A stretch of DNA of 64,000 nucleotides. Origin: Escherichia phage AV109. The DNA is taken from sequence record OR352939.1. One strand, written 5' to 3'. The position numbers and the translations under genes are program-made. The notes beneath the pieces were generated by a model. That model saw only the letters and a list, made by a program, of their open reading frames with translations, did no database searches and was not told the DNA's origin. Shown here piece after piece: positions 1 through 64,000 of the stretch (positions within the stretch are counted from its first letter, which is position 1; each line of letters starts with the position of its first letter).

Positions 1-2317
<2,317 letters not shown>

Positions 2318-2344
2318 AAATAAAGCAAATTAAGAGGAATTAAA

Positions 2345-4327
2345 ATGGCACTTCTCTCTCCGGGCGTTGAGCTCAAAGAAACTACCGTACAGAGTACTGT
2401 AGTTAATAACTCCACTGGTACTGCTGCCCTGGCTGGAAAATTCCAATGGGGACCTGCATTCCAGATTAAACAAATCACTGATGAAGTTGCATTGGTTGAT
2501 ATGTTTGGTACTCCTAATACGGATACAGCAGATTATTTCATGTCTGCTATGAACTTCCTTCAATATGGTAATGACCTTCGTGTCGTACGCGCAGTTGATC
2601 GTGATACTGCTAAGAACTCATCTCCTGTGGCAGGCAATATTGAATTCACAATCTCTGCTACTGGTAGTAACTATGCGGTTGGTGATAAAATTATCGTTAA
2701 GTATTTGACCGAAACTGTTGAAGCAGATGGTTATGTCACTTCAGTTGATGTCGATGGTAAAATTCTTAACATTTATATCCCAACCGGTAAAATTATTGCT
2801 CGTGCAAAAGAAATTAATGAATATCCGGCATTGGGTTCTAACTGGACCGCCGAAGTTGCCAGTTCTTCTTCTGGACTTTCTGGCGTTATTACAATTGGTT
2901 CTATCGTAACTGATTCGGGTATTCTGTTAACTGAAGTTGAAACTTCTGAAGAAGCTATTACTTCTCTAACTTTCCAAGAATCTATTAAAAAATATGGTGT
3001 CCCAGGCGTAGTTGCTCTTTATCCTGGTGAACTTGGCGACCAGCTCGAAATTGAAATCGTATCTAAAGCAGACTATGACAAAGGTGCTTCAGCCCAGTTA
3101 AAAATTTATCCTGATGGTGGTACTCGTGCATCTACTGCTAAAGCAATCTTTGGGTATGGCCCACAAACTGATGACCAATATGCAATTATCGTTCGTCGTA
3201 ACGATGCTGTAGTTCAGAGCGTAGTTCTTTCTACTAAACGCGGTGAACGAGATATTTATGGTAGTAATATCTTTATTGATGATTTCTTTGCTAAAGGCGC
3301 AAGCAATTATATTTTCGCTACTGCACAAGGTTGGCCAAAAGGTTTCTCTGGCGTAATCAAACTGGGTGGCGGCTTATCATCTAATGAAACTGTTGACGCT
3401 GGTGATTTAATGGAAGCTTGGGATTTGTTTGCTGACCGCGAATCTGTTAATGCGCAGTTGTTTATTGCCGGTTCTTGTGCAGGTGAATCTTTAGAAGTTG
3501 CTTCTACAGTTCAGAAACATGTTGTAGCAATTGGTGATTCTCGCCAAGATTGCTTGGTTCTTTGCTCACCGCCACGTGCAACTATAGTCGGTATTCCTGT
3601 TAATCGTGCAGTTGATAATCTGGTTGATTGGCGTACTGCGTCAGGAACTTACACTGATAATAACTTTAATGTAAGTTCTACTTATGCCGCTATTGACGGT
3701 AACTATAAATATCAATATGACAAATATAATGATGTGAATCGTTGGGTTCCATTAGCTGCTGATATTGCTGGTCTTTGTGCTCGCACAGACAATATTTCTC
3801 AGCCTTGGATGTCTCCTGCCGGTTATAACCGTGGACAAATTCTTAACGTTATTAAGCTTGCAATTGAAACTCGCCAAGCGCAGCGTGATCGTTTGTACCA
3901 GGAAGCTATTAACCCTGTTACTGGTACCGGTGGTGATGGGTATGTTCTGTACGGTGATAAAACTGCCACTTCTGTTCCTTCACCATTTGACCGTATTAAC
4001 GTTCGTCGTTTGTTCAATATGGTTAAAACGAACATTGGTTCAGCATCTAAATATCGCCTGTTTGAATTGAACAACGCATTTACCCGTTCTTCTTTCCGTA
4101 CAGAGACTTCTCAATATCTACAGGGTATTAAAGCTCTCGGTGGTGTATATAACTTTAAAGTTGTTTGTGATACTACCAATAACACACCAGCAGTTATCGA
4201 CCGTAATGAGTTTGTAGCTACTTTCTACTTACAACCTGCAAGATCGATAAATTATATTACGTTGAACTTTGTAGCAACAGCAACGGGTGCCGATTTCGAC
4301 GAACTAATTGGTGCTGTAGGTGCCTAA
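2345..4327 (+). CDS. 18: contractile tail sheath protein (T4 gp18-like)
   Basis: 660 aa, late-gene position after terminase, late promoter and SD upstream. Confidence 0.95.
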   Translation: MALLSPGVELKETTVQSTVVNNSTGTAALAGKFQWGPAFQIKQITDEVALVDMFGTPNTDTADYFMSAMNFLQYGNDLRVVRAVDRDTAKNSSPVAGNIEFTISATGSNYAVGDKIIVKYLTETVEADGYVTSVDVDGKILNIYIPTGKIIARAKEINEYPALGSNWTAEVASSSSGLSGVITIGSIVTDSGILLTEVETSEEAITSLTFQESIKKYGVPGVVALYPGELGDQLEIEIVSKADYDKGASAQLKIYPDGGTRASTAKAIFGYGPQTDDQYAIIVRRNDAVVQSVVLSTKRGERDIYGSNIFIDDFFAKGASNYIFATAQGWPKGFSGVIKLGGGLSSNETVDAGDLMEAWDLFADRESVNAQLFIAGSCAGESLEVASTVQKHVVAIGDSRQDCLVLCSPPRATIVGIPVNRAVDNLVDWRTASGTYTDNNFNVSSTYAAIDGNYKYQYDKYNDVNRWVPLAADIAGLCARTDNISQPWMSPAGYNRGQILNVIKLAIETRQAQRDRLYQEAINPVTGTGGDGYVLYGDKTATSVPSPFDRINVRRLFNMVKTNIGSASKYRLFELNNAFTRSSFRTETSQYLQGIKALGGVYNFKVVCDTTNNTPAVIDRNEFVATFYLQPARSINYITLNFVATATGADFDELIGAVGA

Positions 4328-4338
4328 TAAGACGCCTG

Positions 4339-4360
4339 ATGGGCTATTTCGGTAGCCCAT
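4339..4360 (+). terminator. stem-loop after gene 18 (8-bp stem ATGGGCTA/TAGCCCAT)
   Basis: perfect inverted repeat just after the gene 18 stop; no strong T-tract, so it may be an RNA stability or processing element. Confidence 0.35.
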
Positions 4361-4367
4361 ATAAATA
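4360..4367 (+). promoter_or_regulatory. T4-type late promoter TATAAATA for gene 19
   Basis: exact TATAAATA in the 18-19 intergenic region. Confidence 0.6.
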
Positions 4368-4439
4368 TACTATATCGTTTAAAAATTAATTCTATGGGCA
4401 TCCGGTTAATCCTAAGCCCATATTACTACAGAGGCTAAT

Positions 4440-4931
4440 ATGTTTGTAGATGACGTAACTCGTGCCTTCGAATCAGGTGATTTCGCTCGCCCTAACCTGT
4501 TCGAAGTAGAAATCTCTTATCTTGGGCAAAACTTTAGCTTCCAGTGTCGTGCTACGGCTCTTCCTGCTGCGATTGTTGAAAAGGTTCCTGTTTCTTATAT
4601 GAACCGTAAAATTAACGTGGCCGGTGATCGTACATTCGATGATTGGACTATTACAGTAATGAACGATGATGCTCATAGCATTCGTCAGAAATTTGTTGAT
4701 TGGCAAGGTATTGCAGCAGGACAAGGTAATGAAATTACCGGTGGTAAACCTGCTGAATATAAAAAGTCCGCTATCGTTCGTCAATTTGCTCGTGATGCTA
4801 AAACGGTCACTAAAGAAGTTGAAATTGTCGGCTTGTGGCCTACTAACGTTGGCGAAGTATCTCTTGACTGGGACAGCAATAACGAGATTGAAACGTTCGA
4901 AGTAACTCTTGCTCTTGATTGGTGGGAATAA
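4440..4931 (+). CDS. 19: tail tube protein (T4 gp19-like)
   Basis: 163 aa, same size and position as T4 gp19. Confidence 0.92.
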   Translation: MFVDDVTRAFESGDFARPNLFEVEISYLGQNFSFQCRATALPAAIVEKVPVSYMNRKINVAGDRTFDDWTITVMNDDAHSIRQKFVDWQGIAAGQGNEITGGKPAEYKKSAIVRQFARDAKTVTKEVEIVGLWPTNVGEVSLDWDSNNEIETFEVTLALDWWE

Positions 4932-4938
4932 TCTGGTT

Positions 4939-4952
4939 GGGGAGAAATCCCC
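4939..4952 (+). terminator. stem-loop GGGGA-GAAA-TCCCC after gene 19
   Basis: 5-bp GC stem with GNRA loop in the 19-20 intergenic region. Confidence 0.3.
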
Positions 4953-4979
4953 AGCTTCCCGTGATGACGGAGAAGTCCA

Positions 4980-4987
4980 TATAAATA
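4980..4987 (+). promoter_or_regulatory. T4-type late promoter TATAAATA for gene 20
   Basis: exact TATAAATA 29 nt upstream of the gene 20 ATG. Confidence 0.7.
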
Positions 4988-5015
4988 TAACTATAATTCC
5001 CATTCGGAGAATACA

Positions 5016-6587
5016 ATGAAATTTAATATCTTAAGTTTGTTTGCTCCATGGGCAAAAATGGACGAACGTGATTACAAAGACCAAGAAAAAGAAAATTTAG
5101 AATCTATCACCGCACCAAAATTAGACGACGGCGCTAAAGAATACGAAGTATCTGAAAATGAAGCACAGCAAACATATAATGCTATGTTTCAGAGAATGTT
5201 CGGTAGTCAAGAACCAGGGCTCAAATCAACCCGTGAATTAATCGATACGTATCGAAATTTGATGACGAACTATGAAGTGGATAATGCAGTCTCTGAAATA
5301 GTTTCCGATGCTATCGTATATGAAGATGATACAGAAGTCGTTTCTATAAATTTAGACAACACAAAATTTAGTCCAAATATCAAATCAATGATGTTGTATG
5401 AATTTAATGAAGTGTTAAATCATTTATCTTTCCAACGTAAAGGTTCAGATCATTTTAGACGTTGGTATGTGGATTCTCGAATTTTCTTCCATAAAATTAT
5501 TGACCCTAAACGCCCTAAAGAAGGTATTAAAGAGCTTCGTCGTTTAGACCCACGTCAAGTTCAATATGTCCGTGAAGTTATTACAACTACTGAAGCAGGT
5601 GTTAAAATAGTCAAGGGTTATAAAGAATATTTCATTTATGACACATCACACGAATCTTATGCTTGTGATGGTCGCATATATGAAGCTGGCACAAAAATAA
5701 AAATCCCTAAAGCCGCGATTGTTTACGCCCATTCTGGTTTAGTTGATTGTTGTGGTAAAAATATCATTGGTTATTTGCATCGGGCTATTAAGCCAGCGAA
5801 CCAATTAAAACTTCTTGAAGATGCCGTCGTAATTTATCGTATTACTCGTGCCCCCGATCGTCGTGTATGGTACGTTGATACAGGTAATATGCCTTCAAGA
5901 AAAGCAGCAGAACATATGCAACATGTTATGAATACGATGAAAAACCGTATTGCGTATGATGCTACTACAGGCAAGATTAAAAACCAGCAGCATATTATGT
6001 CGATGACCGAAGATTATTGGTTACAACGACGTGATGGTAAAGCGGTAACAGAAGTTGACACATTACCAGGTGCAGATAATACTGGAAATATGGAAGATGT
6101 ACGTTGGTTCCGTAATGCGCTTTATATGGCTTTACGTATTCCTATTACCCGTATTCCAAGTGACCAAGGTGGTATACAGTTTGATGCTGGTACTTCTATT
6201 ACACGAGATGAATTGTCATTTGGTAAATTTATTCGTGAGCTGCAACATAAATTTGAAGAGATATTCCTAGACCCGCTTAAAACTAATTTAATTCTTAAAG
6301 GAATTATTACAGAAGATGAGTGGAATGATGAAATAAATAATATTAAGATAAAATTTCATCGGGATAGTTATTTCTCGGAATTAAAGGATGCTGAGATTCT
6401 GGAGCGTCGCATTAATATGCTTCAGATGGCCGAACCATTTATTGGTAAATATATTTCTCACAGAACAGCTATGAAAGATATTCTTCAGATGTCTGACGAG
6501 GAAATTGAACAAGAGGCTAAGCAAATTGAAGAAGAGTCGAAAGAGGCTCGTTTCCAAGACCCCGACCAAGAACAAGAGGATTTTTAA
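5016..6587 (+). CDS. 20: portal vertex protein (T4 gp20-like)
   Basis: 523 aa, position between tail tube and prohead core genes as in T4. Confidence 0.95.
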
Positions 6588-6823
6588 TGGACGATTTAAT
6601 TCAAGCTATTAAATCAAACGACCTCGTTGCTACTCGAAAGTTTTTTGAAAGTGCAATGGCAGAAAAAACGGTTCGTTTGATTGAAGCACGCAAAGCAGAA
6701 ATCGCTTCTCAATTTTTGATTGAAGGCGAAGAACCTGAAGAAGAAAAGAAAGCTAAAGCTTCGGAAGACGACGCTGATGAAGGCGATGACGACGAAGACG
6801 AAGATGATGAGGACGATGAATAA
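6587..6823 (+). CDS. 67: prohead core protein (T4 gp67-like), acidic C-terminus
   Basis: 78 aa with poly-Asp/Glu tail; position after gene 20. Confidence 0.75.
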
Positions 6824-7248
6824 TGTATCTTATCCCTGAATCTTATGAATTGGTACTCGAAAATGTCGAAGCACTTATTCCTGAAGCACAGGGCCGAATC
6901 GATGCATTGTCTTCTGCTCTCGATATTGACGATATAAATACTATTATCGAGAACATGCTTGAAACTGAAACGGATTTAGCTGTTGCAATGGCTTCCATTA
7001 TTAATGAAGAACAGTTAAATGAGTTTATCGTTAAACATGTTTCTTCTCGTGGTGAAGTCACTCGCACTAAAGACCGTAAAACTCGTGAACGTAACGCGTT
7101 CCAAACCACTGGTCTTTCTAAAGCAAAACGTAGACAAATCGCTCGTAAGGTCGTTAAAGCTAAAAAAGCTAACCCTTCAGGCCAAGTTAAAGGCTTGCGT
7201 AAGCGTAAAAAAGCTCTTAAACGTCGTAAAGCATTAGGATTAAGCTAA
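6823..7248 (+). CDS. 68: prohead core protein (T4 gp68-like)
   Basis: 141 aa, basic C-terminus, position between 67 and 21. Confidence 0.75.
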
Positions 7249-7889
7249 TGAATAAACCCGAGTTACTTATTGAAACTTGGGGTCAACCCGGTGAGATTAT
7301 TGATGGCGTTCCAATGTTGGAATCTCATGATGGAAAAGATTCTGGCTTAAAACCAGGGCTTTATATAGAAGGTATTTTTCTTCAGGCAGAGGTTGTTAAC
7401 CGAAATAAACGTTTATATCCTAAACGCGTTTTGGAAAAAGCAGTAAGTGACTATATTAAAGAACAAGTCGCAACCAAACAAGCCCTTGGAGAATTAAACC
7501 ATCCACCTCGTGCAAATGTTGACCCTATGCAAGCCGCTATCATTATTGAAGATATGTGGTGGAAAGGAAACGATGTATATGGACGTGCTAGAATTATTGA
7601 AGGCGACCATGGTCCCGGCGATAAATTAGCTGCTAATATACGAGCTGGTTGGATTCCAGGTGTTTCCTCTCGTGGTCTTGGTTCTTTAACCGACACCAAT
7701 AAAGGGTACCGTATCGTGAACGAAGGATTTAAATTAACCGTCGGTGTAGATGCCGTATGGGGACCTTCGGCTCCAGATGCTTGGGTTACTCCTAAACAAA
7801 TATCAGAATCAGAAAATTCGGTGGAAATCACCAAAAACAGTGCTGACGAAGCATTTAAAGCTCTCGCAGAGAGTTTAAAAGCATTATAA
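7248..7889 (+). CDS. 21: prohead core scaffold/protease (T4 gp21-like)
   Basis: 213 aa, T4 gene order. Confidence 0.92.
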   Translation: MNKPELLIETWGQPGEIIDGVPMLESHDGKDSGLKPGLYIEGIFLQAEVVNRNKRLYPKRVLEKAVSDYIKEQVATKQALGELNHPPRANVDPMQAAIIIEDMWWKGNDVYGRARIIEGDHGPGDKLAANIRAGWIPGVSSRGLGSLTDTNKGYRIVNEGFKLTVGVDAVWGPSAPDAWVTPKQISESENSVEITKNSADEAFKALAESLKAL

Positions 7890-7892
7890 ATA
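7885..7892 (+). promoter_or_regulatory. T4-type late promoter TATAAATA for gene 22
   Basis: exact TATAAATA overlapping the gene 21 stop, 31 nt upstream of the gene 22 ATG. Confidence 0.7.
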
Positions 7893-7922
7893 ATAATGTA
7901 ATCTAAACCACAGGACACTAAA

Positions 7923-8735
7923 ATGATCAAAGAACAACTTTTGAAAGAAGCTCAGAACATCGAGACTTCAGTTGCTCTTAATAGTGTTTTCGAATCAGTA
8001 GAACTGTCTCCGGACGTTAAAGCTAATTTCAGCACTGTATTCGAAGCCACCGTTAAGCAGGAAGCAGTCAAACTAGCTGAATCTCATATCAAAGCCATCG
8101 CCGAAAAAGCCGAAGAAGAAGTTGAAAAGGCTAAAGAAGATGCTGAAGAGAAAGCTGATAAAAAATTGGCTGAACAAGCTTCTAAATTCCTAGACCATCT
8201 TGCAAAAGAATGGCTCGCAGAAAACCAAATCGCAGTTGATAAAGGCATTAAAGCTGATTTGTTCGAATCCATGCTTGGTGGTCTGAAAGAACTGTTTGTT
8301 GAACATAACGTTGTTGTTCCAGAAGAATCTGTAGATGTTGTAGCAGAAATGGAAGAAGAGCTGGCCGAACATAAAGAAGAAACCGCTCGTTTGTTCGAAG
8401 AAGTTACCAAACGTGATGCATATATCAATTACGTTCAGCGTGAAACCGCTATTAATGAAAGCGTAAAAGACCTGACTGAATCTCAGAAAGAAAAAGTTAT
8501 TGGCCTGGTTGAAGGTATGGATTATTCTGACGCATTTGGTACTAAGTTAACTGCTATTGTAGAAATGGTTAAAGGTTCTACTAAAGAAGAAGCCGCTATT
8601 ACCGAAAGTATAAATACAGTTGACAATGACGCTGCCGGTCTTAATTTTGTTGCCGAAGCAGTTGACACTACCACAACTCAGGTAGAACAGAATTCTAATG
8701 TAAGTTTATATGCGAAAGTCGCATCTCGTTTCTAA
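7923..8735 (+). CDS. 22: prohead core scaffold protein (T4 gp22-like)
   Basis: 270 aa, highly acidic coiled-coil-like sequence, position before major capsid gene. Confidence 0.9.
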   Translation: MIKEQLLKEAQNIETSVALNSVFESVELSPDVKANFSTVFEATVKQEAVKLAESHIKAIAEKAEEEVEKAKEDAEEKADKKLAEQASKFLDHLAKEWLAENQIAVDKGIKADLFESMLGGLKELFVEHNVVVPEESVDVVAEMEEELAEHKEETARLFEEVTKRDAYINYVQRETAINESVKDLTESQKEKVIGLVEGMDYSDAFGTKLTAIVEMVKGSTKEEAAITESINTVDNDAAGLNFVAEAVDTTTTQVEQNSNVSLYAKVASRF

Positions 8736-8752
8736 TTTAAAGGTTAACACAA

Positions 8753-10321
8753 ATGACTACTATCAAAACTAAAGCTCAGCTCGTAGACAAATGGAAAGAA
8801 CTGCTGGAAGGTGAAGGCCTGCCGGAAATCGCTAATAGCAAGCAGGCTATTATCGCTAAAATCTTCGAAAACCAGGAAAAAGATTTCGAAGTATCCCCTG
8901 AATATAAAGACGAGAAAATCGCTCAGGCATTTGGTTCTTTCTTGACCGAAGCTGAAATTGGTGGTGACCACGGTTATAATGCTCAGAACATCGCAGCGGG
9001 TCAAACCTCTGGTGCAGTAACCCAAATTGGGCCGGCAGTTATGGGTATGGTTCGTCGTGCTATTCCTAATCTGATCGCTTTTGATATTTGTGGTGTTCAG
9101 CCTATGAACAGCCCGACCGGTCAGGTATTTGCTCTCCGTGCAGTATATGGTAAAGACCCTATCGCTGCTGGCGCTAAAGAAGCTTTCCATCCGATGTATG
9201 CCCCGGACGCGATGTTCTCTGGTCAGGGTGCTGCTAAGAAATTCCCAGCTCTGGCTGCTGACACTACTACTGTTGTAGGTGATATCTATACTCACTTCTT
9301 CCAAGAAACTGGTACTGTATATCTGCAAGCTTCTGCTGTCGTAACACTTGATTCTGGTGCAACTGATGCAGCTAAATTAGATGCAGAAGTTAAGAAACAA
9401 ATGGAAGCTGGTGCACTGGTAGAAATCGCTGAAGGTATGGCTACTTCTATCGCTGAACTCCAGGAAGGTTTCAACGGTTCTACCGATAACCCATGGAATG
9501 AAATGGGCTTCCGTATCGATAAACAAGTTATCGAAGCTAAATCTCGCCAGCTGAAAGCTGCTTACTCTATCGAATTAGCACAAGACCTCCGTGCAGTACA
9601 CGGTATGGATGCTGATGCTGAACTGAGCGGTATTCTGGCTACAGAAATTATGCTAGAAATCAACCGTGAAGTTGTTGATTGGATTAACTACTCAGCACAG
9701 GTTGGTAAATCTGGTATGACCCTGACTCCTGGTTCTAAAGCTGGTGTATTTGACTTCCAGGACCCGATTGATATCCGTGGTGCTCGTTGGGCCGGTGAAA
9801 GCTTTAAATCTCTGTTGTTCCAGATTGATAAAGAAGCAGTTGAAATTGCTCGTCAAACCGGTCGTGGTGAAGGTAACTTCATTATCGCTTCCCGTAACGT
9901 AGTTAACGTACTGGCTTCAGTTGATACTGGTATTTCTTACGCTGCACAGGGTCTGGCTTCCGGTTTTAATACCGACACTACTAAGTCTGTATTTGCCGGT
10001 GTACTTGGTGGTAAATACCGCGTATACATCGACCAGTATGCTAAACAGGATTATTTCACCGTTGGTTACAAAGGCGCTAACGAAATGGATGCAGGTATTT
10101 ACTATGCTCCTTACGTTGCACTTACCCCACTGCGTGGTTCCGATCCTAAGAACTTCCAGCCGGTAATGGGCTTTAAAACTCGTTACGGTATCGGTGTTAA
10201 CCCGTTTGCTGAAAGTTCCCTGCAGGCTCCAGGTGCTCGCATCCAGTCCGGTATGCCGTCTATCCTGAACAGCCTTGGTAAGAACGCTTACTTTAGACGC
10301 GTCTACGTTAAAGGAATTTAA
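8753..10321 (+). CDS. 23: major capsid protein (T4 gp23-like)
   Basis: 522 aa; near-identical to recalled T4 gp23 across the whole length. Confidence 0.97.
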   Translation: MTTIKTKAQLVDKWKELLEGEGLPEIANSKQAIIAKIFENQEKDFEVSPEYKDEKIAQAFGSFLTEAEIGGDHGYNAQNIAAGQTSGAVTQIGPAVMGMVRRAIPNLIAFDICGVQPMNSPTGQVFALRAVYGKDPIAAGAKEAFHPMYAPDAMFSGQGAAKKFPALAADTTTVVGDIYTHFFQETGTVYLQASAVVTLDSGATDAAKLDAEVKKQMEAGALVEIAEGMATSIAELQEGFNGSTDNPWNEMGFRIDKQVIEAKSRQLKAAYSIELAQDLRAVHGMDADAELSGILATEIMLEINREVVDWINYSAQVGKSGMTLTPGSKAGVFDFQDPIDIRGARWAGESFKSLLFQIDKEAVEIARQTGRGEGNFIIASRNVVNVLASVDTGISYAAQGLASGFNTDTTKSVFAGVLGGKYRVYIDQYAKQDYFTVGYKGANEMDAGIYYAPYVALTPLRGSDPKNFQPVMGFKTRYGIGVNPFAESSLQAPGARIQSGMPSILNSLGKNAYFRRVYVKGI

Positions 10322-10348
10322 TGCTTTAACGTTAAAATACATAACCTT

Positions 10349-10370
10349 ATGGGAGACTCCGGTCTCCCAT
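10349..10370 (+). terminator. rho-independent terminator after gene 23
   Basis: 9-bp stem ATGGGAGAC/GTCTCCCAT with UCCG loop followed by a T-rich run. Confidence 0.6.
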
Positions 10371-10378
10371 TCTTGTTT

Positions 10379-11038
10379 CTATAGCTTAAAACAATCATCG
10401 CGTTCATTAATCCAATTTCTTATAGTTTTTGCGGATACGTTAAAGAATTCGGCAGCGTAATCGTAGTGGTTAAATTCATGGCCTTTAATAGAAATATCCA
10501 CAAATACAAATTTCTTACCTTTATTAGAATTCTTTCTAATTTTTGCTTTATGCTCTTCTGATAGTTTTCTACCTTTAAGATGAGAATCTCTATTTTTATA
10601 AAACTTTTTATTTGCTATAGATTTGTTTTCTCGATGTTCTTTAGATTCTTTAGAACCTAATTTCTTTTTAGATATTTTGGCCCGAACTTCTTCAGTCATA
10701 CCAGCTTTTGTCTTTTCGGATAACATCTCACGATACCCAGGTTCCTGTAAAGCTACTATAACAGGATTACCCTTGCCGCCTAAGGCTGCATTATAAGTAT
10801 CTGTTCTCATGACAAAAGCCTCGTCAACTAGTTCGGCTTCCTTAGCATACATCTCTTCAGATGTTTCGAAATTGAAAAGGATTTCCTTTTTAAAATTCTC
10901 TAAGCCGTATTTCTTTATGGATTTTACTATGTTAACCCCGGAACCCATATAAGAATCGTTAACATCTGTGGTGGCATGGGCTCCAACATAAATCTTGTTA
11001 TTAATGAGATTGGTTATTTTGTAAATTAAATAATTCAT
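10379..11038 (-). CDS. free-standing GIY-YIG homing endonuclease (SegD-like position between genes 23 and 24)
   Basis: N-terminal YKITN...KIYVG GIY-YIG motif, lysine-rich NUMOD-like middle, C-terminal DNA-binding tail. Confidence 0.85.
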   Translation of the reverse strand: MNYLIYKITNLINNKIYVGAHATTDVNDSYMGSGVNIVKSIKKYGLENFKKEILFNFETSEEMYAKEAELVDEAFVMRTDTYNAALGGKGNPVIVALQEPGYREMLSEKTKAGMTEEVRAKISKKKLGSKESKEHRENKSIANKKFYKNRDSHLKGRKLSEEHKAKIRKNSNKGKKFVFVDISIKGHEFNHYDYAAEFFNVSAKTIRNWINERDDCFKL

Positions 11039-11041
11039 ATT

Positions 11042-11308
11042 TTATGCTGCTTTGACACGTCGGTTGATGATATCACGGAAGTCAATACGATTTTCTTGGA
11101 TTTTCAGCCAGTTACCAGATTTGTCTTTGGTATGGGTAGAATATTCACCGTTCCACCAGAAGTCAGTTTCATAAGCCAGGGCTTCGTATTTCTTAACCAA
11201 TGCATTAACTGCATTACCGTTAGGATTGGTACCAAATTTTTCTACCAGAGCTTTGATGTCTTTGTCAAGGTTAGAAAGTGTGGTACGGATAAAGTTTAAT
11301 TTGTTCAT
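11042..11308 (-). CDS. hypothetical protein (88 aa from the SD-preceded ATG)
   Basis: ORF track 11042..11323; start moved to the ATG preceded by GAGGAG; early promoter upstream. Confidence 0.5.
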   Translation of the reverse strand: MNKLNFIRTTLSNLDKDIKALVEKFGTNPNGNAVNALVKKYEALAYETDFWWNGEYSTHTKDKSGNWLKIQENRIDFRDIINRRVKAA

Positions 11309-11337
11309 TTTTAATCTCCTCATGTTTTGATAGGTCT

Positions 11338-11367
11338 ATAGTAACACGACGCTTTTTGTGTGTAAAC
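11338..11367 (-). promoter_or_regulatory. T4-type early promoter (-35 GTTTAC, 18-nt spacer, extended -10 TGnTACTAT)
   Basis: sigma70-like hexamers with T4-early GTTTAC -35; member of a repeated family. Confidence 0.6.
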
Positions 11368-11373
11368 CACTTT

Positions 11374-11381
11374 TATAAATA
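11374..11381 (+). promoter_or_regulatory. T4-type late promoter TATAAATA for gene 24
   Basis: exact TATAAATA 31 nt upstream of the gene 24 ATG. Confidence 0.7.
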
Positions 11382-11411
11382 AAATTATATTCTCAATAAG
11401 GAAAAAATGCA

Positions 11412-12695
11412 ATGAGTAAAATCCAAAAATTATTGCGTGAATCTACAACGTCTACTAGCAACTCAATTGGTCGCCCAAATCTCGTTGCTTTGACTCGCGC
11501 TACGACTAAATTAATATATTCTGACATTGTAGCAACACAAAGAACTAATCAACCTGTTGCTGCTTTTTATGGTATCAAATATCTTAACCCAGATAACGAA
11601 TTCACATTTAAAACCGGTGCTACTTATGCGGGTGAAGTTGGATATGTAGACCGAGAAAAAATTACTGAACTCACAGAAGAATCAAAAGTCACACTAAATA
11701 AAGGTGATTTTTTCAAATATAATAATATCGTCTATAAAGTGTTAGAAGATACACCATTTGCAGATATTCAAGAAAGTGATCTAGAATTAGCTCTTCAGAT
11801 TGCAGTCGTTCATTTAAAGGTACGGTTATTTTCAGATGCAGCGGTAACAAGCAAATTTGAAAGCTCTGGTAGCGAAATTTCTGATGCAAGATTCCAGATT
11901 AATAAATGGCAAACTTCAGTCAAATCTCGTAAACTTAAAACTGGCCTCACGGTTGAATTAGCGCAAGATTTGGAAGCGAATGGATTTGATGCCCCTAACT
12001 TCTTAGAAGATTTGCTTGCTACTGAAATGGCTGATGAAATTAATAAAGATATTCTTCAGTCTTTAATTACTGTATCAAAACGATATAAAGTTACTGGAAT
12101 TACTGACACCGGATTTATTGACTTGAGCTATGCATCCGCTCCAGAAGCAGGTCGTTCATTATATCGAATGGTGTGTGAAATGGTGTCACACATTCAAAAA
12201 GAGTCAACTTATACTGCAACGTTTTGTGTAGCCTCAGCTCGTGCAGCTGCTATTCTTGCTGCTTCTGGTTGGTTAAAACATAAGCCGGAAGATGATAAGT
12301 ATCTTTCACAAAATGCTTATGGATTCTTGGCAAATGGATTACCTCTTTACTGCGATACCAACAGTCCGTTAGATTATGTTATTGTGGGTGTTGTAGAAAA
12401 TATCGGCGAAAAAGAAATTGTAGGGTCCATCTTTTATGCTCCATACACTGAAGGAGTAGATTTAGATGACCCGGAACATGTTGGTGCATTTAAAGTTGTA
12501 GTTGATCCGGAAAGCTTGCAACCGTCTATCGGATTATTGGTTAGATACGCTTTATCAGCAAATCCTTACACAGTAGCAAAAGATGAAAAAGAAGCGAGAA
12601 TAATTGATGGCGGGGACATGGATAAAATGGCAGGACGTTCAGACTTGTCTGTTTTACTCGGTGTTAAATTGCCTAAAATTATTATAGATGAATAA
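11412..12695 (+). CDS. 24: head vertex protein (T4 gp24-like)
   Basis: 427 aa, paralogous in size and position to gp23 as in T4. Confidence 0.93.
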   Translation: MSKIQKLLRESTTSTSNSIGRPNLVALTRATTKLIYSDIVATQRTNQPVAAFYGIKYLNPDNEFTFKTGATYAGEVGYVDREKITELTEESKVTLNKGDFFKYNNIVYKVLEDTPFADIQESDLELALQIAVVHLKVRLFSDAAVTSKFESSGSEISDARFQINKWQTSVKSRKLKTGLTVELAQDLEANGFDAPNFLEDLLATEMADEINKDILQSLITVSKRYKVTGITDTGFIDLSYASAPEAGRSLYRMVCEMVSHIQKESTYTATFCVASARAAAILAASGWLKHKPEDDKYLSQNAYGFLANGLPLYCDTNSPLDYVIVGVVENIGEKEIVGSIFYAPYTEGVDLDDPEHVGAFKVVVDPESLQPSIGLLVRYALSANPYTVAKDEKEARIIDGGDMDKMAGRSDLSVLLGVKLPKIIIDE

Positions 12696-12696
12696 A

Positions 12697-12726
12697 CGAA
12701 AAAGGGACCTTACGGTCCCTTTTTCG
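12697..12726. terminator. bidirectional terminator between convergent gene 24 and rnlB
   Basis: 13-bp stem CGAAAAAGGGACC/GGTCCCTTTTTCG with 4-nt loop; A/T tracts on both sides. Confidence 0.65.
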
Positions 12727-13725
12727 TTATGATACTAATTCAATCCATGCAGGACGCAGAACATCTTGCACCATTCGGACTAATTCTTTCTTAACAAGAT
12801 TCGGATTATCAGATGATGTTAATACAATACCTTCACGAGAAGTTTCTTCCAGAATATCTTGAACAGTCAATCCCATCACTTTGCCAAAATCTTTTGGCGT
12901 TACAGTCCCAATCTTAGAAATCACATTATTAACACGATTTAATGTAACATAACAAGCTAGAACATCAAGCAAGTTTTTATCAATTTCGGTTAATGGAACC
13001 TGAGTTTTAATAGGCTTATCAGACTTTTTCTTTTCACTGAATTTAGAGTTCTTGCACTTAATAGCTACACGAGTACCGTTTGGCAGCCATTTAGGGAAAC
13101 AAGGCTTCAGAACATAACCTTCTGCCGTATTATCGCCAATAACATTAGCATCAAATACACAATTATTTGCTTCTACAAGGTCTTCTGACGCAGTAGCATT
13201 ATAAGCGGCTAAGACAGAATCAAGGTCATTTGGAATCATGATAAGAGCATCAAATGTGCCACGACCAAGCATTGGTGCCATTTTAAAACCGAATTCATTA
13301 CAGAAATCTTGCATTTCGTAATCGGTCAAATATGTATTATCACCACTTTCTGTATTGATAAGGATATCGAACACATAAAAATCTTTTTCACCGTAGTCAA
13401 CACCTTTCTGGATTCCACCACCAGCGAATTCACCGAATACTTGATATGATACTGCTCGATCTGCGTGCATTAATTCCTGAACGGCTTTAATAGCTTTATC
13501 ATACTTCTTGAGTACGATTTCATAGCCGTAAAAATCTTCTGCTGGAAGAATAGGGCCTGTGCGCTTGGCGCATGTGACGTTGTCACGTTCAATTATTAAC
13601 GAGAAGTTAGTCCCATGGATTTTCTCACGTGCTACCCAAACACCAGTAGTCAAACCATTAGTGTAGAGTTTTTCAATAAACTTAGAGTTGTAGTGGTTTT
13701 CAAGACTGCTGTATTTCTTAAACAT
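12727..13725 (-). CDS. rnlB: RNA ligase 2 (T4 Rnl2-like)
   Basis: 332 aa; N-terminus and KxHGxN nucleotidyltransferase motif (EKIHGTNFS) match recalled T4 Rnl2. Confidence 0.93.
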
Positions 13726-13844
13726 AAATCACCATTATAAATAATAATATCAAAATAATTAGCAGAGACTCTATCTCCGACCCGATGTTTAATTTGAATG
13801 GATAGAACCTAGATTCATTATACCATCAAAAAATGTAAAGCATA

Positions 13845-14096
13845 TTAGAACTTGATTTCTATCCAATGTCCGTCACGTTGGTCATGATTAATTTTGTACT
13901 GAAAGCCATTATCACGTAACCACTGCCCGACTTGCTCGGTGATAGTTAAATCATTCTTTGATGGATAGTACGTGAATTGTGTCTGACCTTTGTCAGCGGC
14001 TTTCTCTGCCATCACAGAGAAGTTAGCAATAAAATCTTTCAACAAATTGGCTTTAGTGGCCAGAGCCCTTTCTCTTAATTCCTGTGCAAAACTCAT
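13845..14096 (-). CDS. hypothetical protein (T4 24.2-like position)
   Basis: 83-aa ORF, ATG start, overlaps next gene by 4 nt. Confidence 0.55.
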   Translation of the reverse strand: MSFAQELRERALATKANLLKDFIANFSVMAEKAADKGQTQFTYYPSKNDLTITEQVGQWLRDNGFQYKINHDQRDGHWIEIKF

Positions 14097-14299
14097 TTCT
14101 TCACCTTTTTATTAATCAGACGTTTACGGTATACAACTTTTTCTTTTGCTTTAAACTTTGACCGAGCTGTCTCGGCTTTAGTCCATAGTAATCCAACTTC
14201 TTTAGGTTGTAAACCGATTTTTTGAGCAATTTCTACGAATGAAAATCCCACCTCATGTAATGTATAAACTTCAACTTCAGCTCTCATAATCAATCCCAT
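14093..14299 (-). CDS. hypothetical protein (T4 24.3-like position)
   Basis: 68-aa ORF, basic C-terminus. Confidence 0.55.
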   Translation of the reverse strand: MGLIMRAEVEVYTLHEVGFSFVEIAQKIGLQPKEVGLLWTKAETARSKFKAKEKVVYRKRLINKKVKK

Positions 14300-14366
14300 A
14301 TTATTTGGTTTGTGCCATTATACACATCAATCTCAAGTTGTGTTTTGTATGCTTTAAAAACGAAGA

Positions 14367-14384
14367 AAGGGGCCGAAGCCCCTT
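14367..14384 (-). terminator. stem-loop/terminator after hoc (UUCG loop in mRNA)
   Basis: 7-bp stem AAGGGGC/GCCCCTT with CGAA on plus strand, just downstream of the hoc stop. Confidence 0.5.
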
Positions 14385-14388
14385 ACGA

Positions 14389-15519
14389 TTATGGATATGT
14401 ATAGATGATACCAGTTTCCAAAGCAGTTTTATGGATGACGTATCCATTACGTGATTCTTGAACATCAACTTCTGGATAGTCTTTCATCATCTTCTGAAGA
14501 GTGTAACGATGCAGGTAGTATTTACTATCTGGATCGTCAATTTTCCAATCTTTACCTTCTTCAGTCATTTTTTGTATTTCATCCATAACCCACCAACCGC
14601 ACCAGATGTAAGCTGAAGTACGATGTGGAAGAGGATGAACATAAGGTAATTCACCTTCTGGTTCCGGAGCAACTTTATCAGTCACTTGAACTTGACCTTC
14701 TGCTGTAATAGTTTTGCTATCATAGTCATCTGCAGTAACGACGGCAGTCACTTCAATAGTTTGACTTCCAACAGATGAAGTATCAACAGTATATACATTA
14801 GTTGATCCTTCTACTGGAGAAGAATCTTTCTTCCATGAATAAGTAATTTGTGCCGGTTCCGGTGCACCAGTAACATTAGCTGTAAATGTAGCCGAAGCAT
14901 CTTGTTGAACATTAATAGAAGGAGGAGTCAATGTAACCAGTGGATTCATTGTCTTCTTATTAACCGTTAATGATACTTCATTCGAAGTAACTTCCTTTGC
15001 ATCATAATCTGTCGCAGTTACTTGGGCTACACATTTAATTCTTTTTACTCCACTTGTAGTTGGAGTATAGCTAAATGTAGAGTTAGTTTCTCCACCAACC
15101 TGTGAATCATCTACATACCACTGATACGTAGCAGACGCTCCAACCGGTTGAGAAGCTAAGGCGGCAGTAAATTGAACTGTGGTTCCAATTACTCCGGCTG
15201 AAGGACTATTGGGAGTTACTGCCAACGTAGTCGTTTGTGTCTTGTTTTGAACTGTGATAGTTGTAGAAGCTTCTGCTGTTTCAGCTTCAGCTTCTGGAAC
15301 TGTATTTGTTGCAACTACTTTAATAGTCTTTTGACCGGCAGGTCCTTTTAGTACATAACTAAAAGTTGCTTCAGCTCCATCTTGCGGAACATCATCTACA
15401 GTCCAAGCATATGTAATAGTTCCGCCTCCAGTTTCACCACCAGGTGTAGCAGTAAACTGCTGAGTCTGATCTATAACTCCAGTAGGTGTTTTAGGAGTTA
15501 TATCAACTGTAAAAGCCAT
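14389..15519 (-). CDS. hoc: head outer capsid decoration protein Hoc-like (Ig-like repeats)
   Basis: 376 aa, Thr/Val-rich repeated beta-type segments, size and position match T4 Hoc. Confidence 0.8.
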   Translation of the reverse strand: MAFTVDITPKTPTGVIDQTQQFTATPGGETGGGTITYAWTVDDVPQDGAEATFSYVLKGPAGQKTIKVVATNTVPEAEAETAEASTTITVQNKTQTTTLAVTPNSPSAGVIGTTVQFTAALASQPVGASATYQWYVDDSQVGGETNSTFSYTPTTSGVKRIKCVAQVTATDYDAKEVTSNEVSLTVNKKTMNPLVTLTPPSINVQQDASATFTANVTGAPEPAQITYSWKKDSSPVEGSTNVYTVDTSSVGSQTIEVTAVVTADDYDSKTITAEGQVQVTDKVAPEPEGELPYVHPLPHRTSAYIWCGWWVMDEIQKMTEEGKDWKIDDPDSKYYLHRYTLQKMMKDYPEVDVQESRNGYVIHKTALETGIIYTYP

Positions 15520-15528
15520 AAGTTATCC

Positions 15529-16197
15529 TTATTTTAATGTTACGAAAGAAGAATTACGAGTTTCACGAATTAGAACTGATCCATCGCGATTAATATAATA
15601 AATTAAGCTAAATAATGTTTGGTGAGCAGAAGCGTGCACAAAACTGGTTGGGCGAGATTTCCAATCTGGAGTTTCGGCTATCCATTGATAAATCCACCAA
15701 GGAACAGTAACATATCCCGGGCCTTTGCCTAATTTAATGAGTGTAGGACTAAAATTTTCAGGCAGAACAAATTTTACTTCTTTATTTACCTCTGACTCAG
15801 GCTCTTTTTCAGATTCAACAATCTGAGTAATTGCTTCTTCGAATTTATCGTGGTCGAATTCTTTTTCTTGTTCGACAACTTCTAATACTTCAGCTTGTTC
15901 TGTTGGAGAATCAAACAACAGAATAGCTTCTTCTTTAACTTCTTCGTTGGTGAAATTAACACCGTCCACATCATCTGCGGCAGTAATTAAATCGGTGATA
16001 GATAATCCATCAGTTTCAGGTAATGGTTCATCAGCCAGTGCGTTAAGAGCTTCTTCGATATCAATAACAATATTATCGAATGATTTTGTTTTCTTAACAC
16101 TAATGCCAAATTGTTCCGCATATTCAAACAGTTTAGCTTTGGCTTCCTTTTTATCAGAAAGAGCACGTAACTCTTCAATATAGTCTTTATCGATCAT
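15529..16197 (-). CDS. inh: prohead protease inhibitor Inh-like
   Basis: 222 aa acidic protein between hoc and uvsW, as T4 inh. Confidence 0.65.
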   Translation of the reverse strand: MIDKDYIEELRALSDKKEAKAKLFEYAEQFGISVKKTKSFDNIVIDIEEALNALADEPLPETDGLSITDLITAADDVDGVNFTNEEVKEEAILLFDSPTEQAEVLEVVEQEKEFDHDKFEEAITQIVESEKEPESEVNKEVKFVLPENFSPTLIKLGKGPGYVTVPWWIYQWIAETPDWKSRPTSFVHASAHQTLFSLIYYINRDGSVLIRETRNSSFVTLK

Positions 16198-16210
16198 GGT
16201 ATTTCCTCAT

Positions 16211-16218
16211 TATAAATA
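16211..16218 (+). promoter_or_regulatory. T4-type late promoter TATAAATA for uvsW
   Basis: exact TATAAATA 30 nt upstream of the uvsW ATG. Confidence 0.65.
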
Positions 16219-16247
16219 TAACTATATTTATTACATGGTAATTTGAC

Positions 16248-17762
16248 ATGACTGACATTAAAGTACATTTTCATGATTTTAGTCACGTGCGCATTGAATG
16301 CGACGAAAGTACGTTTTACGAACTTCGTGACTTTTTTAGCTTTGAAGCCGATGGGTACAAATTCAACCCGCGTTACAAATATGGGAACTGGGATGGTAGA
16401 ATTCGTCTTTTAGATTACAACCGTTTGTTACCATATGGACTTGTAGGACAAATAAAAAAGTTCTGTAGCAATATGAGTTATTCTGTATGGATTGACCCTA
16501 AAATCTTTGAGACCGAAGACCTTACCAGAGAAGATTTTGACGCATGGCTTTCTAAACAAGAAATTTATTCGGGCAACGCCAAAATCGAACCACATTGGTA
16601 TCAAAAAGATGCAGTGTATGAAGGACTAGTTAATCGTCGTCGAATTTTAAACCTTCCGACATCAGCAGGTAAATCACTAATCCAAGCACTTTTAGCTCGA
16701 TATTATCTAGAGAACTATGAAGGTAAAATTCTCATTATCGTCCCTACAACAGCATTGACAACCCAGATGGCTAATGATTTTGTTGATTATCGCTTGTTTA
16801 GTCATTCGATGATTAAGAAAATTGGCGGTGGTGCTGATAAAGCAGACAAATCTAAAAACGACGCTCCAATTATTGTTGGCACATGGCAAACGGTAGTTAA
16901 GCAGCCTAAAGAATGGTTCTCTCAGTTCGGTATGATGATGAACGATGAATGCCACTTAGCAACAGGCAAAAGTATTTCTTCAATCATCGCAGGATTAAAT
17001 AATTGTATGTTTAAATTCGGTTTATCTGGCTCATTAAGAGACGGAAAAGCCAATGTAATGCAGTATGTAGGCATGTTCGGCGAAATCTTCCGTCCTGTTA
17101 GCACGTCTAAATTAATGGAAGATGGACAGGTAACTGAGCTTAAGATTAATAGTATTTTCCTTCGTTATCCGGACGAATTCACCGTTAAATTAAAAGGTAA
17201 AACATACCAAGAAGAAGTTAAAATTATTACCGGACTAAAACGTCGTACAAAGTGGATTGCTCAACTTTCGGTCAAATTGGCTAAGAAAGACGAGAACGCC
17301 TTTGTAATGTTTAAACACGTTACACACGGTAAAGAAATATTTGAAGCTATTAAAGAGCTTGGATACGAAAAAGTTTATTACGTATCAGGTGAAGTTGATA
17401 CTGAAACACGTAACGCGCTTAAAGTCATGGCAGAAAATGGTAAAGGCATTATTATTGTCGCATCATATGGAGTATTCTCTACTGGTATTTCAGTCAAGAA
17501 TCTTCATCATGTTATTTTTGCTCATGGTGTTAAATCAAAAATTATCGTACTTCAAACCGTAGGTCGTGTGCTTCGCAAGCATGGTTCTAAAGCTGTTGCT
17601 ACAGTTTGGGATCTCATCGACGATGCAGGTGTAAAACCTAAATCATTAAATACTAAAAAGAAGTATACTCATCTTAATTACTTGTTAAAACACGGTATTG
17701 ATCGTATCCAACGTTACGCTGATGAGAAATTTAACTATGTAATGAAAACAATTAATTTATAA
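16248..17762 (+). CDS. uvsW: UvsW SF2 DNA helicase
   Basis: 504 aa; Walker A-like PTSAGKS and DECH box; matches T4 UvsW in size and position. Confidence 0.93.
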   Translation: MTDIKVHFHDFSHVRIECDESTFYELRDFFSFEADGYKFNPRYKYGNWDGRIRLLDYNRLLPYGLVGQIKKFCSNMSYSVWIDPKIFETEDLTREDFDAWLSKQEIYSGNAKIEPHWYQKDAVYEGLVNRRRILNLPTSAGKSLIQALLARYYLENYEGKILIIVPTTALTTQMANDFVDYRLFSHSMIKKIGGGADKADKSKNDAPIIVGTWQTVVKQPKEWFSQFGMMMNDECHLATGKSISSIIAGLNNCMFKFGLSGSLRDGKANVMQYVGMFGEIFRPVSTSKLMEDGQVTELKINSIFLRYPDEFTVKLKGKTYQEEVKIITGLKRRTKWIAQLSVKLAKKDENAFVMFKHVTHGKEIFEAIKELGYEKVYYVSGEVDTETRNALKVMAENGKGIIIVASYGVFSTGISVKNLHHVIFAHGVKSKIIVLQTVGRVLRKHGSKAVATVWDLIDDAGVKPKSLNTKKKYTHLNYLLKHGIDRIQRYADEKFNYVMKTINL

Positions 17763-17776
17763 GGGCTTCGGCCCTT
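17761..17776 (+). terminator. UUCG-loop stem-loop between uvsW and uvsW.1
   Basis: AAGGGC-TTCG-GCCCTT inverted repeat; no T-tract, so probably an RNA structure rather than a terminator. Confidence 0.35.
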
Positions 17777-17787
17777 AGGAGATAAAA

Positions 17788-18021
17788 ATGGTACTTGAAT
17801 TTAAACAATTTTTATACGAAGCATCTATTGACGAATTTATGGGTAAAATTGCTAGTTGTCATACCCTAGAAGGGCTTGAAGAATTGGAAGCTTATTATAA
17901 GAAACGTATAAAAGAAACGGAATTAAAAGATACAGATGATATTTCTGTCAGGGATGCCTTAGCAGGTAAGCGTGCCGAACTTGAAGGCGACGATGATGAG
18001 GATGTGGAAGAAGACTTCTAA
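17788..18021 (+). CDS. uvsW.1: UvsW.1-like small acidic protein
   Basis: 77-aa ORF directly after uvsW, as in T4. Confidence 0.75.
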   Translation: MVLEFKQFLYEASIDEFMGKIASCHTLEGLEELEAYYKKRIKETELKDTDDISVRDALAGKRAELEGDDDEDVEEDF

Positions 18022-18030
18022 TTAAAAAAA

Positions 18031-18053
18031 GGCCCGACCTTTTTGGAAGGGCC
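18031..18053 (-). terminator. rho-independent terminator for the minus-strand small gene
   Basis: GGCCC...GGGCC hairpin followed on the minus strand by U7. Confidence 0.55.
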
Positions 18054-18079
18054 AAAAACCATAGGCAAAAAAGGTAACA

Positions 18080-18247
18080 CTATAGTAAAAGTTGGGTTTC
18101 GTTCAATTGCTCTTCTGAACTTTCTGAAACCGGCAATTGTTGGACATAATTATAACAAGGACCAGGATGTGCTGGACCTTTGTCTGTTTCAACAACCAAT
18201 GCAGAATCGATTGGAGTTTTACAGACAACACAAATCTTATCTGACAT
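18080..18247 (-). CDS. small protein (55 aa) with CxxC pair; uvsY.-1-like position
   Basis: ATG preceded by AGGAGG at 5-nt spacing; below the 60-aa cutoff of the ORF track; AT-rich third codon positions. Confidence 0.55.
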   Translation of the reverse strand: MSDKICVVCKTPIDSALVVETDKGPAHPGPCYNYVQQLPVSESSEEQLNETQLLL

Positions 18248-18279
18248 GATTGCCTCCTAAGTTGAAATTACATATCTAT

Positions 18280-18504
18280 TTATACAACTCTCATATGCAT
18301 ATCAATGCCCATATCTTTAGAATAAAAATATTCATCAAGATATCCGGCAAATTTTCCTTTAATATAAAGGACGTCTTCGCCACAAGGATGGTCTGCCAGG
18401 ATACGAATATCCTGACGACGTAGACGATACTTTTCCATTAAGAATTTAATTTCAGTTTCAAATTCTTCGTCATTATTAAAGGCATCTTCAATTGAATAAC
18501 GCAT
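18280..18504 (-). CDS. hypothetical protein (uvsY.-2-like position)
   Basis: 74-aa ORF overlapping the uvsY stop by 1 nt. Confidence 0.6.
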   Translation of the reverse strand: MRYSIEDAFNNDEEFETEIKFLMEKYRLRRQDIRILADHPCGEDVLYIKGKFAGYLDEYFYSKDMGIDMHMRVV

Positions 18505-18917
18505 TATTGCCCCGCTTCAAATTCTCGCATATCCTGGATATGTTTAAGTGCAAAACTACGAGACTTAACTGCGTCAAGTGCACCACTACAGAACTCAAGT
18601 AAAATTCCCCAGTATTGTAAAGTAGTCTCTATTTTAAGCACATCTTTATCTGCAGCCAGGACAGTTTTCATTTCAGATTTCTCGTATCGGTCCATACTGA
18701 ATTCATCACCGTCACCTCGTCCCGAGTAGTAGTCTAATCTTGCTTTTAGAGCAGTTTTCTTCTGAGTCTCTATACGCAACATTTCTTTACGAATAAATGA
18801 GTGCTTACGTAGCCATTTGCTGTATAACTTAACATTATTCGCCGTCTCATATTGCAACTTTGTCATATCAATAGCTAAGTCTGCGTCTAACTCTTCCTGT
18901 AAATCTTCCAGCTTCAT
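18504..18917 (-). CDS. uvsY: recombination mediator UvsY
   Basis: 137 aa, identical length and position to T4 UvsY; middle promoter upstream. Confidence 0.88.
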   Translation of the reverse strand: MKLEDLQEELDADLAIDMTKLQYETANNVKLYSKWLRKHSFIRKEMLRIETQKKTALKARLDYYSGRGDGDEFSMDRYEKSEMKTVLAADKDVLKIETTLQYWGILLEFCSGALDAVKSRSFALKHIQDMREFEAGQ

Positions 18918-18971
18918 AATATTCTCTCTTTAACTAATAATCTCCCGGCTGTATCGGAAGGACCTAAAACC

Positions 18972-18996
18972 ATTATACATAGGTCGCCTTGAAGCA
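18972..18996 (-). promoter_or_regulatory. MotA-dependent middle promoter for uvsY
   Basis: minus-strand TGCTTCA (MotA box) followed after 12 nt by TATAAT. Confidence 0.5.
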
Positions 18997-19395
18997 TTAC
19001 ACTCTATTGCTTGACGCTAACTGAAGTTTAATTTGTTCAATATCGTCAGGGTTGTCTACGACCGAAAATCTAATCTCTACTATAACCGTATAGTCATCAT
19101 ATACTGGCGTTACACTTACAGAAAGTTTGTCGATGCGTGGCTCATAGTTACGAACAGCTGCCTGGATATTACGCTCAATCGTATCGGCTGTAAGTGGTGT
19201 CATGTTCTCGAAAAGTTCATCAACCAAATCGCAACCAAATTCAGGGTCGAAGGGGCGTGAGCCTTTTCTAGTTGTCACTATGCCAAGAAGACTATTTTTA
19301 ATAGAACGAAGTCCTACAGAACGAGCAACGTCCTTGTTCCAATCCATACGCATTTCTGGGTCGATATCTGAATAAAGTTTATTGATATTAGACAT
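18997..19395 (-). CDS. 25: baseplate wedge protein (T4 gp25-like)
   Basis: 132 aa, same length as T4 gp25, overlaps gene 26 stop. Confidence 0.88.
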   Translation of the reverse strand: MSNINKLYSDIDPEMRMDWNKDVARSVGLRSIKNSLLGIVTTRKGSRPFDPEFGCDLVDELFENMTPLTADTIERNIQAAVRNYEPRIDKLSVSVTPVYDDYTVIVEIRFSVVDNPDDIEQIKLQLASSNRV

Positions 19396-20021
19396 TATAG
19401 TAACTCAAAGAATTCTTTGAGGCCTCGTATTGTGTGAACGTGTGACGCCCCACATTTGGGACATTTAATAGGGGTTGCCAGATAAATTGATGGCGACACC
19501 AAAAGATTTTTAATATTGATCATATCATCTTCTGTTATAAGGCCGTAAAGGTCGTTTATTTCTGCTTCAGTTAAATCTTCAACAGGGATGGACTCTCCAT
19601 TGACAAAAACGGCCTCAATACATGAAGCAATCATTAATGCGATATTTTTATCGTCAAATAATTTAGGTTGACGGAACTTAATTTTAATACCACTAAACGA
19701 ATACCAGGGATCGGCCTGTTCATCTAATTGAGTGTGCAATAAATTCATATAGACTTGAAATGAATGCCCACAGGAACAATTCCAGGTGTGTTCTTGATTC
19801 ACTTCACCTAATGAATGTGCCCACAGATTTACCAACAATAACTCGGCTTCTTGTTTAGTCAAGTTTTTAGCATTAGAGCAATTAGTGATAATATTGTTCA
19901 CTGCGGATTCAATAGTACCGGTAGCCCGCGCACCTATGAGTCCTAAATATTCTTTTAAAGTAAAGGCTCTACAATTCACTTCTTTATCGCCTAAACGTAC
20001 TGTAAACGTATATTTGTACAT
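19395..20021 (-). CDS. 26: baseplate hub protein (T4 gp26-like)
   Basis: 208 aa, same length as T4 gp26, divergent from gene 51. Confidence 0.88.
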   Translation of the reverse strand: MYKYTFTVRLGDKEVNCRAFTLKEYLGLIGARATGTIESAVNNIITNCSNAKNLTKQEAELLLVNLWAHSLGEVNQEHTWNCSCGHSFQVYMNLLHTQLDEQADPWYSFSGIKIKFRQPKLFDDKNIALMIASCIEAVFVNGESIPVEDLTEAEINDLYGLITEDDMINIKNLLVSPSIYLATPIKCPKCGASHVHTIRGLKEFFELL

Positions 20022-20039
20022 GTTAACTCCTTTATTGTG

Positions 20040-20047
20040 TATTTATA
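20040..20047 (-). promoter_or_regulatory. T4-type late promoter (TATAAATA on minus strand) for gene 26
   Basis: plus-strand TATTTATA 19 nt upstream of the gene 26 start; overlaps the gene 51 promoter. Confidence 0.65.
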
Positions 20048-20051
20048 AATA
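20044..20051 (+). promoter_or_regulatory. T4-type late promoter TATAAATA for gene 51
   Basis: exact TATAAATA 18 nt upstream of the gene 51 ATG. Confidence 0.65.
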
Positions 20052-20068
20052 ATAGAAAAGGAGTAATT

Positions 20069-20821
20069 ATGGCTAATATAATTCGTTGTAAATTACCGGA
20101 TGGTGTTCATCGTTTCAAGCCGTTCACCGTAGCGGATTATAGAGACTTTTTACTAGTTAGAAATGATATCGAACATCGTTCGCCACAAGAACAAAAAGAA
20201 ATAATTGCCGATCTGATTGATGATTATTTTGGCGAGTATCCTAAAACATGGCAACCATTTATATTCCTGCAAGTTTTTGCAGGCTCTATAGGCAAAACAA
20301 AAGTTCCCGTTATTTTCACTTGCCCTAAATGCTCTAAAGAAAAAACTGCACCATTTGAGATATATCAAAAAGAACTAGTCGAACCTGAACTTGATGTTGC
20401 TGGTATAAAAATACGTTTTTCTTTCCCTGAAAAGTTTTATGACAACAAGGCATTAATGATAAGTGAAAACATAAAAGAAATATATTATAATGATGAATGG
20501 TACCCATGGAATGATTTGACTGAAGAGAACCAAATCCAAGTAATAGAAGCAATAGACATTGACTCGCTCGAGAAGGTTATTGCTTCTATGAATCCTATTA
20601 ATTTGACCCTTAGATTAGGTTGTTGTGAACGACATGTTAAAACATATACTGATATCTTAGAGGTTTTTAAATTGTTAGTTAACCCTGATGAGATTTTTAC
20701 ATTCTATCAGATAAACCATTCACTAGTAAAGAGCCAATACACATTGGATTCTATTATGCAAATGATTCCTGTTGAACGTGGTATTGCTTTAACATTAGTA
20801 GAAAAGGACCATAAAAAATGA
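20069..20821 (+). CDS. 51: baseplate hub assembly protein (T4 gp51-like)
   Basis: 250 aa, position and size as T4 gp51. Confidence 0.88.
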
Positions 20822-21990
20822 AAGTATTCCAACGTCCAGGATATCCTAACTTAAGCGTTAAATTATACCAAGATTATTCGGCTTGGCAAGAAAATAGATA
20901 CGTTGAACTCGCGGCAACAATAACAACTTTAACCATGCGAGATTCGCTATATGGAAGAAATGAAGGGATTCTTCAATTTTATGACACTAAAAACATCCAC
21001 ACTAAAATGGACGGTAGACAGATAGTTCAAATCTCTGTTTCAAATTCAAACACACCTCTCCAAGTTAGAACTCGAATTTATGGATGTAGACATTATTCTG
21101 TGTCTGTGGACTCAAAAGGTGACAATATTATTGCAATTGAGCTTGGAACAATACATTCTATAGAGAACCTTAAATTTGGGCGTCCATTCTTCCCGGACGC
21201 AGGCGAATCTATACGTGAAATGTTAGGTGTCATATACAAAGACCGTGCGTTAATTACTCCGCCAATAAACACTATTAATGCTTATGTTCCTGATATCCCT
21301 TGGACAAGCACATTTGATGATTATTTGGCATATGTCAGAGAATTAGGACTTGCTACAGCGAGTGATAAGTTCGTATTCGTATGGCAAGATATTTTAGGCG
21401 TAAACATGATTGACTACGATACTCTTATTGGTCAGGAAGGCATTAAGATGGTTGTAGGTGAGCCAAATACTGTAGGTCAGTATATTCAAGAGCTTGAGTA
21501 TCCATTAGTATGGGATTTCACCTGGATGACTAAAGCTAACCAATTTACAAGAGACCCTATTAAAAACGCCACGATATTCGCTCATTCATTTTTAGATACA
21601 TCTATTCCGGTTATTGTTACAGGCGATGGTGATAATGCTATTCTTGTGTCAAGATCCGGTGGATATTCCGAAATGACCTATCGTAATGGATTTGAAGAAG
21701 CAAGTCGTCTTCAGACAATGGCTCAATATGACGGATATGCTAAATGCACTACTACAGGCAATTTTAACATAACGCCTGCTACTAAAATTATATTTGTTGA
21801 CCAAAAGAACCAATTCAAATCCGAATTTTACGTAGATGAAGTTATTCATGAGTTATCAAATAACAACTCACAAACTCATCTGTACATGTTTACCAACTCA
21901 ATGGTGTTAGAACCTGTTAACCCAGTTAAGGTTAAAAATGAACTTAAATCTGATTCTACCTCTAAAGAAAATAATTCTACCACAGTCTAA
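20818..21990 (+). CDS. 27: baseplate hub protein (T4 gp27-like)
   Basis: 390 aa, overlapping ATGA junction with gene 51. Confidence 0.92.
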
Positions 21991-22471
21991 TAAAAAGGTA
22001 ATGATTCCTAAATTAGGGCTCAAACATTATAATCTTTTAAAGGACGTTAAAGGTCCTGATGAAAACATGAAAATCTTAGCTGATTCTATTTGTAAAAATA
22101 TGAGTCCCGCAGATTTTGATTTTGCATGTCTACACATATTGGAATTTAATAACAAACTTAAGTCTGAAGTTGAAAAAGATGGATTCACTTATAAACTAGA
22201 TGACGTCTATGTATGCCAACGAACAGAATTCCAATTCCAAGGTAATACTTTTTATTTTAGACCACCAGGCAAATTTGAACAATTCGCTACAATCAGTGAA
22301 ATGCTATCAAATTGCTTAATAAAAGTTAATGACGAAGAGAAAGAAATTTCTTTCCTTGAGATGCCTGCTTTTGTAATCAAATGGGCAGAAGACCTTTCGA
22401 CAACTATTGCTATTCCAGGCCCTAATGGTCCTATTAAGGGTATAGCAGAAATTATTGGATTGCTTGAATGA
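21938..22471 (+). CDS. 28: baseplate hub distal subunit (T4 gp28-like)
   Basis: 177 aa, same length as T4 gp28. Confidence 0.88.
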
Positions 22472-24240
22472 AACCTGAAGAAATGAAATCCATGCGTAGA
22501 AATAAGGTCATTGCCGATAATAAACCACAAAAAGTAGCTGCAACAGCAGCTACCGATTCATTAGAAGCATTGAATGATATTTCATCAAAACTAGACGATG
22601 TCCAAGCTGCGTCTGAACTCACATCACAAAGTGTAGAAGATAAAGGCAATGGAATTATTGAATCAATTGGAGACTTAAAGAATTCGACAGATAATACTGC
22701 TGAAGGCACAGAGCTTATCGCAGAAGTTATTGAAAAACAAACTGAAGTCACTAAAAGTATAAACGAAGTTTCTAGTGCAATAAGCTCTAAGTTAGACCGA
22801 TTAGCTACATTATTAGAGCAAAAATTACAAACATCTACCGCTATTCAAAATACAGGAGGCACCTCTCTTGAAGTAATTGAGAACGCGATACCTGTTAAAG
22901 TGGTTGAGAATGAAACTTCTGATGAGTTGTTTAAAGCATTCCCTACACCTGAAAAGATTGATAATAAGCCAGACGAAGATTTCTTCCCAGCACCGGTTCA
23001 AGAAAGTGCTAATTCTACTTCCGATTCTAAAGGCGGAATTAGCTTTAAATTGAGCGATAAAATTGCAATGCTCACCAAAACAGTTCAAGCCGGGTTTAAT
23101 AAATCAATATCAATTTCAGACAGAATTGCTGGAATGCTTTTCAAATACACTATAACGGCTGCTATTGAAGCAGCAAAAATGGCCGCACTTATTCTTGGTA
23201 TTGTTATCGGTATTGATTTATTGATAGTCCATTTCAAATATTGGACAGACAAGTTCACTTCTGCCTGGGATTTATTTGATGAAAACTTTACTAAATTCTC
23301 CGATGAAGCTAAAGAGTGGGGTAAATTCTTAAGTGATATATTCACTTCTATTGACTCTATAAAACAATTGTGGGAAGCTGGAGACTGGGGTGGTTTAACC
23401 GTTGCTATTGTCAAAGGTGTAGGAACAGCATTAATGAACTTAGGTGAACTAATTCAATTAGGAATGGCTAAACTCTCTGCGTCTATATTGCGTGCTATAG
23501 GTTTTGGCGATACCGCGGACGAAATAGAAGGACGTGCTTTGGAAGGATTCCAAGAAACTACTGGGAACAAATTAAAGAAAGAAGACCAAGAGAAAGTCGC
23601 TAAATATCAAATGAAACGTGACGATGGGGAATTAGGAACCGTTTCTAAAGGTCTTGATATGTTACAACGCGGCAAAACATTCGTTACTAACTGGGTTCGT
23701 GGTAATGACAATAAAGAAGAGTTTAGTACAAGCGATGAGCGTGCTGCGGAATCAGCAAAATTAAAAGAGTTACCTGAAGAGGAACGTAAAGAGGCATACA
23801 TAAAAGCGAATGAAACTCGTGCGGCACTGGTTAGATTTGAGGATTATATCGATAAAATCGATATGACTAATCCGGAAAATGCTAAAAACGTCGAGAAGTC
23901 TTATGCTGATTTAAGTAAACTTATTAAAGACCCTGAACTTAATAAAACTCCTGTTGTTAAAAAGGAATTAGATGCTAGATTTGAAAAGCTAAATAATAAA
24001 ATGGCTGAAGCCAAAAAGGCTCAGACAACAGTTAAGCCTGAATCTTCGTCTAAATCTCCGGAAGCAAAACAAGTTCAGTCAATAGAGAAAGGACGTGCTT
24101 CTGAATCTAAACAACAGCAACCGGTAGCGGCGATTAGTAACACAAATAATGTCGTCAAAAAGAATACCGTAGTCCAGAATATGACCCCTGTAACAAGTAC
24201 AACGGCTCCTGGAATTTTCCATGCCACCGGTGTTAATTAA
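22468..24240 (+). CDS. 29: tail tape measure / baseplate hub protein (T4 gp29-like)
   Basis: 590 aa, same length as T4 gp29. Confidence 0.92.
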   Translation: MKPEEMKSMRRNKVIADNKPQKVAATAATDSLEALNDISSKLDDVQAASELTSQSVEDKGNGIIESIGDLKNSTDNTAEGTELIAEVIEKQTEVTKSINEVSSAISSKLDRLATLLEQKLQTSTAIQNTGGTSLEVIENAIPVKVVENETSDELFKAFPTPEKIDNKPDEDFFPAPVQESANSTSDSKGGISFKLSDKIAMLTKTVQAGFNKSISISDRIAGMLFKYTITAAIEAAKMAALILGIVIGIDLLIVHFKYWTDKFTSAWDLFDENFTKFSDEAKEWGKFLSDIFTSIDSIKQLWEAGDWGGLTVAIVKGVGTALMNLGELIQLGMAKLSASILRAIGFGDTADEIEGRALEGFQETTGNKLKKEDQEKVAKYQMKRDDGELGTVSKGLDMLQRGKTFVTNWVRGNDNKEEFSTSDERAAESAKLKELPEEERKEAYIKANETRAALVRFEDYIDKIDMTNPENAKNVEKSYADLSKLIKDPELNKTPVVKKELDARFEKLNNKMAEAKKAQTTVKPESSSKSPEAKQVQSIEKGRASESKQQQPVAAISNTNNVVKKNTVVQNMTPVTSTTAPGIFHATGVN

Positions 24241-24248
24241 GGATTATT

Positions 24249-25358
24249 ATGATTAGTGTAAAAGAAATAGTAGTAGATGCAAAGGATTTAAATAAAGCAA
24301 TCCCAGTCTCAGAAAGTGCCGGGCAAAGCACTAAAACCGAAACAACTACTAAAACTTATGTTGCTCAATTTCCTACAGGAAGAGCAGCCGGAAATGACTC
24401 CACAGGAGACTTCCAGGTAACAGACCTTTATAAGAATGGATTATTATTTACCGCGTACAATATGTCTGCACGCGATTCAGGATCCCTCAGGAATTTACGT
24501 CCGGCGTATGCCGGGACTTCATCTAATGGTATCATATCAGATTTAACTGATAATGTGAAAGATGCAGTGACTAAATTCTCAAATGGATTGCTTCCTGCCG
24601 GAGCTAATAAGTCTACTATAAACAAAACTCCTGTTGCTAATATACTTTTGCCACGTTCCAAATCTGATGTTGATACAACTTCACACCGTTTTAATGATAT
24701 CGGTGATAGCCTTATTACTAAAGGTGGAGGTACTGCTACAGGTGTTTTAAGTAACATTGCTTCTACTGCAGTTTTTGGTGCATTAGATTCTATTACTCAA
24801 GGGCTTATGGCTGATAATAACGAACAGATTTATACGACTTCTCGTAGTATGTACGGCGGTGCTGAGAACCGTACTAAAGTCTTTACATGGGATTTAACTC
24901 CGCGTTCAACTGAAGACCTTATGGCTATTATAAACATTTACCAGTATTTTAACTATTTCTCATATGGTGAGACTGGTAAATCGCAGTACGCCCAAGAGAT
25001 TAAAAGTTATTTAGACGAATGGTACCGTTCAACGTTTATTGAGCCTATGACACCAGACGATGCAGTAAAAAATAAGACATTGTTTGAAAAGATTACTGCG
25101 TCATTAACAAATGTATTAGTTGTAAGCAACCCTACAATTTGGATGGTTAAAAACTTTGGTTATACATCTAAATTTGACGGGTTAACTGATGTATTTGGTC
25201 CATGCCAAATTCAAAGTGTACGTTTTGATAAAACTCCAAATGGACAATTTAATGGTCTTGCTGTTGCTCCTAACTTACCATCAACATTTACGTTAGAGAT
25301 AACAATGCGAGAAATTATTACATTAAACCGTTCTTCACTTTATGCGGGGACTTTCTAA
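24249..25358 (+). CDS. 48: baseplate tail-tube junction protein (T4 gp48-like)
   Basis: 369 aa, gene order 29-48-54. Confidence 0.92.
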   Translation: MISVKEIVVDAKDLNKAIPVSESAGQSTKTETTTKTYVAQFPTGRAAGNDSTGDFQVTDLYKNGLLFTAYNMSARDSGSLRNLRPAYAGTSSNGIISDLTDNVKDAVTKFSNGLLPAGANKSTINKTPVANILLPRSKSDVDTTSHRFNDIGDSLITKGGGTATGVLSNIASTAVFGALDSITQGLMADNNEQIYTTSRSMYGGAENRTKVFTWDLTPRSTEDLMAIINIYQYFNYFSYGETGKSQYAQEIKSYLDEWYRSTFIEPMTPDDAVKNKTLFEKITASLTNVLVVSNPTIWMVKNFGYTSKFDGLTDVFGPCQIQSVRFDKTPNGQFNGLAVAPNLPSTFTLEITMREIITLNRSSLYAGTF

Positions 25359-26320
25359 TGTACTCTTTAGAAGAATTTAATAACCAAGCTATAAATGCAG
25401 ATTTCCAACGAAACAATATGTTTAGTTGTGTATTTGCTACTACACCGTCGACTAAATCATCTTCACTAATTTCGTCAATTGGTAGTTTTGCTTATAATAA
25501 CTTAGGGTTGGATTCCGATTGGCTAGGATTGACTCAAGGTGATATCAATCAGGGCGTAACAACCCTGATTACAGCAGGAACACAGAAATTAATTCGAAAA
25601 TCAGGTATAAGTAAATATCTGATTGGAGCAATGAGTCAACGTACGGTACAAAGCTTGTTAGGTGAGTTCACAGTAGGAGCTTATCTGATAGACTTCTTCA
25701 ATATGGCATATAATAATACAGGTTTAATGATTTATTCTGTAAAAATGCCTGAGAACCGATTATCTTATGAAACGGATTTCAACTATAACTCACCGAACAT
25801 CCGAATTACCGGCCGTGAAATGGACCCGTTAGTAATAAGCTTTAGAATGGATTCTGAAGCATCTAACTTTAGAGCAATGCAAGACTGGGTAAACTCAGTC
25901 CAAGACCCTGTAACAGGTCTTCGCGCTTTACCACAAGACGTCGAAGCAGATATTCAGGTTAATTTACATGCACGAAATGGTTTACCACATACCGCCGTCA
26001 TGTTCACCGGATGTATTCCTGTTAGTGTCTCTTCTCCTGAGTTAACGTATGATGGTGATAACCAAATAACAGTTTTTGACGTAACATTTGCTTATCGCGT
26101 TATGCAATCAGGTGCTGTAAATAGACAGGCTGCTTTAGAATGGTTGGAATCAGGACTTATTAGTAGTGTTTCAGGAATGTTTGGAAATAATCAGAATGAT
26201 TCTGGTCTAGGAAGCGCAGTATCAAGACTTTCTAGATTAGGTGGGACTGCTGGCGGCGTGTCTAATATAAACACATTGACAGGTGTGGTGAATTCGACGT
26301 CAAGAGTTTTAGGACTATAA
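25358..26320 (+). CDS. 54: baseplate tail-tube initiator (T4 gp54-like)
   Basis: 320 aa, same length as T4 gp54. Confidence 0.92.
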   Translation: MYSLEEFNNQAINADFQRNNMFSCVFATTPSTKSSSLISSIGSFAYNNLGLDSDWLGLTQGDINQGVTTLITAGTQKLIRKSGISKYLIGAMSQRTVQSLLGEFTVGAYLIDFFNMAYNNTGLMIYSVKMPENRLSYETDFNYNSPNIRITGREMDPLVISFRMDSEASNFRAMQDWVNSVQDPVTGLRALPQDVEADIQVNLHARNGLPHTAVMFTGCIPVSVSSPELTYDGDNQITVFDVTFAYRVMQSGAVNRQAALEWLESGLISSVSGMFGNNQNDSGLGSAVSRLSRLGGTAGGVSNINTLTGVVNSTSRVLGL

Positions 26321-26324
26321 GAAA

Positions 26325-26347
26325 AAAGGGAGACAACGTCTCCCTTT
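26325..26347. terminator. bidirectional terminator between gene 54 and the convergent minus-strand gene
   Basis: 10-bp stem AAAGGGAGAC/GTCTCCCTTT with 3-nt loop; T/A tracts on both sides. Confidence 0.55.
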
Positions 26348-26353
26348 ATGGGT

Positions 26354-26647
26354 TTATTTACGGAATGAAAGGAATGCTGGTGCTCGGAATGGAGTATCAT
26401 CTTTAGAGTATTTAACTAATACGACCATTGGTACCTCTGTTTCTAAATGACCTGTCAATACACCGATAAAAATTTGATCAGTGTGCTCAGGGTCACGAAA
26501 GTTTTTAAGAGGTTCCATAGCAATATGGAATGCACCTGGGAATACTCGATTCAATTCGTCAATCACAGCTTCGTTAAAAACATCATCCGCTGGGATAACA
26601 TCTTCAACTACTAGTTCTTGACCATTAAAGCGAAGCATAGATTTCAT
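26354..26647 (-). CDS. hypothetical protein (alt.-x-like), 97 aa from the SD-preceded ATG
   Basis: ORF track 26354..26719 begins at a TTG inside the promoter; ATG at 26647 is preceded by GAGGAAAA. Confidence 0.55.
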   Translation of the reverse strand: MKSMLRFNGQELVVEDVIPADDVFNEAVIDELNRVFPGAFHIAMEPLKNFRDPEHTDQIFIGVLTGHLETEVPMVVLVKYSKDDTPFRAPAFLSFRK

Positions 26648-26676
26648 AACGTTTTCCTCATGTTGTTGATTGGATG

Positions 26677-26706
26677 ATAGTATCACACATCCATGTGCTT
26701 GTAAAC
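26677..26706 (-). promoter_or_regulatory. T4-type early promoter (-35 GTTTAC, extended -10 TGnTACTAT)
   Basis: repeat-family promoter overlapping the alt stop codon. Confidence 0.55.
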
Positions 26707-28793
26707 TATCCTTGAACAAATTTAAACGGAACCGATTCTAAATCCATTAAAGATGCTAACAGTTTCAATCCTTTAGGAGCACTAGTTTTTTCTACAAATG
26801 AGGAGAACGATACCGGCTCATCTGATTCGATTTCACCCATCATAGCAACCACCTCGCCTGTTTCCATGAGAACATCACCATCGTAAATGACAGCTTCGTC
26901 CAACTGGTCTGAGGACATGACTTCAGCTTGAATAAATTTAAGGTTGGATTCTAAACCTGCACCAGTGTCAGATGACGCATCTGTAATTTTATTTATCTGC
27001 AAGAGAATGCCTCTAGGCAAAATAATTTCTTGCTCATTAGGGTGATTACTCAACTGTCCTGGATAAATCACGTTAACTTTATGAGCGCCATCAATAGCCC
27101 ATCCAACGTTAACACGGATTTGTTCTGGTGCATGCATAACTGTTCTTACTTGACTAGGAGAAATAGTAACACCTTCGTCATTATTGTCAATGTTAAGCTC
27201 TTTGCGAACTTCTTCAGGAGCAAGTCCAAGGGCAACGTTCTCTTTAAACCCACCGAAAATAATAGGAGCTAGTGAAGTGGAAACATAGTTTCTGAAGTAG
27301 AATACTTTATTTTTAACCATTGCTTCGTAAATAGGCATTCTGATAGACTGAGCTCTATATAACGTTAGTCCTTCAGGTAAACGGTCTCCATTTAAAAACG
27401 CCGAATCAAGACCATCAATAGCGCGTTTAACTTCATCTTCATCTGCAACATCGTAAAAATCTGGTTTATAACGACCTAACAACATATTATTGATATCGGT
27501 ATACGCAGAAGAGGCATATTCGCGAATAGCTCGTTTTTCAGCAACAGAGTATTGTTTAGGGTCCCGATTCATTGTTATATTAAAGGTGCCTCTAGCCGAT
27601 TCTCGTGCATAAGTATACATCACATTAGACAAGAACGCTGATTTACGTTGTTTCCAAGTTTTTTCAGATACTTCAGCTAAAACGTCGTCTGCTAGTTGGA
27701 AATTATCTCGTCTAAAATCTTCAAACCATTCGTCTTTAATAGAGTCTGCAATTTCATTTGCAGCTTCAACAAAAGCAGCTAATGCTTTAACAGATGTTGT
27801 TTTTTCGGTTTTAATTTTCTTAGCAAACTTTTCTAAAGTTGGCTTAATAACACTACCATAAGAAACTTCATCAGCAAATCTAAAGGATTCATCAATACGA
27901 TTATAAATCTTATTTTCGATATCAGCAACTAAAGTGCCTTTTGCTGTGGACGATGCTTGGGCTAGTACGATTTCATATGCTTCAGGAAGTAATTCGGCTG
28001 TAGCTGGGCCACTAACTTCTTTAGCAGAATTTTCGTATTTCTGGAATAACTCACCTTCTTGTCGGTCAGCTTCTAAAGATTGACTTGCTGCAATAGCACG
28101 ACGAGAAATTTTAGTACGAGCAATAACAGGCTTATCTTTACGTTTTTCTTCTACAGCAGCAATAGAACCAGCGATAGCCGTTTCTTTGGTGACCGTTTCG
28201 CCGGTCTTTTTACTCACATAAACTTCGCCAACATCAGAATCTACTTTCGTGTACAACTCTGTGTTAATGTTAGGGATGCCTTTAATATCTTCAATGTTGG
28301 CATTTTTACGAACCATCATCACATAGGTGTGTTTACCTGTGAATTGATACATTGCCGACAATACTTTAAAACGACCAGCGGTTTTAGTAGAAACTAAACG
28401 AGCAAGAAGAGTTTGAAGCTGCTGTCCGCGTCCTTTCAATTTCTTGGTAGGGAATCGGAATAGAACTGCATCCATACGAAGAGCTTTAACCTGTTCATAT
28501 ACTGTATTGAAAATGGTGTTGATTGCATCAATAGGAGCAGGACCAAGGCCATTTTTCAATTCAGCGAGATTACCCTTTTCAGACAGACTCATAATAACAA
28601 CATGAGCGTATTTGTCGCCAAGTTTAACTTGTTTTACAGCGTCGCCTTCGGAAAGGTAAGAGAATAAACGAACTACAATATTTGTATCGATATCACCAAT
28701 TTTCCAGACTTGTGGAACTTTAGCTTTAGGGTTCAAATTGACGACAGGAAGACTGCCTTCAGATTCAAACACTTCATTTAATTGTTCAGACAT
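26706..28793 (-). CDS. alt: ADP-ribosyltransferase Alt
   Basis: 695 aa; R..STS..QxE-type ART motifs in the C-terminal half (YVSTSLAP, EQEIILPRG); position next to gene 30 as in T4. Confidence 0.88.
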   Translation of the reverse strand: MSEQLNEVFESEGSLPVVNLNPKAKVPQVWKIGDIDTNIVVRLFSYLSEGDAVKQVKLGDKYAHVVIMSLSEKGNLAELKNGLGPAPIDAINTIFNTVYEQVKALRMDAVLFRFPTKKLKGRGQQLQTLLARLVSTKTAGRFKVLSAMYQFTGKHTYVMMVRKNANIEDIKGIPNINTELYTKVDSDVGEVYVSKKTGETVTKETAIAGSIAAVEEKRKDKPVIARTKISRRAIAASQSLEADRQEGELFQKYENSAKEVSGPATAELLPEAYEIVLAQASSTAKGTLVADIENKIYNRIDESFRFADEVSYGSVIKPTLEKFAKKIKTEKTTSVKALAAFVEAANEIADSIKDEWFEDFRRDNFQLADDVLAEVSEKTWKQRKSAFLSNVMYTYARESARGTFNITMNRDPKQYSVAEKRAIREYASSAYTDINNMLLGRYKPDFYDVADEDEVKRAIDGLDSAFLNGDRLPEGLTLYRAQSIRMPIYEAMVKNKVFYFRNYVSTSLAPIIFGGFKENVALGLAPEEVRKELNIDNNDEGVTISPSQVRTVMHAPEQIRVNVGWAIDGAHKVNVIYPGQLSNHPNEQEIILPRGILLQINKITDASSDTGAGLESNLKFIQAEVMSSDQLDEAVIYDGDVLMETGEVVAMMGEIESDEPVSFSSFVEKTSAPKGLKLLASLMDLESVPFKFVQG

Positions 28794-28832
28794 AGTGTTT
28801 TCCTTTTAGTAATAATTTATATTTATGCCAAA

Positions 28833-28850
28833 AAGAGCCCGAAGGCTCTT
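28833..28850 (-). terminator. stem-loop AAGAGCC-CGAA-GGCTCTT
   Basis: perfect 7-bp stem overlapping the stop of the small gene upstream of alt. Confidence 0.4.
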
Positions 28851-29037
28851 AATCTACAATCGGGAGCAAAGTACGATAAACTTCAAAATTAGGGCCTTTT
28901 TCGTACTTATCAAAATTGTCCATAAAAATATGATAGGAATCGTTATTAGGAAAATCTAATATAATCTGAGAGCAAGAGGTGGAAACATCTCCACCATCTT
29001 TATTAGCGACAATTACTGTTTCTAAATAAGCTTTCAT
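28849..29037 (-). CDS. hypothetical protein (62 aa from ATG; alt.1-like position)
   Basis: ORF track starts at a GTG; the ATG at 29037 overlaps the gene 30 stop as TAATG. Confidence 0.5.
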   Translation of the reverse strand: MKAYLETVIVANKDGGDVSTSCSQIILDFPNNDSYHIFMDNFDKYEKGPNFEVYRTLLPIVD

Positions 29038-30530
29038 TATAAACCTGTCTGGGACCACGGTCCAAATACGTCTTCAAACGAATCCGCTTCTGTTTTATCA
29101 AAACGGAACCCTTTAATAATTGGGAGGAAAATACCTACAGTGCCTTCACGTCCTTTAGAATGAACCCAACCATTGCATTCACAATCAGCAATACGTCCAA
29201 TCAATTTACCTTCACGAGCTTCGGACATTAATCGTTCACGGTCCAAATCATGTCGCTCATCTAAAGGAATAAGAACCTTTACACCATCAACTGTTTTATG
29301 AGTTGTATCTTTAAACCCTGAACCACAATCGGTTGTAATACGACGACAACGTGATACGAGTTCGACACCACCTAATTTGTTAGGGTCTTTAGAGTGTTCA
29401 TAGTATCCTACAACTTCTAAAGCGATATCAATAACTTCTTTAAATTTAATTAGGTTCTTAGAACGTTTGTTTTCCCAATATGAATCACGGTTTTTAAGGA
29501 TAATACCTTCAAGTCCTTGGTCAACATATTTTTTATAAACCACTTTAGCTTCGTCAAGATTACGAACTAACTGATTTTCAATTGGCTCAATTCGCTTAAA
29601 GCCTTCAGCCATATTTTCAAGAGCAGCAAAACGAACATCGTATTTCTGACCTTTAATTTTACCACCAGAATAGACTTCATCTAAAGGAACATAGTCCCAG
29701 GCTTGAAGAACCATACCTTCAGCTTCTTTAGGAGAAATAGTCCCTTGAAGAGATTTATTTGCTAAACCATTTGAAGTGCTACGGTCTGCAACCTGTACTT
29801 CTTCGGATTCTTCATTATCACCAAATAAGAACGACAGGTCATTTCCTGAGCTCACAGCCTTTTTAATATCAAATGAATGATAAACTAATTCACCGTCGAT
29901 TAAAACCCCATTAGGGTGTCTTTCACGAGCTTCTTTAGTCATTTCCATTAATTCATCTGCTAATAGGGTAAGACCATGATATTCGTTGCCGGCACGAGAA
30001 AAGAATTGAACACCATCATCGCGAACTTCAGCGAAACAACGAGCACCATCGGCTTTTAATTGAGCAAATGCAGGCCATTTAATATTTTTAGTAATCAATT
30101 TCTCATCATATGCAGATGCTAACATCTGTGGTTGCAATTGAATAAGTCCGGGCCACACCTTATTCGCGATAGACACTGAAGCACCTACTTCAAGGTCGCG
30201 CATCATTACACGACGAAGGACTTCTACATCATCAGGTTTACCGTCAGCGATATAACCCATGAGCTCTTTAATTGCAGCATTACCAGTGAGTTTACGAGTG
30301 GCTAATGTGAACTCAATAAAATCCAACATGTCATCTAATTCAAGAAGACCATATGCTTGAGACCTTTCACCTGGTCCTGGCCATTTCTTAATATAATACT
30401 GGATACCACGTGCATATGTTAAACGATACACACGTTCAAGTAATTTGTTGTCCTTATTTTTCTTAAGGATTTCCTGTTTTGTTTTAGTAGAACCGATCGC
30501 AGCTATTTGGTTTAAAATATCTAAAATCAT
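29037..30530 (-). CDS. 30: ATP-dependent DNA ligase (T4 gp30-like)
   Basis: 497 aa; adenylation motif KADGAR; position as T4 gene 30. Confidence 0.95.
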   Translation of the reverse strand: MILDILNQIAAIGSTKTKQEILKKNKDNKLLERVYRLTYARGIQYYIKKWPGPGERSQAYGLLELDDMLDFIEFTLATRKLTGNAAIKELMGYIADGKPDDVEVLRRVMMRDLEVGASVSIANKVWPGLIQLQPQMLASAYDEKLITKNIKWPAFAQLKADGARCFAEVRDDGVQFFSRAGNEYHGLTLLADELMEMTKEARERHPNGVLIDGELVYHSFDIKKAVSSGNDLSFLFGDNEESEEVQVADRSTSNGLANKSLQGTISPKEAEGMVLQAWDYVPLDEVYSGGKIKGQKYDVRFAALENMAEGFKRIEPIENQLVRNLDEAKVVYKKYVDQGLEGIILKNRDSYWENKRSKNLIKFKEVIDIALEVVGYYEHSKDPNKLGGVELVSRCRRITTDCGSGFKDTTHKTVDGVKVLIPLDERHDLDRERLMSEAREGKLIGRIADCECNGWVHSKGREGTVGIFLPIIKGFRFDKTEADSFEDVFGPWSQTGL

Positions 30531-30796
30531 TTGATGTCCTCGATTTTGGTTACGGTTCTATTATAAGCCACTTCATCTAGAAGCGATTTCAGCGTTTTCT
30601 GATAAGTTGTAATCCATTTACCGAGTCCTTCAACATAGTATTCTGAAATGTAGATGAACCCTTGTTCAACACACTCTTTAAATATTTCTGCGTCTTTTAC
30701 TGAACGAAACAATGGCCAGTCTCGAAAGAACATGTTAACGTGACCGTAGTCACGTGTGGTATTTTTGCCATCTGTAATATCATGAACTACAAACAT
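30527..30796 (-). CDS. hypothetical protein (30.1-like position)
   Basis: 89-aa ORF, ATGA overlap with gene 30. Confidence 0.55.
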   Translation of the reverse strand: MFVVHDITDGKNTTRDYGHVNMFFRDWPLFRSVKDAEIFKECVEQGFIYISEYYVEGLGKWITTYQKTLKSLLDEVAYNRTVTKIEDIK

Positions 30797-30798
30797 AA

Positions 30799-31635
30799 TT
30801 ATCCCTTAGTTGTGCCGTAACCTTGTGGAACTGCCCAATACGGAGGAACAGGATGTTCGCCTACATTAGTGTATCGCCAATGAGGCTGCATATCGGTTGG
30901 TCCTGGGGTTCGCCAGGTATACGGATTCGACGGAGCGCCAATTTGATTAGGCCATGCGCCTGGACTTGTTGCACCAGATTCTTTAAGCAAATCCGCCAAT
31001 CGTTTTAAAAGGTCTTCACGATCTGAATCTGAATTATTCTTAGGCAGAACCAAACGAGATTCAATATCATCCCACGTGTGTACACGTTGTGCAGTACGAG
31101 GAATGGCATCACGTTCACCACGAGCCAACCAATAAATCGGTACATTAAGAATTTCTGCCGCATGGTCACAATGATGAGCTAAATCGTCAACGTAACAAAT
31201 TACGTTATATTTTGTTTTAGCTAGTTCGAATAATTGTTCCTTTGAAGAATCATGACCACACATCATTACTTCAGAGAAAGCGCCTGGGAACAAAGCATTC
31301 AAATTAAATTGTCTATTCAATCGAGCATCAATTGAATCACCTAGCGCCGTCACGGCTACAAAATTATAGTCTTCTTTTAGTTTATTGATAACTCGAAGAG
31401 CATCAGAATAAGGCGCTAAGTAACGAATAAAATCAGAGCTATTATATTTTTCTATTAATTGTTTACCAAGGTTATCGTCGGTATTGAACAGTTTACCAGG
31501 AGAAATAAATTTTTCGTCCTGAATCATTTTTAAAATATGTTCTAATGGAAGATTATATTTTTGGGCAAAATAAGGAAGTCCAGATTGCCAGCTTAAACAT
31601 ACACCATCAATATCAGTCAAAATAGTAGGCTTCAT
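30799..31635 (-). CDS. HAD-superfamily 5'(3')-deoxyribonucleotidase-like protein with aromatic/Pro-rich C-terminal tail
   Basis: N-terminal ILTDIDGV (HAD motif I), later YVDD; last ~55 aa rich in P/W/Y/G. Confidence 0.6.
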   Translation of the reverse strand: MKPTILTDIDGVCLSWQSGLPYFAQKYNLPLEHILKMIQDEKFISPGKLFNTDDNLGKQLIEKYNSSDFIRYLAPYSDALRVINKLKEDYNFVAVTALGDSIDARLNRQFNLNALFPGAFSEVMMCGHDSSKEQLFELAKTKYNVICYVDDLAHHCDHAAEILNVPIYWLARGERDAIPRTAQRVHTWDDIESRLVLPKNNSDSDREDLLKRLADLLKESGATSPGAWPNQIGAPSNPYTWRTPGPTDMQPHWRYTNVGEHPVPPYWAVPQGYGTTKG

Positions 31636-32090
31636 AAAGAGTCTCTTAATAGGTTTAACACGTCAATAAATTCATCTTCAGTTAGTATTGTATCATCTTT
31701 TGTTAGGTGGCTGGCCATGCTGTGCTTCAAAATTTTTCCTTTAGAGGCTTGTAAGGCATCACGAAACCCCTTGTTTTGGATCGCGGCTTCAAAATATGCA
31801 TTTGTGTATAATTCTTTCCACGCTTCGGAGTATCTTGAAAATGGAACTCCTAACCAGAAGAGAGTCCCATGGTCCTGAGCTCTTGCATAAGACCTTCCAG
31901 CTTGCTGTGCAGCCAGTCCTGACAGCCCAAATATACGTTTTTGTTGTTCAACATTTCTCACCTTACATCCTTGGAGAAATCCTTCAAGACCTCCGAATTG
32001 AATATCGTCCATAACGAAAGGCCACCGGGCAAAATTACTTAATGCACATGACGGCCACTTAAAATTGCTTCTTATTTCTAATTCAGACAT
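31632..32090 (-). CDS. hypothetical protein (30.3-like position)
   Basis: ORF track start is a GTG at 32099; first ATG at 32090; start uncertain. Confidence 0.5.
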   Translation of the reverse strand: MSELEIRSNFKWPSCALSNFARWPFVMDDIQFGGLEGFLQGCKVRNVEQQKRIFGLSGLAAQQAGRSYARAQDHGTLFWLGVPFSRYSEAWKELYTNAYFEAAIQNKGFRDALQASKGKILKHSMASHLTKDDTILTEDEFIDVLNLLRDSL

Positions 32091-32301
32091 CTTTAACACT
32101 TATAATTTCAATATCAGCCCAATGACCGTATCCAGGTATACGGTCTTCGATAGATAAATTTCCGTCATTTTTAGGCATTTTAATTGACGTAACGTATGGT
32201 TCTAGACGGTTTTCTGCATAATACGGAAAAACGTCTGTTACACGATAAGTAACTTCGATCATTTCTGTACCCAACAATTTCTGAATTAATTTCTTTAACA
32301 T
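32083..32301 (-). CDS. hypothetical protein
   Basis: 72-aa ORF with SD-like GAGGATAAT before the ATG. Confidence 0.5.
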   Translation of the reverse strand: MLKKLIQKLLGTEMIEVTYRVTDVFPYYAENRLEPYVTSIKMPKNDGNLSIEDRIPGYGHWADIEIISVKDV

Positions 32302-32302
32302 A

Positions 32303-32497
32303 TTATCCTCGCTTTAAACATTTGATTACAGACAGTTCACCACCCATGCGAACGTCTTCAGTTCCATCGACCCATAGGACGGTGTAGGCTTCTTTAATAG
32401 TAGCATTACCTAATTTAAAAGCAGGTAAAACCTTTGAAATCATACCAGGAATACCTATACCTTTTAACTGGACAGTTTGTGATAAGAATAGTTGCAT
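32303..32497 (-). CDS. hypothetical protein
   Basis: 64-aa ORF, tightly packed in the early operon. Confidence 0.5.
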   Translation of the reverse strand: MQLFLSQTVQLKGIGIPGMISKVLPAFKLGNATIKEAYTVLWVDGTEDVRMGGELSVIKCLKRG

Positions 32498-32784
32498 TAG
32501 AACCTCATCTGAAATCCGTGTGATTTAACATTACCGCCATAAATGTCAGAGGTATTGACTTCACGTGCAGCGCTAGGGTCGATGTTAATATCATGGTTGA
32601 GCTTAGTGATTGCTAGGGTATCACGACCATTGACGGTACGGAATTCTACAGGGCATACCACATCTGCATAAGCCTTAATAGATTCACGAGTAGGCTGTTT
32701 GTCAGCAGGAACACCTTTACCGGCTTTAGAGAAAACAACTTCACAGAAATTTTTACGAGTATCGAAATAAGTGGTCATAAACAT
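32497..32784 (-). CDS. hypothetical protein
   Basis: 95-aa ORF, SD GAGGAAAA upstream. Confidence 0.5.
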   Translation of the reverse strand: MFMTTYFDTRKNFCEVVFSKAGKGVPADKQPTRESIKAYADVVCPVEFRTVNGRDTLAITKLNHDINIDPSAAREVNTSDIYGGNVKSHGFQMRF

Positions 32785-32822
32785 AATATTTTCCTCAAGG
32801 AGGCCGAAGCCTCCATTTAAGA

Positions 32823-33188
32823 TTAGATATCAAACTCGTTAAGAACTACATCAAAGATTGCTTCAAGATGTTCAGGTTTAGCTCGGTTACTCAGGATATG
32901 ACGAATCCAAGTTTTAACTAAGAGTTTACGATTATCACCGTTCCAACAAGGATGAGTGCCTAAATCGCGTTCACGGAAATCATCATCTAAAGCGATTTTA
33001 AAGTTGGAACCTTCCTTAGTGATTGAAAGAGTGATACCGTTTTCAAATCGCATATAAACGTAGTTAGGAGTCATGCACTGCTCGATTTCACATACTGAAC
33101 CGTTTTCATGTTTCCACAAGCAAACCATGTCGATAGAACCAGCGATACCGTTAGAAACATATTTACGTTCGAAGTTGATGTAGTTCAT
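32823..33188 (-). CDS. hypothetical protein
   Basis: 121-aa ORF with early promoter and GGAG SD upstream. Confidence 0.55.
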   Translation of the reverse strand: MNYINFERKYVSNGIAGSIDMVCLWKHENGSVCEIEQCMTPNYVYMRFENGITLSITKEGSNFKIALDDDFRERDLGTHPCWNGDNRKLLVKTWIRHILSNRAKPEHLEAIFDVVLNEFDI

Positions 33189-33229
33189 TTTATTCTCCGG
33201 TTGTTTTATTGATTAGGTGGTACAAGTCT

Positions 33230-33258
33230 ATAGTAACACATCCTACAGGAGAGTAAAC
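33230..33258 (-). promoter_or_regulatory. T4-type early promoter (-35 GTTTAC, 17-nt spacer, extended -10 TGnTACTAT)
   Basis: repeat-family promoter downstream of the terminator hairpin. Confidence 0.55.
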
Positions 33259-33294
33259 ATCTTTTTAAACTTTTTCTGCCCTAAACGCACAAAA

Positions 33295-33312
33295 GGGAGA
33301 CCGAAGTCTCCC
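33295..33312 (-). terminator. terminator hairpin GGGAGAC-CGAA-GTCTCCC (UUCG loop in minus-strand RNA)
   Basis: perfect 7-bp stem followed on the minus strand by U4; exact copy of the hairpins at 50167 and 59165. Confidence 0.5.
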
Positions 33313-33317
33313 TAAAA

Positions 33318-33497
33318 TTATGCAACAACCTTTCCAAAACGAGAAGCATCATCTCGAAGAACTGCACGTGCTCTGCGCATGATCTTCTCAACGGTTTGAT
33401 TAATACGAGAGTTCGACCCACGCTTGTATCCAGCGCGTTTAGAGGTACCATCAACTTTCTTTTCAACTGCTTTCTTTGCTTTAGCTTGTTTTGCCAT
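33318..33497 (-). CDS. small basic protein (59 aa, Lys/Arg/Ala-rich)
   Basis: below ORF-track cutoff; AT-rich third codon positions, unlike the overlapping 61-aa track ORF in another frame; weak SD AAGAG. Confidence 0.4.
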   Translation of the reverse strand: MAKQAKAKKAVEKKVDGTSKRAGYKRGSNSRINQTVEKIMRRARAVLRDDASRFGKVVA

Positions 33498-33660
33498 TAT
33501 AAATTCTCTTTAAATGAAAATGCAGGACTTATTGACATTGCCTGCTCAAGCCCTCAATGGGAACATAGGTTTTGGATATTTAACGACAGGATAACCATAA
33601 ACCCGTCATCATACCTACCATGACTTACACAGCTAACCTTTTGCTGACGCATGATAGCAA

Positions 33661-33909
33661 TTATTTCAAAGTAATAACAAAATGACGTACTGCTTTACGA
33701 GCTGCAGAAGCCAAAGGCTTAGCATATTTCAGTTCATCTTTTGCTTCCAGTTCAGAAGCCAAAGCTGCCTGGACCGGGTTCAGATGTTTGAAATAACGCA
33801 AGATTTCCAGTGCTTCGGCTTCAACATCAATCGACGCGCCGTAGTTTTCATGACCATTATTCCATGCGTTTCGTTGCAGTTCAAGAGCGTGTTGTAATTG
33901 TTTAATCAT
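33661..33909 (-). CDS. rIII: lysis inhibition accessory protein RIII
   Basis: 82 aa, same length and position as T4 rIII (next to gene 31). Confidence 0.85.
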   Translation of the reverse strand: MIKQLQHALELQRNAWNNGHENYGASIDVEAEALEILRYFKHLNPVQAALASELEAKDELKYAKPLASAARKAVRHFVITLK

Positions 33910-34025
33910 TTTAAATTCTCAATTCGAGATAATATTTAGTAGCCACGTTCGTCTGAATTTCACCTTCTTTCGACAAGTCTCTCAGTTGTAGGCTACCGCT
34001 TAGAAGAGTGTTCTCTTCATATAGT

Positions 34026-34033
34026 TATTTATA
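34026..34033 (-). promoter_or_regulatory. candidate T4-type late promoter (TATAAATA on minus strand) upstream of rIII
   Basis: plus-strand TATTTATA directly after the gene 31 stop, about 117 nt upstream of the rIII ATG. Confidence 0.4.
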
Positions 34034-34366
34034 TCACTTATAAAGACACGGAATAGCTTTATAGTGGCATGTTACGAATTTCTGTTTAATTTCTTTAGGT
34101 TGTTTAAGTCCCAAAGCCACAAATGGATGTGGAACATTTCGAATTTGTCCAACTGGTAGTGGAGTCAAATCACCGACTTCAACAAAACCTTCAGGAACAT
34201 CAGGACCTACAGAATGAACTACACATAGTTCAGGAACTTCACCTTGAACACGTTTACCAATCACAAGTCCTGATTCGGTAACTTCTTCATCACCTGCTTG
34301 AGCGGGTTCAGAAACCAGAATGACATATTCACCAACAGCACGAATTGGGAGTTGTACTTCAGACAT
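34034..34366 (-). CDS. 31: co-chaperonin for GroEL (T4 gp31-like)
   Basis: 110 aa; sequence matches recalled T4 gp31. Confidence 0.9.
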
Positions 34367-34395
34367 CTTATTTCCTTGTTGTTTGACGATAGATT

Positions 34396-34420
34396 AATAA
34401 TACCATACTATTCGTAAAGC
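34396..34420 (-). promoter_or_regulatory. MotA-dependent middle promoter for gene 31
   Basis: minus-strand ATGCTTTA (MotA box), 12-nt spacer, TATTAT. Confidence 0.5.
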
Positions 34421-34423
34421 ATA

Positions 34424-34720
34424 TTACATAAGAAGCAAACGTTCTACCGGAGTACCATCAACCGAAATTACTTTATCAAGGCGGAAAGAACGCCACTGAC
34501 CTAACTCGGTATCGAATGCTCGAACTGATTCACGAGGTTCAGAACGAACTTCTGTTGATGGGTTACTATTTTCATATTTGACTTCAAGTTCGTCGCGGGA
34601 AGCAAACATCGTACGAACATCACCGTTAGCCTTTTCAAATACAACACAATGAACGCCTACAGACAGAATAGTTTTAATACATTCACGAAGAACCATAGTT
34701 TCTTGTTCAGTTAAAATCAT
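34424..34720 (-). CDS. hypothetical protein (31.1-like position)
   Basis: ORF track starts at a GTG at 34732; the ATG at 34720 overlaps the cd stop. Confidence 0.5.
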   Translation of the reverse strand: MILTEQETMVLRECIKTILSVGVHCVVFEKANGDVRTMFASRDELEVKYENSNPSTEVRSEPRESVRAFDTELGQWRSFRLDKVISVDGTPVERLLLM

Positions 34721-34721
34721 A

Positions 34722-35303
34722 TTATTCACCACAAAAGTTTCGAATTTGTTCCCAATTCAGAGAACGAAGATTATTACGAGAGTACTGAATTACTTCAATA
34801 CCGGCTTTTTTTAGAATGTCTGCCCAATTTTCAGGAGATCGGTCATATAATTCTGCATATACAACCTTTTTAATACCTGACTGTGTAATAGCTTTAGTGC
34901 AATCAGGACATGGAGAAAGCGTCGTATACAACGTAGCACCTTCAATAGAATTACCTTTACGAGCTGCAAACAAAATTGCATTCAATTCCGCATGGATTTC
35001 GTTATTAGCAGACCATGCACTATGAGCGGCCCGATGTTCTTTAGCCAAAACAAAATTATCCACCCGTCCAAATGCTGTAGTGCCTTCTTTATGCCCAGCA
35101 ACGATGACCGGGCTTGGTTTATTCTTCAACCAACCATTTTCGGATGCATGTTCGCAACAGTTTGTACCACCTGAAGGAGAGCCATTATAACCTGTAGAAA
35201 TAATGCGTCCATCTTTTTCAATGACGGCGCCAACTTTCCATGAACAACATTTTGATTCTTGAGAAATCAGATAAGCAATCTGAAGATATGTGCTAGCTTT
35301 CAT
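34722..35303 (-). CDS. cd: dCMP deaminase
   Basis: 193 aa; zinc-binding HAE...PCxxC motifs (EIHAELNAI, SPCPDCTKAI); same length as T4 Cd. Confidence 0.93.
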   Translation of the reverse strand: MKASTYLQIAYLISQESKCCSWKVGAVIEKDGRIISTGYNGSPSGGTNCCEHASENGWLKNKPSPVIVAGHKEGTTAFGRVDNFVLAKEHRAAHSAWSANNEIHAELNAILFAARKGNSIEGATLYTTLSPCPDCTKAITQSGIKKVVYAELYDRSPENWADILKKAGIEVIQYSRNNLRSLNWEQIRNFCGE

Positions 35304-36295
35304 TATTGAACCTTATTAATATAAGTTAACAGCTCTTTAGTTTGTTCCCAACTGATGCACGCATCGGTAATGGAAACGCCATAGGACATATTATCAGAAA
35401 TTTTTTGATTTCCTTCATGTAGGAATGATTCTATCATAATTCCTTTGACCAAATCATTAGCTGCTAAATTTTTACCAATACCAATTTGATTGCTATAATG
35501 CCCATCAGCGTTTGCATGGCTACAGTCAACCATTACATAATGATTCAGACCTACTGCCCTTGCTTTGTTAGAAGCTTCTTGAATATCAGAAGAATGATAG
35601 TTCGGGCCGTTAGTCCCGCCACGCAATACGATATGCGTATTCTGATTACCTTCAGCTTCAACAATGCCTACAGTACCATCGACGTCCATACCCATATACC
35701 GATGAGGCCGCGCGGCACTATACATCGCGTCTGTAGCTACTTTAATAGAACCATTGGTTGCGTTCTTGAAGCCTACGCACATCGGTAGACCTGAAGCAAT
35801 TTCACGATGTGTCTGACTTTCAGTCGTACGGGCGCCAATAGCAACCCATGAGAAAATACCAGAAAGATACTTAATCGTGAATGGGTCTAATACTTCAGTT
35901 GCTAATGGAAGTCCCATACGTAGAAGTTTACGACACAATGTTCGTGCAACTATAAGACCGTGGTTCATATCAAAACTTCCGTCAAGATATGGATCATTTA
36001 CAAGACCTTTCCAACCTACGGTAGTTCGAGGCTTTTCAAAATAAACGCGCATCACTAACAGAACATTAGGAAGACGAGTTTGAAGTTCAGCCAGACGTTT
36101 GCCGTATTCAACAGCAGCAATAGGGTCATGAATTGAACAAGGACCTACAACAATAAGTTTGCGTGGGTCTTCACCGTTCATAATCGAATTAACTTGTTCG
36201 CGATGAGAAGCCACTTGTGATGCGTAAGCTTCCGACAAAGGAATAATCTCAGCCAGTTCTTTTGGAGAAATAAGTTTTCTGACGACAGGTAACAT
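35303..36295 (-). CDS. class I 3-deoxy-D-arabino-heptulosonate-7-phosphate (DAHP) synthase, AroG/AroF/AroH family
   Basis: 330 aa; long stretches identical to recalled E. coli AroG (GPCSIHDP, RVYFEKPRTTVGWKG, AIGARTTESQ, LRGG, SHAN, ESxLxEGNQ, SITDACI); SD AAGGA; stop overlaps the cd start. Confidence 0.92.
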   Translation of the reverse strand: MLPVVRKLISPKELAEIIPLSEAYASQVASHREQVNSIMNGEDPRKLIVVGPCSIHDPIAAVEYGKRLAELQTRLPNVLLVMRVYFEKPRTTVGWKGLVNDPYLDGSFDMNHGLIVARTLCRKLLRMGLPLATEVLDPFTIKYLSGIFSWVAIGARTTESQTHREIASGLPMCVGFKNATNGSIKVATDAMYSAARPHRYMGMDVDGTVGIVEAEGNQNTHIVLRGGTNGPNYHSSDIQEASNKARAVGLNHYVMVDCSHANADGHYSNQIGIGKNLAANDLVKGIMIESFLHEGNQKISDNMSYGVSITDACISWEQTKELLTYINKVQ

Positions 36296-36415
36296 AACAA
36301 TCCTTAGGAGATATAAACAGATTCTGATTCAACAATACCTTTAACCGGATTAGACAGGCTAAGTTGGTAGTGCTCAGATTTATGACCATTCTCGATAGTA
36401 ATGAGATAGCTCTCA

Positions 36416-36652
36416 TTATAGTGTTCCATATACTCGAGTTGCTTCAACAAGACCATCACTGCCTAATTTAAGATTAGTAATTTGGTCACCATCTTTAGGA
36501 TTAACGATTATGAGAAAAGAACGTGGAGATTCTTGAATAACTCGTAATGTTGCATCCTGGAAACGTTCAGACACTTTATTGATGAGTGCTTGAGCAAATT
36601 CTTTTACTTTAATCTGAAATTCGTGTACTGTAATTGGATTTTCACTTAGCAT
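36416..36652 (-). CDS. hypothetical protein
   Basis: 78-aa ORF behind an early promoter and conserved leader ATGAGGAAATCGAA. Confidence 0.5.
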   Translation of the reverse strand: MLSENPITVHEFQIKVKEFAQALINKVSERFQDATLRVIQESPRSFLIIVNPKDGDQITNLKLGSDGLVEATRVYGTL

Positions 36653-36678
36653 TTCGATTTCCTCATTTTGGTAGAGTC

Positions 36679-36708
36679 ATCATAACACAACTCTACAGTG
36701 TTGTAAAC
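36679..36708 (-). promoter_or_regulatory. T4-type early promoter (-35 GTTTAC, extended -10 TGnTATGAT)
   Basis: repeat-family promoter upstream of the 78-aa gene and DAHP synthase. Confidence 0.5.
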
Positions 36709-36984
36709 TTAAATTGCAAAACATTTAATTTCTTGTGAATCGAAATCAACTTCACACTGAATTACTAGATCAGCATCAAGTCCAAACACAACAATCACAT
36801 GAGCCGAGCTGGGCAACAACGTAACAGACACAGAATCCACTTGGTCAGGCACTAGTGTATTCAAAACGTAGAGTAGTTCAGAGTGGACCTTAAGCTCAGT
36901 AGCCGTATCCAGCTTATCAAAGAAATGATTTGCGATAATCTGACTAAAAACTACCTTTACAATTTCAGAATATTTAGGGAACAT
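36709..36984 (-). CDS. hypothetical protein
   Basis: 91-aa ORF in the pseT-cd interval. Confidence 0.5.
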   Translation of the reverse strand: MFPKYSEIVKVVFSQIIANHFFDKLDTATELKVHSELLYVLNTLVPDQVDSVSVTLLPSSAHVIVVFGLDADLVIQCEVDFDSQEIKCFAI

Positions 36985-36991
36985 AATTACC

Positions 36992-37216
36992 TCAGTGCAC
37001 AGTATTTACTTTAACTCGAACAACAAATCGCTCGGTTGGTTCACCGACGGGAACAAACTCTACATGATATTCACCTTTGTAACGAGTATTCAGATCATTA
37101 CGAATTCCTGCGAGTTTGTTGATTAATGTAGGACTCATATTAAGTCCCACTAGTTTACGAAGCATTTTGTATGCTTCATCTTCGATTTCATGATGTTTAT
37201 CGTACATAGTTTTCAT
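36992..37216 (-). CDS. hypothetical protein
   Basis: 74-aa ORF in the pseT-cd interval. Confidence 0.5.
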   Translation of the reverse strand: MKTMYDKHHEIEDEAYKMLRKLVGLNMSPTLINKLAGIRNDLNTRYKGEYHVEFVPVGEPTERFVVRVKVNTVH

Positions 37217-37387
37217 TTAACCATTCAATTGCCTGGTCGACGTTATCAAATATACCGCCGTCCAAACGTTCTTCACGCTCATAGTCCATCACATCAATAC
37301 CGAACTGTCCATTTACTAAAGGCCAGGCTACAAACAAATATTCTTTATGATGTTCGATGGCCTCAATCACTTCATATAATCGTTTCA

Positions 37388-37388
<1 letters not shown>
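37197..37388 (-). CDS. hypothetical protein
   Basis: 63-aa ORF overlapping the pseT stop. Confidence 0.45.
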
Positions 37389-38474
<1,086 letters not shown>

Positions 38475-38475
<1 letters not shown>

Positions 38476-38774
38476 TATTTTATTCCTAAGAAAGTTTCAA
38501 GAATACGAATGTTATGCTCGCGCCGGTCTTTATTAATTTCAGCAACATTTTTATTAATTGACGTACTTCTAACGTTTGAAGAAATAAATTTAATCATATG
38601 ACTTTTGAGTTGTTGCAAATCCAACCCTTTTTCTTTAGCAGCTTTACGAAGAGCTTTACCTGCTTCATCTAGTGCCTTTGCTGCATCTTTGTCATAATCG
38701 ACAAGTGACATTCCACGGCAGATATCAATATACTCATCAGACCGTTTGATGTAATTCTCTAGTAATGTTTTCAT
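38475..38774 (-). CDS. hypothetical protein
   Basis: 99-aa ORF. Confidence 0.5.
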
Positions 38775-38831
38775 TTAGATTTCCTCAATTATCCATAGGA
38801 GCATTATACTCTGCTCCCGAGAGTTTGTAAA

Positions 38832-39056
38832 CTATTTTACTAAAGATTCAATATACTCATGAAGAGCTTTAGTAGCTACTGCCCACTTATTCTGATATTC
38901 ATTTTTCAGATTAGCACGAGACTGAACTAACAAGCGGTCATTAGTCGGAGGCAAAGATTCTAATCGTTGAATCTGGCGCCCATAAATCATAGCCGCCATT
39001 TCAGATTCATAGATAAGCCCTTTAATGTATTCATGCTGTTCTTTAGTCATTGGCAT
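38832..39056 (-). CDS. hypothetical protein
   Basis: 74-aa ORF overlapping the o-spanin gene end. Confidence 0.5.
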   Translation of the reverse strand: MPMTKEQHEYIKGLIYESEMAAMIYGRQIQRLESLPPTNDRLLVQSRANLKNEYQNKWAVATKALHEYIESLVK

Positions 39057-39337
39057 TTTTCCTCTTTTAAACCACTACGATAATAACATAACATAGTCTT
39101 CTGGTCATGTACATATCTTTTTATGTCGTTTAACCAGATACGAAATTCTTGAGAGTCTTCAAATGGCATTCCAACCCATGGATTACCATCAATAACCTTT
39201 ACTTGCCATTTCTGGTTATATTCGGAAATAGGCGTAGGCCATGAAGGATGTAAAGTTTCTTTAGGGCTTAAGGGCACATCCTGGGCACATCCAGCCAAAA
39301 TGCCAATAGATAATACAACTGCGGTTAATTTAATCAT
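39047..39337 (-). CDS. outer-membrane spanin lipoprotein (o-spanin; T4 pseT.2-like)
   Basis: signal peptide with lipobox LAGC (MIKLTAVVLSIGILAGCAQ); overlaps the upstream i-spanin gene. Confidence 0.8.
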   Translation of the reverse strand: MIKLTAVVLSIGILAGCAQDVPLSPKETLHPSWPTPISEYNQKWQVKVIDGNPWVGMPFEDSQEFRIWLNDIKRYVHDQKTMLCYYRSGLKEEKCQ

Positions 39338-39690
39338 TCTGAGAGCTTCCTGAGGTCTTCTGCAAAGGAATCGAAGGACCTGTTGATTTGTTTTTCGACC
39401 AATCCTGGCTTACTTGCCACCACGTTCTTCTTCTTCGAATCCTGACGGAGCTTTTCATTTTCGGCCTTAAGTTGGTCAACTAAAACACGGTTCTTATAAG
39501 TCATTTCTTCGATTGACTGATATTGAACCTTGAAGTCGTCTAATACTTTAGCATTGTTTTTAGCGGTCTCTTTGACAGAAGCTAATTCAGTATTCAGCGA
39601 ATCGACTTTATGGTTCAGAAATGCTATTGTTACAGTAGCAACAACTGCAAAAGCTGCCACTACAATATATGATGCATTTACTTTAAGCAT
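39334..39690 (-). CDS. inner-membrane spanin (i-spanin; T4 pseT.3-like)
   Basis: N-terminal TM helix (IVVAAFAVVATVTIAF) followed by a coiled-coil-like region; paired with the lipoprotein gene. Confidence 0.7.
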   Translation of the reverse strand: MLKVNASYIVVAAFAVVATVTIAFLNHKVDSLNTELASVKETAKNNAKVLDDFKVQYQSIEEMTYKNRVLVDQLKAENEKLRQDSKKKNVVASKPGLVEKQINRSFDSFAEDLRKLSE

Positions 39691-40178
39691 GTTTGAATAA
39701 TCTCAATGATTTCGTCTCGGGATAATCCATTGATAAGAACTGTTTTAGGCCCGTCAGTTTGGATTTTGTATGATTCAAACAATACACACAACTCTTCTGC
39801 TGTATGATATGGGCTTGAGATTCCGAGACGGTTAAATTTGTCGGTAAGAGGGTCGCAAATAATATAGAATTTGATACCTGCGATATGTACGTTTGGTTGA
39901 CTAATATTAATGAACACATTAGCGTCATATTTAGTCAAATTGTTTTGAAGAAATTCTACCATAGAATTAACTGCTTCTGGCATCGCTTCGCGTTTCTCTT
40001 CAGCGTATCGGGTTGAATACTCTTTTTGTTTTACTTTCTTTTTAAGATTTTTGGCCAGTGTAACACGTAGGTCAGTAAGATAACCAACTGGACGTCCTTT
40101 CTTAAAGACCCGGATTCCGTCAGTTGTGTCTCCAAAAGCGTTTACGACCATATCGTTAGTAATCAATTGCATATTCAT
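39678..40178 (-). CDS. alc: Alc-like protein (inhibitor of host transcription)
   Basis: position between the spanin pair and rnlA as T4 alc; start moved from track 40220 to the ATG after GAGGAG, giving ~166 aa (T4 Alc ~167 aa). Confidence 0.7.
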   Translation of the reverse strand: MNMQLITNDMVVNAFGDTTDGIRVFKKGRPVGYLTDLRVTLAKNLKKKVKQKEYSTRYAEEKREAMPEAVNSMVEFLQNNLTKYDANVFINISQPNVHIAGIKFYIICDPLTDKFNRLGISSPYHTAEELCVLFESYKIQTDGPKTVLINGLSRDEIIEIIQTCLK

Positions 40179-40207
40179 AATTTTCTCCTCGTGTTGTTGA
40201 TAAACCC

Positions 40208-40237
40208 ATAGTATCACCATCCTTGGTGTTTGTAAAC
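40208..40237 (-). promoter_or_regulatory. T4-type early promoter (-35 GTTTAC, extended -10 TGnTACTAT)
   Basis: repeat-family promoter directly after the rnlA stop. Confidence 0.55.
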
Positions 40238-40239
40238 CG

Positions 40240-41373
<1,134 letters not shown>

Positions 41374-41421
41374 TCAGTTAGTTTTTTTTTAAATTGTACC
41401 ACAATCCTTGTGGTATGTAAA

Positions 41422-41832
41422 CTACTTTTTCTTATGTTGGATATTCCAAGGCGGGTTGAACTTTTTGATAAAAAGTGGTTCTTCAAGGTCCATTGTTGCG
41501 ATGGTCATTGAACCAAGTTCGTTGGTGACTGAAAGGTCAAAACATTGGCGGGCCCAGAATTCAACCTTTTTGCCTTGCATTAAGGCATCCAAAATCATAA
41601 GTGATTTTCTTGAATCTGAAGTCTGGTCTTTTCGATTTATGGCTGTTCGATAATAGTTAATGCGTTTCTTTAAATTCTTGGTTTTACCAATATACACAAG
41701 TTCGTCATCTATAGCAATAGCATATATAACATTTTTCTTATTAGGGGCATCAATGGTTTTAATTGTTGCATCTTCTAATAGCTCCAATTCTATATATTTA
41801 ATAAAGGAATATTCGGCGGCAATATCTTTCAT
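41422..41832 (-). CDS. denA: endonuclease II (GIY-YIG-like)
   Basis: 136 aa, same length and position as T4 DenA; VIYAIAIDDELVYIGKTKNLKKR motif. Confidence 0.85.
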   Translation of the reverse strand: MKDIAAEYSFIKYIELELLEDATIKTIDAPNKKNVIYAIAIDDELVYIGKTKNLKKRINYYRTAINRKDQTSDSRKSLMILDALMQGKKVEFWARQCFDLSVTNELGSMTIATMDLEEPLFIKKFNPPWNIQHKKK

Positions 41833-41840
41833 AATAAAGT

Positions 41841-41854
41841 GGGACCGAAGTCCC
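41841..41854 (-). terminator. stem-loop GGGAC-CGAA-GTCCC between nrdB and denA
   Basis: 5-bp GC stem; weak U-tract. Confidence 0.3.
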
Positions 41855-41858
41855 GTCC

Positions 41859-42361
41859 TTAGAAATATTTTTTGTATGAATTGATTACATTTTGGTCTAC
41901 ATCATTATCAATTTGTGCGACAAGATAAGAACTGATTTCAACTTCCTGAGGAGCTGCTTGAACTAAATCAGAGTTCAGATATTCACGAATCCAAGGATAA
42001 GGATGTTTGGTCGGAGCATCAGTAATTGGACACGGCAAACCACACTGTTTCATACGAGACACAGTCAAGTAATCAACAAAAGCACACATACTCTGTGTAT
42101 TGATACCTGGACATGTACCGTCTTTAAAGAGGTGTGCAGCCCATTCCTTCTCTTGACTATTTACTTCCATAAAAATGTCAACTGCTTCTTGTTCACATTC
42201 TTTAGCAATTTGAACCCACTCATCACCATCAGTACCGGATTGAAGTTGACGGATAATGTACTGAGTACCCTTGAGATGGAGTTGTTCGTCACGAGCAATG
42301 AACTTCATAATCTTTGCATTGCCTTCCATAATTTCCATATTCTTATGGAAATTAAATGTAC
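41859..42361 (-). CDS. nrdB: ribonucleotide reductase small subunit NrdB, exon 2
   Basis: continues the NrdB sequence (..MEGNAKI..) after the intron; 3' splice site inferred after ..CGAACAUAACG, approximate. Confidence 0.85.
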
Positions 42362-42953
42362 CGTTATGTTCGATTGAGCTCGCTAATTCTCAACCCGTTC
42401 TCTTATGAACTGCTGCATATTACTATGCAGACCAGACTATATCACAATCCCGGAGGGATTCTCCCCATTTCGAGTCGCTTGACCCTACGTCCGAAGACTA
42501 GTCGTTGAACCTTGCTTTGCAATTGTCGCCGTGCCATCGTTTATATGTCGATGGTGATAAATCTTTCTTTTCACAATATGGACAATTCAATTGAATTCTA
42601 TTTGGATTTAATTTGCATCTGTCATTATGTTTTAGATAAAACCCAGGACCTTTACCAATGTGACCGCAGAAATCACATGTGATTTCTTTTTGTGCAGGAT
42701 GGGTTCCGTTCTTAACCATTTCTAATGTTTTTGCTGATGTTCTTCCATCAGAATCTTTAGGTATAGGCCCGTTAGCATCCATCCAAATTTTTCTATAATT
42801 CAATTGTGCATCCTCTTAAAAGTATAATCATATTTATTTTATAATATACTAATTAAAGGTGCAAGCAAAACCTTGGCTGCTAGTTTTCCTATAAAGGACT
42901 TTCCAGCAATTAAAGGAGTTTTCGATAAACGTTACCGTTTAAAGGCGCATTTT
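42362..42953 (-). mobile_element. group I intron in nrdB (about 592 nt) with degenerate homing-endonuclease ORF
   Basis: NrdB reading frame interrupted by an in-frame stop right after ..YVSFA; intron core shares conserved segments with the td intron; splice sites inferred. Confidence 0.8.
42498..42803 (-). CDS. intron-encoded ORF, probable degenerate HNH homing endonuclease (I-TevIII-like remnant)
   Basis: 101 aa; N-terminal WMDANGPIPKD resembles HNH endonuclease starts but lacks an intact HNH motif; Cys-rich Zn-finger-like C-terminus. Confidence 0.55.
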   Translation of the reverse strand: MNYRKIWMDANGPIPKDSDGRTSAKTLEMVKNGTHPAQKEITCDFCGHIGKGPGFYLKHNDRCKLNPNRIQLNCPYCEKKDLSPSTYKRWHGDNCKARFND

Positions 42954-43629
42954 ACGCAAAAGATACATAAAAACGAATAGCTTCCAATGCATTGATGACA
43001 TGCAAACAAAGATAAAGAGATTTCATTAGGTCTCGTTTAGCTTCGGTCTCTTGTTTAATAGCTCGGTTTAAACGAAGGTCGGCATCAGGAGATTCTTTAG
43101 CTTGTTCTACAAATTCTTTAGCATTTTCCCAATTACGAGTCTTGACTAGAACATCATCATAATATTTACCTATTGATTCAGCTCGTTTCATGATTGCTTC
43201 GTCTAATACAATCTCATCAAATACTTTGGATGGATCGGTATAAAGATTTCGCATAATATGAGTATACGAACGAGAGTGAATAGTTTCACTGAATGTCCAT
43301 GTTGCAACCCACGTATCTAATGAAGGGTCGGAAAGCAGTGCCATAAGTACCGCAGATGGGGCCCTGCCTTGGATAGAATCTAATAATGATTGATACTTAA
43401 GGTTGTTTGTAAAGATGTCCTGTTGGAACTGAGGAAGCTTATTGAACTGGGCCGAATCCAGCATCAGGTTTACTTCTTCTGGTCGCCAGAAAAACGACAA
43501 TTGCTTTTCAATAAGTTCTTCAAAAACTTTATGTCGCTGAATATCATAACGTGCGAGGCCAAGACCAGAACCAAAGAACATTGGTTCATTCAAAACATCG
43601 ACTTGTTGTGTGTTAAAAACTGTACTCAT
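42954..43629 (-). CDS. nrdB: ribonucleotide reductase small subunit NrdB, exon 1
   Basis: 225 codons of NrdB-like sequence ending ..RFYVSFA before the intron. Confidence 0.9.
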
Positions 43630-43684
43630 TATATTTTCTCACTTAGTTATTAACTCATCCATGAGTAAATTATAATCAAAAGTC

Positions 43685-45949
43685 TTAAAGCTTACAAGCA
43701 GAACAATCTTCAGCTTTAGGTGTTTCTAATTCATAGTCATCTGTACCTGACCCATCACGAGTGTTATGATAGTAGAGGTTTTTTCCGCCAAAGTACCAGA
43801 AGTAAAGCAGATCGTCAAGCATTACTGACATTGGCACTTTACCTTTCTCAAATACTGCAGGGTCATAGTAAGTATTAGCAGAAGCAGATTGGCACACCCA
43901 TTTCAACATGATAGCAACTTGGGTCAAATAAGGTTTATTACCTTTCTTAGCAAGTTTCCACGCGTAGTCGTAAAGACTCATGTTATGTTCTATATTAGGA
44001 ACAACCTGTCGGAAGTTGCCTTCTTTAGATTCTTTAATACTTACAGGTCCACGAGGTGGTTCTATACCATTTGTGCTATTTGAGACTTGACTGCTTGACT
44101 CACAAGGCATGAGTGCAGACAACGTTGAGTTACGAATTCCATGTTCTTTGAGTTCAGCTCGAAGTTCTTCCCAGTCACAGACATAGTTCGGGGCTGCGAT
44201 TTGGTCAATCTTTTTATTGTACCAGTCGATAGGTAATTCGCCTCTAGACCATTTAGTGTCTGAATAATACTCACAAGGTCCTTTTTCTTTGGCGAGTTTG
44301 ATTGATGCTTTGATAAGGCCATATTGCAATCTCTCGAACAATTCATGGGTCAAATCGTTAGCGTCTTCATATGAAGCAAAGTTAGAAGCTAACCATGCAG
44401 CATAGTTCGTCACACCAACACCGAGATTTCGACGCTTTTTAGCTTTTAAAGCTTCTGGAACCGGATAATCTTGATAGTCTAACAGGTTATCAAGTGCACG
44501 TACTTGTACTTCAGCAAGTTCATTAATTTTATCTTGGTCTTGCCAATCAAATTTATCTAATACAAAAGCAGATAATGTGCATAAACCAATTTCAGCATCA
44601 GGACCATTCACATCATTAGTTGGAATAGCGATTTCACAACATAAGTTACTCTGACGAATTGGAGCTTTTTCACGAATAAACGGAGTGTAGTTATTCGTGT
44701 TATCAACAAACTGTGGATAAATTCGAGCAGTGCCAGAACGTTCAGTCATGAACAATTCAAAGAGTTCTAGTGCTTTGATTCTTTTCTTTCTGATTGTTGG
44801 GTCTTTTTCAGCTTTCTCATAAAGCTCACGGAATTTATCTTGATCTTCAAAGAACGAGTAGTATAGTTCACCTGACATTTCGTGAGGGCTAAATAAAGTA
44901 ATATAATCATTTTTACCAAGGCGTTCCATCATAAGGTCATTAATCTGAATTCCGTAGTCCATATGTCGAATACGGTTTTCATCCACGCCTTTGTTATTTT
45001 TCAGAACTAATAGGTTCTCTACTTCTAAGTGCCACATCGGATAATACGCTGTAGCAGCACCACCACGAATACCACCTTGAGAACAAGATTTTACTGCAGT
45101 TTGGAAATGTTTCCAGAATGGAATAACACCCGTATGTCGGACTTCACCCATACCGATCTTAGAACCTTCTGCACGAAGCATACCAACGTTGATACCGATA
45201 CCAGCTCGTTTAGAAATATATTCAATAATTGATGCTGAAGTTTTGTTAATAGATTTTAACGAATCACCGGCTTCAATAACTACACAACTAGAGAACTGGC
45301 GAGTCGGAGTGCGAGCACCTGCCATAATTGGAGTAGGCAATGAAACTTGATGAGTAGAAACGGCATCATAAAAACGAATAATATGTTTCAAACGGTCATG
45401 AGTTTCGTCTTGATGTAAGGCCATACCAATAGCCATGATAGCAAACTGTGGAGTTTCATAAATCTTCCCAGTTGTTTTATCTTTAACCAAGTATTTTTCT
45501 TTAAGCTGCATAGCACCAGCATAAGTCAGGTCAAAGTCTCGTTCATGTTTAATCTGTGAATCGAGATAAATGATTTCTTCTGCTGAATATTTAGACAACA
45601 ACTCAGGGTCATATTTGCCTTCATTAACACAGTAAGAAATATGGTCGATAAAAGCAGGCGGTTCAAACTGCCCATATACATCTTTACGAAGTGCAAACAT
45701 TAGCCCTTTGGCGGCGACATACTGATAATCGGGTTCTTCGACAGAAATCAAGTTAGCTGCAACTTTAATACAAATCTTCTGAATATCTTTGGTGCTCATC
45801 CCATCAACCAGATGAGTCTTAATTTCTTCATACAATTCGTATGGGTCGATTTGTGTTCCTTCACACTGCCAAGTTAATACTTGAATAATTTTCTGTGCAT
45901 CAAAATTTTGGGATACACCTGAATTTTTCACTACTTTAAAATTATACAT
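43685..45949 (-). CDS. nrdA: ribonucleotide reductase large subunit NrdA
   Basis: 754 aa, same length as T4 NrdA; near-identical to recalled T4 sequence over long stretches. Confidence 0.97.
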   Translation of the reverse strand: MYNFKVVKNSGVSQNFDAQKIIQVLTWQCEGTQIDPYELYEEIKTHLVDGMSTKDIQKICIKVAANLISVEEPDYQYVAAKGLMFALRKDVYGQFEPPAFIDHISYCVNEGKYDPELLSKYSAEEIIYLDSQIKHERDFDLTYAGAMQLKEKYLVKDKTTGKIYETPQFAIMAIGMALHQDETHDRLKHIIRFYDAVSTHQVSLPTPIMAGARTPTRQFSSCVVIEAGDSLKSINKTSASIIEYISKRAGIGINVGMLRAEGSKIGMGEVRHTGVIPFWKHFQTAVKSCSQGGIRGGAATAYYPMWHLEVENLLVLKNNKGVDENRIRHMDYGIQINDLMMERLGKNDYITLFSPHEMSGELYYSFFEDQDKFRELYEKAEKDPTIRKKRIKALELFELFMTERSGTARIYPQFVDNTNNYTPFIREKAPIRQSNLCCEIAIPTNDVNGPDAEIGLCTLSAFVLDKFDWQDQDKINELAEVQVRALDNLLDYQDYPVPEALKAKKRRNLGVGVTNYAAWLASNFASYEDANDLTHELFERLQYGLIKASIKLAKEKGPCEYYSDTKWSRGELPIDWYNKKIDQIAAPNYVCDWEELRAELKEHGIRNSTLSALMPCESSSQVSNSTNGIEPPRGPVSIKESKEGNFRQVVPNIEHNMSLYDYAWKLAKKGNKPYLTQVAIMLKWVCQSASANTYYDPAVFEKGKVPMSVMLDDLLYFWYFGGKNLYYHNTRDGSGTDDYELETPKAEDCSACKL

Positions 45950-46577
45950 AATAATTCCATGTTGGATAATTTGATGATTTTAGACGGCGTCTAACCGTTT
46001 GGGTGCTCATAGATAAAATTATTGACGCTTCATTTAATGTATCATATATTACGTCGTTTATAATTACTTTCTTTGCAAATGGATTCTTAGCTCCTATCAT
46101 AGCGTTAGAAATAGCTTGCTTAGTTGATTCTTTTAATGGGACTCCTTTAGAAATTTTTGTTTTAATTTTTATATTGTATTGTCCGCGTTTTTTACCTAAT
46201 AAAGAATTTCGTATCTTTTCTTTAGTCTCTTCAGATTTAACATGTCCTAGTTTGGAACGAGATATTTTATCTTTTGTTTTTTGGTCTAATTTTCGCCCTT
46301 TAAGCAAATCAACCATTTTTGCTCTAGCCCATCCAAATTCTTTATTATTTCTAGAACTCATTAAATTAACCGCGGTTGCTAAACCTAAATTGTTCGGATA
46401 TATTTTTAATAAAAGAAGATGAGCCAAATAATGTTCTGAATATGTTAATTTAACTAGATTGTATGACTCATTGGTGCCACCTAAACATTTTGGGATTATA
46501 TGATGCCATTCACCATCGATATCTTCAAAATTTCTTTCTTTATTTACTAAGTTTTTATATATTTTTAAATAATCCAT
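45942..46577 (-). CDS. free-standing HNH homing endonuclease with NUMOD-like repeats
   Basis: HNH motif EWHHIIPK...NLVKLTYSEHYLAH; repeated ETKEKIR/STKQAIS motifs; track start 46589 is a GTG, ATG at 46577; overlaps nrdA start by 8 nt. Confidence 0.8.
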   Translation of the reverse strand: MDYLKIYKNLVNKERNFEDIDGEWHHIIPKCLGGTNESYNLVKLTYSEHYLAHLLLLKIYPNNLGLATAVNLMSSRNNKEFGWARAKMVDLLKGRKLDQKTKDKISRSKLGHVKSEETKEKIRNSLLGKKRGQYNIKIKTKISKGVPLKESTKQAISNAMIGAKNPFAKKVIINDVIYDTLNEASIILSMSTQTVRRRLKSSNYPTWNYYV

Positions 46578-46653
46578 AGTATAATCCACTTTGTAGTATC
46601 AACGGGATAGTATTTATCCCGTTAATTTTATTATACACTTTTAAACTGAAGCG

Positions 46654-46908
46654 TTAATTATCCTCAGCAATAATTTCTTCGTATTCTTTAGGTGTCAAGA
46701 CCGTGATATTGAAATAAACCAACGGTTCTTTTTCCACACCGTAACCACCACAGAATTCACGATATTCATAAATTCGTTCATGTGAATAACAAATGAATCG
46801 TTCACCTTTAACTATGATTTCACTATTCGGTGAAGGGATATCTAGTTCGGTAGGATTTTTCATTTCAAAAATTGTGGTGCCATATGAATTAATAAAACGT
46901 AAAATCAT
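46654..46908 (-). CDS. hypothetical protein (nrdA.1-like position)
   Basis: 84-aa ORF between td exon 2 and the HNH gene. Confidence 0.5.
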   Translation of the reverse strand: MILRFINSYGTTIFEMKNPTELDIPSPNSEIIVKGERFICYSHERIYEYREFCGGYGVEKEPLVYFNITVLTPKEYEEIIAEDN

Positions 46909-46909
46909 T

Positions 46910-47221
46910 TTATACCGCCATTTTAGCTTTGATAGCTGGATGTGATTCGTAATTTTTAAGAACGAAATCAGAATGTGTCATCGTTCCGGTAACCCAGTCC
47001 ATTTGGATTTTTGTAGGCCAATTCTCAAAATTACTAGGCCAATTAATTTCAAGAGAACATAACTCTTTAGGTTCACGACGAAGAACTTCTTTGCATTGTT
47101 CTACATGATTGCTGTAGATATGCGTGTTGCCGCCTGAGAACACTAAATCACCTGGGATAAGGTTACACATCTTCGCTACAATATGTGTCAAGGCAGCGTA
47201 CGAGGCGATGTTGAACGGTAG
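46910..47221 (-). CDS. td: thymidylate synthase, exon 2
   Basis: LPFNIASYAAL.. continues the ThyA sequence; 3' splice site ..AUAAUG|CUA as in T4 td. Confidence 0.92.
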   Translation of the reverse strand, partial: LPFNIASYAALTHIVAKMCNLIPGDLVFSGGNTHIYSNHVEQCKEVLRREPKELCSLEINWPSNFENWPTKIQMDWVTGTMTHSDFVLKNYESHPAIKAKMAV

Positions 47222-48237
47222 CATTATGTTCAGATAAGGTCGTTAATCTTATCCCGGAATTATATCCAGCTGCATGTCACCATGCAGAGCAGACTATATC
47301 TCCAACTTGTTAAAGCAAGTTGTCTATCGTTTCGAGTCACTTGACCCTACTCCCTAAAGGGATAGTCGTTAGGCATTTATGTAGAACCAATTCCACTTAT
47401 CAGATTTTACACGGTAAGTAACTAATCCTGATGAAATTTCAAAATGTCTAGCCGCATCGGCTGCACATTCAAAAATAATCCCATCGCATGAAATCTTTTT
47501 GATGTTAGCTGGCTTTTTGCCTTTCATCTTTTCAGATAGTTTAGTTTTAGTTTTTTCTGAATGTTTGTGATTAAAGAACGGGTTATTTTCACCTGAACGT
47601 TTTCGGCACTTTCCACAAGTATCGGCCGAAGATGGTATGCGAACACCGCATTTACAAAACTTGTGGTTTTCTGGATTCCATCGGCCATTTTTACTTCCGT
47701 GTTTACCATAAAGAGCTTTCCGACCATCAGGACCAAGCTTAAGCATCTTAGCTTTAACAGTTTCAGCTCGTTTCTTAGCAATTTCTTCTTTTAATGGATG
47801 ATTTGAAAGCACATCGCCAAAAGACGCATCAGCAATATTATATCCATTAATTTTAGAATTTAGCTCTTTAATCCAAAAATTTTCTCGTTCAATAATCAAA
47901 TCTTTCTCATATGGAATTTCTTCCAGTATAGAGCATTCAAAAACATTACCATGTTTATTAAAAGACCTTTGAAATTTTATAGAAGAGTGAACACCGTTTT
48001 CAAGGTCTTTAAAATGTCTCTTCCATCTTTTCTCAAAATCTTTAGCACTTCCAACATACACTTTACCGTTTAAAGTGTTTTTAATCTGATAAATTCCGCT
48101 TTTCATAAACACCTCTTTTTATATAGAAGTATTTATTAAAGGGTAGTCCTACAATTTAGCACGGGATTGTCTACTAGAGAGGTCCCCCGTTTAGATAGAT
48201 TACAAGTATAAGTCACCTTATACCTAGGCCTAAATTA
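47222..48237 (-). mobile_element. group I intron in td (1016 nt) carrying I-TevI
   Basis: 5' end UAAUUUAGGCCUAGGUAUAAGGUGACUUAUACUUGUAAUCUAUCUAAACGGGG matches the recalled T4 td intron; length 1016 as in T4. Confidence 0.92.
47369..48106 (-). CDS. I-TevI: GIY-YIG homing endonuclease I-TevI (intron-encoded)
   Basis: 245 aa from the ATG at 48106 (track starts at an upstream GTG); near-identical to recalled T4 I-TevI. Confidence 0.93.
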   Translation of the reverse strand: MKSGIYQIKNTLNGKVYVGSAKDFEKRWKRHFKDLENGVHSSIKFQRSFNKHGNVFECSILEEIPYEKDLIIERENFWIKELNSKINGYNIADASFGDVLSNHPLKEEIAKKRAETVKAKMLKLGPDGRKALYGKHGSKNGRWNPENHKFCKCGVRIPSSADTCGKCRKRSGENNPFFNHKHSEKTKTKLSEKMKGKKPANIKKISCDGIIFECAADAARHFEISSGLVTYRVKSDKWNWFYINA

Positions 48238-48786
48238 ACCTAAGAAAACATCTACACTGCGTTGATACCATTGTAAATCAAGATGTCCATTACGCACATT
48301 AAATTGATAGAACATATGACAAGGAGGAAGAGCCATTTGATTTATTTCAGCCGGATTCCAGGCAGAAACAATTTGACGACGATCAGTTGGTAATTTTTTA
48401 ATACGGTCGATTGTTTCAACTAATTGGTCTACACCACCAAAATCACGCCATTGCTTACCATAAATAGGACCAAGTTCGCCGCTATGATATCCAAGGTCTT
48501 TTGCCTGATTTTCATAGTTGTCGTCCCAAATAGTTTTACCTTGAATAAGACTACCATGAGTACGAATACGCAAATCATTAACATTTGTAGAGCCAGACAT
48601 GAACCATAATAGCTCAGCAATACAAGCTTTCCATGCAAGCTTCTTGGTTGTTACTGCAGGAAATCCTTTAGTCAGATCCCATCGCAATTTAGTTCCGAAC
48701 AGGGCAATAGTGCCGGTACCTGTACGGTCGTCTGTTTCGTAGCCATTTTCTAGGATATCATTAATCAGGTATTGGTATTGTTTCAT
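48238..48786 (-). CDS. td: thymidylate synthase, exon 1
   Basis: 183 codons ending ..QRSVDVFLG immediately before the intron UAA. Confidence 0.93.
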
Positions 48787-49370
48787 TTATATACGCTCTC
48801 AGTAATTTCGGTGAGTTCATCGATTCTGTAGTAATGAGATTCTACCATAGAACGTTGAAGCATAATATCTTGAATGAAATCTTTATCAAGTTGAACGTCT
48901 GAATTAACACGACATTTCTTAATGATTTTAGTCATCACGATTTCATCAGCATAAGGCAATGCTTGTTTCAATAAAGCAGGGCCACCAATAACAGATACAT
49001 CAACATGTTCAGTAGAAAGTTTAAATGGTACGTCAGTTGCAGTGCTAAACAGGTTAATTTCACCACCCATTACCAAGGTAATAAATTCAGATTGGGTGAT
49101 ATAGAAACGCGCAAGTTCGTTGGTTTTGGTCCTAGGCAGTTCTCTGGCCATATCAGTGACAACCACATGAGTACGATCCTGGAGTAGACGAGGTAATGAT
49201 GCAAAAGTCTTAGCACCCATAACCATTACAGTGTTTTTAGTGCGAGCAACAAAGTTACTCATATCTTGTTTGATATGCTTCCATGGAAGTCCATCACCTA
49301 ATCCAAAAGCATATTCCAGTTTATCATCAACTGTTTTAGTCGGAGCGCATGCGAATACTAATTTAAGCAT
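48783..49370 (-). CDS. frd: dihydrofolate reductase
   Basis: 195 aa; matches recalled T4 Frd (GLGDGLPW, VSVIGGPALL, LPYADE); ATGA overlap with td. Confidence 0.93.
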   Translation of the reverse strand: MLKLVFACAPTKTVDDKLEYAFGLGDGLPWKHIKQDMSNFVARTKNTVMVMGAKTFASLPRLLQDRTHVVVTDMARELPRTKTNELARFYITQSEFITLVMGGEINLFSTATDVPFKLSTEHVDVSVIGGPALLKQALPYADEIVMTKIIKKCRVNSDVQLDKDFIQDIMLQRSMVESHYYRIDELTEITESVYK

Positions 49371-49373
49371 TTT

Positions 49374-49622
49374 TTATTTCCTCAGATTTTTCTTAACAAC
49401 TTTCCAATCAGCTTTAAACGATTCAACATCAGAGTGGTGAATCCAGAATCCTGCACTTTCACCATCTTCGTAGAGTGGACATCCATCGCATTCTTCGTTC
49501 CAACCCATTTCACGTAAAGCTTCTTCAGCTTGTTCAAGGAGTTCAGCGTCTTTACCAACGATGTTGAAGTACCATTTACCTCTAACTTCAGAATCTTTGA
49601 TGCTCTGGCGTTGCAATCTCAT
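49374..49622 (-). CDS. hypothetical protein (frd.1-like position), 82 aa from ATG
   Basis: track ORF starts at a GTG at 49685; the ATG at 49622 is preceded by GAAGGAG. Confidence 0.5.
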   Translation of the reverse strand: MRLQRQSIKDSEVRGKWYFNIVGKDAELLEQAEEALREMGWNEECDGCPLYEDGESAGFWIHHSDVESFKADWKVVKKNLRK

Positions 49623-49684
49623 TTTATTCTCCTTCACTTTTGATTTGATAGGGCTACTATAACATAACCCTATCTGATTATACA

Positions 49685-50077
49685 CTACTTTTTAAAAGTT
49701 TTTTGCAAAAGTTTGATGATTTCGTCGACGTTGGTTTCATCTACGATACAATGGATTTTTGTTACACCTAAAGTTATACCTTCGTTAGTAGGTTGAGGCT
49801 TTACTAAATCTACTTCAATAAAGTATTTGAACTCGTCAGGATAAATCTCGAAATAAGTTTCAATTTCACCACCGGCAGAACATACAGTACCGTCTTCCAT
49901 AGTTACACTTACTACGTTTGACGTATCGCTATCATAATCAGGTTCCATTCCGTTTACAACAAAACTAGGCCCATGGAGTTCAATCAATTTTAACATCTTA
50001 GCGTTATTGTGTGGTGCTTCTTGAACAAAGTCGTCTTTAAATAAAGGGTTAATGATATAAGATTTTCCGATTTCCAT
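49685..50077 (-). CDS. hypothetical protein (frd.2-like position)
   Basis: 130-aa ORF behind an early promoter and conserved leader. Confidence 0.55.
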   Translation of the reverse strand: MEIGKSYIINPLFKDDFVQEAPHNNAKMLKLIELHGPSFVVNGMEPDYDSDTSNVVSVTMEDGTVCSAGGEIETYFEIYPDEFKYFIEVDLVKPQPTNEGITLGVTKIHCIVDETNVDEIIKLLQKTFKK

Positions 50078-50106
50078 TTTGATTTCCTCATGTTGTTGAT
50101 AGGTCT

Positions 50107-50135
50107 ATACTAACACATCCAGGGAAGAAGTAAAC
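50107..50135 (-). promoter_or_regulatory. T4-type early promoter (-35 GTTTAC, 17-nt spacer, extended -10 TGnTAGTAT)
   Basis: repeat-family promoter downstream of the gene 32 terminator. Confidence 0.55.
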
Positions 50136-50166
50136 AACTTTTTCAGCAATTTACAGATACTCAAAA

Positions 50167-50184
50167 GGGAGACCGAAGTCTCCC
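50167..50184 (-). terminator. terminator hairpin GGGAGAC-CGAA-GTCTCCC after gene 32
   Basis: perfect 7-bp stem, UUCG loop in the mRNA, U4 downstream. Confidence 0.55.
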
Positions 50185-50190
50185 AATTTA

Positions 50191-51090
50191 TTATAGACCA
50201 GCTAACAGGTCATCGAGGTCGCCATCGTCAGAAGACGAGGAACTCATGAAGTCATCTTCAGTTTTTGCAGAACTAAAGGCTTCCATGTCTTTATCAAAAT
50301 CGTCAAGGTCAGAAGCAACTTTATCTGCAACAGAAGCTGCTGCGGCTGCTGCACCACCAAGAGCGGCAGTACCAAGAACTTGATTAAATTTAGTATTCAA
50401 TTCTTCAAACGATTTGAACTTATCTTTAGAAGTCATTTCAGAAAGGTCGACCATTTGTTCGAACAATTCTTTCTGGAAAGATTCATCATCAATGTTTGGA
50501 ATCGCAGATTGATTCAGGAATTTAGATTCGTCGTAGTTACTGAAACCAGAAACCTGTTTAACTTTCAGCACGAAGTTAGCACCTTCCCATGGGCAAGTTA
50601 CATCAACAGGAGTTTCACCCATTTCAGTATCGACTGCAATCATTGCATTGATTTTGTCCCAAATCTTTTTACCGAAACGATATTTGAATACTTTACCTTC
50701 ATTATCTGGAGCTTGAGGGTCTTTAACAACCAGAATATTAGCCCAATAAGAAGTTTTACGTTTCAGTTGAGAATATTCAGTTTTGTTGGTATTGTACAGG
50801 TCATTTTTACTAATGTACTGACATACAGGACAAGAGTCATAATCACCGTGTGTAGATGAACAGGTTTCAATATACCATTTGCCATTTTTCTTGAACCCGT
50901 GGTTAACAAGAATTGCAAACGGAAGTGCGTCATCTGTTTTTGCCGGCAGGAAACGAATTACCGCTTGGCCATTACCGGATGCGTCGAGTTTCAGCTTCCA
51001 TTCACCTTTATCTTCTGAAGAGAAACCTTTGTTACCATTCAGTTTAGCCATCTGAGCTGCGAGGTCTGCGGTACTTTTACGTTTAAACAT
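50191..51090 (-). CDS. 32: single-stranded DNA-binding protein (T4 gp32-like)
   Basis: 299 aa; near-identical to recalled T4 gp32, including the acidic Ser/Asp-rich C-terminus. Confidence 0.97.
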
Positions 51091-51160
51091 TTTATTTGCC
51101 TTTATTTAGATTATTAATTAAATTTTACAGTTGGTTGCTACGACACTTATACCTCGTAGC
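51091..51160 (-). promoter_or_regulatory. gene 32 5' leader: AU-rich UUAAA-repeat region plus upstream hairpin (autogenous translational operator)
   Basis: minus-strand leader AAUUUAAUUAAUAAUCUAAAUAAA before the ATG and a 7-bp hairpin GCUACGA..UCGUAGC further upstream. Confidence 0.5.
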
Positions 51161-51170
51161 TGGTATGATT

Positions 51171-51178
51171 TATTTATA
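51171..51178 (-). promoter_or_regulatory. candidate T4-type late promoter (TATAAATA on minus strand) for gene 32
   Basis: plus-strand TATTTATA about 80 nt upstream of the gene 32 ATG. Confidence 0.45.
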
Positions 51179-51207
51179 AAGTAATTTTAACACACAAGAA
51201 ATAAAGC

Positions 51208-51861
51208 TTAATACTTACATGATTTGATTGTTTCTATGAACAATTTCTTAGCAGCATTTCTATCGATTTGAAGTATTTTTCGATATGCCTTTAATTTGGT
51301 AGAATAATTTTGCCAGACTAAGTTATCGGTGAGTTCGTCGTGCTTATCTATAATATTCAAAAATGAGTCCAACAATAAGAAAGTCTCAAATGAAATTATA
51401 TTGCTTTGTAGCAATTTGAATATGTAGCTCGACTGAACGTTGCTATTATAATCAAATATCTCTTGAAGCGCACTAACTTCAACTTTCTTACTGAAATAGT
51501 AGATGTTACGTACGTCTTCAGCAAACGACTCTTTAGCTTGTTTGAGACGTCCAATATATTCCCTATAGAAAACTAATGCATCAGCGTCTGATATCTCACC
51601 AATCCATGCGTCTTGGTTAGCAACTAAGTTGCTTATGAATATCAAGGTGAGTTCCTTCAATTTATATTTCTCTGCTAGTTTTTCAAAGAAATATTTATCT
51701 CGGCGTTTTTGATACGCATTATCCGAAACACGCATGCACCAGTTATATTTGATTACGTCATACCGACCACCAAAGTGGTTTTTGCACATCAAGTATAGTT
51801 TATATACTGATTTTCCATTAATATAACGTTCTCCGTCAGGAGGCATGCGTATTTTAATCAT
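51208..51861 (-). CDS. 59: helicase loader (T4 gp59-like)
   Basis: 217 aa; near-identical to recalled T4 gp59. Confidence 0.95.
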   Translation of the reverse strand: MIKIRMPPDGERYINGKSVYKLYLMCKNHFGGRYDVIKYNWCMRVSDNAYQKRRDKYFFEKLAEKYKLKELTLIFISNLVANQDAWIGEISDADALVFYREYIGRLKQAKESFAEDVRNIYYFSKKVEVSALQEIFDYNSNVQSSYIFKLLQSNIISFETFLLLDSFLNIIDKHDELTDNLVWQNYSTKLKAYRKILQIDRNAAKKLFIETIKSCKY

Positions 51862-52537
51862 AGTTCCATCCAGGCCATTTTGAAGATTTAAGTCTATATG
51901 TAACTAAAGACGCAGAAATATTAAAAACATTTGAAACTTCTTTACACGAGGCGTATTTTATACCATCAATAATTATAGGTTTTTGTTTTTTAATAGTTCT
52001 TTCTTTAGAATGCGGCTTTGAATTTGCTATTCTAAGAGCTTCTTTGGTTGAATCAGGCATCGGCTTATTCGTTTTTCGCCCTTTTCGGACTTTACTCAAG
52101 GCCAATTTGTGAGCTTCAGATAGTTTCTTACCCTTATTAGGTGACGGTATTTTTCTTTCTAGTCTTGTTTTAGATACTTTAGCCTTAGTCTCTTCAGATC
52201 TAGGTTTACCTAATTTAGAAAGTGAAATAGACCTTTTAGCTTCATCACTTTGTTTTTTACCAGGACCACCTTTACCACCGGGAACTAAGTTATAAGTATC
52301 ATCTCGCAAAACAAAATCTTCATTAACCAATTCTGCTTCTTTTTTATAGGCGTCCTTGTCATTATCATATTCATAAAGAATTTCGGTATAAAAATTTTTT
52401 AGTCCATATTTAGCTTTGGCCGCTAATATAGCGCGGCCTGATCCAATATACCAATCTTTCTCTTTATGTTTTTTGTGTACGCCTATATAAATTTTACCAT
52501 TTATTTTATTGGTAGTTTTATACACAACGTATTTCAT
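51854..52537 (-). CDS. free-standing GIY-YIG homing endonuclease (Seg-like) between genes 33 and 59
   Basis: N-terminal YKTTNKINGKIYIG GIY-YIG motif, NUMOD-like Lys/Ser repeats, C-terminal DNA-binding region; ATGA overlap with gene 33 and 8-nt overlap with gene 59. Confidence 0.85.
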   Translation of the reverse strand: MKYVVYKTTNKINGKIYIGVHKKHKEKDWYIGSGRAILAAKAKYGLKNFYTEILYEYDNDKDAYKKEAELVNEDFVLRDDTYNLVPGGKGGPGKKQSDEAKRSISLSKLGKPRSEETKAKVSKTRLERKIPSPNKGKKLSEAHKLALSKVRKGRKTNKPMPDSTKEALRIANSKPHSKERTIKKQKPIIIDGIKYASCKEVSNVFNISASLVTYRLKSSKWPGWNYD

Positions 52538-52872
52538 AATAAGAAATCTAACGTATTAGTTTTTTCACCACGAGCAACTGATGGGCGAAGCATGTTTTCG
52601 TCAATTGCTTCGCTTGTAATTTTTTCAACAATTCCTGTAGGAATAAATTTAGCAAATTGTGTTTCTGGAATAGAATTTTCTTCCAAGAAAGCAGTTGTTG
52701 CTTCTAAATAAGACATACCAAATTGTTCAACCATGGATTCGATAATGAATCCGTTTTCTTGTCGGTCAAGCAATTTAGCGATATCATCTTTATCGTGTTT
52801 TACTGCTAATTCTTGTTCAGATAAACCGGCCTCATCAACCGGTTTAATATCACTTAGTGAAAACTGTGTCAT
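52534..52872 (-). CDS. 33: late transcription accessory protein (T4 gp33-like)
   Basis: 112 aa, same length as T4 gp33. Confidence 0.9.
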   Translation of the reverse strand: MTQFSLSDIKPVDEAGLSEQELAVKHDKDDIAKLLDRQENGFIIESMVEQFGMSYLEATTAFLEENSIPETQFAKFIPTGIVEKITSEAIDENMLRPSVARGEKTNTLDFLL

Positions 52873-53137
52873 AAAGCTCGACTACCTCTTCGTTTTCAGC
52901 TTCAAATTGGTCACGAGCGTCTTTATGATAAAGAGCTAACAAACGATTAAACATTTTTCCATCGACGCCAAGCTCTTCTTTAGCACGAGTACGAATGTCT
53001 TTAATCAGTTCATTATAACCAGAAATTTTAAGTTTGTTATCGGAAGCTTCTTTGACTAGTTTAGCCAGTTCTTCACCATGCACATCTTGATTAAATTCAA
53101 CTGCTTCTTTCTTAGCCATGTTTACCTCAGAATTCAT
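52850..53137 (-). CDS. dsbA: double-stranded DNA-binding protein DsbA-like
   Basis: 95-aa ORF between rnh and gene 33, as T4 dsbA. Confidence 0.75.
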   Translation of the reverse strand: MNSEVNMAKKEAVEFNQDVHGEELAKLVKEASDNKLKISGYNELIKDIRTRAKEELGVDGKMFNRLLALYHKDARDQFEAENEEVVELYDTVFTK

Positions 53138-54044
53138 TAATTACACTTGTTAATTTAGAAAGACCAGATTTTACAAAGTATGAATAAATCTTGCCTTTAG
53201 GTTGTGGTTTATATGAGTTATAATACTCTATAATGGTTGAAGCAATATTATCAGGGATATAATCAAAATCAATGAGAACCAAATTTTCTTGATACCGTTT
53301 ATATTCTTCTGCACTTAATAATACTTCAGCTTGAGAACGGTCATTAGCAATTGCTTCAATAATCGTTGTTTTCATGCTCGGAGTTCGTTCACCATCAACT
53401 CTGGTAAACCAGAAGTCACCACGAACTCGAACAGATGCAACGCCGTCTTTACGGTCACCTTTAAGAATTTTAGTCATGCAATCAATTTCAGCAGAACCGT
53501 TCTTAATTTTAACCCATTTTTTCTGTGGTGGCGACCACTGTTTAACGTTAGGATATTTGTGTAATTGTGTAAAGTCACCATCTGATGCAACAATACATAC
53601 CTTATGACCGGCTAATGACAAATATTTAGTTAATACACCGATATGGTCATCCGCTTCATACTTGTCAATATCCATTACAACGTATGGCATGTATTTCTTA
53701 ATCTCATCAACAACTTGATGGAGTGCAGTAAAATATCCTTCCCAATCCCACTTTGAAGCTTCACGATCGGTTTTACGATTTTTCTTGTAATAGTAAGCAA
53801 AATCACGTCGCCAATAACCTGAAGTAGCATTATCCATACACAATACAAATTTTGTATAGCCTTGCTTACGGAACATCACTACGTTTTTACGAATTGAATT
53901 CAAGATTACATGGCGAACCATCGGAACAGTAATTTTATCGCCGTCTTCAAAGTTGTTTAATGCGGCTGCCAATGCAATGTTACTAAAGTCGGCAAGTGCA
54001 ATACCTTCTTTGTAATCTTCATCCAACATCATTTCTAAATCCAT
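53127..54044 (-). CDS. rnh: RNase H / 5'-3' exonuclease
   Basis: 305 aa; near-identical to recalled T4 RNase H. Confidence 0.95.
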   Translation of the reverse strand: MDLEMMLDEDYKEGIALADFSNIALAAALNNFEDGDKITVPMVRHVILNSIRKNVVMFRKQGYTKFVLCMDNATSGYWRRDFAYYYKKNRKTDREASKWDWEGYFTALHQVVDEIKKYMPYVVMDIDKYEADDHIGVLTKYLSLAGHKVCIVASDGDFTQLHKYPNVKQWSPPQKKWVKIKNGSAEIDCMTKILKGDRKDGVASVRVRGDFWFTRVDGERTPSMKTTIIEAIANDRSQAEVLLSAEEYKRYQENLVLIDFDYIPDNIASTIIEYYNSYKPQPKGKIYSYFVKSGLSKLTSVINEF

Positions 54045-54076
54045 ATGAACCTCTTGTTCAGTTAGTCAACTTGTCT

Positions 54077-54106
54077 ATAGTAACACACTCATTTGAAAGC
54101 GTAAAC
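54077..54106 (-). promoter_or_regulatory. T4-type early promoter for rnh (-35 GTTTAC, 18-nt spacer, extended -10 TGnTACTAT)
   Basis: repeat-family promoter; its -35 lies 3 nt from the divergent gene 34 late promoter. Confidence 0.55.
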
Positions 54107-54109
54107 TGG

Positions 54110-54117
54110 TATAAATA
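54110..54117 (+). promoter_or_regulatory. T4-type late promoter TATAAATA for gene 34
   Basis: exact TATAAATA 31 nt upstream of the gene 34 ATG. Confidence 0.7.
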
Positions 54118-54147
54118 AGTATTATTGAAACAATAAAGGAAAAACGA

Positions 54148-57100
54148 ATGGCCGACATCAAACGTAAGTTCAGAGCCGAAGACGGTCTGGACGCCGGTGG
54201 CGACAAGATTGTTAACGTAGCATTAGCCGACCGTACAGTAGGTACTGATGGCGTAAACGTTGACTTCCTGGTACAAGAAAACACCGTTCAAGTATATGAT
54301 TCTACACGTGGATATAACAAAGGATTTGTTGTTCTTTATGACAACCGTTTATATCAAGCAATAAATGATATCGTGTCTCCTTCCGGGGCATTTAACCTTT
54401 TACAATGGCGTGCAGTTCGTACTGATACACAATGGATAACTGTCGCTTCTGGGACTTATCAACTTTCTTCAGGTGAATCGATTTCGGTTAACACTGGTGC
54501 CGGCAATGATATGGTTTTCACGTTGCCAAATACTCCTGTTGATGGTGATACTGTTGTTTTGGCTGATATTGGTGGAAGAACCGGGACAGTTAAAGTACAG
54601 ATTAACGCGTCTGTACAGAGTATTTTAAACTTTAGAGGTGAACAAGTTCGTACGGTTTTAATGACGCGTCCGCGTTCACAACTATTGTTTGTGTTTAGTA
54701 ATCGTTTGTGGCAGATGTATATTACCGATTATGGTAAAGAATCAATCACTGTTACACCTGCGACACCATATCAAGCACAAGCAAATGATTTTATCGTTCG
54801 TCGTTTTACTAGTGCAGCACCAATCAACATTACACTTCCACGTAATGCTAACAATGGTGATATAATCAGCCTAGTCGATTTAGATAGATTAAACCCACTG
54901 TATCATACAATTGTTAAAACATTTGATGATACAACGTCTATTGGTGAAGTCGGGACTCATATTGCCGAAGGCAGAAATGACTCTGACGCGTTTTTTGTTT
55001 TTGATGCCGCAAATAGTTTATGGCGTATATGGGAAGGCGACCAGAAATCGCGTCTTCGTATTATCCGTGCGGATTCAAATATTCGTCCAAATGAAGAAGT
55101 TCTTATTTTTGGCACAAATAACGCTACAGCCGGAACTATTAATCTTACGCTGCCTTCCGGAATTTTGAGTGGTGACACTGTTAAAATTTCAATGAACTAC
55201 ATGCGTAAAGGCCAAACAGTAAAAATTAAAGCTGCCGAAGGTGATACAATTGCTTCTTCTGTCGCATTACTTCAGTTCCCTAAACGTTCTGAATATCCAC
55301 CTGATGCTCAATGGGTTTCTGTTACTGAACTAGAATTCAATGGCACTACTTCATATGTTCCTGTGTTAGAATTAGCGTATATCGAAGACACTGTTGCTGG
55401 TACACGTTATTGGGTTGTTCAACAAAACGTCCCTACAGTAGAACGTGTTGATGCTGGAACTGATGCTACACGAGCTCGTTTAGGTGTTATTGCTCTTGCT
55501 ACTCAAGCGCAAGCAAATGTTGATTTAGAGAATACTCCAGCTAAAGAAGTGGCTATTACTCCGGAAACATTGGCAAATCGTACAGCAACTGAAGCTCGAC
55601 GTGGTATCGCTAAAATTGCTACAACAGCACAAGTTAACCAGAATTCCACAGCATCATTTGTGGACGATACTATTGTTACGCCTAAAAAACTAAATGAGCG
55701 TACAGCAACTGAAACTCGTCGCGGTCTTGCTGAAATTGCTACTCAGACCGAAACCGATGCTGGTCTTGATGACACAACGATTATTACACCTAAGAAATTG
55801 CAGGCACGTCAGGGTTCTGAAACACTATCGGGTATAGTTAAATATGTATCAACTACTTCTGCTACTCCTGCTGAAACTCGTGGGGCTGCAGGCACTAACG
55901 TTTATAATAAAACCGTAAATAATTTAACTATTTCTCCTAAAGCCCTTGACCAATATAAAGCAACTTATGCTCAACAAGGTGCAGTAATTTTAGCTGTTGA
56001 AAGTGAAGTAATTGCTGGTCAATCCCAAGCAGGTTATTCTCACGCTGTAGTAACTCCTGAAACACTACATAAGAAAACTTCTACTGATGGACGTATTGGT
56101 TTAATTGAAATTGCTACGCAAGCAGAAACTAATGCTGGGACTGATTATACACGTGCAGTAACGCCTAAGACGTTAAATGATAGGAAAGCTACGGAAGGAT
56201 TATCCGGCATAGCCGAACTTGCTACGCAAGTCGAATTTGATACTGGAACTGATGATACTCGTATCTCGACTCCACTGAAAATTAAAACTCATTTTGATTC
56301 TTCTGACCGTACCAGTGTTAATTCTGATTCCGGACTTATTGAAGAAGGAACCTTGTGGAACCATTATACTCTTGATATTTCTAAAGCAAATGAAACACAA
56401 CGTGGTACACTTCGCGTAGCGACCCAGGCAGAATCTAATGCAGGAACTTTAGATGATGTTCTTATTACTCCTAAAAAGCTTTTAGGGACTAAGTCCACTG
56501 AAACGTCTGAAGGCGTAATTAAGGTTGCTACTCAGGCTGAAACTGTAACAGGAACTTCTGCTAATACTGCTGTATCTCCTAAGAATTTAAAATGGATTGT
56601 CCAGAAAGAACCAACATGGGCTGCTACTACAGCAATTCGCGGATTCGTTAAAACTTCATCCGGTTCTATTACATTCGTTGGTAATGATACAGTTGGTTCA
56701 ACACAACCTTTAGAATCATATGAGAAAAATAGCTATGCAGTATCACCATATGAATTAAACCGTGTATTAGCAAATTATTTGCCGTTAAAAGCAAAAGCTG
56801 TAGATAGTAATTTATTGGATGGTCTAGATTCATCTCAGTTCATTCGTAGGGATATTGCACAGACGGTTAATGGTTCACTAACCTTAACCCAACAAACGAA
56901 TCTGAGTGCCCCTCTTGTATCATCTAGTACTGCTACGTTTGGTGGTTCAGTTTCGGCAAATAGTACATTGACTATTTCTAATACGGGAACAGCTACTCGA
57001 CTGATTTTTGAAAAAGGACCTCAGTCCGGAACAAATCCTGCTCAAACGATGACTATCAGAGTTTGGGGAAATGAATTTGGTGGTGGTTCAGATACAACAC

Positions 57101-58023
57101 GTTCTACTGTATTTGAAGTTGGTGATGAAACATCTAATCACTTTTATTCTCAACGTAATAAAGCTGGGAATATAACGTTTAGCATTAATGGTACTGTGAT
57201 GCCAATAAATGTTAACGCTTCAGGCACGTTAAATGCGAATGGTGTAGCAACATTTGGTCGTTCAGTTACAGCCAATGGTGAATTCATTAGCAAGTCTGCA
57301 AATGCTTTTAGAGCAATAAACGGTGATTATGGATTCTTTATTCGTAATGATGCCTCTAATACCTATTTTTTGCTCACTGCAGCCGGTGATCAGACTGGTG
57401 GTTTTAATGGATTACGCCCATTATTAATTAATAATCAATCCGGTCAGATTACAATTGGTGAAGGCTTAATCATCGCCAAAGGTGTTACTATAAATTCAGG
57501 CGGTTTGACTGTTAACTCGAGAATTCGTTCTCAGGGTATTAAAACATCTGATTTATATACTCGTGCGCCAACATCTGATACTGTAGGATTCTGGTCAATC
57601 GATATTAACGATTCAGCCACTTATAACCAGTTCCCAGGTTATTTTAAAATGGTTGAAAAAACTAATGAAGTGACTGGGCTTCCATACTTAGAACGCGGCG
57701 AAGAAGTTAAATCTCCTGGTACATTGACTCAGTTTGGTAATACACTTGATTCACTTTACCAAGATTGGATTACTTATCCAACAACTCCAGAAGCACGTAC
57801 CACTCGCTGGACACGTACATGGCAGAAAACTAAAAATTCTTGGTCAAGTTTTGTTCAGGTATTTGATGGAGGTAACCCTCCTCAACCATCTGATATTGGT
57901 GCTTTACCATCTGATAATGCTACAATGGGGAATCTTACTATTCGTGATTTCTTAAGGATTGGTAATGTCCGCATTATTCCAGACCCTGTGAATAAATCTG
58001 TTAAATTCGAGTGGATTGAATAA
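54148..58023 (+). CDS. 34: long tail fibre proximal subunit (T4 gp34-like)
   Basis: 1291 aa; size, position and repetitive Thr/Ala-rich fibre sequence. Confidence 0.95.
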   Translation: MADIKRKFRAEDGLDAGGDKIVNVALADRTVGTDGVNVDFLVQENTVQVYDSTRGYNKGFVVLYDNRLYQAINDIVSPSGAFNLLQWRAVRTDTQWITVASGTYQLSSGESISVNTGAGNDMVFTLPNTPVDGDTVVLADIGGRTGTVKVQINASVQSILNFRGEQVRTVLMTRPRSQLLFVFSNRLWQMYITDYGKESITVTPATPYQAQANDFIVRRFTSAAPINITLPRNANNGDIISLVDLDRLNPLYHTIVKTFDDTTSIGEVGTHIAEGRNDSDAFFVFDAANSLWRIWEGDQKSRLRIIRADSNIRPNEEVLIFGTNNATAGTINLTLPSGILSGDTVKISMNYMRKGQTVKIKAAEGDTIASSVALLQFPKRSEYPPDAQWVSVTELEFNGTTSYVPVLELAYIEDTVAGTRYWVVQQNVPTVERVDAGTDATRARLGVIALATQAQANVDLENTPAKEVAITPETLANRTATEARRGIAKIATTAQVNQNSTASFVDDTIVTPKKLNERTATETRRGLAEIATQTETDAGLDDTTIITPKKLQARQGSETLSGIVKYVSTTSATPAETRGAAGTNVYNKTVNNLTISPKALDQYKATYAQQGAVILAVESEVIAGQSQAGYSHAVVTPETLHKKTSTDGRIGLIEIATQAETNAGTDYTRAVTPKTLNDRKATEGLSGIAELATQVEFDTGTDDTRISTPLKIKTHFDSSDRTSVNSDSGLIEEGTLWNHYTLDISKANETQRGTLRVATQAESNAGTLDDVLITPKKLLGTKSTETSEGVIKVATQAETVTGTSANTAVSPKNLKWIVQKEPTWAATTAIRGFVKTSSGSITFVGNDTVGSTQPLESYEKNSYAVSPYELNRVLANYLPLKAKAVDSNLLDGLDSSQFIRRDIAQTVNGSLTLTQQTNLSAPLVSSSTATFGGSVSANSTLTISNTGTATRLIFEKGPQSGTNPAQTMTIRVWGNEFGGGSDTTRSTVFEVGDETSNHFYSQRNKAGNITFSINGTVMPINVNASGTLNANGVATFGRSVTANGEFISKSANAFRAINGDYGFFIRNDASNTYFLLTAAGDQTGGFNGLRPLLINNQSGQITIGEGLIIAKGVTINSGGLTVNSRIRSQGIKTSDLYTRAPTSDTVGFWSIDINDSATYNQFPGYFKMVEKTNEVTGLPYLERGEEVKSPGTLTQFGNTLDSLYQDWITYPTTPEARTTRWTRTWQKTKNSWSSFVQVFDGGNPPQPSDIGALPSDNATMGNLTIRDFLRIGNVRIIPDPVNKSVKFEWIE

Positions 58024-58031
58024 GAGGTATT

Positions 58032-59159
58032 ATGGAAAAATTTATGGCTAAGTTTGGACAAGGATACGTCCAAACGCCATTTTTATCGGAAAGCAATTCA
58101 GTACGATTTAAATTAAGCATAGCGGGCTCTTGCCCGCTATCAACATCTCCTGCTTATATTAAGTTCCAGGATAATCCACTTGGGTCCCAGGTTTTTTCCG
58201 TTGGATTAAACGTTCGTGTAATAAATCCTACAACGGGTGCAGTAGTTGAATCTAAGACATATAATTTCTCTACTGAAAACGACGCCACGTCAAGTGCATT
58301 TGTTACTTTCATGGACACATATGCTTCAAATTTTATATTTGCTCTTGTTACTAACGCTAAAACAAACTTTCCGCCAGAAGTTCTTGCATGGTTTAATAAA
58401 GCCGGAAGTTCTGCTATTCCATTAGCTCAACAAGTTTTAAATATAGTGGACATTTCTTATTCGGCATTTTATATTTCTGGTAAGAATGCTATAGCACTAG
58501 AACATATTAAGTATAGTAATAAGAAAACTTCAACCGACTATAGTACACCACTTGATGTTGTGTACGACACGATCGATGATATTGGTGCTACCGGCTTCCC
58601 TAGTCGTACGTACGAATCGACAGACACATTTTTATCTGCTGTTGGAGGTACTAATAACGAAATTAAAAGGATGCCTACAACATCCCTTATTACACCTCTC
58701 GCTGGGTATAAATTGAAGCCTGGAGATTTCCTTTATATGAAATTCCAACTAATGGCAGATGCTGATTTGTTAGCACAAGGGACGACACGACTTTCTATTC
58801 GTTTCTTTAAATCTCCTTCTACTTCACCTATTTCATTTAAGGATACAAACTTTGATGGGGCTGCAGGTGAATGGAAGATATATGAAGACTACATAGAAAT
58901 TCCTGCCGGTGCTGACGGGTTCACGATTTATTGTTATCGTACGGCCCCAGTCGGGCAAGGCGGATTAAGAAACGTTATATTCACTGAAGTGTCATGTAAT
59001 GGAAGCGTTTCAAAACCTGCTGAGTTTGGTATAAATGGTATTCGTGTAAATTATGTTTCAGAATCTTTAAGTGCCCCAGACATAATGACATTACCTACTC
59101 AATCTTCAACTGATACCGGTAAGGTATTTGGACAAGAATTTAAAGAAGCATCAGAATAA
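58032..59159 (+). CDS. 35: long tail fibre hinge protein (T4 gp35-like)
   Basis: 375 aa directly after gene 34. Confidence 0.9.
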   Translation: MEKFMAKFGQGYVQTPFLSESNSVRFKLSIAGSCPLSTSPAYIKFQDNPLGSQVFSVGLNVRVINPTTGAVVESKTYNFSTENDATSSAFVTFMDTYASNFIFALVTNAKTNFPPEVLAWFNKAGSSAIPLAQQVLNIVDISYSAFYISGKNAIALEHIKYSNKKTSTDYSTPLDVVYDTIDDIGATGFPSRTYESTDTFLSAVGGTNNEIKRMPTTSLITPLAGYKLKPGDFLYMKFQLMADADLLAQGTTRLSIRFFKSPSTSPISFKDTNFDGAAGEWKIYEDYIEIPAGADGFTIYCYRTAPVGQGGLRNVIFTEVSCNGSVSKPAEFGINGIRVNYVSESLSAPDIMTLPTQSSTDTGKVFGQEFKEASE

Positions 59160-59164
59160 ATTTA

Positions 59165-59182
59165 GGGAGACCGAAGTCTCCC
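59165..59182 (+). terminator. rho-independent terminator after gene 35 (GGGAGAC-CGAA-GTCTCCC + T5)
   Basis: perfect 7-bp stem followed by ATTTTTGT. Confidence 0.6.
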
Positions 59183-59189
59183 ATTTTTG

Positions 59190-59197
59190 TATAAATA
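59190..59197 (+). promoter_or_regulatory. T4-type late promoter TATAAATA for gene 36
   Basis: exact TATAAATA 25 nt upstream of the gene 36 ATG. Confidence 0.7.
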
Positions 59198-59221
59198 TGG
59201 TATACATATAAGGAGACAACT

Positions 59222-59884
59222 ATGGCCGATTTAAAAGCTGGTAGTACAACTGGCGGTGCTGTTATATGGCATCAAGGTAATTTCCCTTTAATGCCAGCAG
59301 GTGATGACGTCCTGTATAAAACGTTTAAACTCTATTCAGAATATAATAAACCACAAGCTGCTGATAATGATTTCGTTTCTAAAGCTAATGGTGGTACTTA
59401 CGCTGCAACTGTTCGATTTAACGAAGGCGTACATGTTCCTACTGTAGGTAGTAGTCAACAGTGTGGTGTTTATCCAGGTAACGGTGATGCAGCTACTTTT
59501 GATATGGCAAATATTGACATCGTTTCGTGGAATGGTATTGGTTTTAAGTCATCACAAGGTTCAGCAGACCGAACTGTTGTTATTAACGCTCGTAATGGTG
59601 ATATTAGTACAAAAGGCGTTGTGACAGCAGTAGGTCAAATAAGAAGTAATGCAGTTGCTCCAGTTGCAGCAAATGATCTCACAAGAAAAGATTATGTTGA
59701 TGGACGAATAAATATTGTTACGGATAACGCAAATTCCCGTGTATTGCGTTCTGGCGATACCATGACTGGTACTTTAACAGCACCAAACTTTTTCTCACAG
59801 AATCCGGCATCCGAGGCTAATCATGTTCCACGATTTGATCAAATCGTAATTAAGGATTCTGTTCAAGATTTCGGCTATTATTAA
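59222..59884 (+). CDS. 36: long tail fibre distal connector (T4 gp36-like)
   Basis: 220 aa, position before gene 37. Confidence 0.9.
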   Translation: MADLKAGSTTGGAVIWHQGNFPLMPAGDDVLYKTFKLYSEYNKPQAADNDFVSKANGGTYAATVRFNEGVHVPTVGSSQQCGVYPGNGDAATFDMANIDIVSWNGIGFKSSQGSADRTVVINARNGDISTKGVVTAVGQIRSNAVAPVAANDLTRKDYVDGRINIVTDNANSRVLRSGDTMTGTLTAPNFFSQNPASEANHVPRFDQIVIKDSVQDFGYY

Positions 59885-59892
59885 GAGGACTT

Positions 59893-62800
59893 ATGGCTAC
59901 ATTAAAACAGATACAATTTAAAAGAAGCAAAGTAGCAGGAGTTAATCCTACTGCAGCACAATTAGCCGAAGGCGAATTAGCGATAAACTTAAAAGATCGA
60001 ACTCTTTTTACTAAAGATGACCTCGGTAATATTATTAGCCTAGGCTTTGCTAAGGGTGGGGATATTAACGGTAATGTAACTCAAACTGGCGATTATTTAC
60101 AAAACGGCACGTATAATCTCAATGGAAATCAGTTTGTTTACGCAGGAAAATACATTGAATTTTTACCTAAAACCACTGGAAATGGCGCTTGGGCTAACCA
60201 ACATTCGAATAAAGCCCCTATCTTTACAGATTTAAGTTCAACTACTTCTGTTTCAGAATACCATCCACTGATTAAACAACGTTATAAAGATGGAACTTTT
60301 TCTGCTGGTACATTAGTAAACGAAGGTAGTTTTAAATTCCATTATATTGATGAAACCGGGACTTCAAAATACTGGACTTTTAATCGAAACGGTAATTTTC
60401 AAGTTGATTCCGGAAGTTTATTAGTATCTAATGGATATTTAGTTACTCAAAGTAATATTGAAACTAAAGCTGGTTCTTTAATTGGTCCTAAAGTTATTAC
60501 CAAAAATATCAATGTGAGTACTAAATCTTGGGACACTAATATTGATACTGCATATGATTTAGTTTCATTACCGACTTGGCACTATACTCCAACCGAAACA
60601 GATTTGGATACTAATGGTATAAACTACCTTCGTAAATTCCGCGGACATGTTTCTTCTGCTATTTTCCATGAAGTTGCTGATGCTCGTTCAGGTAAACCAC
60701 AGAATATTTCGTATTGGACGGGACGTAATGCTGAAGTTTATCAATGGTCTTATACCACAGACGGGCGTATGTCTGTTGCTAATTCGATAGGTATAGGTCT
60801 TGCTGATGTTGGTGACCAAGGACGTTATCCATTGGTTTCGTTTGGTAAAGGTATTGCAATTGGTGACAATGATACTGGTATTAAATGGGTTCGTGACGGC
60901 GTTATTGATTTGATTGCTAACGGTGTTTCGACCGGTACAATAAACAGTACTGGTGTTAATAGTACAAAGAAATTAACAGTTGGGTATAGCCGTGATTCTG
61001 GATCTACTTGGGATTATCCGAATACCAACCAGGCAATGTTCAGCGCTAGAACAGAAGTTGATGGTAATAATAACGGTGATGGTCAAACTCACATTGGTTA
61101 TAGTTCTAATGCTAAGATGTATCATTATTTCCGTGGCGCTGGCCGCATGGCCATCAGCATGGGTGAAGGTCTTATTGTCGAACCAGGAATTCTTGATATT
61201 AAAACCGGTTCAAATTCGTTAAATTTGCGTGCTGATGGTACCATCGCTTCTGTTCAAACGTTAAAACTTAATAATGGATTATATTTTAATGGTGATGGAA
61301 CTAATGCTTCTCTAATTTTTAAAGCAGCTTCAGGTATTGATGGTACTAAGCAAATTTTGTGGGAAGGCGGTACTCGTGCAGGTCAGAACAAAAGTTATGT
61401 GACCGTGAAAGCATGGGGTAACTCATTTAATGCTACTGGTGATAAAGCTCGAGAAACCGTATTTGAGGTTTCTGATGGCCAAGGTTATTATTTCTATTCT
61501 CAACGCGTAGCTCCGACCGGTTCTGAAACTACAGGCCCTGTTGTAACTCAGTTCAATGGACAGGTTAATGCTAGAGGAAGCTTAATAACCGACGGAAGTC
61601 TTAGAGTTAACGGATTAAGCACTCTAGTTGGCAACGTTACAATGAATAATGGATTGTTTGTTCAAGGCGGTTCTTCTATTACTGGACAAGTTAAAATTGG
61701 TGGAACAGCTGATGCATTAAGAATTTGGAATGCTGAATACGGTGCTATTTTCCGTCGTTCTGAAGATAAGCTTTATATTATTCCAACTCCGCAGAATGCT
61801 GGTGAATCAGGTGGTATTTCTAATTTACGTCCGTTCTATATTGCATTAAGTAATGGTAAAGTTTCTATGGATCATGATGTAGATATCGGCGGCGGCAGAT
61901 TTAAAGTAGAAGCTGCTGGAACTACGGCTGGTCAACGCATAACAGTAAATATGGCATCAGATGCTATTAGAATAAATGCTCCAACACAAGAGTCTTCTAA
62001 CTTCATTCAAGGACGTAAAGCAGATGTTCCGAAATGGTATTTAGGTATTGGCGACGGCGGCAACGTCGTTCGTATGCACAGTTACACATATTCACATGGT
62101 ATTGCATTAAACTCTGATTCTGTCGATATTACTAAACCTCTTAAAGTCGGAAATGCCCAACTAGGAACCGATGGCAATATCACGGGCGGTTCCGGTAACT
62201 TTGCTAACCTAAATACCGCATTAAACCGCAAGGTAAATTCAGGATTTGTAACATACGGTGCAACTGCCGGATGGTATAAATTCGCCACAGTAACGATGCC
62301 ACAATCTACTTCTACTGTTTCATTTACTGTAACTGGTGGTAAAGGATTTAATACTGGACTGTTTACACAGTGTGCTATAACAGAAATTGTTCTTCGTACT
62401 GGTAATGACCACCCAATAGGTTTAAACGCGGTGATGTATACCAGAACAGCTGCGGGTTTTACTGATATTGCTGTAGTTAATACCTCAGGAAATACATATG
62501 ATGTCTATGTTGAATCTGGCACTTATGCCAACCAATTAGCTTATACCTGGCATGCAGTTGATAATGCTACCGTAAAAGTTATTGGTGCTTTTGGTCCGAC
62601 TCAAGACCCGGTAGATTCTTTGCCGGTTGATTATGTTAAAGGCCAGGTAGCTAACATGCTTAACAACCTGGTAGACACAGGTAAAGTAAAACGTTATGAA
62701 GCCGATTCTGAAATAGCTATTAATAACCCAACCGGTATTCGTATCAGAAGTAACTATGATAAAACTGGTTCTGTGGCTACAATGTTACGAAATGATGGCG

Positions 62801-63666
62801 GTAGTTTTTATATTCTGTTTACAGATAAAAATGCCACCGATGGCGCAGCAACTGTTAATGGTGATTGGAATAGTAAACGTCCTTTCGCAATTAACTTAAC
62901 AACCGGCGAAGTGATAATGAATAATGGCATAGCTGTTCGCAGCGCTGCTTTATTCTATAATAGCATAAACGTCAAAGATAATGGTTCTATTAACTTTGAT
63001 AAGTCCGGTGCGAACCCAAGAAACATGCGTATATTCCACGCAGGTGATGGTACGCGAGGAAACCGCCTTGAAATTTCTGATGAAACTAACTATATTGCTT
63101 ACTTCCAAAAATTACCTGGTGGTCAAAACCAAGTTTCATTCAATAGTGCTACACTTTCTGGATTAACACAGTGCAATCAATTTGGTGTTAACACAACAAA
63201 CGCACTTGGTGGAAATAGTATAACGTTTGGTGATAATGACACCGGTATTAAGCAAAATGGCGATGGATTATTAGACATATATGCGAACAACGTGCAAGTG
63301 TTCCGTTTCCAAAACGGCGATTTGTACTCATATAAAAATATAAATGCTCCAAACGTTTATATTCGTTCTGATATTCGTTTAAAATCCAACTTTAAGCCTA
63401 TCGAAAATGCACTTGATAAAGTTGAAAAACTTAACGGTGTCATTTACGATAAAGCTGAATACATCGGTGGAGAGGCAATTGAAACTGAAGCGGGTATTGT
63501 GGCTCAAACGTTACAAGACGTTTTACCAGAAGCTGTCCGTGAAACAGAAGATAGCAAGGGTAATAAAATACTCACTGTTTCTTCTCAAGCCCAGATTGCT
63601 CTTCTGGTTGAAGCTGTGAAAACACTTTCTTCTCGTGTAAAAGAACTTGAATCTAAACTTATGTAA
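59893..63666 (+). CDS. 37: long tail fibre distal subunit (gp37) with C-terminal intramolecular-chaperone domain
   Basis: 1257 aa; C-terminal ~100 aa carry the S74-type signature SDIRLKSN..NGVIYDK..; followed by a gp38-like adhesin gene. Confidence 0.93.
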   Translation: MATLKQIQFKRSKVAGVNPTAAQLAEGELAINLKDRTLFTKDDLGNIISLGFAKGGDINGNVTQTGDYLQNGTYNLNGNQFVYAGKYIEFLPKTTGNGAWANQHSNKAPIFTDLSSTTSVSEYHPLIKQRYKDGTFSAGTLVNEGSFKFHYIDETGTSKYWTFNRNGNFQVDSGSLLVSNGYLVTQSNIETKAGSLIGPKVITKNINVSTKSWDTNIDTAYDLVSLPTWHYTPTETDLDTNGINYLRKFRGHVSSAIFHEVADARSGKPQNISYWTGRNAEVYQWSYTTDGRMSVANSIGIGLADVGDQGRYPLVSFGKGIAIGDNDTGIKWVRDGVIDLIANGVSTGTINSTGVNSTKKLTVGYSRDSGSTWDYPNTNQAMFSARTEVDGNNNGDGQTHIGYSSNAKMYHYFRGAGRMAISMGEGLIVEPGILDIKTGSNSLNLRADGTIASVQTLKLNNGLYFNGDGTNASLIFKAASGIDGTKQILWEGGTRAGQNKSYVTVKAWGNSFNATGDKARETVFEVSDGQGYYFYSQRVAPTGSETTGPVVTQFNGQVNARGSLITDGSLRVNGLSTLVGNVTMNNGLFVQGGSSITGQVKIGGTADALRIWNAEYGAIFRRSEDKLYIIPTPQNAGESGGISNLRPFYIALSNGKVSMDHDVDIGGGRFKVEAAGTTAGQRITVNMASDAIRINAPTQESSNFIQGRKADVPKWYLGIGDGGNVVRMHSYTYSHGIALNSDSVDITKPLKVGNAQLGTDGNITGGSGNFANLNTALNRKVNSGFVTYGATAGWYKFATVTMPQSTSTVSFTVTGGKGFNTGLFTQCAITEIVLRTGNDHPIGLNAVMYTRTAAGFTDIAVVNTSGNTYDVYVESGTYANQLAYTWHAVDNATVKVIGAFGPTQDPVDSLPVDYVKGQVANMLNNLVDTGKVKRYEADSEIAINNPTGIRIRSNYDKTGSVATMLRNDGGSFYILFTDKNATDGAATVNGDWNSKRPFAINLTTGEVIMNNGIAVRSAALFYNSINVKDNGSINFDKSGANPRNMRIFHAGDGTRGNRLEISDETNYIAYFQKLPGGQNQVSFNSATLSGLTQCNQFGVNTTNALGGNSITFGDNDTGIKQNGDGLLDIYANNVQVFRFQNGDLYSYKNINAPNVYIRSDIRLKSNFKPIENALDKVEKLNGVIYDKAEYIGGEAIETEAGIVAQTLQDVLPEAVRETEDSKGNKILTVSSQAQIALLVEAVKTLSSRVKELESKLM

Positions 63667-63667
63667 A

Positions 63668-63685
63668 AGAGGGCTTCGGCCCTCT
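63668..63685 (+). terminator. UUCG-loop stem-loop AGAGGGC-TTCG-GCCCTCT between genes 37 and 38
   Basis: perfect 7-bp stem right after the gene 37 stop, T5 run a few nt downstream. Confidence 0.45.
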
Positions 63686-63696
63686 AAGGATTTTTA

Positions 63697-64000
63697 ATGG
63701 CAATTGTAGGTGTTCCTGGCTGGATTGGCGAATCTGCCGTAAATGAAACTGGACAACGTTGGATGGATGCTGCAATGAAAGCAGTTCGTGTTTCAGTTCC
63801 TGGTTGGATGAGTTCAATGGCTGGGCAATCTAAAGAGATTCATTATAGCATTGGTGCTAGCAATTCTTACAATAAAGACACACTAATAAACTGGATAAAA
63901 GCCCAAGGAAGCACTCCTGTTGTTATTACTATTACAGGAAATATTGTTTCTCAATCTACCGGTGTTCCATGCTTAGATTTTCCTAGCTCATTAACTAATG
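63697..64000 (+). CDS. 38: receptor-recognising adhesin gp38 (T2-type), 5' partial
   Basis: N-terminus MAIVGVPGWIGESAVNETGQRWM matches recalled T2-type gp38; runs off the window end. Confidence 0.85.
   Translation, partial: MAIVGVPGWIGESAVNETGQRWMDAAMKAVRVSVPGWMSSMAGQSKEIHYSIGASNSYNKDTLINWIKAQGSTPVVITITGNIVSQSTGVPCLDFPSSLTN

Follow-up and report, generated by a model that had tools for sequence, protein, structure and literature searches.

An earlier note on this DNA pointed to two minus-strand genes inside the plus-strand late operon, between the capsid genes gp23 and gp24: a SegD-like GIY-YIG gene and an 88-aa ORF (here ORF88) with a full early promoter and a conserved leader. It gave segD alone for this position in T4, and suggested that ORF88 may be additional cargo. 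The question raised by this locus is whether the two genes belong together as one mobile unit or whether ORF88 occupies the gp23-gp24 interval in its own right. The window, by which we mean the entire stretch of 64,000 nucleotides that was analysed, is 100% identical to phage AV114 (Mosigvirus; OR352944.1) at the same coordinates, and we refer to AV114 throughout. The AV114 record (OR352944.1) annotates the two genes as 'homing endonuclease (SegD)' and 'hypothetical protein'.

Layout of the gp23-gp24 interval

The ORF listing and the sequence confirmed the placement of both minus-strand genes exactly. They are enclosed by gp23 (8753-10321, plus strand) and gp24 (11412-12695, plus strand, ATG at 11412), and the minus strand of the interval carries an early-type promoter, the 88-aa ORF and a 219-aa GIY-YIG gene. 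A terminator scan located the gp23 terminator hairpin at 10349-10370 (plus strand; GGGAGACTCCGGTCTCCC at 10351-10368, then TCTTGTTTCT); this UUCG-loop hairpin borders the cassette in every relative examined. On the minus strand, it also marks where the ORF88-segD unit ends downstream. ORF88 (11042-11308, minus strand) starts with MNKLNF at a conserved start codon at 11308, within an open frame that runs from 11042 to 11323 (minus strand) in the ORF listing. Its ATG is preceded, at a distance of 7 nt, by the Shine-Dalgarno (SD) sequence GAGGAG (11316-11321, minus strand), which is conserved in relatives, and its stop codon TAA is separated by the 3-nt spacer AAT (11039-11041, minus strand) from the ATG of the segD-family gene (10379-11038, minus strand). 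The T4-type early (sigma-70) promoter occupies 11338-11367 (minus strand; -35 GTTTAC at 11362-11367, -10 TACTAT at 11338-11343 with an upstream TG) and stands back-to-back with the gp24 late promoter TATAAATA (11374-11381, plus strand).

A consensus scan of positions 10250-11500 found this early promoter as the sole sigma-70-type site (TTTACA-17-TACTAT with a TG extension, 11366-11338, minus strand), and no promoter of segD's own was found in AV114 in the same scan. The pattern GTTTAC-N16-18-TAYWAT has 8 matches in the window, all on the minus strand, versus 0.32 expected. The string formed by the -10 element, leader and SD, TACTATAGACCTATCAA, occurs a second time with one mismatch at 50096-50112 (minus strand), upstream of another small ORF, and is also conserved in related phages; among six phages the -35 and -10 elements are kept and the spacer is variable. 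The promoter further fits the PST/T4 consensus of the PeSL (promoter-early stem-loop) cassettes, TTTACW-N17-TAYWAT (PMC4122927), and is followed by GAGGAG and ATG. The 88-aa gene has an early-type promoter and a strong SD, in agreement with the earlier note. Host RNA polymerase acting at 11367-11338, together with the strong SD, would drive ORF88, with transcription predicted to start near 11331, and the promoter class suggests that the ORF88-segD unit is expressed early. Since segD lacks its own promoter, it would be transcribed by read-through from the ORF88 promoter.

By sequence comparison, the 219-aa gene is a SegD orthologue, as its initial description as SegD-like had implied. BLASTP found 129 identical residues out of 221 (58%, E 3e-88) with query residues 1-219 aligned to residues 4-222 of T4 SegD, that is, over the full length. 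The protein matched phrog_314 'homing endonuclease' (5e-54) and exceeded the cutoff of TIGR01453 (group I intron endonuclease; 57.4 bits, cutoff 56.05). Its Pfam matches to GIY-YIG, NUMOD3 and HTH were weak, and the scores for GIY-YIG and SegE_GIY-YIG were below gathering. The gene is free-standing rather than within an intron, and among near-identical phages one fixed site is either occupied by it or empty. Even within the allele group of AV114 its C-terminal DNA-binding part is variable, with 65-99% DNA identity.

ORF88 and its family

The product of ORF88 (~10 kDa, basic, pI 9.5) is a member of phrog_6003 (E 1.2e-48, residues 1-88 on profile positions 1-88 of 90), a family that includes RB69ORF188c, JS98 orf173 and VR7ORF190c. 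The earlier note's caution that it could be a conserved T4 ORF was therefore half right: T4 lacks the ORF, but relatives of T4 conserve it, and their homologues have long been annotated, as hypothetical proteins. The homology check that had been suggested for the protein yielded this family match and no Pfam, NCBIfam or PDB sequence-profile match; Foldseek likewise found no analogue of its fold in PDB or BFVD. Family members share 27-97% identity, with K3, F6, N30-G31-N32, A45 and Q71 invariant, and length and reading frame are kept in members down to 27% identity. The AlphaFold2 model, which predicts a helical-hairpin / beta-hairpin / helix architecture, reached a pLDDT of 92 and a pTM of 0.77 from only 18 sequences. 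Because dN/dS is about 0.1 (~0.09-0.13) and the model is of this quality, we conclude that ORF88 is a real gene.

An exhaustive HMMER search of 1.8 billion representatives returned five ORF88-family clusters. The other matches were long multi-stretch or repetitive proteins that we took as spurious (the repetitive P0016 alone was inspected), and the match P0010 is probably the product of a chimeric contig. An IMG/VR scan gave nine loci, nearly all in known isolate genomes, and literature searches with the ORF names of the family and for transcriptome data on T4 segD found nothing. In T4-like phages phrog_6003 lies antisense between gp23 and gp24. Outside these phages the family is found within arrays of small co-directional ORFs, and in Vequintavirinae-like phages its context is other than gp23-gp24. 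A swapped 16-residue C-terminus of ORF88 in phages without segD was considered and rejected, because direct translation showed identity through residue 86; the confinement of tblastn matches to residues 1-72 in these phages is thus a search artefact. ORF88 is probably a dispensable early accessory protein, resident in the gp23-gp24 slot. As for its putative role, the chances seem to us about even that, within minutes of infection, it binds nucleic acid or a host protein, in host take-over or counter-defence.

Slot states, junctions and lateral exchange

The comparison of the 23-24 interval among T4-like phages that the earlier note had recommended revealed four slot states: empty, segD only, ORF only, and ORF with segD. 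Records of 132 phages, which belong to four genera, have a member of the ORF88 family in the gp23-gp24 interval; 37 of them contain segD and 95 do not. The slot is empty in T2, where the 83 nt comprise the hairpin and the late promoter; for this empty state, 29 of 30 sampled full-coverage rows (>=97% identity) span 482-483 nt. The slot holds only segD in T4, which lacks the 88-aa ORF just as the earlier note had indicated, and in Erwinia phage Vettismorki. Only the ORF is present in SQ17, JS98, VR7, JS09, MX01, WG01 and a metagenomic relative, as well as in the Tequatroviruses EP01, W143 and JE01, and segD is likewise missing beside those diverged members that were examined (RB69, VR7 and ABPH49 types). 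ORF88 is the resident gene of the slot, and segD is a guest. We consider it likely that the gp23-gp24 space is a small slot with interchangeable cassettes, in which AV114 would hold a two-gene minus-strand early operon.

In the phages with both genes, the placement of segD is exact, with the final ORF88 codons on one side and the gp23 terminator hairpin on the other. TAA-AAT-ATG(segD) is invariant in the seven segD-containing junctions that were read (7/7), and the 3' end of segD reads ...AAG(C/T)TATAG|AAACAAGAAT-hairpin in AV114, IME08, EcoM_005 and IME341. In 10/10 phages without segD the junction reads GT(T/C)AAGATTG(C/T)(A/G)TA(G/A)|TA(T/C)AGAAACAAGAAT-hairpin, and segD-lacking phages of three genera share a conserved empty-site sequence spanning the junction; the segD-lacking allele at the candidate SegD target junction is GTTAAGATTGCATAG|TATAGAAAC. 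A table of variable sites in 16 phages showed that ORF nucleotides 258-261 are perfectly, and nucleotide 267 nearly, associated with segD status, and that no site at or before nucleotide 252 is. At least two ORF haplotypes that carry segD are identical to those of neighbours without it (AV114 equals SQ17 over nt 1-248, and IME08 equals JS98 over nt 1-254), and the insertion point is the same on the different haplotypes. In the flanks, AV114 and SQ17 share at least 98% identity. These observations are consistent with an insertion of segD precisely between the last ORF88 codons and the UUCG hairpin terminating gp23. The inserted unit would carry its own version of the last three to four codons (ORF nt 255-267; 11042-11054, minus strand), which co-vary with the presence of segD and would constitute its translation-initiation region.

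The tail of ORF88 forms an SD before segD in 04086 (GGAG, 6 nt spacing) and UP19 (GAGG, 8 nt spacing), and none was found in the ORF88 tail of AV114 or IME08. In the absence of such a sequence, translation of AV114 segD would most probably occur by termination-reinitiation coupling, and weakly; we give translational coupling of segD to ORF88 about an even chance. No RNA hairpin masking the segD start, a feature known from other endonuclease genes of T4, was predicted (MFE -9.1 kcal/mol, z = +0.7). The terminator loop of AV114, CCGGAG in place of CCGAAG, was considered as a segD-linked immunity change and discarded, since IME08, EcoM_005 and IME341 carry segD and the common loop.

The interval is mosaic with respect to its surroundings. 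Between AV114 and JS09, members of the same genus, dS is 0.05 for gp23 and 0.12 for gp24, whereas the intervening ORFs are only ~31% identical; the ORF88 allele of AV114 is of the JS98 type (93% identical to JS98), not of the RB69 type of its own genus (31% to JS09). Tequatrovirus EP01/W143 and Dhakavirus IME08 share 97-98% identity in the ORF and promoter versus 83% in the 3' part of gp23 and 68% in the 5' part of gp24. The 5' half of segD is 93-98% identical across Mosigvirus and Dhakavirus, against 52-87% for the flanks. Between genera, the segD 5' half together with the 3' part of ORF88 shows 95-99% identity against the same 52-87%, and the ORF88 part is likewise conserved in pairs without segD. 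The two main ORF haplotypes have 20 differences in the upstream 168 nt (12%) versus 1 in the 86 nt of nt 169-254 (Fisher p = 0.003). Crossovers within ~15 nt of the junction had been a candidate finding that was weakened: these haplotypes have no informative sites in nt 169-248, so that crossovers can be placed only within ~90 nt. The whole interval (promoter and ORF88, with or without segD) has probably been swapped between genera by recombination anchored in the conserved 3' end of gp23 and the start of gp24. Ordinary T-even recombination, which is very frequent, can also account for the patchy distribution and for the tight linkage of the last codons alone to segD.

Alternative readings and known systems

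If ORF88 were extra cargo of a segD mobile element, the two genes should move together. The last 3-4 ORF codons do travel with segD, and, compared with the empty interval of T2, the unit of promoter and ORF is itself inserted and has been swapped between genera. However, the majority of ORF-bearing records (95/132) lack segD, T4 and Vettismorki have segD without the ORF, and ORF nucleotides 1-252 show no association with segD, the ORF bodies next to segD being identical to those of neighbours without it. Cargo of segD is thus largely refuted and very improbable, and the proposal survives in a weaker sense, with promoter and ORF88 as an inserted accessory cassette compared with the 83 nt of T2. 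The same distribution bears on the idea that ORF88 works together with SegD, for instance as its regulator, as an immunity factor or as a gene with the SegD target at its 3' end, its conservation being tied to the endonuclease. The genes are adjacent and probably co-translated, and nt 169-254, which form the 3' third of the ORF, are near-invariant in DNA, as for a recognition region or a repeated co-conversion tract; yet this third is conserved equally between phages without segD, which make up most of the carriers and include the RB69-, VR7- and ABPH49-type members examined, and we regard a partnership as improbable. That ORF88 is a chance or non-coding frame, the functional element being an antisense early promoter or transcript between late genes, would agree with the lack of a domain match. 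It is refuted for practical purposes by the low dN/dS, the retained length and frame, the SD at optimal spacing, the invariant motifs, the confident AlphaFold2 model and the occurrence of the family in a different context in Vequintavirinae-like phages.

The reading of ORF88 as resident and segD as guest leaves two accounts of how the guest arrived. T4 SegD reportedly does not home, and the prototype of the SegD family may not be mobile by homing. AV114 SegD could likewise be a non-homing passenger or a domesticated nuclease, the patchiness being due to general recombination and swapping of whole cassettes. The title of Sokolov et al. 2018 on T4 SegD points in this direction. A 2010 review (PMC2988022) found no promoter for T4 segD, expected very low expression and doubted that the gene is expressed. 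The ORF-only cassette crosses genera without any endonuclease, AV114 segD has no SD, and the crossovers are resolvable to ~90 nt at best. On the other side, the reading frame of segD is intact, with a dN/dS of 0.15 (AV114 vs IME08) that indicates purifying selection, its catalytic half is 97-99% identical across genera with flanks at 52-87%, the insertion point is the same on different ORF haplotypes, and the empty-site junction is conserved in segD-lacking phages of three genera. We regard the passenger account as a serious possibility, if one that falls somewhat short of even. That AV114 SegD has kept its homing activity, directed at the junction of the ORF88 tail and the hairpin or a site close by, is a candidate explanation that comes close to an even chance. 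A more far-reaching version is rather unlikely: AV114 SegD would be an active homing enzyme, unlike that of T4, with a target spanning this junction, repeated homing would have made the 3' third of ORF88 uniform in four genera and brought the JS98-type allele into Mosigvirus, and ORF88 would be a new early host-take-over or counter-defence protein instead of a neutral passenger.

The AV114 gene resembles T4 segD in family, in the layout of N-terminal catalytic and C-terminal NUMOD/HTH parts, in slot and antisense orientation, and in ending directly before the gp23 terminator hairpin. Unlike T4 segD, which directly follows an intergenic promoter-like sequence and has GGAG near its start, it comes second in its unit, behind an 88-aa gene whose stop codon it follows at 3 nt, and has no SD. 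Such an arrangement recalls T4 mobE and similar genes, which have no discernible initiation region and abut or overlap the upstream ORF (PMC2988022); apposition of this type without an initiation region implies dependence on upstream transcription and translation. Among the promoters identified as specific to free-standing endonuclease genes of T4, all belong to the middle or late class and none to the early one (review PMC2988022), whereas the only promoter-like site found for the AV114 unit is of the early class. ORF88 agrees with RB69ORF188c, JS98 orf173 and VR7ORF190c in position, orientation and promoter arrangement and differs from them in having segD fused behind it in AV114.

In T4-type phages, the PeSL regulatory cassettes described by Arbiol et al. 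(2010) and Comeau et al. (2014; PMC4122927) are reported there to occur less often among structural genes. The AV114 locus shares with them the early promoter consensus followed by an SD and start codon, and an ORFan by whose insertion, deletion or replacement close relatives differ, here as four slot states and an allele replacement within Mosigvirus. The near-identical promoter/leader copy at 50074-50112 is preceded by the same hairpin; in this related copy (50074-50184) the hairpin thus stands upstream, as in PeSLs. In contrast to PeSLs, the hairpin of the AV114 slot lies downstream of segD, the late promoter and start of gp24 lie upstream of the early promoter, and exchange is bounded by the 3' end of gp23 and the start of gp24 rather than by PeSL repeats.

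The locus is real but largely ordinary, as many related phages already have annotations for both genes, and the main gain of the analysis is a clearer annotation, with the 'extra' gene resident in the slot and segD as the guest. The natural series at one locus of the capsid cluster (empty, segD only, ORF only, ORF with segD) could be used to test whether any SegD-family enzyme homes and how a promoter-less endonuclease gene borrows the signals for transcription and translation of its host gene through rewritten last codons, and to probe the role of a widespread 10-kDa early protein that has no known fold relative.

The ORF88–segD unit

Bases 1-64000 of phage AV114 (OR352944.1, Mosigvirus) are 100% identical to the window, with the same coordinates, and we use that name here. 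Between gp23 (8753-10321, plus strand) and gp24 (11412-12695, plus strand), the ORF listing gives two minus-strand ORFs: a 219-aa ORF (10379-11038; segD) and ORF88, whose open frame covers 11042-11323 and whose conserved start MNKLNF.. at 11308 yields 88 aa. The ORF88 ATG lies 7 nt downstream of the Shine–Dalgarno (SD) sequence GAGGAG (11316-11321, minus strand), and a sigma-70-type consensus scan of 10250-11500 gave a single match, TTTACA-17-TACTAT with a TG extension (11366-11338, minus strand), back-to-back with the gp24 late promoter TATAAATA (11374-11381, plus strand). At its other end the unit is bounded by the terminator hairpin of gp23 (10351-10368). The feature is real, and the two genes and their early promoter are placed as the earlier note had them; its facts stand, and only its reading of ORF88 as cargo is reversed.

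The 219-aa protein is 58% identical to T4 SegD over its full length (E 3e-88), matches phrog_314 'homing endonuclease' (5e-54) and scores slightly over the cutoff of TIGR01453, while its Pfam matches (GIY-YIG, NUMOD3, HTH) are all sub-threshold. We regard it as a SegD orthologue, in agreement with the previous description as a SegD-like GIY-YIG gene. Among phages carrying segD, its C-terminal DNA-binding part (segD 3' half, 10379-10708, minus strand) shows 65-99% DNA identity and is far more variable than the catalytic half (93-98%); between AV114 and IME08 it also carries a 4-residue indel. Such variability may point to swapping of domains or to tracking of the target.

The window holds eight matches to GTTTAC-N16-18-TAYWAT, all of them minus-strand, compared with an expectation of 0.32; the ORF88 promoter therefore belongs to the early-promoter class of the phage. 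Since its -10/leader/SD string has a near-unchanged second copy at 50074-50112 (minus strand), the conserved leader noticed earlier is real. This copy is part of a second early promoter (50074-50184, minus strand), GTTTAC-17-TAGTAT followed by agacctatcaacaacatgaggaaatcaaaATG, with -10, leader and SD near-identical to those of ORF88; the hairpin GGGAGACTTCGGTCTCCC directly precedes it, completing a unit like the promoter-early stem-loop cassette (PeSL) of T4-type phages. This unit leads into a hypothetical ORF of 130 aa, located on gene 32's frd side. The 18-nt GC hairpin (GGGAGACCGAAGTCTCCC or its UUCG complement) has four copies in the window (~33295, ~50167 and ~59165 on the plus strand, and 10351-10368), and the AV114 copy behind gp23 has a private loop change, CCGGAG, absent from the other segD-carrying phages read there. 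The ORF88 promoter matches the PeSL consensus TTTACW-N17-TAYWAT plus SD and start (Comeau et al. 2014, PMC4122927); however, the stem-loop lies at the downstream end of the unit, unlike in the full hairpin-plus-promoter twin at 50074-50184, so that the ORF88 locus would be at best a half-PeSL.

Occupancy of the slot and exchange between phages

The ORF88 family is present in 132 phage records, and AV114-type segD in 37, with ORF88 alongside in every one. ORF88 occupies the slot (the gp23-gp24 interval) without segD in Mosigvirus SQ17 and JS09 (the JS09 annotation names RB69ORF188c as homologue), Dhakavirus JS98, MX01 and WG01, Gaprivervirus VR7, one metagenomic T4-like contig and three Tequatroviruses (EP01, W143 and JE01), whereas segD occurs without ORF88 in T4, as the earlier note had it, and in Erwinia phage Vettismorki. 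A search with the T4 gp23 end plus gp24 start (sample of 60 rows) indicated that most Tequatroviruses have neither gene: 29 of the 30 full-coverage rows with ≥97% identity were 482-483 nt long, and JE01 was 818 nt. The T2 interval (83 nt) contains a UUCG hairpin, TATAAATA, the gp24 SD and nothing else. The slot thus has four states: empty, segD, ORF, and ORF plus segD. Comparison of the interval, which had been proposed as a check, inverts the cargo reading, with ORF88 as resident and segD as guest. ORF88 is not the conserved T4 ORF that the note named as a refutation, but relatives of T4 have long had it in their annotations as a conserved hypothetical gene. Its unit is, relative to the empty slot, an inserted accessory cassette.

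Several annotations near the slot also differ. In Vettismorki, whose segD is 70% identical to that of AV114 with only a 30-aa ORF annotated upstream, a DprA-like gene lies between gp24 and rnlB (L004 582-1133). Two tandem gp24 paralogues (24a, 24b) are present in Dhakavirus, Gaprivervirus and the metagenomic relative (L006 2624-4118, L007 1-1899, L008 1-1895, L029 1338-3897), and a single gp24 in AV114 and T4. The annotation of JS09 rnlB in two pieces (L009 1-585) suggests a frameshift or sequencing error.

Between AV114 and IME08, which belong to different genera, DNA identity is 65-94% in the gp23 3' region and 52-81% in gp24, compared with 95-99% in the segD 5' half and ORF88 3' part and 69-92% in the segD 3' half (DNA-binding domain). 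AV114 and JS09, both Mosigvirus, have dS values of 0.05 for gp23 and 0.12 for gp24 and only ~31% identity in ORF88, the replaced segment running from the ~9 last gp23 codons to just before the gp24 SD. The EP01 and W143 copies of ORF88 and its promoter share 97-98% identity with those of Dhakavirus, compared with 83% for the gp23 3' end and 68% for the gp24 5' end. These two swaps indicate that the whole cassette crosses genera even without segD, by exchange apparently anchored in the conserved gp23 and gp24 gene ends. The two main ORF88 haplotypes differ at 20/168 sites (12%) in the 5' part and at 1/86 in nt 169-254 (window 11055-11140, minus strand; Fisher p = 0.003), in pairs with and without segD alike. 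Possible explanations for this stretch are nucleotide-level constraint, a co-conversion tract of some age and a conserved region recognised by an endonuclease; the few differences in it limit crossover placement to ~90 nt.

The segD junction and possible homing

Junctions were read on the coding strand at seven occupied sites (ORF88 tail followed by segD) and ten empty ones (tail alone). Occupied sites read ...GT(C/T)AAAG(C/T)(A/G)G..TAA-AAT-ATGAATTATTTAATTTA..., with the segD 3' end (printed for AV114, IME08, EcoM_005 and IME341) as ...AAG(C/T)TATAG|AAACAAGAAT-hairpin; empty sites read ...GT(T/C)AAGATTG(C/T)(A/G)TA(G/A)|TA(T/C)AGAAACAAGAAT-hairpin. In the variable-site table of 16 phages, segD status was matched perfectly by nt 258-261 of ORF88 and almost perfectly by nt 267, and no site at nt ≤252 was associated with it; the ORF88 bodies of AV114 and mobillu equal that of SQ17 exactly, and that of IME08 equals JS98. 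The ORF88 stop is always 3 nt from the segD ATG. The tail reads GCAGC(A/G)TAA (..VKAA) in AV114 and IME08, without SD, GCGGAGTAA (..VKAE) in 04086, with GGAG 6 nt upstream of the segD ATG, and GTAGAGGCCTAA (..VKVEA) in UP19, with GAGG 8 nt upstream. From these sequences we conclude that the last few ORF88 codons also act as the region where segD translation is initiated, and that they are part of the inserted unit.

No promoter-like site of segD itself was found in the sigma-70-type scan of 10250-11500, and no RNA structure was predicted at the ORF88–segD junction. Transcription of AV114 segD would start at the early promoter of ORF88, and its translation is probably coupled to that of ORF88. 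For T4 segD, by contrast, a 2010 review (PMC2988022) recognised no promoter, listed the target as unknown, placed the ribosome-binding site 2 nt from the AUG and expected very low expression. AV114 segD may home. In favor are an ORF that is intact and subject to purifying selection, the catalytic half near-identical across genera, the insertion point fixed on different ORF88 haplotypes and the conserved empty site, whereas the title of Sokolov et al. (Virology 2018;515:215) points against it.

Properties and possible role of ORF88

The ORF88 protein matches phrog_6003, of unknown function, along its full length (1.2e-48); the homology check suggested earlier thus placed it in a family, but Pfam, NCBIfam and PDB provided no function. 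It had zero matches in Pfam or NCBIfam, and its profile matched no PDB sequence. An AlphaFold2 model from an 18-sequence alignment (pLDDT 92, pTM 0.77; 75 pLDDT in a poorer first model) comprises helices 3-25, 31-47 and 77-87 and a beta-hairpin (52-61 and 67-71), with the invariant N-G-N loop joining helices 1 and 2. Neither model matched a PDB structure with E <0.6, and among BFVD folds the sole match was a member of the same family from an Acinetobacter phage. When 1.8 billion representatives were searched exhaustively with HMMER, only five family clusters emerged; the other matches, to long multi-stretch or repetitive proteins, we take to be spurious. A word-indexed search with the family profile found 22 proteins, all similar-sized phage or metagenome ORFs. 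One 160-aa predicted protein, P0010 (ENA contig, 701 nt), joins a 34-residue ORF88 fragment to unrelated sequence and is probably a chimeric assembly product.

That ORF88 is a non-gene is scarcely credible: dN/dS is 0.09-0.13 between close alleles, length is conserved at 27-97% identity, K3, F6, N30-G31-N32, A45 and Q71 are invariant, the pI is 9.5-9.6 (basic in 4/4 diverged members tested) and the model is confident, on which grounds we consider it a real gene. A partnership with SegD, beside which it stands in AV114 and without which it occurs in several genera, is improbable. The role ranked highest, to which we give about an even chance, is that of an accessory early protein binding a host protein or nucleic acid in take-over or counter-defence. 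This guess is constrained by the early-class promoter, the strong SD, a product described as small, basic and soluble, the confidently predicted fold with its N-G-N loop and no PDB analogue, the replacement of alleles and lateral transfer, and the distribution. The genomes examined from Mosigvirus, Dhakavirus and Gaprivervirus all keep ORF88; its absence from T4 and T2 makes it dispensable at the level of the subfamily; and in Vequintavirinae-like phages it lies among small ORFs that form long arrays running in one direction. In the AV114 slot, a free-standing endonuclease gene of the SegD family has thus been inserted after a conserved ORFan, within an early cassette that can be swapped; the parts are of already known kinds, in a slightly new arrangement.

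Follow-up and report, generated by a model that had tools for sequence, protein, structure and literature searches.

A 55-residue protein encoded beside uvsY in a T4-like phage is the orthologue of T4 UvsY.-2, a predicted zinc-finger protein and candidate accessory factor of the UvsY recombination module

In the 64,000-nt stretch of DNA from Escherichia phage AV109 that was analysed (the window), which is Mosigvirus (T4-like) DNA, a minus-strand open reading frame of 55 codons is the orthologue of the T4 gene uvsY.-2 and encodes a protein of the Pfam family DUF2685. The gene is no new discovery: uvsY.-2 is a long-catalogued member of the T4 family. Taken as a whole, the evidence is best explained by a translated protein that has a predicted zinc finger and would dock as an accessory factor of the UvsY recombination module, an explanation to which we give about an even chance. 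The gene, its neighbours and its presumed expression signals are located as follows:

16248..17762, plus strand: uvsW, helicase gene (504 aa)
17788..18021, plus strand: uvsW.1 (77 aa, Pfam UvsW-1), convergent neighbour of uvsY.-2
18024..18053, minus strand: intrinsic terminator, a hairpin GGCCC..GGGCC (18053..18031) followed by T7 (18030..18024)
18043..18249, plus strand: antisense ORF of 68 aa, an artefact
18080..18247, minus strand: uvsY.-2 coding sequence, Pfam DUF2685 (55 aa and stop codon)
18253..18258, minus strand: Shine-Dalgarno sequence AGGAGG, separated by a 5-nt spacer (CAATC) from the ATG at 18247
18277..18284, minus strand: TATAAATA, the T4 late-promoter consensus, 30 nt 5′ of the uvsY.-2 ATG and overlapping the uvsY.-1 stop codon
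18280..18504, minus strand: uvsY.-1 (74 aa, phrog_1541), the upstream gene in the presumed transcription unit of uvsY.-2
18504..18917, minus strand: uvsY, recombination mediator gene (137 aa), conserved neighbour of DUF2685 genes

The deduced protein, MSDKICVVCKTPIDSALVVETDKGPAHPGPCYNYVQQLPVSESSEEQLNETQLLL, scores 109.4 bits with DUF2685 (PF10886), for which the cut-off is 25 (E = 9.9e-32), and the match covers the full length of the family (residues 3-55 aligned to profile positions 1-55 of 55); it also matches phrog_1043 (E = 7.5e-30). Identity with T4 UvsY.-2 (AAD42525.1; UniProt Q00778) is 93% over all 55 residues, the sole differences being four conservative substitutions (window to T4: A26V, V35I, Q36K, Q37E). 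Phage AV114 encodes a 100% identical protein, annotated as hypothetical, and in the T4 record AF158101, uvsY.-2 is annotated at the equivalent position in an equivalent layout. The gene order, 3′ of uvsY and uvsY.-1 and convergent with uvsW.1 and uvsW, corresponds to the orthologous position of DUF2685 and is the same in the window, AV114 and T4. With tblastn, the 55-aa ORF was found in 1251 phage records; hundreds of phage records annotate the product of their uvsY.-2 orthologue as hypothetical, and the hosts of phages with DUF2685 include Escherichia, Klebsiella, Acinetobacter, Vibrio and Aeromonas.

An open frame of 55 codons is not significant by itself, since the window is AT-rich and holds 370 ORFs of at least 35 aa; it is the conservation of the frame, seen in the 1251 records and in dN/dS, that places it beyond chance. 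The uvsY.-2 frame is under strong purifying selection, with a dN/dS of 0.059 in comparison with T4 (14 synonymous and four non-synonymous differences) and of 0.12-0.23 in comparison with more distant relatives. A preliminary description of this DNA had proposed the 55-aa frame as a gene with phage-like codon bias, and the plus-strand 68-aa ORF over the same DNA as its antisense artefact. The family matches, the purifying selection, the annotation in AV114 and T4 and the detection of the T4 protein (see below) bear out that the gene is real; its absence from the supplied ORF list is due to the 60-aa length cut-off of that list. When all six frames were compared with a codon model trained on the long ORFs of the window, the sense frame came out ahead of the other five at +13.1 bits, with +1.5 for the frame of the antisense ORF. 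The latter ORF is indeed an artefact, because stop codons break its frame in relatives (two to four in each of T4, JS98 and Kpn6N), and it has no Pfam or PHROG match.

The ribosome-binding site and the terminator are likewise as described in the preliminary account. AGGAGG does lie 5 nt 5′ of the ATG; two instances of AGGAGG-N5-ATG are present in the window where 0.27 would be expected, and T4 has GAGGAG at the equivalent place. Further upstream, TATAAATA (17 occurrences in the window, where 7.6 would be expected) is also found 5′ of uvsY.-2 in T4 and in Acinetobacter phage Maestro and, judging by its agreement with the consensus, may serve as the late promoter of uvsY.-2. The downstream hairpin with its U7 tract sits between the convergent uvsY.-2 and uvsW.1 and is present in the minimum free energy structure of a 71-nt stretch (-17.8 kcal/mol, z = -2.0); an internal loop in the stem kept a consensus terminator scan from calling it. 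Comparable hairpins with a T run occur 3′ of uvsY.-2 in T4, Aeromonas phages and Krischvirus E26, and an Rfam search of positions 17500-19200 returned no known RNA element. From the layout and the T4 data, uvsY.-2 would stand last in the uvsY transcription unit, and its transcription would end at the hairpin and T7 terminator common to it and the convergent uvsW.1.

For the T4 orthologue, both a protein and a phenotype are on record. UvsY.-2 (Q00778) was detected by mass spectrometry and is listed as “middle RNA / late protein” in a T4 proteomics study (PMC9697503). Knock-down of T4 uvsY.-2 by CRISPRi-ART lowers fitness (“Semi-Fit”) and was complemented with a construct named sfGFP_linker_T4_uvsY.-2, which places uvsY.-2 among the few T4 genes of unassigned function with a demonstrated, complementable fitness effect; uvsY, uvsY.-1 and uvsW all scored “Not Fit” in the same screen (PMC11879866).

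The protein can be divided into a predicted zinc finger, a conserved motif around a glutamate, a linker and a C-terminal tail, encoded at the following positions:

18134..18238, minus strand: predicted C2HC treble-clef zinc finger, residues 4-38, based on invariant ligands, AlphaFold, Foldseek and a profile match
18230-18232, minus strand: codon of candidate ligand C6
18221-18223, minus strand: codon of candidate ligand C9
18167-18169, minus strand: codon of candidate ligand H27
18155-18157, minus strand: codon of candidate ligand C31
18119..18133, minus strand: motif PVSES, residues 39-43 (hydrophobic-S/T/N-E-S), with E42 invariant across alignment A2
18083..18106, minus strand: C-terminal tail, residues 48-55 (LNETQLLL-COOH), conserved acidic/hydrophobic, a putative docking motif

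In an alignment of 55 diverse DUF2685 sequences (alignment A2; 34% mean column identity), C6, C9, H27, G29 and C31 are invariant in all 55, with the spacing C-x2-C-x17-H-x3-C, and the window protein has all of the family-invariant residues, that is, these five, E42 and the C-terminal LL. The CxxC pair pointed out in the preliminary description (C6 and C9) is thus real and part of a larger invariant set with H27 and C31. Conservation of the ORF and its Cys residues in related phages, suggested there as a check, was found: the frame is kept (dN/dS 0.059-0.23) and the Cys residues do not vary among the 55 sequences. In the AlphaFold models, which have pLDDT values of 82-90 over residues 1-40, residues 4-26 form beta-hairpins and residues 30-37 a helix; the CxxC knuckle lies on a beta-hairpin, and the other two predicted ligands lie where the short helix begins. 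Residues 1-38 are predicted to form a zinc finger, which would bind the metal. The earlier suggestion that the ORF encodes a small zinc-binding protein has good in silico support in the invariant C2HC set, the treble-clef model and weak profile matches; the alternative put forward with it, a regulatory protein, is a guess.

These matches all fall below threshold. The best Foldseek matches to the predicted structure are LIM halves and eL24/Rlp24 (E 0.3-1; all E > 0.2), a profile match to the C-terminal zinc finger of Vps39 (6ze9) has E = 0.002 over 25 residues, and Pfam matches below the gathering scores were obtained for zf-Vps39_C in nine of the 55 family members and for zf-FCS and zf-FLZ in two each, with LIM and RING as further recurrent weak matches. 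The predicted finger shares with the TRASH/FCS-MYM, LIM-half, eL24 and Vps39 fingers the CxxC on a beta-hairpin and the place of the other two ligands, where a helix begins, and with the Vps39 finger also a local sequence, C-x-V-C-K-x-x-I ... G-x-V-H. It differs from these treble-clef families in that its third ligand would be a His after a spacer of 17 residues (the TRASH signature is C-x2-C-x19-22-C-x3-C), and in that DUF2685 is a stand-alone phage protein of 55 aa with an acidic tail. UvsY.-2 may thus be said to resemble LIM halves, eL24 and the Vps39 finger, a resemblance short of established homology. In overall design it is also reminiscent of YacG of E. coli, a 65-aa, acidic zinc-finger inhibitor of DNA gyrase, where a CxxC...CxxxC zinc site is followed by an acidic tail and the protein docks on the enzyme, not on DNA; YacG has four Cys ligands and another tail, however, and its family is absent among the weak Pfam matches listed for the 55 DUF2685 members. 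A Foldseek search of viral predicted structures returned uncharacterised DUF2685 members only, with no functional lead. The lysostaphin repeats and the ciliate protein returned by a PDB sequence search with the single UvsY.-2 sequence were discarded as noise. Five matches in our representative library were also set aside: P0055 (1774 aa), P0069 and P0078 are low-complexity or repeat false positives, not fusions, and P0025 and P0026 are a read-through product and a fragment, both uninformative.

Between the E42 motif and the tail, alignment A2 has an acidic linker, variable in length and sequence. Residues 41-50 are modelled with pLDDT values of 49-58; in model 2, the final five residues recover to 70. 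The tail has the family consensus L-x-E-T-Q-L-L-x, or, overall, E-T-Q/E-L-L-hydrophobic at the free C-terminus; L53 occurs in at least 90% of the sequences, the Gln varies (to E, T, V, H and other residues), and an aromatic residue is found in the tail of none of the 55 members. It is kept in phages of Escherichia, Vibrio, Aeromonas and Acinetobacter and in metagenomes, and always stands at the free C-terminus, natural extensions being all N-terminal or within the linker. UvsY.-2 of the window is a 6-kDa, acidic protein (pI 4.3, net charge about -5, calculated as -5.4), and the DUF2685 family has a median pI of 4.4 and a median charge of -6.3, with one conserved basic residue (K10). The preliminary description mentioned neither the T4 identity of the gene, uvsY.-2, nor the ligands H27 and C31 and the conserved tail, which are as diagnostic as the CxxC pair.

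In 17 of the 20 lineages examined, uvsY is found within two genes of the DUF2685 gene, and their adjacency is kept in both orders: DUF2685 lies 5′ of uvsY in four lineages (L015, L020, L022 and L027) and 3′ elsewhere. Translational coupling is seen in five metagenomic lineages (L015, L020, L022, L023 and L025), where genes overlap by 4 nt (ATGA or GTGA). No uvsY occurs within 3 kb of DUF2685 in Aeromonas Biquartavirus and Acinetobacter Hadassahvirus, both of them cultured. A YqeY-like gene, as tightly linked as uvsY, lies directly upstream of DUF2685 in seven lineages, sometimes with an ATGA overlap, and uvsW, with or without uvsW.1, is convergent with DUF2685 in nearly all loci that are long enough. 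The synteny with uvsY is suggestive only, because gene neighbourhoods in T4-like phages are generally conserved, and the true partner of UvsY.-2 could be the YqeY-like protein or UvsW.

As UvsY.-2 is in all probability too acidic to bind nucleic acid, it most likely acts by protein–protein docking. The zinc finger would provide a small, rigid interaction module, and the partner would receive the C-terminal tail in a hydrophobic groove, as with the acidic A-domain of gp32 or the tails by which gp33, gp55 and gp43 bind the clamp. As partner system, the recombination-mediator module UvsY is the most probable candidate, together with the YqeY-like protein where present and with UvsW nearby; UvsY.-2 would then tune recombination-dependent replication and the loading of UvsX that depends on UvsY, from middle to late times. 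UvsY binds the acidic C-terminal A-domain of gp32 (PMC3016280), and for that reason an A-domain-like tail on a uvsY-linked protein would, by analogy, make a plausible competitor or mimic. The A-domain, a docking site for UvsY, UvsX, gp59 and Dda, is like the UvsY.-2 tail in its acidic segment and Leu-rich end (gp32 of the window ends in DLDDLLAGL) but unlike it in that there is no alignable similarity beyond composition; moreover, the part of gp32 that binds Dda is a helix at residues 248-270 and not the extreme terminus (PMC11551737). Charge complementarity between UvsY.-2 and UvsY was considered as well and dropped, since UvsY is not basic overall and most of its homologues are mildly acidic (pI 5.2-6.6).

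A “Semi-Fit” score for uvsY.-2 next to “Not Fit” for uvsY sits uneasily with a cofactor that simply promotes UvsY activity; a restrainer or chaperone of UvsY would be in keeping with it, as would unequal knock-down efficiencies. UvsY is dose-sensitive, stimulating UvsX at stoichiometric levels and inhibiting it at higher concentrations (PMC2673438). In a bolder form of the proposal, which we put forward tentatively and regard as rather unlikely, UvsY.-2 would belong to the T4 recombination-mediator machinery as a zinc-finger subunit or regulator that has so far escaped recognition and is produced in step with UvsY; its tail would dock on the site of UvsY or UvsX for the acidic domain of gp32, and it would buffer or time UvsY at the switch to recombination-dependent replication. 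If so, the long-studied presynaptic system of UvsX, UvsY and gp32 used in vitro, including commercial recombinase polymerase amplification mixes, would be without a natural fourth component. Should UvsY.-2 turn out to regulate UvsY, it would be a new component in a textbook recombination system that is used for isothermal DNA amplification.

Other roles have to be weighed against an accessory function in the UvsY module. A partnership with the UvsW/UvsW.1 pair or with the YqeY-like protein, in which UvsY.-2 would be a small cofactor in late-phase processing of R-loops or branched DNA, is an unlikely alternative that draws on the convergent uvsW and the upstream YqeY-like gene described above, and on the fact that uvsW and uvsY.-2 each have TATAAATA about 30 nt 5′ of the start codon. 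In the rearranged lineages L020 and L027, however, uvsY and another gene stand between DUF2685 and uvsW while DUF2685 still adjoins uvsY; in the loci examined from Vibrio and Acinetobacter phages, no UvsW.1 was seen beside uvsW, although DUF2685 is kept there, and the YqeY-like gene is missing from its slot in T4 and close relatives. We consider it distinctly unlikely that the tail is a variant clamp-binding motif, by which UvsY.-2 would dock on the sliding clamp gp45, compete there with gp43, gp33 and gp55 or recruit something, and shift the balance between replication and late transcription. The overall architecture would suit such a ligand, since in gp33 and gp55, too, a flexible linker that varies joins the folded part of the protein to a short hydrophobic/acidic motif, placed at the C-terminus or close to it (PMC2988020; PMC7892883). 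The late accumulation of UvsY.-2 (PMC9697503) would suit it as well; among the ORFs of the window, gp33, UvsY.-2 and one unknown ORF are the only ones with an acidic stretch and three hydrophobic C-terminal residues. The tails themselves differ: gp33 of the window ends in TNTLDFLL, T4 gp43 in SLDFLFG and gp55 in SLDFLYEAND, against NETQLLL in UvsY.-2, so that ETQLLL stands where the clamp ligands have (S/T)LDFL(Y/F/L) and does not match the consensus (S/T/N)-L-(D/E)-F-L-(Y/F/L) with its aromatic residue. In the clamp motif L-D/E-F-L-Y/F, the first Leu is conserved and an aromatic is present in all but a few of 120 gp55 homologues, whereas DUF2685 tails have Thr in place of that Leu and no aromatic. 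Nor do the tails co-vary, as those of gp55 have LDNFY in Aeromonas and LEQFY in Serratia phages where those of UvsY.-2 have ETQLLM and EVQLIV, still ending in two Leu/Ile and a hydrophobic residue; uvsY.-2 is, besides, never linked to gene 45. After this comparison of gp55 (120 sequences), gp33 and gp43 tails, with neither motif match nor co-variation, clamp binding was demoted to a rival reading, and binding of UvsY.-2 to gp45 is at most putative.

Still less probable is a host-directed protein for anti-defence or takeover, the tail of which would dock on a conserved protein of the host, for instance the beta clamp, a protease adaptor or RNA polymerase. Q-L-L-L-COOH loosely resembles hydrophobic C-terminal degrons and the beta-clamp-binding motifs of bacteria (QL[SD]LF), yet we rejected a QLxLF-like reading of the tail on account of its variable Gln and its lack of an aromatic residue. 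Accessory anti-defence genes usually vary in presence and position, whereas uvsY.-2 keeps a fixed position in a core recombination module in phages whose hosts differ widely; the authors of the CRISPRi-ART study do raise the possibility that inhibitors of host defence are among the unknown “Semi-Fit” genes (PMC11879866). That UvsY.-2 is a factor for baseplate or virion assembly, co-expressed with genes 25 and 26, seems very improbable. It would account for the position of the gene downstream of these baseplate genes in most cultured T4-like phages, for the late-promoter consensus and late protein accumulation, and for the Cys-rich motifs also present in the nearby gp26 and gp51, but in rearranged metagenomic genomes DUF2685 travels with dda, yqeY-like and uvsY rather than with baseplate genes, and in Vibrio phages it comes after uvsY and has no baseplate gene beside it. 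We give hardly any credence to a sequence-specific regulator that binds DNA or RNA: many small zinc fingers bind nucleic acids, and eL24 and GATA fingers are among the weak Foldseek matches, but those structural matches all have E > 0.2, and the negative charge of UvsY.-2 and of its family, with K10 as the sole conserved basic residue, speaks against it.

Returning to the UvsY module as the preferred setting, the candidate partners of UvsY.-2 can be ranked with UvsY first, followed by the YqeY-like protein, UvsW and gp45. Four candidate metal ligands, the invariant Glu and the putative docking motif at the free C-terminus offer handles for experimenters. In Bragavirus, a DUF2685 fusion of 126 aa has a 72-aa N-domain that occupies the slot of uvsY.-1; as this domain resembles neither uvsY.-1 nor YqeY-like proteins nor any of the annotated PHROGs, the fusion gives no Rosetta-stone clue to the partner and shows only that an N-terminal extension is tolerated. 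The name of the complementing T4 construct, sfGFP_linker_T4_uvsY.-2, likewise reads as that of an N-terminally tagged protein, and UvsY.-2 thus appears to tolerate N-terminal tags and fusions.

The minus-strand ORF is, with near certainty, uvsY.-2, a previously known T4 gene of Pfam family DUF2685 (PF10886), and is thus not a new finding; the sole reason for its absence from the first-stage ORF list is the 60-aa length cut-off. The gene and the promoter-like element preceding it are:

18080..18247, minus strand: uvsY.-2 ORF, 55 codons, MSDKICVVCKTPIDSALVVETDKGPAHPGPCYNYVQQLPVSESSEEQLNETQLLL
18284..18277, minus strand: TATAAATA, T4 late-promoter consensus, 30 nt 5′ of the uvsY.-2 ATG, overlapping the stop codon of the 74-aa upstream neighbour uvsY.-1

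The protein matches DUF2685 end to end (E = 9.9e-32, 109 bits; cut-off 25), as well as phrog_1043, and is 93% identical to T4 UvsY.-2, the gene of which lies at 114496..114663(-) in the T4 reference record ("uvsY.-2 conserved hypothetical protein"). The source phage is T4-like, of the genus Mosigvirus; window segment 17700-18950 has matches in 690 phage records, at 100% identity in Escherichia phage AV118 and 99.8% in AV114. In the AV114 record, the ORF is labelled as a hypothetical protein, flanked by hoc, inh, uvsW and uvsW.1 (plus strand) on one side and by uvsY.-1, uvsY and genes 25 and 26 (minus strand) on the other. By tblastn, the protein occurs in 1251 phage records (hosts Escherichia, Klebsiella, Shigella, Acinetobacter, Vibrio, Aeromonas and others), while an exhaustive profile search over 1.84 billion representative proteins yielded 56 clusters only; minus three repeat artefacts, these are nearly all stand-alone proteins of 51-66 aa. 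The homologue in Aeromonas phage L9-6 (KY290956; locus L004, 2977-3153) was left unannotated, and that in Acinetobacter phage Maestro (locus L003, 3001-3168) is marked "homology to T4 uvsY" in its record, yet is not UvsY.

A 55-codon open frame is by itself unremarkable in this AT-rich window, so that the evidential weight rests on conservation. The dN/dS ratio is 0.059 against T4 (14 synonymous and four non-synonymous differences) and 0.12-0.23 against JS98, Kpn6N and Maestro. The phage-like codon bias remarked upon in the preliminary description was recovered with a codon model trained on the 26 longest ORFs in the window, where the uvsY.-2 frame ranks top of six (+13.1 bits) versus +1.5 for that of the antisense 68-aa ORF (18043..18249, plus strand). 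The latter, already suspected to be an artefact, is not a gene: it has no family match in Pfam or PHROG searches and its frame is interrupted by two to four stop codons in T4, JS98 and Kpn6N. An Rfam search of the region matched no family. uvsY.-2 is a genuine expressed gene. Both checks proposed beforehand are answered. The frame and its Cys residues are conserved, and for proteomics of infected cells there are published T4 data: in a time-resolved omics study, UvsY.-2 (Q00778) is detected and classed as "middle RNA / late protein" (PMC9697503). In a dCas13d CRISPRi-ART screen in T4, uvsY.-2 scored "Semi-Fit", an effect confirmed with single guides and complemented in trans (PMC11879866).

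The expression signals predicted from the sequence are likewise present. The strong ribosome-binding site AGGAGG (18258..18253) ends 5 nt before the ATG at 18247, in an AGGAGG-N5-ATG pattern found twice in the window (0.27 expected). Downstream, a GGCCC..GGGCC hairpin (18053..18031) precedes a T7 run (18030..18024); the 71-nt stretch folds at -17.8 kcal/mol (z = -2.0) with the hairpin in the minimum-free-energy structure; owing to an internal loop in its stem, the hairpin was left unreported by a consensus terminator scanner. This terminator is common to uvsY.-2, the last gene of a leftward unit (gene 26, gene 25, uvsY, uvsY.-1, uvsY.-2), and the convergent uvsW.1, and has counterparts in T4, Aeromonas phages and Krischvirus. 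With 17 copies of the TATAAATA octamer in the window where 7.6 are expected, any one copy could be due to chance. The T4 layout of octamer, ribosome-binding site and terminator is the same as the window's, and Maestro also keeps the octamer, but in a different intergenic context; it is absent upstream of the homologues in Aeromonas, Vibrio and Krischvirus relatives. Another copy precedes the uvsW start codon at 30 nt (16211-16218, plus strand), and a divergent, overlapping pair lies between genes 26 and 51 (20040-20047, minus; 20044-20051, plus).

The CxxC pair noticed beforehand is real and forms half of a C-x2-C-x17-H-x3-C site. Across 55 diverse DUF2685 members (mean column identity 34%), C6, C9, H27, G29, C31 and E42 are invariant and K10, G24 and L53 nearly so. 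In two AlphaFold runs (mean pLDDT 74.9 and 80.2), residues 1-40 were modelled confidently (82-90) as beta-hairpins followed by a short helix (30-37), the linker poorly (49-58) and the last five residues at up to 70 in the deeper run. The top Foldseek matches in the PDB, LIM-domain halves and the eL24/Rlp24 zinc finger, are all treble-clef folds, with the non-significant E-values (0.3-1) expected when only about 30 residues are compared. A profile search of PDB sequences matched the Vps39 C-terminal zinc finger (6ze9, E = 0.002), and Pfam searches with lenient settings across all the members repeatedly gave weak matches to DUF2175, zf-Vps39_C, zf-FCS, zf-FLZ, LIM and RING. We read the N-terminal module as a predicted treble-clef C2HC zinc finger of the TRASH/FCS/LIM-half kind, not tied by homology to any one of these families; zinc binding is highly probable. 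The preliminary observation is confirmed, and its interpretation as a putative small zinc-binding protein supported; a regulatory role is conjectural.

Behind the finger, a hydrophobic-S/T/N-E-S motif contains the invariant Glu and leads into an acidic linker, which varies in length; the conserved tail beyond it (ETQLLL, ETELLL, ETQLLM, ETQLLNG or EQTMLLM, for example) invariably occupies the free C-terminus. Natural extensions are N-terminal in every case, including the 126-aa fusion of Proteus Bragavirus phages, a pattern typical of a C-terminal docking motif, which the tail may represent. In that fusion (phrog_26998; Pm5461, locus L014, 1501-1881, and relatives), a 72-aa N-domain occupies the uvsY.-1 slot, overlapping the uvsY end by 4 nt, ahead of the DUF2685 module. 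The complementing T4 construct, sfGFP_linker_T4_uvsY.-2, was by its name also tagged N-terminally (PMC11879866).

We surveyed the gene neighbourhood, the chief clue to function, in 20 lineages (eleven cultured and nine informative metagenomic). In 17, DUF2685 lies at most two genes from uvsY, which encodes the recombination mediator: before it in four metagenomic lineages (L015, L020, L022 and L027) and after it in the other thirteen. This adjacency, surviving inversion of the gene order, is stronger evidence than general T4-like collinearity. Overlaps of 4 nt between the two genes, the classic layout for translational coupling, are frequent (ATGA or GTGA junctions verified in L015, L020, L022, L023 and L025). 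No uvsY was found within 3 kb of DUF2685 in Aeromonas Biquartavirus (order: gene 25, yqeY-like, DUF2685) or Acinetobacter Hadassahvirus (gene 25, DUF2685). A YqeY-like gene (GatB/YqeY domain, PF09424) is the second recurrent neighbour; it lies immediately 5′ of DUF2685 in seven lineages, at these loci:

L004 2504-2974: YqeY-like gene
L008 2516-2983: YqeY-like gene
L005 2412-2825: YqeY-like gene
L018 5548-5976: YqeY-like gene
L020 4564-5004: YqeY-like gene
L027 3557-3970: YqeY-like gene
L028 1803-2195: YqeY-like gene
L029 2-382: YqeY-like gene

Some records call it "tRNA amidotransferase". It overlaps DUF2685 by ATGA in L020, is separated from it by one small ORF in Vibrio phages, and has its slot taken by the unrelated uvsY.-1 in T4 and Mosigvirus. 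In most loci the convergent neighbour is the helicase gene uvsW. In the window, UvsW.1 (77 aa, 17788-18021, plus strand), encoded convergently with uvsY.-2 up to the terminator region common to both, has a net charge of -14 and an acidic C-terminus (DDDEDVEEDF-COOH) with a terminal Phe, recalling bacterial SSB tails.

We propose that UvsY.-2, a small acidic protein with a predicted zinc finger and a free hydrophobic tail, serves the UvsY recombination-mediator module as an accessory factor that docks on proteins. Known traits of UvsY make this plausible: it binds gp32 at the acidic C-terminal A-domain (PMC3016280), and two further sources report that it stimulates UvsX when stoichiometric and inhibits it at higher levels (PMC2673438) and that it is poorly soluble (PMC10899321). 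These traits would suit a co-translated acidic partner, one that either takes the A-domain site or keeps free UvsY buffered. Knock-down of uvsY.-2 carried a fitness cost and none was scored for uvsY (PMC11879866); this odd result would fit such a partner too, and unequal knock-down efficiency could explain it equally well. As a whole, uvsY.-2 identity combined with the docking role has about an even chance of being right; a role in a UvsY, YqeY or UvsW recombination module comes near to even, and UvsY as the direct partner is doubtful. The remaining interest lies in the role of this conserved, fitness-relevant mini-protein, for which the analysis gives testable features and ranked partners.

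That the true partner is instead UvsW/UvsW.1 or the YqeY-like protein is unlikely. The tail could also be a sliding-clamp-binding motif, its architecture recalling gp33 (TNTLDFLL in the window), gp55 (SLDFLY...) and gp43 (SLDFLFG), but it has neither the aromatic residue nor the first Leu of those motifs and does not co-vary with gp55 tails (120 homologues), which leaves this reading distinctly improbable. Besides gp33 and UvsY.-2, one other window ORF ends in an acidic stretch and three hydrophobic residues (34424-34732, minus strand; 102 aa, phrog_1086, ending VERLLLM). A host-directed or anti-defence function is more improbable still, and one in baseplate assembly would be quite surprising. 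Least credible is a nucleic-acid-binding regulator, against which the strong acidity counts (pI 4.3, charge -5.4; family medians 4.4 and -6.3).

Putative mobile elements were also encountered. In metagenomic contig SRR23929262_407 (L018, 6591-9361), uvsW looks split: behind an N-part with Hint/intein-splicing domains come first a NUMOD3/TnsA-like ORF, then Helicase_C as a separate part, an arrangement that looks like invasion by an intein or homing endonuclease. In the window, thymidylate synthase-like pieces at 46910-48786 (minus strand; C-terminal part 46910-47224, N-terminal part 48235-48786) enclose a 247-aa GIY-YIG ORF (47369-48112), a layout matching the td group I intron of T4 and its homing endonuclease; no group I intron was found by Rfam at the gathering threshold. 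Two further ORFs were noted:

51854-52537, minus strand: putative GIY-YIG-type homing endonuclease, 227 aa, between genes 59 and 33
45942-46589, minus strand: putative HNH-like homing endonuclease, 215 aa

Follow-up and report, generated by a model that had tools for sequence, protein, structure and literature searches.

A perfect 12-bp palindrome at the gene 26/51 junction of Escherichia phage AV109, very probably a compact bidirectional late promoter

The divergent gene 26/51 junction

The window considered here is a stretch of 64,000 nucleotides of Escherichia phage AV109 (OR352939.1), which on sequence comparison is a Mosigvirus. Over its positions 1-40000 it is 99.98% identical to Escherichia phage AV114 (OR352944.1), from which it differs by 8 substitutions and one 1-nt deletion, the latter at 18073 in the intergenic sequence between uvsW.1 and uvsY.-2, so that coordinates are moved by 1 with respect to AV114 around genes 26 and 51. 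The last difference from AV114 within the 40 kb compared lies at 27.7 kb, yet by ~52.5 kb the two sets of coordinates agree again, implying a compensating indel somewhere past 27.7 kb. The gene 26/51 locus itself is 100% identical to that of AV114 and 98.5% identical to that of phage RB69, and the 53-nt sequence that extends from the CAT of one gene to the ATG of the other is the same in RB69 as in the window.

The junction separates two divergent late units. The leftward unit is headed by the gene 26 homolog (19395..20021, minus strand, ATG at 20021), which encodes a 208-aa baseplate hub protein or hub assembly chaperone, with the gene 25 homolog (18997..19395, minus strand; 132 aa, baseplate wedge) directly downstream. 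The rightward unit is headed by the gene 51 homolog (20069..20821, plus strand, ATG at 20069), encoding a 250-aa hub assembly chaperone, the end of which is overlapped by the gene 27 homolog (20818..21990, plus strand; 390 aa, baseplate hub), followed on the same strand by homologs of genes 28, 29, 48 and 54. The gene order, uvsY-25-26 / 51-27-28-29-48-54, is that of T4, and the names gp26 and gp51 follow the annotation of RB69, T4 and AV114. Both proteins match PF12322 (T4_baseplate) over their full length, gp26 with E = 4.5e-60 and gp51 with E = 4.6e-59, and both belong to phrog_150. An initial annotation, made from the DNA letters, had named the divergent genes as 26 and 51, and this assignment is borne out by the protein family matches, by the annotation of the three related phages and by the T4 gene order. 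In a BLASTP comparison gp26 and gp51 align collinearly from their N-termini with 25% identity (E = 2e-10), a similarity by which the two proteins are judged to be paralogs.

Genes 26 and 51 are separated by an intergenic spacer of 47 nt, inside which positions 20040-20051 read TATTTATAAATA. Read directly from the window, this 12-mer is its own reverse complement, and hence a perfect 12-bp palindrome. It is the union of two copies of the late-promoter octamer TATAAATA, one on the plus strand at 20044..20051, here called P51, and one on the minus strand at 20040..20047, here called P26, with the 4 bp at 20044-20047 common to both. Between octamer and ATG lie 17 nt on the gene 51 side (20052-20068) and 18 nt on the gene 26 side (20022-20039), which places the first bases of the two start codons 18 nt and 19 nt, respectively, from the octamer ends. 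The palindrome, the pair of octamers sharing 4 bp and the distances of 18 nt to gene 51 and 19 nt to gene 26 had all been described in the initial annotation, and each holds on re-examination: the 12-mer equals its reverse complement, both strands match the octamer exactly, and the start codons at 20069 and 20021 agree with the distances.

The symmetry of the junction extends outward from the 12-mer. Each gene has an AAGGAG Shine-Dalgarno (SD) sequence, at 20058..20063 on the plus strand for gene 51 and at 20027..20032 on the minus strand for gene 26, and these lie in the right and left arms, respectively, of an inverted repeat. The whole CAT-to-ATG segment (20019..20071) is a 53-bp imperfect dyad in which SDs and start codons are mirrored about the central palindrome, its arms (20019-20033 and 20057-20071) being 80% complementary, although its folding as a single strand is weak (-5.3 kcal/mol, z = -2.4). 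This pair of 15-nt arms is the sole inverted repeat, and apart from the mirrored SDs and ATGs the two genes showed no likeness in DNA at their 5' ends. Because gp26 and gp51 are paralogs, the locus resembles the product of an ancient duplication in head-to-head orientation, with the promoter palindrome at the axis of symmetry.

The 12-mer occurs once in the 64-kb window, where Markov-1 or iid models predict 0.03-0.05 occurrences per 64 kb. Together with the conservation across genera described below, this expectation excludes a chance origin of the 12-mer.

Conservation across T4-like phages

The identical 12-mer is found in T4, within a 26/51 spacer of 50 nt, and its distribution was followed in two samples of related loci. 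The first consists of 13 divergent-pair loci from isolates, recovered by tblastn with gp51 and including two Mosigvirus loci, among which gp51 identity drops to 37-39%. The exact 12-mer is present at 10 of these 13 loci, corresponding to 9 of the 12 distinct genera or unclassified lineages sampled in which the pair occurs, namely Tequatrovirus, Mosigvirus, Karamvirus, Gaprivervirus, Jiaodavirus, Lazarusvirus, Muldoonvirus, Kagamiyamavirus and Gelderlandvirus. The second sample consists of 53 loci retrieved from IMG/VR with a gp51 alignment, of which 47 have the exact 12-mer, three (from Aeromonas phages) have a 10-mer, TATTTAAATA, and three (RB49-like) have a 13-mer, TATTTTATAAATA.

The limits of conservation are sharply drawn. 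Across 33 distinct 72-nt contexts all 12 columns of the palindrome are invariant, at 2.0 bits/column, and the 30-nt flanks average 0.44 and 0.41 bits/column; the bases at -1 and +1 of the 12-mer are already near random. Within the palindrome, the bases that belong to one octamer only (20040-20043 and 20048-20051) are no less invariant than the shared four. The conserved block therefore coincides exactly with one octamer plus the other, and the only other conserved blocks in these contexts are the SDs. A block that equals the union of two octamers is what a dual promoter predicts, and is not what a longer operator or a single promoter predicts. Outside the block, the sixth nucleotide past the octamer, which would be +1 for an octamer at -13 to -6, is A in 31 of the 33 for gene 51 and in 29 of 33 for gene 26. 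Late transcripts of the T4 type begin about 6 nt past the octamer and depend on gp55 and DNA replication, and the conserved A gives indirect support for such starts here. Short distances from octamer to ATG are general at the junction, the medians for 25 distinct spacers being 20 and 17 nt.

Variant palindromes in other lineages

Several lineages depart from this arrangement. At the 26/51 junction of Krischvirus (RB49-like) the 13-mer TATTTTATAAATA leaves the gene 51 octamer alone intact; a single extra T interrupts the minus-strand octamer, and at a distance of 12 nt the minus strand has a CTAAATA. The Aeromonas phages have at their 26/51 junction the 10-mer TATTTAAATA, whose base at -12 is a non-consensus T whichever way it is read, and at none of five such loci (~2.5-2.7 kb each) does a canonical octamer occur at the junction on either strand; the lone TATAAATA in the five is a minus-strand site ~1.1 kb downstream, at one locus. 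Thus two perfect octamers are not obligatory at this position. In the Slopekvirus-like Klebsiella phage Earwig_ER32 (901-2526) a tail-tube-like gene is followed on one strand by gp25, a 'hub' gene of 174 aa and a gene like gp51, so that the divergent 26/51 pair, and with it the shared promoter, is absent.

Comparable designs are also found at junctions of other genes. Between genes 4 and 48 of phage Aeh1, as between 26 and 51, mirrored SDs surround a palindrome composed of two late elements. The Aeh1 palindrome differs in being a 14-mer, TATTTAGCTAAATA, in which the heptamers TATTTAG-CTAAATA abut with 0 bp of overlap, and in being built from Aeh1's own consensus, CTAAATA, which is given as the late consensus of that phage by Nolan et al. 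2006 (PMC1524935). Mirrored SDs around a late-element palindrome also mark the ORF/gene 34 junction of RB49, which differs from the AV109 junction in its genes and in the one extra base of TATTTTATAAATA; the RB49-like phages thus have this 13-mer at both their 26/51 and their ORF/gene 34 junctions. The hidden Markov model (HMM) of Nolan et al. called both pairs, Aeh1 gene 4/48 and RB49 ORF/gene 34, in both directions (PMC1524935, Additional file 5). These overlapping pairs, RB49 144977/145030 and Aeh1 122785/122835, were considered as candidates for the 26/51 junction of the two phages and rejected, since they correspond to ORF/gene 34 and gene 4/gene 48, respectively.

Late-promoter octamers elsewhere in the window

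The octamer TATAAATA occurs at 17 sites in the window, against 7.6 +/- 2.9 expected, a number that 0 of 100 shuffles reached. For ten of the 17, a gene in the same orientation starts 17-30 nt downstream; these genes are the homologs of 18, 20, 22, 24, uvsW, uvsY.-2, 26, 51, 34 and 36, and with the exception of uvsW they are virion, assembly or late-unit genes (9 of 10). Of the canonical late promoters in the window, those of genes 26 and 51 have the smallest gaps between octamer and ATG, 18 and 17 nt, compared with 24-30 nt for the rest, and none of the other late promoters is palindromic.

A few sites are arranged differently. Three plus-strand copies of TATAAATA, at 3704-3711, 6933-6940 and 13736-13743, have no co-oriented gene beginning just downstream. 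Of the three, two are intragenic, one in the tail sheath gene and one in a prohead core/scaffold gene ~300 nt before the next gene, and the third is on the plus strand amid minus-strand genes (rnlB / 24.x), where, if active, it would give an antisense late transcript. At a second divergent junction, inh / uvsW (16195-16250), the octamer TATAAATA for uvsW at 16211-16218 on the plus strand is accompanied by a one-mismatch element, AATAAATA, on the minus strand at 16225-16232, to the right of the plus-strand element and directed left to inh. Should both be in use, the elements would point towards each other, with a crossing of a few nucleotides between their 5' ends. The class WATAAATA is not enriched overall (22 sites vs 17.6 expected), so the minus-strand AATAAATA site may be due to chance.

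The junction as a probable bidirectional late promoter

The sequence features that define a T4-type late promoter are found at the junction in both directions. The octamer is present in the transcribed orientation on both strands, just upstream of and co-oriented with the late genes encoding gp51 and gp26, and no -35 or other upstream sequence is conserved, the flanks at ~0.4 bits/column agreeing with the published description of late promoters (PMC7892883). The proteins that act on such promoters, namely gp55, gp33 and gp45 with its loader, are also encoded, gp33 within the window and the rest in AV114. The gene 33 homolog (52534..52872, minus strand; 112 aa; PF16805 Trans_coact, E = 3.5e-26) specifies a late-transcription coactivator acting in trans, and the annotation of AV114 (99.98% identical) lists gp55, gp45 and gp44/62. 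As a separate observation, the gene 33 homolog overlaps by 23 nt the 3' end of a dsbA homolog (52850-53137, minus strand; PF11126), and a dsbA-33 arrangement for translational coupling is described as conserved by Geiduschek & Kassavetis 2010.

The mode of recognition by gp55 accords with the symmetry of the site. Late elements are read by gp55 as non-template single-stranded DNA, with the bases at -12, -9 and -8 flipped (PMC7892883), and the octamer occupies positions -13 to -6 according to Nolan et al. 2006 (PMC1524935). In this register the three flipped bases of P51 are A20045, A20048 and A20049 of the plus strand, and those of P26 are the A residues opposite T20046, T20043 and T20042. The palindrome thus provides A at -12, -9 and -8 in both orientations. 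Upstream, the gp45 clamp encircles the duplex in a defined polarity, and this polarity matters (PMC7892883); the clamp lengthens the upstream footprint by 13 bp (PMC2988020).

Taken together, the 12-mer is very probably a compact bidirectional late promoter, consisting of two T4-type gp55-dependent octamers in a back-to-back arrangement, one on each strand, that share their first 4 bp. The initial annotation had likewise proposed two overlapping divergent promoters of the gp55 type, a proposal that gains support from the 12 invariant positions, the conserved A at the predicted starts, the late promoters predicted in RB69 and the presence of gp33, gp55, gp45 and gp44/62. At late times of infection, E. 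coli RNA polymerase with bound gp55 and gp33 would be activated by DNA-loaded gp45 and open the AT-rich segment in one of two orientations. In the rightward orientation transcription would start at about 20057, the A six nucleotides past the octamer on the plus strand, to give a 51-27-28-29-48-54 message. In the leftward orientation it would start within 20033..20035 on the minus strand to give a 26-25 message; here the sixth nucleotide past the P26 octamer is T in AV109, with A at the fifth and seventh, and since this is not the usual A the predicted start is uncertain by +/-1 nt. Both leaders would be very short, roughly 11-13 nt, and would begin just before the SD, and the two predicted starts would lie back to back, ~23 bp apart (22-24). 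From the octamers and their register we infer both the start sites and the activity of the two orientations in AV109.

An RNA polymerase open complex spans roughly -35 to +20. Each polymerase at the junction would consequently cover the promoter of the other, so that two open complexes should not coexist on one duplex, and mutual exclusion on a single template is, judged from this coverage, sterically expected. The suggestion of the initial annotation that transcription one way may exclude the other is physically reasonable in this steric sense; in the best-studied analogue, sigma-70 promoters with symmetric -10 elements, both directions are active and stimulate each other. On a given template the two directions would fire alternately, and because many copies of the genome are replicating, both units would nonetheless be expressed.

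Alternative explanations

One alternative is that a single orientation works, the second octamer being a by-product of the near-symmetry of TATAAATA and its gene being transcribed from elsewhere. Partial reverse matches do come cheaply, because TATAAATA is itself nearly palindromic, and the disrupted minus-strand octamer of Krischvirus indicates that one partner can be moved or lost within a lineage. In the 33 contexts, however, the bases found in one octamer only are no more variable than the four common to both, and their neighbours drift freely. Nor is there a second TATAAATA within the 47-nt spacer from which gene 26 or gene 51 could be served, each of the two being the first gene in its strand block. 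In RB69 both orientations score as late promoters, at 12.7 and 11.2. For T4, both orientations were reportedly mapped by Scarlato et al. in 1989, which also counts against the use of one orientation alone. Activity in a single direction is accordingly regarded as improbable.

It is a little less probable still that the palindrome serves primarily as an operator for a dimeric DNA-binding protein, either DsbA or an unknown late regulator, and that its likeness to promoters is secondary. The perfect dyad symmetry is what such a protein might recognize, a dsbA homolog is present within the window at 52850-53137, and T4 DsbA is reported to bind with micromolar affinity to A/T-rich sites that overlap two late promoters (PMC2988020). 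Conservation at the junction, however, ends at the octamer edges without extended half-sites, and the other late promoters of the window are not palindromic. In addition, the palindrome of Aeh1 is built from the late consensus of Aeh1 itself, and hence tracks the specificity of gp55 and not that of a separate binding protein.

That the 12-mer is a structural element (a cruciform, hairpin or bidirectional terminator) or a chance AT-rich palindrome is scarcely credible: the 53-bp imperfect dyad at 20019-20071 and its folding z-score of -2.4 would favour structure, but the hairpin is weak (-5.3 kcal/mol) and made by the mirrored SDs instead of the 12-mer, no terminator-like site is called at the locus, neither predicted late transcript spans both arms, and chance is excluded by the 0.03-0.05 occurrences expected per 64 kb and by conservation. 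The cruciform or terminator reading was rejected on its weak folding energy and the missing terminator call. A sigma-70 promoter was also considered and rejected, the sole nearby match (20053-20082) having its -10 element inside gene 51; sigma-70-like matches are at chance level, with 4 found vs 2.5 expected.

Relation to known promoters

The reading of the 12-mer as a bidirectional late promoter has precedents in both RB69 and T4. Among the 31 late promoters predicted in RB69 by Nolan et al. 2006 (PMC1524935, Additional file 5), all of which are HMM predictions, are Pl:118620 on the plus strand, with a score of 12.7, and Pl:118672 on the minus strand, with a score of 11.2. The 43-nt windows of both cover the RB69 12-mer at 118641-118652, and they match P51 and P26, respectively. 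RB69 and AV109 have the same CAT-to-ATG segment, predicted in both orientations in RB69, so that the strain alone differs (98.5% identity over the locus). A bidirectional late promoter at the 26/51 junction is therefore already known, both RB69 orientations having been on record since 2006, although the portion of that paper available (PMC1524935) contains no discussion of the overlap of Pl:118620 and Pl:118672.

T4 (NC_000866, 116428-116479) shares with AV109 the 12-mer, the divergent genes, the mirrored SDs and the short leaders. It differs in the sequence flanking the 12-mer, in the length of the spacer (50 nt vs 47 nt) and in the distances from octamer to ATG (21/17 vs 18/17 nt). A 1989 study of T4 by Scarlato, Storlazzi, Gargano & Cascino reportedly mapped overlapping late promoters from which the baseplate cluster is transcribed divergently. 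The GenBank/RefSeq records of T4 and RB69 carry no promoter features at the 26/51 locus, and the 26/51 pair is not mentioned in the available portions of reviews of T4 late transcription and tail morphogenesis. A search of the literature for genome-wide mapping of T4 late transcription start sites (TSSs) or for palindromic late promoters returned nothing specific.

The nearest comparison outside the late promoters is with bacterial sigma-70 promoters in which symmetric -10 elements overlap, with activity in both directions and reciprocal stimulation (Warman, Forrest, Wade & Grainger; bioRxiv 10.1101/2020.01.31.928960). In that set divergent TSSs are 7-25 bp apart, with 18 bp favoured and 23 bp among the enriched classes (bioRxiv 10.1101/2020.01.31.928960). 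The AV109 element resembles these promoters in that melting elements on opposite strands coincide, with an overlap of 4 bp and predicted TSSs ~23 bp apart (22-24 bp), which falls within their range. It differs in its use of gp55 instead of sigma-70, in the position of an 8-mer at -13..-6, in the 4-bp extent of the overlap, in the lack of a -35 element and in activation by a sliding clamp. The hallmarks of sigma-70 recognition, namely the -10 element TATAAT and the contact of R451 with position -18, are not those of the AV109 site, where the conserved element is the gp55 octamer; reciprocal stimulation in the sigma-70 set requires the R451 contact, for which gp55 has no known counterpart. By analogy, the 12-mer would work like a member of the symmetric bidirectional-promoter class that lies outside the sigma-70 set.

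Implications for T4-like phages

A further question is whether the overlap of the two promoters is functional, and not merely compact. Since the open complexes would be mutually exclusive and gp45 activates in one polarity only, the junction could act as a per-template toggle, in which the polarity of the arriving clamp, set by the strand that carries the nick or primer junction, would pick the direction of transcription. Alternatively, competition between the promoters could act as a coupler that fixes the ratio of the hub-assembly units headed by genes 26 and 51. Either function is considered unlikely, if somewhat less so than the rival readings of the site given above. If one of them were true, the near-absolute conservation of a 4-bp overlap across Straboviridae, in place of separate octamers in a longer spacer, would reflect selection on coupling.

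For the most part, the analysis confirms existing knowledge, in that a classical feature of T4 late transcription has been recovered from the raw sequence of an RB69-like genome. What is added is, first, a quantitative account of how far the exact 12-mer is conserved: it does not vary in 33 contexts and, among the isolates sampled, persists at gp51 identities as low as 39%. Second, the genes that the 12-mer would drive are paralogs, set in a mirror-image arrangement around it. Third, other T4-like lineages rebuild the palindromic design from their own late consensus, and do so at other junctions as well.

What the first reader, a model, noticed from the sequence alone, without database searches (positions are those of the whole stretch)
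30799..30970. HAD-type nucleotidase-like protein with a Trp/Tyr/Pro-rich C-terminal tail
The 278-aa protein begins with a HAD motif I (ILTDIDGV) and has a YVDD motif, consistent with a 5'(3')-deoxyribonucleotidase fold, but ends in a ~55-residue low-complexity tail (..PGAWPNQIGAPSNPYTWRTPGPTDMQPHWRYTNVGEHPVPPYWAVPQGYGTTKG) with repeated aromatic-Pro motifs. Such tails are unusual on metabolic enzymes and might mediate binding to another protein or to the cell envelope.
Basis: partly seen in the sequence, partly recalled or inferred. Interest (0 to 1): 0.4.

Follow-up and report, generated by a model that had tools for sequence, protein, structure and literature searches.

The report
Phage phosphatase with a floppy tail
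This is the T4 gene 30.2 counterpart in an RB69-like E. coli phage: an ordinary-looking, probably nucleotide-specific phosphatase that carries a floppy proline/tryptophan-rich tail, which is real and weakly conserved but whose job (probably docking to a partner protein) is untested.

Summary
ORF 30799..31635 (-) encodes a 278-aa protein 100% identical to a hypothetical protein of Escherichia phage AV114 (Mosigvirus). It is the orthologue of T4 gene 30.2 and lies between 30.3 and 30.1/DNA ligase.

**Core (residues 1-195).** This is a confidently predicted HAD phosphatase with a helical C1 cap. All four catalytic motifs are invariant in the family. The nearest relatives by fold, and by stepwise profile searches through more distant relatives, are 5'(3')-deoxyribonucleotidases. 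It does not pass the Pfam NT5C threshold.

**C-terminal extension (residues 196-278).** It consists of a helix (203-221) followed by a 57-residue region predicted to be disordered.
- The extension is specific to one clade. About 55 of 100 close representatives have such a tail, while nearly all remote relatives are tail-less proteins of about 200 aa.
- It carries two conserved islands (WRTPG, TDMQPHW).
- It is under purifying selection 5-10 times weaker than the core.
- Its last 27 residues are a minority allele shared with a handful of other Mosigviruses.

**Likely role.** The best reading is a flexible tether carrying short docking motifs. The partner is unknown. The downstream protein gp30.1 is a weak candidate. 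A role in envelope binding is unlikely. No literature on this gene was found. Interest is modest.

The parts
30799..31635 (-). Complete CDS (278 aa plus stop): orthologue of T4 gene 30.2
   Evidence: ORF list. 100% tblastn match to Escherichia phage AV114 WPK34939.1, and 1438 phage records hold a match. RB69, PhAPEC2 and JS09 records label the orthologue 30.2. PHROG 420, unknown function, E 2.7e-77.
31051..31635 (-). HAD phosphatase core with helical C1 cap (residues 1-195)
   Evidence: AF2 pLDDT above 90. Foldseek matches PDB HAD hydrolases including 2jao, 2i7d, 1q92 and 3bwv. Helices at residues 16-86 sit between strand 1 and the next core strand.
31600..31614 (-). HAD motif I, DIDGV (D8 nucleophile, D10 acid/base)
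   Evidence: D8 and D10 are invariant in 94 homologues and in 72 remote relatives. Coordinates.
31339..31359 (-). HAD motif II region, VAVTALG (T96)
   Evidence: T96 is nearly invariant and A97 invariant. Coordinates.
31234..31248 (-). HAD motif III region, SSKEQ (K132)
   Evidence: K132 is invariant. Coordinates.
31183..31194 (-). HAD motif IV, YVDD (D150, D151)
   Evidence: D150 and D151 are at least 90% conserved in A1 and invariant in A3. Coordinates.
30973..31029 (-). Amphipathic helix of the C-terminal extension (residues 203-221)
   Evidence: AF2 predicts helix 203-221, with mean pLDDT 75 for residues 201-210 and 93 for 211-220. The Klebsiella-type homologue has the equivalent helix 194-223.
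30802..30972 (-).
   Evidence: pLDDT about 47-58. Composition. Purifying selection is weaker than in the core.
30901..30915 (-). Conserved tail island M1, WRTPG (residues 241-245)
   Evidence: The pattern W[RKVT][TSNA][PTQ][GD] occurs in 15 of 55 long tails, against a mean of 0.2 in shuffles. W241 is at least 90% conserved in the tail alignment.
30877..30894 (-). Conserved tail island M2, DMQPHW (residues 248-253)
   Evidence: A loose pattern occurs in 19 of 55 tails against 0.6 in shuffles. The strict pattern D[LM][KRQ][PA][WYH][YW] occurs in 7 of 55 against 0. Pro251 is at least 90% conserved.
30802..30882 (-). Minority-allele tail tip (HWRYTNVGEHPVPPYWAVPQGYGTTKG, residues 252-278)
   Evidence: This is a clean non-homologous replacement of about 75 nt relative to AV112, between near-identical flanks. 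It is shared with HX01, ESCO47, DCP548 and 308Ecol101PP only. All 8 other Mosigviruses fetched end in WWTIQNFPLDSSKWTWS(I/T)NC, as does the 238-member cluster P0001.
30527..30796 (-). Downstream gene 30.1 (DUF3045, 89 aa); its start lies 2 nt after the 30.2 stop
   Evidence: Pfam DUF3045 E 1.4e-26. The sequence reads TAA-TT-ATG. A 30.1-type gene accompanies every P/W-rich tail in the locus survey.
31632..32099 (-). Upstream gene 30.3 (PF08010); its stop overlaps the 30.2 start codon
   Evidence: Pfam Phage_30_3 E 1.2e-66. ORF coordinates.
29037..30530 (-). DNA ligase (gene 30), the conserved downstream neighbour of the 30.2/30.1 pair
   Evidence: Pfam DNA_ligase_A_M E 6.7e-26. The synteny holds in nearly all surveyed loci.

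Best explanation
The ORF is the Mosigvirus orthologue of T4 gene 30.2.

**Shown**
- It encodes a protein with no signal peptide, so it is presumably cytoplasmic. Residues 1-195 form a HAD-superfamily phosphatase with a helical C1 cap. All four catalytic motifs are intact: D8/D10, T96, K132, D150/D151.
- Residues 196-278 are an extension specific to one clade of phages of enteric bacteria. It consists of an amphipathic helix (203-221) followed by a 57-residue Pro/Trp/Tyr-rich segment predicted to be disordered.
- The disordered segment carries two short conserved islands, WRTPG (241-245) and TDMQPHW (247-253).
- The extension evolves under purifying selection 5-10 times weaker than the core. 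Its last 27 residues are a minority allele.

**Inferred**
- The capped architecture and the nearest relatives (5'(3')-deoxyribonucleotidases) suggest a small phosphorylated metabolite as substrate, probably a (deoxy)nucleoside monophosphate.
- The tail is not part of the catalytic machinery, because most of the wider family works without it. It most likely acts as a flexible tether whose short linear motifs dock the enzyme to a partner protein.
- The partner is unknown. The product of the translationally coupled downstream gene 30.1 (DUF3045) is a candidate supported only by weak evidence.
For: **Identity and context**
- Searches give the ORF, the 100% match to AV114 and the annotated neighbours. 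Searches give the 30.2 labels in other Mosigvirus records.

**HAD fold**
- AF2 gives pLDDT above 90 for residues 1-195.
- Foldseek against PDB finds HAD hydrolases at E 5e-8 to 1e-6. These include deoxyribonucleotidases 2jao, 2i7d, 1q92 and 3bwv, with target-normalised TM-score 0.60-0.69.
- Catalytic residues are invariant in 94 homologues and in 72 remote relatives.

**Nucleotidase affinity**
- phmmer aligns DGVCLSWQSGL with DGVLADFESGL of mouse dNT-1, and also aligns the cap region, at a weak E of 0.11.
- 16 of 94 close members give sub-threshold Pfam NT5C hits.
- 30 of 72 remote members hit NT5C, best E 4e-10.
- The remote-member profile matches PDB 3bwv over its full length at E 3e-5.

**Tail is disordered**
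- pLDDT is about 50 in the query and below 60 in the Klebsiella-type homologue, even across its conserved motifs.

**Tail is translated and constrained**
- Within-genus dN/dS for the tail is 0.08-0.24, against 0.02-0.04 for the core.
- Segregating sites in the tail show a synonymous excess, with P from 2e-4 to 2e-9.

**Conserved motifs**
- Tail classes that cannot be aligned to each other share the same bias. Median Pro is 13.6% and median Trp 4.9%, against 4.2% and 1.3% in cores.

**Tail is dispensable for the fold**
- About 40 of 100 close representatives lack it.
- Nearly all of the listed remote representatives are 190-215 aa, out of 1035 with E up to 1e-3.

**Link to gp30.1**
- The stop and start are 2 nt apart.
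- All 31 P/W-rich tails in 79 surveyed loci have a 30.1-type gene downstream.
- One metagenomic sequence fuses a tail-less core to DUF3045 (Pfam E 8e-15).
- The Yersinia phiR1-RT type carries a C-terminal domain that resembles the 30.1 profile (hhalign probability 68%, E 4.7e-5).
Against: **No activity or binding data**
- None exists, and the literature searches found nothing on this gene.

**Weak sequence-level support for the enzyme class**
- The query's best Pfam hit is HAD_2 at E 0.014, below the gathering score.
- The close-family profile reaches only E 0.45 against 2jao.

**Limits of the motif evidence**
- The tail motifs were defined after looking at these same sequences, and the sequences are related. 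The shuffle controls therefore overstate significance.
- A profile of the tails finds no other protein class carrying this module.

**Limits of the gp30.1 evidence**
- Tail and 30.1 are adjacent, and both appear once at the base of a single clade. A single insertion could explain their joint origin, and a single deletion their one joint loss.
- Eight loci keep 30.1 without a tail.
- The clear fusion comes from one 1.4-kb metagenome contig.
- All 59 gp30.1 homologues retrieved are stand-alone proteins of 44-96 aa.
- gp30.1 is essentially invariant between the two tail-tip alleles.
Confidence: 0.6

Rival explanations
1. The tail is a tolerated but largely functionless extension. It would have arisen through recombination and stop-codon movement at the 30.2/30.1 gene junction. 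Its composition and weak conservation would then reflect mild constraints only, such as solubility, avoiding interference with the enzyme, or keeping the ribosome-binding site of 30.1.
For: - Presence or absence varies among close relatives: cores 70-78% identical to the query have no tail.
- The last 27 residues were swapped for an unrelated sequence within a roughly 96%-identical genus.
- Tails of different genera cannot be aligned, and dN/dS between RB69 and T4 tails is 0.81.
- The final codons overlap the Shine-Dalgarno sequence of 30.1.
- AF2 sees no structure in the tail.
Against: - Within each genus the tail shows a clear synonymous excess, with omega 0.10-0.24 and P from 2e-4 to 2e-9.
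- The WRTPG and D-L/M-K/R/Q-P/A-aromatic islands persist between phages whose cores are only 45-50% identical.
- Unrelated tail classes converge on the same Pro/Trp-rich composition.
- Reading frames stay open for 60-135 residues in dozens of lineages.
Confidence: 0.2
2. The tail regulates the enzyme itself. Its aromatic residues would fold back onto the cap or active-site cleft, mimicking stacked nucleobases. This would gate the nucleotidase until some signal releases it, so that the phage's own dNMP pool is not drained.
For: - dNT-type enzymes bind the base between aromatic cap residues (established knowledge). The family has invariant aromatic cap residues W16, F43 and Y64.
- An unregulated dNMP phosphatase would be costly for a phage that recycles host dNMPs (inference).
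Against: - AF2 places the tail with pLDDT of only about 50 in two different homologues, with about 90 sequences in each alignment. No co-evolving intramolecular contact is therefore detected.
- Tail-less family members exist in many phages that have the same nucleotide economy.
Confidence: 0.08
3. The core is not a nucleotidase but a polynucleotide 3'-phosphatase. It would heal DNA ends for the adjacent DNA ligase, and the aromatic tail would help bind single-stranded DNA.
For: - 30.2 lies immediately upstream of the ligase gene, or upstream of 30.1 plus ligase, in nearly every surveyed locus. In tail-less phages the stop often overlaps the ligase start.
- HAD phosphatases of the PNKP type do this job in T4 PseT (established knowledge).
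- PNKP-type phage proteins appear among the weaker structural matches in BFVD.
Against: - The protein has a large helical C1 cap between motif I and the next core strand. From established knowledge of HAD cap types, capped HADs act on small molecules, while enzymes acting on macromolecules are capless.
- The best structural and profile matches are dNT-type nucleotidases, not PNKP.
- Gene order is broadly conserved in T4-like phages anyway, so the synteny carries little weight.
Confidence: 0.07
4. The tail anchors the enzyme to the cell envelope or membrane.
For: Trp and Tyr favour membrane interfaces (general knowledge).
Against: - There is no signal peptide, because the catalytic Asp is residue 8.
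- The 57-residue tail has no Leu, one Ile and three Val. It has only 3 basic and 2 acidic residues, and no amphipathic helix is predicted in it.
Confidence: 0.04

Closest known systems
T4 gp30.2 and its orthologues in Straboviridae (PHROG 420)
   Same: - Same gene in the same position (30.3 - 30.2 - 30.1 - ligase).
- The T4-like protein is about 75% identical over residues 1-245.
- T4-like tails share the WRTPG island and the Pro/aromatic bias.
   Different: - After WRTPG the T4 tail is not alignable with this one. It carries an extra GVEYLYNRPT...GDNIFQGAF end that Mosigvirus lacks.
- AV114 additionally carries a minority tip allele.
- No function is published for any member, as far as the searches could reach.
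Cytosolic and mitochondrial 5'(3')-deoxyribonucleotidases (NT5C/NT5M, Pfam PF06941; PDB 2jao, 2i7d, 1q92) and the bacterial homologue 3bwv
   Same: - HAD Rossmann-like core with a helical C1 cap.
- DxDGV motif I followed by an aromatic residue and an SGL turn.
- Remote 30.2-family members score on the NT5C model and on 3bwv.
   Different: - Only 14-18% identity and target-normalised TM-score 0.6-0.69.
- The query does not reach the Pfam NT5C or HAD_2 thresholds.
- These matched chains are 167-201 residues long, so they have no counterpart of the 83-residue extension.
- Substrate not tested.
Phage T5 Dmp (deoxynucleoside-5'-monophosphatase)
   Same: It is a phage-encoded dNMP phosphatase (record annotation) with a DxDGT motif I. 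It is a possible functional analogue.
   Different: No detectable relationship beyond motif I: hhalign probability 1.9%. It also has no Pfam hit.
T4 PseT / PNKP-type HAD 3'-phosphatase domains
   Same: HAD catalytic motifs. Encoded by the same kind of phage. A PNKP-type gene lies a few genes upstream in a related phage.
   Different: - PNKP-type domains are capless and act on nucleic-acid ends (established knowledge), whereas 30.2 has a C1 cap.
- They appear only as weaker structural matches.

Membership tests
HAD (haloacid dehalogenase-like) phosphatase superfamily | Motif I DxDx(T/V) at the end of strand 1 | tested here: met
   D8-I-D10-G-V. D8 and D10 are invariant in 94 close and 72 remote homologues.
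HAD (haloacid dehalogenase-like) phosphatase superfamily | Motif II Ser/Thr, motif III Lys/Arg, motif IV acidic pair | tested here: met
   T96 is at least 90% conserved, K132 is invariant, and D150/D151 are at least 90% conserved to invariant.
HAD (haloacid dehalogenase-like) phosphatase superfamily | Rossmann-like alpha/beta core fold | tested here: met
   The AF2 model has pLDDT above 90. 77 PDB matches at E up to 1e-3, and the 50 listed are HAD-fold proteins, including a few engineered enzymes.
HAD (haloacid dehalogenase-like) phosphatase superfamily | Score above the curated Pfam threshold for a HAD model | tested here: not met
   HAD_2 scores 15.9 bits against a gathering score of 23.8. 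Family members give only sub-threshold hits.
5'(3')-deoxyribonucleotidase family (NT5C, PF06941) | Score above the Pfam NT5C threshold | tested here: not met
   The query has no NT5C hit. 16 of 94 close members (best E 0.002) and 30 of 72 remote members (best E 4.2e-10) match.
5'(3')-deoxyribonucleotidase family (NT5C, PF06941) | C1 helical cap inserted after motif I, with aromatic residues that stack the base | tested here: inconclusive
   The cap helices at residues 16-86 are present. W16 and F43 align with the Phe of ADFESG and with RRGF of mouse dNT-1, but in an alignment with E of only 0.11. The roles of those residues are recalled from the literature and were not checked here.
5'(3')-deoxyribonucleotidase family (NT5C, PF06941) | Structural similarity to solved members | tested here: met
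   2jao, 2i7d, 1q92, 4l6a and 3bwv match at E 1e-7 to 8e-6, with target-normalised TM-score 0.60-0.69. Generic HAD hydrolases score equally well, so this does not separate NT5C from other capped HADs.
5'(3')-deoxyribonucleotidase family (NT5C, PF06941) | Hydrolysis of dNMPs | not testable with these tools
   This needs an enzyme assay.
T4 gp30.2 orthologue group | Sequence similarity plus position between 30.3 (PF08010) and 30.1 (DUF3045)/ligase | tested here: met
   About 75% identity to T4-like proteins. Neighbouring Pfam hits. The same arrangement is seen in RB69, PhAPEC2 and JS09 records labelled 30.2.
T5 Dmp-type dNMP phosphatase | Detectable homology to T5 Dmp | tested here: not met
   hhalign probability 1.9% over 36 columns around motif I only.

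The most novel reading that the evidence does not exclude
The disordered Pro/Trp-rich tail would be a docking module that couples the gp30.2 phosphatase to the small, co-translated protein gp30.1 (DUF3045). In a few lineages the same coupling would have been made permanent by gene fusion. The result would be a two-protein unit in which the partner controls when or on what the nucleotidase acts. One example would be removing particular host-derived or modified dNMPs during host-DNA breakdown. Such dNMPs are now reported to trigger a bacterial defence (bioRxiv 10.64898/2026.01.15.699771). That paper does not mention gene 30.2, so the connection is my speculation.
Probability: 0.12. Interest if true: 0.55.

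Novelty: new member of a known kind. Interest (0 to 1): 0.3.

Why it matters
Gene 30.2 is present in well over a thousand T4-like phage genomes, yet I found no published function for it.

**Why the enzyme is worth assaying.** This work pins the gene down as an intact, capped HAD phosphatase nearest to deoxyribonucleotidases. That gives a concrete assay to run. A dNMP phosphatase in a phage that otherwise hoards dNMPs would be metabolically odd.

**Why the tail is worth a look.** It is a clean natural example of an enzyme gaining, remodelling and losing a disordered, motif-bearing appendage over short evolutionary distances. If its partner were found, that could reveal how the enzyme is localised or restrained.

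**Caveat.** As it stands the finding is an annotation refinement plus an untested docking hypothesis. It is not a new kind of system.

Tried and rejected
1. **Frameshift as the cause of the AV114 tail tip.** Rejected. The DNA alignment with AV112 shows a clean replacement of about 75 nt between near-identical flanks, and no alternative frame of AV112 encodes the AV114 tip.
2. **Donor of the tip allele.** blastn (distant mode) and tblastn in the phage collection found it only in five other Mosigvirus genomes (ESCO47, DCP548, HX01 in two records, 308Ecol101PP). No outside donor turned up.
3. **Tail module on other proteins.** A profile of 20 tails against 5.8 billion proteins returned only one 65-aa fragment, which is itself a 30.2 tail.
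4. **Similar tails or motifs elsewhere in the window.** None found.
5. **Tail docking on the core.** Two AF2 runs, one on the query and one on a Klebsiella-type homologue with the full motif set, both leave the tail at low confidence.
6. **Homology to T5 Dmp.** None beyond motif I.
7. **Direct sequence matches to PDB.** The query and the close-family profile give only E 0.11 and 0.45. A profile of remote relatives was needed to reach significance.
8. **Co-variation of gp30.1 with the tail-tip allele.** None. gp30.1 is essentially invariant.
9. **More 30.2-30.1 fusions.** A gp30.1 profile search found only stand-alone proteins of 44-96 aa. The clear fusion, P0018, rests on a single 1.4-kb contig.
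10. **Solved structures for gp30.1 and gp30.3.** None found by sequence.
11. **Promoter and terminator scan of 30400-32200.** Counts were at chance level.
12. **Literature.** Searches for gp30.2, 'gene 30.2', DUF3045 and combinations of 30.x gene names found nothing relevant. One preprint on dNMP-sensing defence does not mention this gene.
Full report
**1. What is at the coordinates**

- The minus-strand ORF 30799..31635 encodes 278 aa. The range 30799-30970 covers its stop codon and roughly its last 56 codons.
- The protein is 100% identical to a 'hypothetical protein' of Escherichia phage AV114 (Mosigvirus, Straboviridae). The window is co-linear with that record.
- The neighbours fix its identity.
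  - Upstream is a PF08010 'Phage_30_3' protein whose stop overlaps the start codon.
  - Downstream is a DUF3045 protein (T4 30.1) starting 2 nt after the stop, followed by DNA ligase.
  - Orthologues in RB69, PhAPEC2 and JS09 are labelled 30.2.
- The ORF is therefore the orthologue of T4 gene 30.2 (PHROG 420, function unknown).
- tblastn finds a match in 1438 phage records, mostly T4-like phages of Escherichia, Klebsiella, Shigella, Aeromonas, Acinetobacter and Vibrio.

**2.

- ILTDIDGV and YVDD are present.
- The last 55 residues are 20% Pro, 7.3% Trp, 7.3% Tyr, 12.7% Gly and 10.9% Thr. The core has 4.1% Pro and 1.5% Trp.
- Across all six frames of the window, only this stretch and one other (15649-15768, in the ORF 15529..16197) reach the same Pro/Trp/aromatic density.

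**3. The N-terminal domain**

- Sequence evidence for the query alone is weak.
  - Pfam HAD_2 gives E 0.014, below threshold.
  - Mouse 5'(3')-deoxyribonucleotidase 2jao gives E 0.11.
  - The close-family profile gives E 0.45.
- Structure settles the fold.
  - AF2 with a 94-sequence alignment gives pLDDT above 90 for residues 1-195. The layout is beta-alpha with helices 16-86 inserted right after strand 1, which is a C1 cap.
  - Foldseek against PDB returns HAD hydrolases at E 5e-8 and weaker. These include deoxyribonucleotidases 2jao, 2i7d, 1q92, 4l6a and 3bwv, with target-normalised TM-score 0.60-0.69.
  - Generic capped HADs score just as well.
- The catalytic residues D8, D10, T96, K132, D150 and D151 are invariant or nearly so. 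The enzyme is presumably active.
- An exhaustive profile search shows a wider family.
  - There are 1035 cluster representatives, almost all 190-215 aa.
  - Among 72 remote members, 30 hit Pfam NT5C (best E 4.2e-10).
  - Their profile matches the putative deoxyribonucleotidase 3bwv over its full length at E 3e-5. Weaker matches go to the yeast nucleotide phosphatase SSM1 and to an XMP phosphatase.
- From established knowledge of HAD cap types, capped HADs act on small molecules. A (deoxy)nucleotide substrate is therefore the best guess, but it is an inference.
- T5 Dmp, the classic phage dNMP phosphatase, is unrelated beyond motif I.

**4. The tail**

*Architecture*
- Tail-less homologues end at about residue 196-205. 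The real extension is therefore residues 196-278: a helix at 203-221 (mean pLDDT 75 for residues 201-210 and 93 for 211-220) and then 57 residues at pLDDT about 50.
- A Klebsiella-type homologue with a longer tail gives the same picture. This includes low confidence over its best conserved motif.

*Distribution*
- Of 100 close representatives, 55 have Pro/aromatic-rich tails of 40-135 residues, about 40 have none, and a few carry other C-terminal domains.

*Sequence classes and conserved islands*
- Tails fall into several classes that cannot be aligned to each other, but all are Pro/Trp-rich. Median Pro is 13.6% and median Trp 4.9%.
- In the class that includes Mosigvirus, T4 and Klebsiella phages, an alignment shows anchor positions.
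  - The Trp of WRTPG is at least 90% conserved.
  - The Pro of the D-L/M-K/R/Q-P-aromatic-aromatic island is at least 90% conserved.
  - Many genera, but not Mosigvirus, also have G-T-G-I-E-Y-L-x-x-Q-P-T.
- Variants of the second island, such as DLRAYY, SLRATF and LKAYY, recur at or near the C-terminus of other tail classes.
- These patterns were defined after looking at the sequences, which are related to each other. The shuffle controls are only indicative.

*Selection*
- Within Mosigvirus, T4-like and a third E. coli-phage group, tail dN/dS is 0.15, 0.24 and 0.08. The corresponding core values are 0.03, 0.02 and 0.04.
- Counting each segregating site once, the tail still shows a synonymous excess, with P of 2e-4, 3e-5 and 2e-9.
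- Between genera the tail is saturated.
- The tail is therefore translated and constrained, but loosely.

*The tip allele*
- The last 27 residues of AV114 (HWRYTNVGEHPVPPYWAVPQGYGTTKG) replace the WWTIQNFPLDSSKWTWS(I/T)NC ending found in all 8 other Mosigviruses fetched and in the 238-member cluster P0001.
- The change is a clean swap of about 75 nt, not a frameshift.
- The AV114 allele occurs in only five other Mosigvirus genomes in the phage collection.

**5. What the tail might do**

- Conserved short motifs inside predicted disorder, loose purifying selection and frequent loss are typical of a flexible tether with docking motifs. They are not typical of part of the catalytic machinery.
- Export or envelope anchoring is unlikely. 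The catalytic Asp is residue 8, so there is no signal peptide, and the tail has almost no aliphatic residues.
- I looked for a partner in the genomic context.
  - In 79 loci, every P/W-rich tail (31 of 31) is followed by a 30.1-type gene. Eight loci have 30.1 without a tail, and 38 have neither.
  - A core tree shows that tail and 30.1 appear together at the base of one clade of phages of enteric bacteria. There is one joint loss and one or two tail-only losses.
  - The two features are adjacent, so single insertion or deletion events could explain this pattern. The association is weak evidence.
- Two observations point to a functional link between 30.2 and 30.1.
  - One is a fusion of a tail-less core to DUF3045. 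It comes from a single 1.4-kb metagenome contig.
  - The other is the C-terminal domain of the Yersinia phiR1-RT-type protein. It resembles the 30.1 profile (hhalign probability 68%), and in one such phage it replaces a separate 30.1 gene.
- Three results count against the link.
  - A gp30.1 profile search finds only stand-alone small proteins.
  - gp30.1 does not vary with the tail-tip allele.
  - The tail module is not found on any other protein.
- I therefore rate 'docks to some partner' as the most likely role, and 'the partner is gp30.1' at roughly one in five to one in eight.

**6. Comparison with what is known, and verdict**

- Some public records already call orthologues 'HAD-like', 'putative phosphatase' or '5'-3' deoxyribonucleotidase'. 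The enzyme assignment is therefore not new.
- I found no paper on gene 30.2, gp30.1 or the tail.
- The finding is a real and slightly unusual feature on an otherwise ordinary phage enzyme of unknown physiological role. It is a new member of a known kind, with modest interest.
- The useful products are three: a specific assay to run, defined motif residues to mutate, and a candidate partner to test.

Noticed in passing
window 30802-30882 (-): The last 27 codons of gene 30.2 exist as two unrelated alleles within a genus that is otherwise about 96% identical here. The boundaries are sharp: ...GATATGCAGCC on one side and TAAGGG on the other. No donor for the AV114-type allele was found outside Mosigvirus.
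   Followed up: yes
loci L021, L022, L059, L065-L071, L079, L082-L084, L086, L089, L093, L095, L096 (gene 30.2 stop versus ligase start): In tail-less phages that lack 30.1, the HAD gene ends 0-30 nt before the DNA ligase start, or overlaps it. The phosphatase-ligase adjacency is therefore older than the tail and 30.1. Whether this reflects a functional pairing or only conserved gene order was not resolved.
   Followed up: partly
proteins P0028, P0031, P0033-P0035, P0037, P0044, P0047, P0052 (C-termini): A separate tail class ends in ...LLNK(V/A)(T/S/A)ANDS(D/N).. This loosely recalls the AANDENY part of the bacterial ssrA degradation tag that the adaptor SspB reads. The resemblance is recalled from memory and was not tested.
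   Followed up: no
proteins P0065, P0067; loci L063 and L099 (about 2501-3439): Yersinia phiR1-RT-type phages replace the Pro/Trp tail with a folded-looking domain of about 110 residues. It weakly resembles gp30.1 (hhalign probability 68%). L099 then has no separate 30.1 gene, while L063 still has a small 30.1-like ORF.
   Followed up: partly
proteins P0081, P0103, P0146, P0157, P0195: Rare family members carry other additions. Examples are a Cys-rich C-terminus (P0081), C-terminal extensions of about 150-230 residues (P0103, P0146) and large N-terminal domains of 380-500 residues (P0157, P0195). None had a confident Pfam match among those scanned.
   Followed up: partly
window 31632-32099 (-) and 30527-30796 (-): Genes 30.3, 30.2 and 30.1 are tightly packed. 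The 30.3 stop overlaps the 30.2 start, and the 30.2 stop lies 2 nt before the 30.1 start, which suggests translational coupling. Neither gp30.3 nor gp30.1 has a solved relative detectable by sequence.
   Followed up: partly
locus L001 (AV114 record 33319-33498, 34425-34721, 35304-36296): Several product names in the AV114 GenBank record look implausible for their size or position. Examples are a 59-aa '1,4-alpha-glucan branching enzyme', a 98-aa 'tail fibers protein' next to dCMP deaminase, and a 'DAHP synthase'. They are probably annotation-transfer errors.
   Followed up: no
window 15649-15768 (-): This is the only other Trp/Pro-dense stretch in the window (VLPENFSPTLIKLGKGPGYVTVPWWIYQWIAETPDWKSRP). 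It lies in the 222-aa ORF 15529..16197, upstream of a 376-aa ORF that looks like the head decoration protein Hoc. It shares none of the 30.2 tail motifs.
   Followed up: partly
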